Shown here piece by piece: positions 1 through 64,000 of a stretch of DNA of 64,000 nt (positions are counted from its first letter, which is position 1; each line of letters opens with the position of its first letter). This DNA comes from Eledone cirrhosa. Taxonomy: Eukaryota. The stretch spans positions 39,556,001-39,620,000 of the forward strand of contig OZ024757.1 in the NCBI GenBank assembly GCA_964016885.1, written 5' to 3'. A model generated the notes under the pieces. It worked only from the letters and a program-made list of their open reading frames with translations. It had not been told where the DNA came from and searched no databases. The position numbers and the translations under genes are program-made.

Positions 1-14103: not shown

Positions 14104-14894
14104 TGCGTGTGTGTGTGTTTGTATGTATGTATTTGCCATTCAGGTATCTTTAATGTGACGTTTTTAAAGAACCAATAAATATACGTCCTTACTGTTGTGT
14201 TATAACTCACAACATGTGGTGTTAGTTATGGTGTTATGATTTCTCTGCTACAATTACCTCCTCTTACAAGCTCCCTGTTTACGCTCATAAAATCCCACGT
14301 TATCAAGAAAACATATTCATACTTTAGGCCTCCATATTTTATTATCATATATTCTAGTTGAAGAAGAAGTAAACAGACAAAGCATGAATGGTCGATGAAG
14401 ACAGAAAAAAAAAACAACAGAAGAAAATACCCAAATCTTGAGAAACTTCAGGAAAGCTTACAAAAGAATGGAAGATATAAACTTACTTTAACAGCGTGAT
14501 TTTTCAGAACCAAAGAATGTGTGACATAAATTTGGTTAATCTTTAACTGATTTCATTCTTCACACTAGGCTCATGCTGGAGCAACACCTTAATTTAGTCG
14601 AATGTATCAATCCCCAGTACATATGTTTTCAAGCCTGGTACTATTTTAGAGATCATGGTTTATTCTAATCCACTGTTACGGTGTGTTTAGTTTAGTCTGT
14701 AACATCTGTCCATCGATTCTTTGTTTGGACGATCTAACCGAATTTCTGTAGTAACGGAGATATGATCGATAAATAGGGAGATGTAGCGTCTAAACCTGGA
14801 ACGAATCTCTATTGTTCTCCGAGATACACATCCTTTCATTGAGTCATTTTATTCTAAAGACACATTCTTCGGAAGAAGCCCATTTTCAGTAACG

Positions 14895-15060
14895 AAGATG
14901 TGATCCCTCGATACGGAGAAGTAGCGTCTCTACTTGTTGGAAAAGGTTGCATTTGACAGGACCCACTGGAAGGTGTCTTTGAGGACTGACGCCAGGACCC
15001 TCTCGGTGATAAATGGGTGAAGACGATAAAGAAGAATAAGAAAGCAGAAAAAGAAGAAAA
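14895..15060 (+). mobile_element. Probable RTE-type LINE 3' end remnant
   Basis: Translates ...VAFDRTHWKVSLRT..., followed by a GAA-rich tail. A similar remnant lies at ~30955-31095. Confidence 0.35.
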
Positions 15061-15728
15061 ATTATCAAAGAGTAAAAGGAAAAAAAGAAAAAAGAAAAAA
15101 GAAAAGAAAATGAAAGAGAAAGAGAAAAAGAAGAATGAAATCTTTCCTACTGAGGTGTTTGTTGTTGATTACACTCACCTCAGGCACAATAAAATAGATA
15201 TAGAGTTTCACGTCTTCCTGCCATGACAAACCAGCCTGATTCCTTTTTCATATAATGTATTTAACATAAGGAAAAGACACATCCTTCGAAAGAACCCAAT
15301 TTTCAACGGCTTCTATACATTCCATCTTATACTTTCGGTGTTTACAGCTGAAGACAATAAAAATTAAGTGTTTAAACAAGATTTCGACGGGGGAAAACGA
15401 TTGAATTGGTTGCATAATGGTTCTTGTCTTCCCTGCTGTAACGAAAACGCACGATATCAACGCCATAAGCAATAATTTATTTTGGAAATGAGAAGACACA
15501 GATCTCCGAACACTAATCATGTTAGGAACTAAAACTAAATGGATTCTAAATTAAACATGTAAGAGTAATCATGATATCTGGAAAATCATTAGGTCAACTC
15601 TATCAGAGAGTAGAACATTTCAGCAGAACCATTCTTAAGGAAACCTGTTGTCTATACATACATTAGCACACGTATGTATGTATGTATGTATGTATGTATG
15701 TATGTATGTATGTATGTATGTATGTATG

Positions 15729-15789
<61 letters not shown>

Positions 15790-15791
<2 letters not shown>

Positions 15792-15957
15792 CAAAGGAGA
15801 TAGACCATTACGCACCAGAGTACTCAATACTTAGCGTAGTAGAGTGGGAAATAGGAAAAAGTATGACCCCGACGGCAGAGCTCAAGCCGTTTCGACGGCT
15901 ATTTCTGTTCCAGAAATAGCCGTCGAAACGGCTTGAGCTCTGCCGTCGGGGTCATAC
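15790..15957. mobile_element. Family C terminal repeat, fold-back palindrome
   Basis: gtatgaccccgacggcagagctcaagccgtttcgacggctatttctg-ttc-cagaaatagccgtcgaaacggcttgagctctgccgtcggggtcatac. Confidence 0.8.
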
Positions 15958-15958
15958 G

Positions 15959-16071
<113 letters not shown>

Positions 16072-16288
16072 GTAAATATATATACTTCATACATATGTGT
16101 ACATATAGTTAGATATATACATACATACACACATACTTGCATATATATGTCTGTATGAATTTGTGTACATATATACGTACACATTTACTCGCAGTTATAG
16201 GCTTATATATGCACACATACACAGACAAAACCACACACACACACATATATATATATATAAATAATGTGTATATATATATATATATATA

Positions 16289-16356
<68 letters not shown>

Positions 16357-16523
16357 GTATGTACATATATATATATAAATTTATATATATATATGTATGT
16401 ACATATATATATATTATATATATATATATATGTACATATATATATATATATATATATAAATGGAATAGAATGAAACGAAATTTCATTTCTCACTCTTAGT
16501 ACGGCATATACATACATACTTAC

Positions 16524-16585
<62 letters not shown>

Positions 16586-16630
16586 CTATATATGTGTGCG
16601 TGTGTGTGTATGTATATATATATAGAGAGA

Positions 16631-16677
<47 letters not shown>

Positions 16678-16693
16678 GAAGAGAGAGAGAGAG

Positions 16694-16752
<59 letters not shown>

Positions 16753-17178
16753 CTGAGAGAGAGATAATTCATGCAAGCACAAATACGCATCCACTAGCGG
16801 ACATATGTGTAAGAGAACAAAGGATATATGAGGATAGATTAGAATCGCTGAAGGGGGCAAATATAGTTAAATTATGTAAGTATACATGTTGTGCAGTGAT
16901 AGAGCCTGGCATAAATAGAAGACTAATGAAATAAAATGGAAAATTATGCATAATGCTGTTGGAGATCCGTATAGTAGTATCGAGGGAATAATAATTTAGA
17001 CTTTCTTAGTAACACACTCAAATATATATACATACGTATATATATATATTTATTATATTATATATATATATGTGTGTGTATCTATAAGTATATAGATATA
17101 CATAGATAGATATATATTTATTATATTATATGTATATGTGTGTGTATCTATAAATATATAGATATACATAGATACATA

Positions 17179-17209
<31 letters not shown>

Positions 17210-17345
17210 CAGATATATGTGTGTATGTATACACACATATATATATATACAGATATATGTGTATATATACATATATATAGACTTACATATACACATATAT
17301 ACATATACGTGTGTGTATATATATATATATATATAGTATACAGTT

Positions 17346-17400
<55 letters not shown>

Positions 17401-18533
17401 CAGTCACCATTCCCATCTTGTCTCTACAAAATAATACGAGATGTGTATGTAGTAAGAAAATGTGGATCTCCTAACATTCTCCATAAATTGGTATTAACGC
17501 TTTCACTTTGTCGTGTTATTTAGCTAGCATATATCTAGGTGCATAGCTTAGTGGTTAGAGAACTGAATTCACAAATGTGAGATTGTGAGTTCGAATTCGC
17601 AACGTGTCAATCGAAGAAATCATTCGATATAGAAGATCGAGGTCGATAGGAAATAAATGAAACTCTGTTCCTACAGAAGATCATTTCATTTGACTCTCAC
17701 AATTTCGACATCTTAAAGAATCTTGTTAACACCATTCTGGATTTCTATATTCTATGGCTGCCCCATCGCTAATTGCCAGAGTTATATGTTAATAACTCTG
17801 GTTCAAAAATAATTCCCTTGGGACATATTCCTTGCTGAACTGATGGATAATGAGGGAATTCACATCATCACACCCACCGGAATTTCTTATCAGTCAACAA
17901 ACTTTAAAATGAACAGAAACACTACAGTTTTAAAGTGTTTGTGAAAGATATTTTGAAACAATTGTTAGGACTTCCTGTCAAACTACATCATTAGATACAT
18001 TAGTAGAAGCCTGGCAAACCGCCATTTGCAATAAATAAGAACGCATAACATTTAAATTTCAGATACTGATGTTGAATGGTTCAAACGAATGAAACAATTT
18101 GCTTCTTGGCAAATGATTCAGTTTGTAGTATCTCAATGGATTAGAATGGTTTGATATCCATGATGAAGATTTCTTGAAATAAATTACTTGAGGATGATAT
18201 GTCGTTACGTGAAGATGACATGTCGCAGTTGGGATTTACGTTTAATCAATATTGTGATTAATTCTCATAAGAACAAGACGTTCATTAATCCTAGTTCATA
18301 ATTCAAGTCACTCTATGATCAAAGATTGTCAGAAAAGAGTAGTACCACCTCGTTAAATTCCGAAAAACAACACAAACACAAACGCAGTATATATATATAT
18401 ATATATATATATAGGAAGGTAAATATATTGTCTTTATAGCGTTGAAAAATAGACAACTGATGACGTTCTTGCTTTCTTCTTATTCTTATTTTCAAGGCTA
18501 CCTTAACTACCAATTACACAGCTAGTCCTATTC

Positions 18534-18606
<73 letters not shown>

Positions 18607-18609
<3 letters not shown>

Positions 18610-18991
18610 AAAAAGTATGACCCGACGGCAGAGCTCAAGCCGTTTCGACGGCTATTTATGGACTAAATTAGAATTTTTAGCCTGGTGAATAAATAGTCGA
18701 ACTTTTCAAGGGGGTACTTCCTTATATGGGAAGATTGTAGTTGTCAAGAGGATCGGTTAAATTTGTTGTAAACACAAATTAGTCTATCATGGCATTTGGT
18801 GGGAGGTAGGGGTGGCTGAACTTGCCTGTAGAACAATAGGGGAGTGAGTGGAGCGGTCACGCGTTGAAAGTGATATGTATACAGCAGATTAATCCGCATA
18901 TATCCATACATACGTTTTCCTATTTCCCACTCTAAGTATTGAGTACTCTGGTGCGTTATGGTCCATCTGGTTCCTTACCACAATTACTTTG

Positions 18992-18993
<2 letters not shown>
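18607..18993 (-). mobile_element. Longest family C copy, with a complete variant HHR and an inverted tail
   Basis: Extends beyond the axis at which the other copies fold back. It sits between an inverted pair of a different repeat (~18495-18537 and ~19075-19120). Confidence 0.7.
18620..18715 (-). ncRNA. Variant hammerhead ribozyme, U3-A8 core (family C)
   Basis: Reverse complement: accccc-TTGAAAA-gttcgactatttat...ataaatagccgtc-GAAAC-ggc-ttgagctct-gcc-GTC-gggt. Confidence 0.7.
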
Positions 18994-19078
<85 letters not shown>

Positions 19079-19442
19079 GAATAGGACTAGCTGTGTAGTT
19101 GGTAGTTAAGGTAACCTTGCATAAAAAAAGATGTTCGTAAAATAATAATCCCAATATTCTTGAGTATGTGTATTATAGGGAAATTAAAATGCAATATTTG
19201 TTCGTATATATATCTTAACAATACATGAAATTGATTTGAAAATAAAAAAACATGAAACAAAGAACTGAACTATATTTACACGGAATCCAATTTCTAATGG
19301 TTTACATAGTAAACATTAATGAGGAGTCCAAGAATTGAACGAATTATTTTCCAAGTATTTCACTTCTTCTCGTACTTATTGTGGTTGTTGATGGTTTGTT
19401 TTCCACATATATACAGATATAAATACATATATATATATTATA

Positions 19443-19554
<112 letters not shown>

Positions 19555-20007
19555 TGTATATATATACATATACATATATACATACATATATACACACATA
19601 TATACATATACACATACCTACATAGATACATACATATATGCCTGCATGCATACATACATAGATGCCTGCATGCATATATATATATATACAAATATACACA
19701 CACACACACACACATATATACATACACACACACACACATATATATATATATGAACCAATCATTTGATATCTAGATTGATTTTTTTAAGTCTGTAAGAATC
19801 TGTTTATGCTTTTCTGTTCCTCGTCAGTAATAATATATCACATATACATCTATACACAGACCTACACATACATTAGCATACAAAAATCACACACATACAC
19901 ATTACATTTCTTTTCGTCAGAAATATCATACGAAGCTATTGAAATATTAGTTGCGAGTGTAAATATGTTATACAAATGTAGACAAGCACATATATAAGTA
20001 CTACTAT

Positions 20008-20156
<149 letters not shown>

Positions 20157-20256
20157 TACACATATATATACATATATATATACATATATATATATACATA
20201 TATATATATGTATTTATATATACATATGCATATGTATATGTCTAAATACATTATAC

Positions 20257-20305
<49 letters not shown>

Positions 20306-20358
20306 TATATGTATATGTATAAATACATTATATATACATACATATATATATATATATA

Positions 20359-20419
<61 letters not shown>

Positions 20420-20790
20420 GTATATAGCTTTGGATTTATTAGAAATCCACTTCTATTTTCTCTCTATAAATTAATAAGTTTTTCAATTTTTTTCTAAGAC
20501 GTCATACTGCCTACACGAGTCATGATTTAGATATAGAAATCAACCAACATAATTTCAATGATACGTGGCTTACAAGTACATTCCGAACATAATGGTTCAA
20601 TTATATTCTCTGTTAACTACGTTTAATTTAATATAAACAAATGTAGGAGGGGAAATCTTACAGAAGAAAAGCCTAGGAAATCTTTGACTAAATTACTTAT
20701 ACGTTTGAGATTTAACTATATAGGTTCGACGTTCTTAACCAGCTCAAGTTTGGGTATATATATATACAGTGGCGGACTGGCCAGGTTATA

Positions 20791-20841
<51 letters not shown>

Positions 20842-20844
20842 AAC

Positions 20845-21060
20845 GATCGACTTTTTTGTCAAATCGGACCGAGGGAACAATGTTTCCGTTGGTCTTTCTA
20901 ATTGCTAATACTATCTATCGGTCGCAACTCCAGGTAGAAGGAGCAACGTGAAATAAAGTGTCTTGCTCAAGGACATAACTCATCGCCTGGTCTTGGAATC
21001 GAACTCACAACCTTACGATTGCGAATCCAATTTCCTAACCACTCAGCCACACGCCTTCAC
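20845..21060 (-). mobile_element. tRNA-derived SINE, family 2
   Basis: Reverse complement shows an A-box ggctgagtggtt, a B-box gagttcgattcc and the core ccttgagcaagacactttatttcacgttgctcc. Copies at ~40105-40215, 54095-54285 and 56255-56380. Confidence 0.8.
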
Positions 21061-21072
21061 TATATATATATA

Positions 21073-21468
<396 letters not shown>

Positions 21469-21624
21469 GATAAATCTATGCATACCAATTATAACACATA
21501 TATATATATATATGTAGATAAATCTATGCATACCAATTATAACACATATATATCCTAGAAACGATCGTTAAATAATGAACTTTTTTTGTTTAATATAAGG
21601 AATTGTTTGTTCATTATTTGTTTA

Positions 21625-21713
<89 letters not shown>

Positions 21714-22056
21714 TATATACATTTGTCAGATGTCTTTAACCCATTGATACGAAATATTATTTGGTCAGTAGTTCGTATGTAAGTATATAAATATATATAT
21801 TTATATACTTACTTGCAATGCTACCGTGGGCTACCTGGCAACCTGGCCAGTCCGCCACTGCATATATATATATACCCAATATATGTATTATATATATGTA
21901 TATATGTAGAGAGACAGAGAGAGAGAGAGAGTGTGTGTGTGTGGAGGGTGAGAAATGAGGCGCAATAGAAATGAAACGTGGATTACAGGTTAAAATATAG
22001 TCTAGAGAGATGTAAAACTAAACGAGAATGTAGTTTATGGAACACCCAAATGATTT

Positions 22057-22512
22057 AGAAGTCGACCTTAAGTAGGAGCAATAACATGAAGAAAGACATG
22101 AACGACACCACAACACTTTGTTTTGAAAATTTTGAAAGTAGGTTTATAAGTATGAATTTTCATAGGATTTTTGTAATTTACTCTGTGGTCTAGAGCTAAG
22201 TACTAGAGACGGTGGAGATCCTGGTCTTGAGTTCGATCCTGGTCAAGGGGCACAAGTAACCCTTTTCAGTTTTTATTTTACAACCCATAGAAAAATCTGA
22301 AAAGTTTTACTGGGAACCCTACTCTCGACCAGGATCGAACGTCAGATCAGGATCACCATCGTCTATTATTCCTCCAACTAGGTCATCGAGACAACTACGA
22401 AAGTATAATGAAAATTGATAATTATAAATCTACTTTCAAAATCAAAATTAAAAAGATGTGGTGTCGTTCATGGCTTTCCTAGAGCTATTGGGCATATTTA
22501 GGGTCGACTTCT
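22057..22512. mobile_element. Old foldback/MITE-like element with long diverged inverted arms
   Basis: Matching pairs agaagtcgacc / ggtcgacttct, catgaacgacaccaca / tgtggtgtcgttcatg and gttcgatcctggtc / gaccaggatcgaac, with the axis near 22295. Confidence 0.7.
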
Positions 22513-22780
22513 GGTCATTATTGTAAGTCTCTGGATTTCGCAAAATACATAATATTTTTTATTGAAGAAAGTAAGATATGTTTCGGCAAAAATTTGATTG
22601 CACTGGTTTGATTCCACTTACGTGTTTTTCAAAAATGTTATTTATTCATTTTAAAAATTAATTGATAGCATTCTATATGTAGGTGGGCTCCTTTCATTCT
22701 ATATGTAGGTGGGCTCCCTTCTCCTGGCAACCAATATGTTTAGACCCAGTCCGCCACTGTATATATAGGTATATATGTAC

Positions 22781-22900
<120 letters not shown>

Positions 22901-22980
22901 ATGTGTGTGTGTGTGTGTGTTTGTGTGTCTGTGTAACATATATAAGAAAAATTGTGCGCTGCGTGTTTGTACATGGGTTA

Positions 22981-23235
22981 TATATGAATAAAATTAGTCC
23001 TTCATCAGTGATCTTCCAACCTTCATTGGTATTTCATCGCTTTGCTGTTGGTGTTGTTGTCGTTGTTGGTGTTGTTGTTGTTATTGGCGTTGTTGTCGTT
23101 GTTGGAGTTGTTGTTGTTGTCGTTGTTGTTGTTGTTCGTCGTGGTGGTGTTGTTGTTGCTGTTGTTGTTGGTAAGCGATGAAATACCAATGAAGGTTGGA
23201 AGATCACTGATGAAGGACTAATTTTATTCATATAT
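22981..23235. repeat. ~60-bp inverted repeat enclosing a (GTT)n tract
   Basis: atgaataaaattagtccttcatcagtgatc...catcgc and its reverse complement at 23176-23235; homologous to 35770-35872 and 36281-36378. Confidence 0.85.
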
Positions 23236-23651
23236 ATATATATATATACTTTTGAAGGGTCATGCTGCCAAGAAAAGAACACACACACCTATTGTTTCTC
23301 ACTACAATTTATTATAAATTTGCTGTTTATTGGATGAACAGGATAATTGTTTATATATTCTCAAAGCTCTTTCGTCACACATTATGTGACCTCATTGTCC
23401 TGTCCTACACCACCTTGTTTATTGCGTGTGTACAAACAGGTATAACAATATCTGTTTCTACACAAGTTTTGTGATAGTAGTAGTAGCAAAATTTAACGTA
23501 TTTTAACACTATAAATCGGGCAAGCCCCGTACTGTAACATATACTAATTAATATTTAACCAATGAAATCTCTTCATTTTCTACTCAATCTTCATTTTATT
23601 TCACCTATATATATTCATATCTATATATATATCCATATATATATATGTGTG

Positions 23652-23711
<60 letters not shown>

Positions 23712-24129
23712 TATGTATATATATATATATGTATATATATAATTTTTTTTTTCAATCTATCAAATTATTTCTGATCACGTGGTTGTTCAATTGTCATCGA
23801 TCATCATTAATAATTCAAGATTCATCTTTCATCATTATAATCATTATTGTCATCAACCGGCGACTAATTAACAACAACGTCAACTGTGATAAAATAAGAT
23901 AGAGACAGGGCGGGCGAGATATAATGATTAATTTGGATACACGCCACATTCGGCGATACCATCTAAAGTAAAGTTACCTTTGAAGGTGCAGATTTTGGCT
24001 CTGTTTTAAACACCTCTGCAGCACAATTTCGGGGTTTAATATAACACCTTTCCCCCCTTTTTTCTCAGCTTTTTCAGAGAAAGGTAAAGAGCACTGAACG
24101 TTTTAATTTAATGTCTGACCAATTAAAGA

Positions 24130-24560
24130 ACAGTGTATGGGAGTAGAATGGGTAGAGTGACGGACAACATGCGTTGTGGCCCTTTAAGTACTGATTTCAA
24201 ATTAAGCCGAGGTGAGTTTTGTATTTCATTCTTACGTGGTCAATAAAAGAATGTCCGAAAGACACACTATGGTCGATTTAGTCAACTTTCTCCTTTCCCC
24301 GAAATTGTTGACCTTGTGCCTGAGTCAGAAACCTTTATGAAGGGAGTTTGGCTGTAATCAGTAGAGCATCAGACAACATTCTTTGCGGCATATATTCACG
24401 ACCCTTGACATTCTGAGTTCAATTCTCACCGAGGTTAGCTTTTCTTTTCATCATCACGGAGTTGATAAAACAGAGTACCAGTAACGCACTGGGGTCGATT
24501 TAATTGACTTTCCACTTCCCTTCAAATCGTTGTCCCTCTACCAAATGTAGAAAGAATTAC
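24130..24560 (+). mobile_element. Two diverged tandem copies of tRNA-derived SINE family 1
   Basis: ttctgagttcaattctcaccgaggttagctttt...gataaaacagagtaccagtaacgcactggggtcgatttaattgact. Confidence 0.65.
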
Positions 24561-25276
24561 GTTTATACAATTAAAAAACACAAAGAAACTATTCTGGTTA
24601 TCTATAATTTATATATTTGTTTTGATCCCACTGGGTGGCACTTTGGGGAATTATATCCTACGATAGTCTTAGGACGGTTGGAGCCTTACGAGTGAAATTT
24701 GGTAGAGGGAAACTTCGTGGACTAGCCTCCAACACGCTTTCACTTTCAACATACAGTAGTATGGAAGAAAACAATACTGCGTAAATATGCGCCATATACA
24801 CGAAATACTGAAAACTTCAAGTAAAAAAATAAATATAGGTAAGTAAGAGTAATTGAAAGTAAGTACTACAAAACCAATATCTCATAGATGTGAGTAATCA
24901 TATCTATTATATTTCATTTGTTCAGAATATAAAGACGTTGTCTGTATACTCAGCTTGAGTGAATATTGTAAATAAATACGAAATTGTTTTGCTTTCTATA
25001 TAAAATACCGTCCAATTTACTTTTTATATATTTTATGAAGTCTTGTTATATACGTTGTGTATGTAACCATAGAAACAAATTGTCTCTATGTTATGTAGAC
25101 GTATGGTTGTCATCATAAAATTTACTTAAGAGATATTACCACTGAAATGATGGCTCAGATACTACATCTAAACAATGCGACTGTATTTGGTTATAGTGTT
25201 CGCTATGTATGCAAATGTAAATGCATGGATATCGGTAGGTTTAATGCATATTGTATATAAGCATATGGCTGCTTCG

Positions 25277-25408
<132 letters not shown>

Positions 25409-25526
25409 GGCGCTTATACGAAGAAAGGCCACAGATTTGATACCAGTTGTATTCTGCGAGTATGGTCAAATTGGGGATTTTGTTCCGTGTATTAACATGA
25501 ATAATATAATATAATATAATATAATA

Positions 25527-25611
<85 letters not shown>

Positions 25612-25922
25612 ATCCATAATTATGGTTGTAATGACAAATTTGAACTTAGGAACGACGTGATAGTTGTTAAAATAAATACACGTTTTTACATATCTCTATA
25701 AAACACAGAGTATATGTGGTATTGTATTTGGTCTGACCTGTAAACCAACGTCTGGCTTGGACATTGGTTGTCTGTTTAAACTATATGGTACAGATCATGT
25801 GATTTAATTACAGGGTGACATGTGTCATATCACGTCGTAGATATAGAATTAGATCTACCAGACAGGCATATATAAATATTATATGATAAACGGAAGCAAC
25901 ATATATATATATATACACACAC

Positions 25923-26007
<85 letters not shown>

Positions 26008-26203
26008 ATATATATGCTCATATGTTTACATACATGTATCTCTCTCTAGAGCTTTCACTTTATAAATCTATATATATATTTACACATATATATATACAGA
26101 GGACACAAACACTATGTATTTATATATATATATATATATACATAGTTTTTGTATCCTGTGTATATTTACATGCGAGTATATATATATATATATATTTATA
26201 TGA

Positions 26204-26273
<70 letters not shown>

Positions 26274-26334
26274 ATGTAAACATATATATATAAAAACACA
26301 TACACACAGACACACAGACACTCACGCACATACC

Positions 26335-26408
<74 letters not shown>

Positions 26409-26537
26409 AATTATGGTCACCCTCCCCGAAATCAATAATAATAAGAAAAACATTGTTTTAATACTTTTTTTAATTTATTAATAAGCAATTACTCAGGACA
26501 TTGTGACAACTTACATTATACATATAACGCTTTCCAG

Positions 26538-26613
<76 letters not shown>

Positions 26614-26950
26614 GATGTATGAATTTGTGTATATATATGTGGTGTATATATGTAACTACTGCGTCTAGTTTCATTATCAATTAATGTAACCTAGACGTGG
26701 CACTTTTTATTAAATATGAATGCATAGAGATACATTTTGTGTGTGAATGTGTTGGTTTGAATGTGAATGAAAAAGACACACAAAGAATTAAGATGGTGGG
26801 CATGATACTTCGTTTGTGCGCAGGCCTGTTTTACCTTCTGCGGGCGTACGTGAGTATGAATGTGCGTGTGTATATATATGTGTGTGTCGATGAGTAGATA
26901 CTGACGAAAGAATTCTGTAATCAGTATGCTGAGTATGAATACTTATCAAT

Positions 26951-27039
<89 letters not shown>

Positions 27040-27164
27040 TAGATAGATAGATGAGAAGAGGGCTGTGTGGTTACTGTTAACGGGTGTTAGAACAAAAGGC
27101 GGAGAGTTAACTACTGACGAAGGGAGACTGTCCACCTCTTGCTTGTGTCTCTTTACCTTCTAAC

Positions 27165-27238
<74 letters not shown>

Positions 27239-27392
27239 TTCAAGTTATCAATAATGTAGTGATAATATATCGTCACGTTAGAGATGAACAGCGTACGTGT
27301 AGGTTTGCTCAACGAGTATAAATTATATTGCGGAGAAAATGTAGAAAAGATGAATATAAAATGAAAGTGCTTTTATAAAGGAATTTATTAGG

Positions 27393-27510
27393 TATTGACA
27401 TATGTTTCTGTAACAGACGGAATACCTATGTATCGTTGCTTGCGTAATCATATAATGTTAGCAAGTATTCGATAGCAAATGTATAATCAGTTGTCACTTC
27501 TTCAGAGATA
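27393..27510 (-). ncRNA. Type I hammerhead-like motif with a long loop II insertion (family G)
   Basis: Reverse complement: tatct-CTGAAGA-a-gtgaca-[~75 nt]-tgttac-a-GAAAC-atat-GTC-aata. Stem I is imperfect. Confidence 0.55.
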
Positions 27511-27844
27511 TTGGTTAAATTAGAAAAAATCAGAAAAATCAAAGTATTTATATTAGTTGTAAGAAAGGAAGAAGAGAAGGGATAGTATATGACAGATGGC
27601 AATTCAATTTGCTGGTAAACAAGTGTATAGAAGGTTTTTAATGATAATACAATGAGTATATGGCTTATTTTATTTAAATAAGAACTTTTAGGATGCCTAT
27701 TTTAATCTATATTTGACCAATTGAACAATGGACAGGGCTGGTCGTTTGGTGTAGTAGTATTAATACAGATATAAAGTGTCAAGTAAGGAAGAGAGAGATT
27801 TTCACTGCTACTGTATAACAACAATGCTGGTAGCCTGCTGGTAT

Positions 27845-28250
27845 ATGCATTAGGGAATTGAAATAAGATATATATATATATAAATTAGAAATAGAATAGC
27901 TTTCACCGTATTCTTTTGACTAAAGACATTTTAGTCTGATAATGGGGTTTAGAACCCTCAGATAAATGGAAAAAGATGAGTATTGATGTACATGGGAGTC
28001 GAACCCACATATATAGAGTCGAACCCATATGGAAAAAATGAGTATTGATGTACATGGGAGTCGAACCCATATATATATATATATATGGGTTCGACTCCCA
28101 TGTACATCAATACTCATCTTTTTCCATTTATTTGAGGGTTCTAAACCCCATTATCAGACTAAAATTTCTTTAGTCAAAAGAATACGGTGAAAGCTATACT
28201 ATTTCTAATTTATATATATATATATTTTAATTCAATTCCTTAATGCATAT
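27845..28250. repeat. Long palindrome centred on a (TA)n, with an internal tandem duplication
   Basis: 27880-28005 is inverted at 28086-28212. A homolog lies at ~62340-62440. Confidence 0.85.
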
Positions 28251-28302
28251 ATATATAGAGAGAGAGAGAGAAAGAGAAGGAGAGAGAGAGAGGGAGAGAG
28301 AG

Positions 28303-28530
28303 CGGGTAAAATTTCCGAGATCCATGCACGAGTTCTCTCCAGCGGTCTCTCTCCCTCATCATCGCTGCAATGTTCTGCGTCTCCAAGAGACCAGTGTCTG
28401 ACCTTAGTGCATCAACATATGTCAAAATTAGTTTTCCCCTTCTAGTGTGTCCGTGTACGGTCTCCCACAGGAGCACTGAGTGAAGTGTCAACTCTGAATG
28501 TCGGTGATTATGTCCAGCTAATCTCGTGTA
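28303..28530 (-). mobile_element. RTE-type LINE 3' fragment
   Basis: RLAGHNHRHSELTLHSVLLWETVHGHTRRGK...DALRSDTG...RDRWRELV; homologous to 53525-53848. Confidence 0.8.
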
Positions 28531-28962
28531 GGAAAACCACATTAACATATGGCGTTTTTAGAGCATTGCTTAAACCTGGCCGATCCAATCTTCTCTCCGG
28601 GTCTAAATATAGTAGAATTGTTCCGGAGAAGGATATAGAATGAGAGAATGGAATTGAGAAAGAGATATATAGGAAGAATCGTCTCCAGTACTAGACTGGT
28701 ACTTTTTATCGACCTTAGATAGATGAAATGCAAAGTTGAACCATGCGCGTGTGGAAGATCTGTCGACAAAAAAAGCCTGTCTTTATTTCATTTCCAAGGA
28801 AAGAAACGATGTTTGGAAGAAAAGAATTTGCAGTGTCCTGCTGCGTACATTTAGGAAACTACGTGGTTTTTTGGCGAGCCTACTGAATGCGTCAGTTGGT
28901 TTATTTCAGGCAACCAGCGTTGCGTATATACATATATATATATATATATAAATATATGTATG

Positions 28963-29010
<48 letters not shown>

Positions 29011-29062
29011 TAAATATATATAATAACACTGAGTTTTTGCATCTTTGTGTCTTGTTTATTCA

Positions 29063-29102
<40 letters not shown>

Positions 29103-29204
29103 TGCACCCAGATAAATATATATATATATATATACACATACATACACACATATATATAGTGAAAGACAGTTAGAAAGTGGGAGTTAGGAGATGTATGCAG
29201 AAAT

Positions 29205-29375
29205 AATTGTTTCTACTTTAGGCACAAGGCCAGCAATTATCCAGTGCATTACTGGTACTTTATTTTATCGACCCCGTAAGGATGAAAGGCAAAGTCAACC
29301 TCGGCGGGATTTGAACTCAGATCGTAAAGGGACGTAACTATGCTGGAAAGCATGGCGTCCGACCCTCTACCGATA
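29205..29375 (-). mobile_element. tRNA-derived SINE family 1
   Basis: gtactttattttatcgaccccgtaaggatgaaaggcaaagtcaacctcggcgggatttgaactcag (reverse-complement B-box gagttcaaatcc). Confidence 0.85.
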
Positions 29376-57725: not shown

Positions 57726-59496
57726 AAATATATTACGCTCAATTCTTTACTTTCCTCCCCTTTACTCTTTAGGACAATACAATACGACACACATCATGGC
57801 TAAATAGTTAAGACGTATATATTTATTTCATAGTTTATATACAGAATAAATCTGGTGTGGTAAATAAATATATACATATATACCACGTGCAAACACAAAT
57901 GGAACCAAACTCTCACTGCCTCTGTTTCTCCCGCTCTCCACATCTCTCACTATTGTGAGAAAATTGGGGTCCACGTACCGGTCACCCCGTGGTTCCGGCG
58001 GACAGATTAGAGGCGGCGTTTCCCCGGAGGATAGTGAAGGAGACGCGCTGGAAGAGCCATCGGAGCTCACGAAGCTCACATATGCCGGTGGTGAGTAGGT
58101 AGTTGGTCCTAGGGCCAAGGACACCAGAGGTTTTCACGTCTACGGGCAGTTTTTAAGAGGCTAACTCAGCAATCATACGTTTATGGGTTCGATTACACTG
58201 CGTGACATCCAGGCCAAGTGAGATTCCTCAAGGCCTTGGCATCACTCAGGAATTGCAAAGACAGAGACTGTTCGGAATCTCATCAGATGAATTGTACATA
58301 TAAATGAAGGGATCACCTTTATCACAGTGGACGAACGTAATCTTATGGTAACGGTTTGGGATTTACGTTCATAATTTCGGGGGTTCGATTCCATAGCTGG
58401 GTTATGTGGTGTATTCTTTAGCCAAAAAAAAAAATATATAACCTTATTCCGGTATAGAATATGGAGGCAAGTGATTTTGTGGTAAGAGGGTTGAATTTAC
58501 GTTCATAATGTCGTGGGTTCCAATCCTGGACTTGGTTGTGTGTTGCCTTTTTGAACAAAAGAACTCATTTAACATTGCCCTAGTATACTTAATGGAGACA
58601 GGTCTAGTGGTAAGGGTGTTAGATTTACATTTATCTTTCTCTCTCTCTCAACTATTACAATGATCGCGTCTCCAGCTGTCTGCCGGCGAAACAATTGTAA
58701 CACACAATATATTGAGTTCGGATGCATCACTGATTTTTCGATTTCTATTATATCATACTCGGCTCTGTAAGAGCATAGAGTGCTCAACCGGCATACCGCC
58801 TATGGAAGCATCTTAGCTACCGTCAGACACATATATATAATTTATATATATATACATATTTATATAAACATATGTATATATATACACACAATAATTTTCC
58901 TAAAAAAAAAAAAAATACTATATAAGTCAATGCTGAAGGCTGAAAAGAAGAAATATTTTAAATTTAGTTTTTAAAAAATTATAATATTAATATTGACACT
59001 ATTTTCATATTACAAATCATCAAAAATCATAATTTAAAATTTTGTATTTATAATGCCAGAATTCGAGCATACACTGAGCGTGTGTGTGGTGGGAGTGGAG
59101 AGTTAGATTATAGTATACAAGGAAAGAAATGATAGAATTGAAGCTAAGGGCAAAGGTGGTCCGTGTGTCACGAAATAAGACAGCAAATATATATTAAAAT
59201 AATTGAATCTTAGTATTAATCATTTCAAGAAATAAAAGAGAATGTAATACAGTAAAATAAGAATAAAATGGAGTTAAATAGGGGGGGGGGGGTAATTTAA
59301 ACACATATACACACATTCATACATAAAATTTCAAAGCAATAAATTGATGAAATATATTATTGTAACCGAGGCAGGGTTTTTGTGCTTTTATAGGAAACTT
59401 TAGGGGATATTTCAAATGTCTAAATCATATTGCTTGGTCAATATTTAGACGGCAATATATGCGCCTGTATTTAGTTTTAATACCCCTATTATTACA

Positions 59497-60060
59497 GGGC
59501 AGTGGACTGACAAGATTTGGTAGAGCGTCGCACAACATGCTTTATGGCATAGGGTTAGCTTTGCCTTTCATTCTGACAGGGTCGATAAAATAAAATACCA
59601 GTCATGCACTGGGTTCGATTTAATCGACTTTCCCCTCCCCAAAATTGTTGGCCTTGTGCCTATATTAGAAATCAATCGGTAGAGGTTGGGTCCCATGCGT
59701 CCCTTTACGGTCTGAGTTCAAATCCCGTCGAGGTTAACTTTGCTTTTCATTCTGACGGGGTCGATAAAATAAAGTACCAGTAATGTACTGTGTTTGAATT
59801 AATCGACTTTCCCCCTCCTCTAAAAGTGTTGGTCTTGTACCGTAATCAGAAACCAATATCATCATTGTAGGGCGTCGAACAATTGCTTTGAGATAGGGTT
59901 ACACCCTTTTACGATCTGACTTCAAATCCCGCCGAGGTTAGCTTCACCTTTGATAATTGCGGGGTCAATAAATGAAGTACCTGTAAGTAACTGGAGTGGA
60001 TTTTATCGACTTCCACCTGCTTTCAAAATTGTTGGCCTTGTGCCTAAATCAGAAACCACT
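59497..60060 (+). mobile_element. Three tandem SINE family 1 copies
   Basis: Repeated gtcgataaaataaa.taccagt...ttaatcgactt...ggccttgtgcct. Confidence 0.8.
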
Positions 60061-60909
60061 ATAAATGTCGTCAGACTGATTAGATTAAAAGTTAGTGGCT
60101 ATGTTTAGCAAGTCAAGTTGCGAAGTACAATATCTCCGAGTTAGTCAAAGTTAATATATTTTTTCTCATTCTAAAATGGCATGACAGGTCTCTAACGTTT
60201 AAAGTGATTACGAGAGAGTGATGCATCAACACTGACAGTGAATCACGGCTGGGCATGTTTTAAATCCATTTTAAGATCAAATACACCCAGAATCGACTTT
60301 AAATTTCATCGATAATTTCTGATTAGATAAATATTAGGCACGAACTTGGATGGAATCTAATCGTATGTATCTTTTTCTCTCTACTAGAAAATCATGATAT
60401 TCTGCATGTGTAAAAAGACATCTATATGTCTTTACTCCTTTCATTTTTACTGGGGTCGATAAAACACCTAAGTTCTGAAGGGGATATTATCAATGGCCCC
60501 CTTCTTCCAGAACTGCCAATGCTAAAAATAATTATTGAAATAGGGGGTGATCACAACAACACTCTTTGATTTCTAATACCTTCAATATGAAAACTTAAAT
60601 GAATAGTCTTACAATACTGGTGGCTACAGTTGCATAAACTAACAAAGTTTCATGTGGTATTAGTTGATATCATAGCCTCTCGATGTCTGCCCCCTTTATT
60701 GCTCGGCAAACGTAAACACGATAGTCAAGCTCGGTGTGTTTTTGTGGTCACACTGTATATAGTGGGTTGTCGACCGGCGGAATCGTTAGAGCGTCTGACA
60801 AATGATTCGTGGTAATTGTCACTAGTATCTGCCTACTCCTGAGTTCCAATCCTACCGAGGTCAACTTTTACTTTTATAATTTCGGCGTCTATGTATATAT
60901 CTCTCTCAC

Positions 60910-61025
<116 letters not shown>

Positions 61026-61077
61026 TTTTTTTTTTTTTTTTTTCAAATAAAAGTTTCATTCATATGAAATGACATTA

Positions 61078-61262
61078 TGTGGATTGGCAGTATCGGTAGA
61101 GAGTCGGACGACATGCTTTGCAGCACAGTTACGTCCCTTTACGGAGACTGAGTTCAAATCCCGCTGAGGTTAACTTTGCCTTTCATCCTTACGGGTCGAT
61201 AAAATAAAGTACCAGTAATGCACTAAGTAATTGCTTGCCTTGTGCCAAAAGTAGAAACAATT
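61078..61262 (+). mobile_element. tRNA-derived SINE family 1
   Basis: Same motifs as the other copies. Further remnants lie at ~42715-42810, 60770-60890, 62460-62600 and 63808-63905. Confidence 0.85.
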
Positions 61263-62108
61263 ATATGAATTAAACAGTTCTAGTCTTGTAGAAGCCATTT
61301 CTATAGTAAATATATATATATTCCTGTATGTGCATATAAAGGGGGGGGCTATGTGTTTGTCTACAGCTGTGTGTGTATTTGAATATATATATATATACAT
61401 ATATATATACATATATATATATATACATATATATGTATGTATGTATATGTGTGCGTGTGTGGTTATATGTGTATGTCTCTCTCTCTCTTTAGCTCTGTCC
61501 GTGTAGGTGACATTGCGTATCTCCCTCTAGCTCTGTGTTGTGTAGGTTTCTGTGTGTGGGTGTATAGAGAAACTGTATTACCAAACTAATAAAGAGGATT
61601 CAGTAATTTCTTAGCGGCTAAAATTAACATTGATTTATAGAAATGTCTTTTAAATGCTGTCATCTATTTCTCCCTTGTTGAGTTAAAGTATAAAGAAAGA
61701 GTCAGATAGTCTAGCTAGTGGTGCTCCAGGAGACGCAGTGATTTATCTCCAGGAAAGGAGAAATTGCAAGGAAGTATTCTCAATATTAACTCCTTAAAAA
61801 CAACTATTAAGGAATCATGAAACTTTAATCTAATTTTGCACCTTAAACTCATATATATATATATACTATAAAGTATGTCCATAGAATCATTTGATAATAT
61901 ATACACACCATTTCCTCTCCCAATTAGCATAATTAACCACACAAAAAAACAATTAGACCAGGCTATAAGATTAAAAGGCACCTATGAAGAAATAGTAGAT
62001 AAATAAACGACAGCAATCTCTTCGCGGCCAACCGCCATAGATTATTTACTCAATATATATATATGAAAAATGGCGTAGACATACAATACAACAGGAGGAA
62101 ACATAATA

Positions 62109-62154
62109 GTACCACTGATGATGTTGCATATGTGCAACGAAAGAACTTTGATAG
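62109..62154 (+). ncRNA. Type I minimal hammerhead ribozyme in a PLE A-family solo repeat (62065-62335)
   Basis: tacca-CTGATGA-t-gttgca-tatg-tgcaac-GAAAG-aa-CTT-tgata. Confidence 0.8.
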
Positions 62155-64000
62155 ACTATGTATATATATATACATAATCTGTATTTTTAACCGATGGTCA
62201 ATCAATGATAAACATTGATTGCCAAATAAATTAACTATGGAGATATAAAAGGTACAGAAGCGAAAACCAACGAAACAGTCAATGTGTTCTATTATTATTT
62301 CTGGCAATATTATAACAATATGACCCATTATAACAATATCACCGTATTTTTTACTAAAGGAATTTTAGCCTGATAGTGGAGTTTAGAACCCTCTAAAGAA
62401 TGAAAGAAGATGAGTATTGTTGTACATGGCAGTCAAACTCACATCTTTGGTTATCCTGACCACTGTGTTACCATTACACCAACACATCACCCATCTCTTT
62501 GCAATCAAATTAGAAGGGGGGGTTGATTGTACAGGCCATAGTACTTGACTAAAGGATTGGATGAAAGGCAAATTTAACATCGGTGTGATTTCAGTTCAGA
62601 ATATATATAAACAGAACAGAGGCAATCTGGTGTAGTCTTCGACTAATCCAGGGTCTGCTTCACTCCGGGCTGAGGAGGGTAAACTCTCCAAATATTGGTC
62701 GCTCTTCTGCAGGCTTGCAGTCGAGCCTGTAATAGTAAATCTCTGGTGTCCTTGGCCCTAGTCCCTACTCCCTACCTACTCACCACCATCGGTACGGAAT
62801 AGTGCTCTACCTCACTCAAATTCTCTAAAGACAAACAACCCACCGCCCTTTTCATTTAATTTATTAATAATATTTATATGTAAAGCGTATACAACCCATA
62901 AATCTATCGGATACACACAGAAGACAGTTATAAACCTTATCGATTAAATAATAAAATTGAACTGAATATTCATTTGACCAGAATCAAATTATCACGGATA
63001 TTTTAACCTTAGAGGGACTTTGACTGCTTTGTCATAACTAATAGGGAAACGAATGAGATTTGAACACATAAATATTATGTTTAAAATTTAGATAAAGAAA
63101 AAAAAATTAGTTTATAATAACTTCCACAGAGTCCTACATATCATTTAATAATACTATTTACAAGTAAAATATATAAAACGCATAAATCTTTCGTATACAC
63201 TCAAAAGAGAGTTATAAACTTTGTCGATTAAATAATAAAATAAAATGAAATCAAGAGAAAAGAGTTTTGAAACTTCTAAAAGGAACCAGTAATGAAATAA
63301 GAGCTTCCATTGTCTGAATTAACAGCCAACAATAGAATAAGTGTCATTATTATTATTTATAGTCCTATATAAAATCTATTTCTAAGTTTAAATGAGATTT
63401 TGATTTTCATTAAGTACGAAAAGAATAATTTTATAAATCATTCAGAGAATCATTGTTGTCAACAATGCAGGAAAAGTAAACGGTGATATATTTTTCACCT
63501 TTTGTCCACTCTAAGAGTAAATTCAGGAAAAAAAAAAGATTAGATTTCAATCAAATTTGAACACCATAATCAATGTGTGTTAATAATGATTTCAAACTTT
63601 GGCAGAGAACCAGAAATTGTATAAAGGAGGCAAGCGTGTCGATACAAAAGCTCCCACATACTTGACTGGTACTTATTTTATCGACCCAAATGTTACACTA
63701 CAAAAGGGGTTGTCTTCAAACAGAATATAGAGAAAGGTAGTATACATTTTTAACCCGGTGCTTTGAACGTTCAGTTTCTCGTCACCCAACTTTGTGTGTA
63801 TAATAATAATTGTTTCTACTTTAGGCACAAGGCCAGTAATTTGAAGGGGTGGGGAAGTCGATTAAATCGACTCTAATGTTTGCTGGAAATTTATTTTATC
63901 GACCGCTTTGTGTGTATAAGCTCTATTCAAATATACAAATCAATATTAATGATAGAAGCTACACTACGTAAAATAGGTACAATGCCCAGTAGATCTATAT

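Follow-up and report, generated by a model that had tools for sequence, protein, structure and literature searches.

Hammerhead cores with U3-A8 in place of the canonical C3-G8 are already in print. In bacterial and phage hammerheads, natural U3-A8 covariation was reported in 2011 together with tolerance of a weak stem II (Perreault et al., PMC3088659), and for Penelope elements about 1,300 U3-A8 matches were described in Schistosoma mansoni (Cervera & de la Pena 2014, PMC4209133), so the U3-A8 core, which an earlier note on the present DNA had called non-canonical, is not new. The Cercyon element of S. mansoni has type I hammerheads in Penelope terminal repeats, with U3-A8, thousands of mostly solo copies, and extra nucleotides near position 10.1, G10.1-C11.1 being kept (PMC4209133). 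Hydra-clade Penelope-like elements carry the motif near their 3' end, several of them with an internal loop after G10.1 (Craig et al. 2021, PMC8557442). In Poseidon, from Anolis carolinensis, two reverse-transcription starts give rise to a tail, and insertions span the uncut hammerhead (PMC11167929).

These features recur in a minus-strand motif found in 64,000 nucleotides of the Eledone cirrhosa genome (the window), where the parent is also of the Hydra-clade type. There are differences as well. Cercyon as described lacks helix III, whereas here a stem III of 5 bp closes a palindromic loop of 9 nt; stem II is about 55 nt long, and C·A and U·G subfamilies are found (compare PMC4209133). In File S2 of Craig et al. 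(PMC8557442), each of the 26 Hydra and Repbase rows has CUGANGA, a short stem II, and a 3-4 bp stem III whose loop has 1-3 bases, unlike the present motif. The hammerheads of Perreault et al. (PMC3088659) are not tied to one retrotransposon lineage and, as presented there, form no C·A/U·G series. The Poseidon hammerhead has the canonical C3-G8, overlaps the start codon and was tested in vitro (PMC11167929).

The motif and its insertion in the window

Read along the minus strand, the order is CCCCC-TTGAAAA-G...C-GAAA-CGGC-(9-nt loop)-GCCG-TC-GGG. In hammerhead numbering, U3 is at 18709, A8 at 18704, G12 at 18646, C17 at 18624 and G1.1 at 18623. The type I core positions U4 G5 A6 N7, A9, G12 A13 A14, A15.1-U16.1 and H17 are all present, and the fold of ten subfamily copies has three stems with stem I open (Table 1). 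A relaxed hammerhead descriptor has this site as its sole match in the window, compared with 0.07 matches per shuffled window (30 shuffles), which bears out the hammerhead with a TTGAAAA core that the earlier note had proposed for this strand. A strict descriptor, with 6 bp of stem II close to the core, does not match the window copy because of a rare G>A in its stem II (18697, common to 2 of 40 sister copies), which also carries a private G>T (18658). The 3' strand of stem I is GGGG in 32 of 40 sister copies and is shortened to GGG here.

As the earlier note had foreseen, searches for CUGANGA miss the motif. Rfam misses it too: no hammerhead was found over 18600-18800 at E<=10, and no hammerhead family is among the matches listed for the whole window (150 of 375), which are mostly false microRNA matches to (TA)n and (CA)n. 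The silence of Rfam and the failure of the strict descriptor on the window copy would suit a chance match to hammerhead words. This explanation is hardly credible, given the rarity of matches in shuffled windows and the placement of the motif in a Penelope pLTR, and it is already contradicted by the canonical CUGANGA found in the same register in older relatives.

Table 1. Features of the hammerhead motif and of its surroundings in the window
Feature	Position	Strand	Basis or remark
Type I hammerhead motif, whole	18621..18714	-	descriptor match and unconstrained fold of ten subfamily copies
Stem I, 5' strand (C run)	18710..18714	-	fold and descriptor
5' core U3 U4 G5 A6 N7 A8 A9 (UUGAAAA)	18703..18709	-	descriptor; N7 varies with the subfamily (A, C, G or T)
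Stem II: G10.1-C11.1, small internal loop, 9-bp helix, distal hairpin	18647..18702	-	fold and descriptor
Initiator-like word TYAGTY in distal stem II (putative)	18661..18666	-	word conservation and 5'-end cluster
3' core G12 A13 A14 A15.1	18643..18646	-	descriptor; GAAA kept in 90 of the 100 first listed copies when left free
Stem III: 5 bp, 9-nt loop with palindrome GAGCUC	18625..18643	-	fold
Predicted cleavage site GUC^G	18623..18624	-	hammerhead numbering
Stem I, 3' strand (GGG in the window copy)	18621..18623	-	descriptor
5'-truncated 3' end (pLTR) of Penelope-like element	18608..18890	-	ends 19 nt past the cleavage site
Inverted second arm with long "tail" (+5..+97)	18909..18993	+	head to head, with a filler of about 18 nt between the arms
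(TA)n target, right of the insertion on the minus strand	18538..18607	.	sequence
(TA)n target, other side	18994..19074	.	sequence
Older (D-type) decayed full motif copy with TTGATAA	52346..52460	-	arm search and sequence

Relative to the cleavage site, the window arm extends from -268 to +19. In the whole window the family has 20 arms at 12 sites: 9 young-subfamily sites, mostly arm pairs set head to head, and 3 older copies, in agreement with the roughly nine copies of the 3' part counted in the earlier note. The possibility that the 5' half of the motif is a decayed inverted arm was ruled out, as thousands of copies have the same 5' half. A perfect 23-nt inverted repeat (18515-18537 and 19075-19097; about 45 nt with mismatches) flanks both (TA)n runs, and the Penelope copy seems to have gone into the central (TA)n of a different, palindromic element. 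At 52073-52313, Rfam matches to "Plastid-psbJ-2", below the gathering score, correspond to a fold-back copy of the hammerhead-bearing family. (TA)n runs are very numerous in the window, which also contains 200 N bases.

The parent Penelope-like element

Genome-wide counts refer to a 3.0-Gb genome. The 261 bases around the motif are found at 96-97% in at least 40 other places (40 of 2,048 candidates scored). The pattern TTGANAAG-N40-70-GAAACGGC has 6,031 matches, compared with 57 for the reversed control. There are about 6,300 full motifs and 43,564 exact 3' halves, and every one of these halves spans an intact GUC^G site.

At locus L031, a broken ORF is flanked by two copies that are 98% alike and 3.1 kb apart. 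Natural ORFs of 710 aa (L192, minus strand, 1773-3902) and 695 aa (L193, 1157-3241) were found in related copies, both of the youngest U3-A8 subfamily. They have RWR, DKT and YRDD, a CxCx5C motif (CNCPDRSIC) and a C-terminal YIGLT...CNLC domain, and so present the single ORF of a Penelope-like element, with RWK-like, DKT and YxDD motifs, the CxCx5C linker and a C-terminal domain of GIY-YIG type. This divergent RT-endonuclease ORF gave no match in Pfam at E<=1 and none in a PDB sequence search; its look-alikes in the protein atlas have GIY-YIG, RVT_1 or HTH_animal families on part of their members. The pLTRs, the tandem and inverted 5'-truncated copies, the optional tail and the (TA)n target are also those of Penelope-like elements. 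RWK-like and DKT motifs, CxCx5C, a C-terminal endonuclease and (TA)n insertion are given as marks of Hydra-clade Penelope-like elements (Craig et al., PMC8557442). Judged by its ORF and target sequences, the parent is probably a member of this clade; it inserts in (TA)n and has the type I motif in its terminal repeat, and the origin from a Penelope-like element supposed in the earlier note is supported.

A Naiad parent, which would explain the "missing" hammerheads of Naiads, was ruled out: the endonuclease is C-terminal and not N-terminal, and the motif is DKT and not DKA. The family is also not a non-LTR retrozyme, with non-coding short tandem repeats and a hammerhead in each; the tandems seen repeat every 3.5 kb, and its short copies are fold-backs without the 5' core. 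At C1:91.476-91.487 Mb (L234-L237) and C1:437.200-437.211 Mb, four units of the youngest subfamily follow one another head to tail, repeating about every 3.54 kb.

Other repeats with hammerhead-like words were noticed. A second family combines a canonical CTGA(T/A)GAG core with GCGAAACAGC and a long stem II rich in A and T (e.g. L064, L067, L069 and L075). It accounts for most of the 163 matches of one genome search and is likely another Penelope hammerhead. Further (TA)n-flanked fold-back families were seen at L014 (about 2100-2160), in the fold-backs of L050 and L061 and at L031 (1715-2145), one with CTGATGAGG...TGAAAT and one with TGAAACAG...CTGT. Their presence suggests that several Penelope families behave alike.

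Core constraint and the 3-8 pair

By hand-made rules, 160 of 168 fetched copies were sorted into subfamilies. In a 48-row alignment, none of 12 core columns differs between the 10 subfamilies, compared with 38 of 61 free columns (p=5e-5), an invariance that is partly circular, since the patterns used to fetch many of the loci themselves prescribe core bases. Separate searches therefore left one half of the core free at a time, and the 100 first listed copies of each were inspected by eye. With the 5' core free, changes at U4, G5, A6 or A9 occurred in 5 copies; with GAAA free, changes occurred in 10. All were scattered single changes. Older relatives have the canonical CUGANGA. TTGANAA is kept in the major subfamilies, N7 being A, C, G or T by subfamily, so the conservation in other full copies on which the earlier note depended is found.

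Four states of the 3-8 pair are present. The window copy and most others have a Watson-Crick U-A, and about 73 of the 100 first listed copies have an intact U3-A8 core (by eye). Among 6,342 copies taken with any core, 1,321 have C3·A8, 45 have U3·G8 and 8 have C3-G8. Subfamilies A3 and B1 commonly have C3·A8, the older subfamily C has U3·G8, and the old D3 has U-A. C-G is found in D1, which also has some U·G, and in two very old copies of E, and real C3-G8 masters are limited to these old D1 and E groups. The C3-G8 copies in young subfamilies were considered as covariation and rejected, being scattered single changes of C·A copies (8 compared with 1,321); the U·G copies in D3 and B are likewise mostly single changes. 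C·A insertions have coding parts of their own: 3 of 6 that were fetched have pieces of RT ORF of 318-550 aa, and the ORFs of two that were measured diverge by 4% from each other and by 7-10% from other subfamilies.

After masking of positions 3 and 8, a tree of 127 rows (quick method, midpoint root on E; 8 unclassified rows and 33 of 41 subfamily-A rows were left out) gives a ladder from A2 and A (U-A) through A3 and B1 (C·A) to B2-B4 (U-A), with SH-aLRT of 85-98; the deeper branching order of C and D is weakly supported (SH-aLRT 81-88). A separate tree left out 14 rows with a truncated upstream part. Differences within subfamilies, which are biased by the choice of rows, are 0.14-0.16 for D, 0.09-0.10 for C, A3 and B1, 0.06-0.07 for A and A2 and 0.03 for B2-B4. 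Subfamily A has one extra C before UUGA compared with the others and may therefore have regained U3 by insertion, of which the masked tree gives no sign.

As far as the copies compared can tell, then, the 3-8 pair drifts among pyrimidine-purine combinations without strict compensation, and the claim of the earlier note that U3-A8 is the compensatory alternative to C3-G8 is not sustained in that strict form. Single mismatches at 3-8 are generally known to cripple hammerhead cleavage. The changes C3G and G8C are also reported to do so (PMC11167929). Since mismatched pairs stand in sister subfamilies that spread, the ribozyme is predicted to cut slowly. A literature search, mostly outside subscription journals, found no paper on natural C3·A8 or U3·G8 or on G8A/C3U hammerheads, and supplements may list such variants.

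Folding, copy ends and a possible mechanism

Stem II covaries. Its double changes are G-C to A-U, U-A to G-C and U-A to A-U, and 90% of cells are paired, a value reached in 0 of 500 shuffles and compared with 29-48% in slid controls. These double changes go back to a few inherited events instead of having arisen independently many times, and there is hardly any variation in stems I and III. With one copy per subfamily (10 hand-picked rows), RNAalifold obtained the three-way fold without constraints, and on the 48-row alignment of decayed copies this fold was not recovered.

The earlier note had deduced from stem III that the motif could cleave as a monomer. The 5-bp hairpin can indeed form, at -6.5 kcal/mol each. 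The step to a monomer stands less well, for the GAGCUC palindrome is kept in the loop in all subfamilies, and the intermolecular duplex predicted there has -26.9 compared with 2 x -6.5 kcal/mol. A competing hairpin, GCCGU-CGAA-ACGGC, consists of the 3' strand of stem II and the 5' strand of stem III; it wins in 5 of 12 copies folded, and the three-way fold is the lowest in energy in 4 of 12. Monomer cleavage may thus be possible, but the loop palindrome and the competing hairpin are predicted not to favour it. It is distinctly unlikely that, in line with the view of the earlier note, U3-A8 makes up fully for C3-G8 and the hammerhead cuts efficiently as a monomer. Such a ribozyme would agree with the typical sister copy L004, which folds unconstrained into a three-way junction with stem III paired at 0.83-0.98, with the large share of intact U3-A8 cores, and with the reported monomer cleavage of a fungal Penelope hammerhead that has a long helix III (PMC4209133). 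It is opposed by the palindrome, by C3·A8 in one copy in five and U3·G8 in subfamily C, and by stem II, which has a single pair (G10.1-C11.1) adjoining the core. The window copy itself does not support it either: with its private changes, its core is predicted to misfold, G12 and A13 being mostly paired (unpaired 0.23 and 0.26).

Copy ends were counted in an unbiased sample of 264 kb from one chromosome region (the window and the adjoining 200 kb), with 49 arms. The cleavage site is spanned by 44 of these, and none starts within 3 nt of it; among search-picked loci, 3 of 266 arms start there. The 5' ends of 25 of the 49 arms lie at -45..-34, inside stem II. The 3' ends cluster at +19/+23 (21 arms) and +97 (17 arms). 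Among 30 of 391 ORF-proximal copies, examined by eye, the motif is complete upstream in 16; the start lies at -45..-35 in 3, near -25 in 2 and at the cleavage site in 1 (L248), and the other 8 start further downstream or are rearranged.

The word TYAGTY is present in 155 of 168 copies, with variable neighbouring columns, and coincides with the cluster of 5' ends. We take it to resemble the animal initiator consensus. On these grounds, and because an internal promoter with an initiator is described for Drosophila Penelope (PMC2377424), we infer that transcription may start at A 18664, which is at -41 relative to the cleavage site. For this promoter step only, a serious competitor, which we nevertheless consider the less probable, is that reverse transcriptase stalls on stem II. 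The 5' ends do lie at the top of the stem II helix. However, the stop point is the same for arms begun at +19 or at +97, few arms stop at the base of the helix (4 of 49 at -28/-27), and the D-type stretch is predicted to be unpaired, yet D-type copies end at -39..-43. Among ORF-proximal copies that reach the top of stem II, 3 end there and 16 continue, as partial stalling would also allow.

We favour, with a probability of about 0.6, a terminal-repeat hammerhead of a Hydra-clade element that would be slow and assisted by dimers or protein, its 3-8 pair drifting between U-A, U·G and C·A from one master to the next, the window copy being a truncated member whose core is predicted to misfold. Reverse transcription would start downstream of the cleavage site, at a distance of 19 or 97 nt, so that the template would be uncut or re-ligated there and a slow core would be tolerated or favoured. 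If cutting were fast, the start sites would be severed from the ORF, and a weak core would be favoured. Transcription would begin at the initiator-like word inside stem II; the whole ribozyme would then form mainly at the downstream repeat, the 3' end of the element, and short RNAs from this start may have produced the excess of 3'-half fold-back copies. In the anole Penelope system, ribozyme mutants are reported to have no effect on in vitro insertion, and cleavage needed protein (PMC11167929). Cleavage followed by circularisation, a route proposed in PMC4209133, would also leave the site intact, and the full upstream motifs of ORF-proximal copies (16 of 30) and the 3.5-kb tandem arrays fit it.

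Two other readings should be weighed against the slow, assisted hammerhead. In the first, possible but doubtful, the masters would have walked the 3-8 pair from C-G through U·G, U-A and C·A back to U-A because the ribozyme was tuned to be slow; the initiator in stem II would restrict the ribozyme to the 3' end, and the promoter-bearing 3' half would spread by itself as tens of thousands of fold-backs. In the second, which we regard as unlikely, the motif no longer cuts and is a relic kept as folded RNA or DNA, for binding of the RT-endonuclease, as a mark for the start of reverse transcription or as an internal promoter. C3·A8, with at least 1,321 copies, was carried on from one subfamily into the next, copy ends do not pile up at the cleavage site, and Naiad elements are described as spreading without canonical hammerheads (PMC8557442), all of which a relic would accommodate. 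It would not account for U4, G5, A6 and A9, which lie single-stranded upstream of the putative start and are fixed while N7 varies, the pattern of catalytic constraint; and the youngest subfamilies have returned to U3-A8.

With the U3-A8 core alone already published, what deserves attention in the slow, assisted hammerhead is the drift through mismatched states and the possible start inside stem II. Descriptors limited to CUGANGA and a short stem II undercount Penelope hammerheads. The family is a dated natural series in which one core pair was retained, exchanged or disrupted and the other core positions stayed fixed, and this series bears on what hammerheads do in Penelope-like elements: whether cleavage is needed, needed slow, or dispensable.
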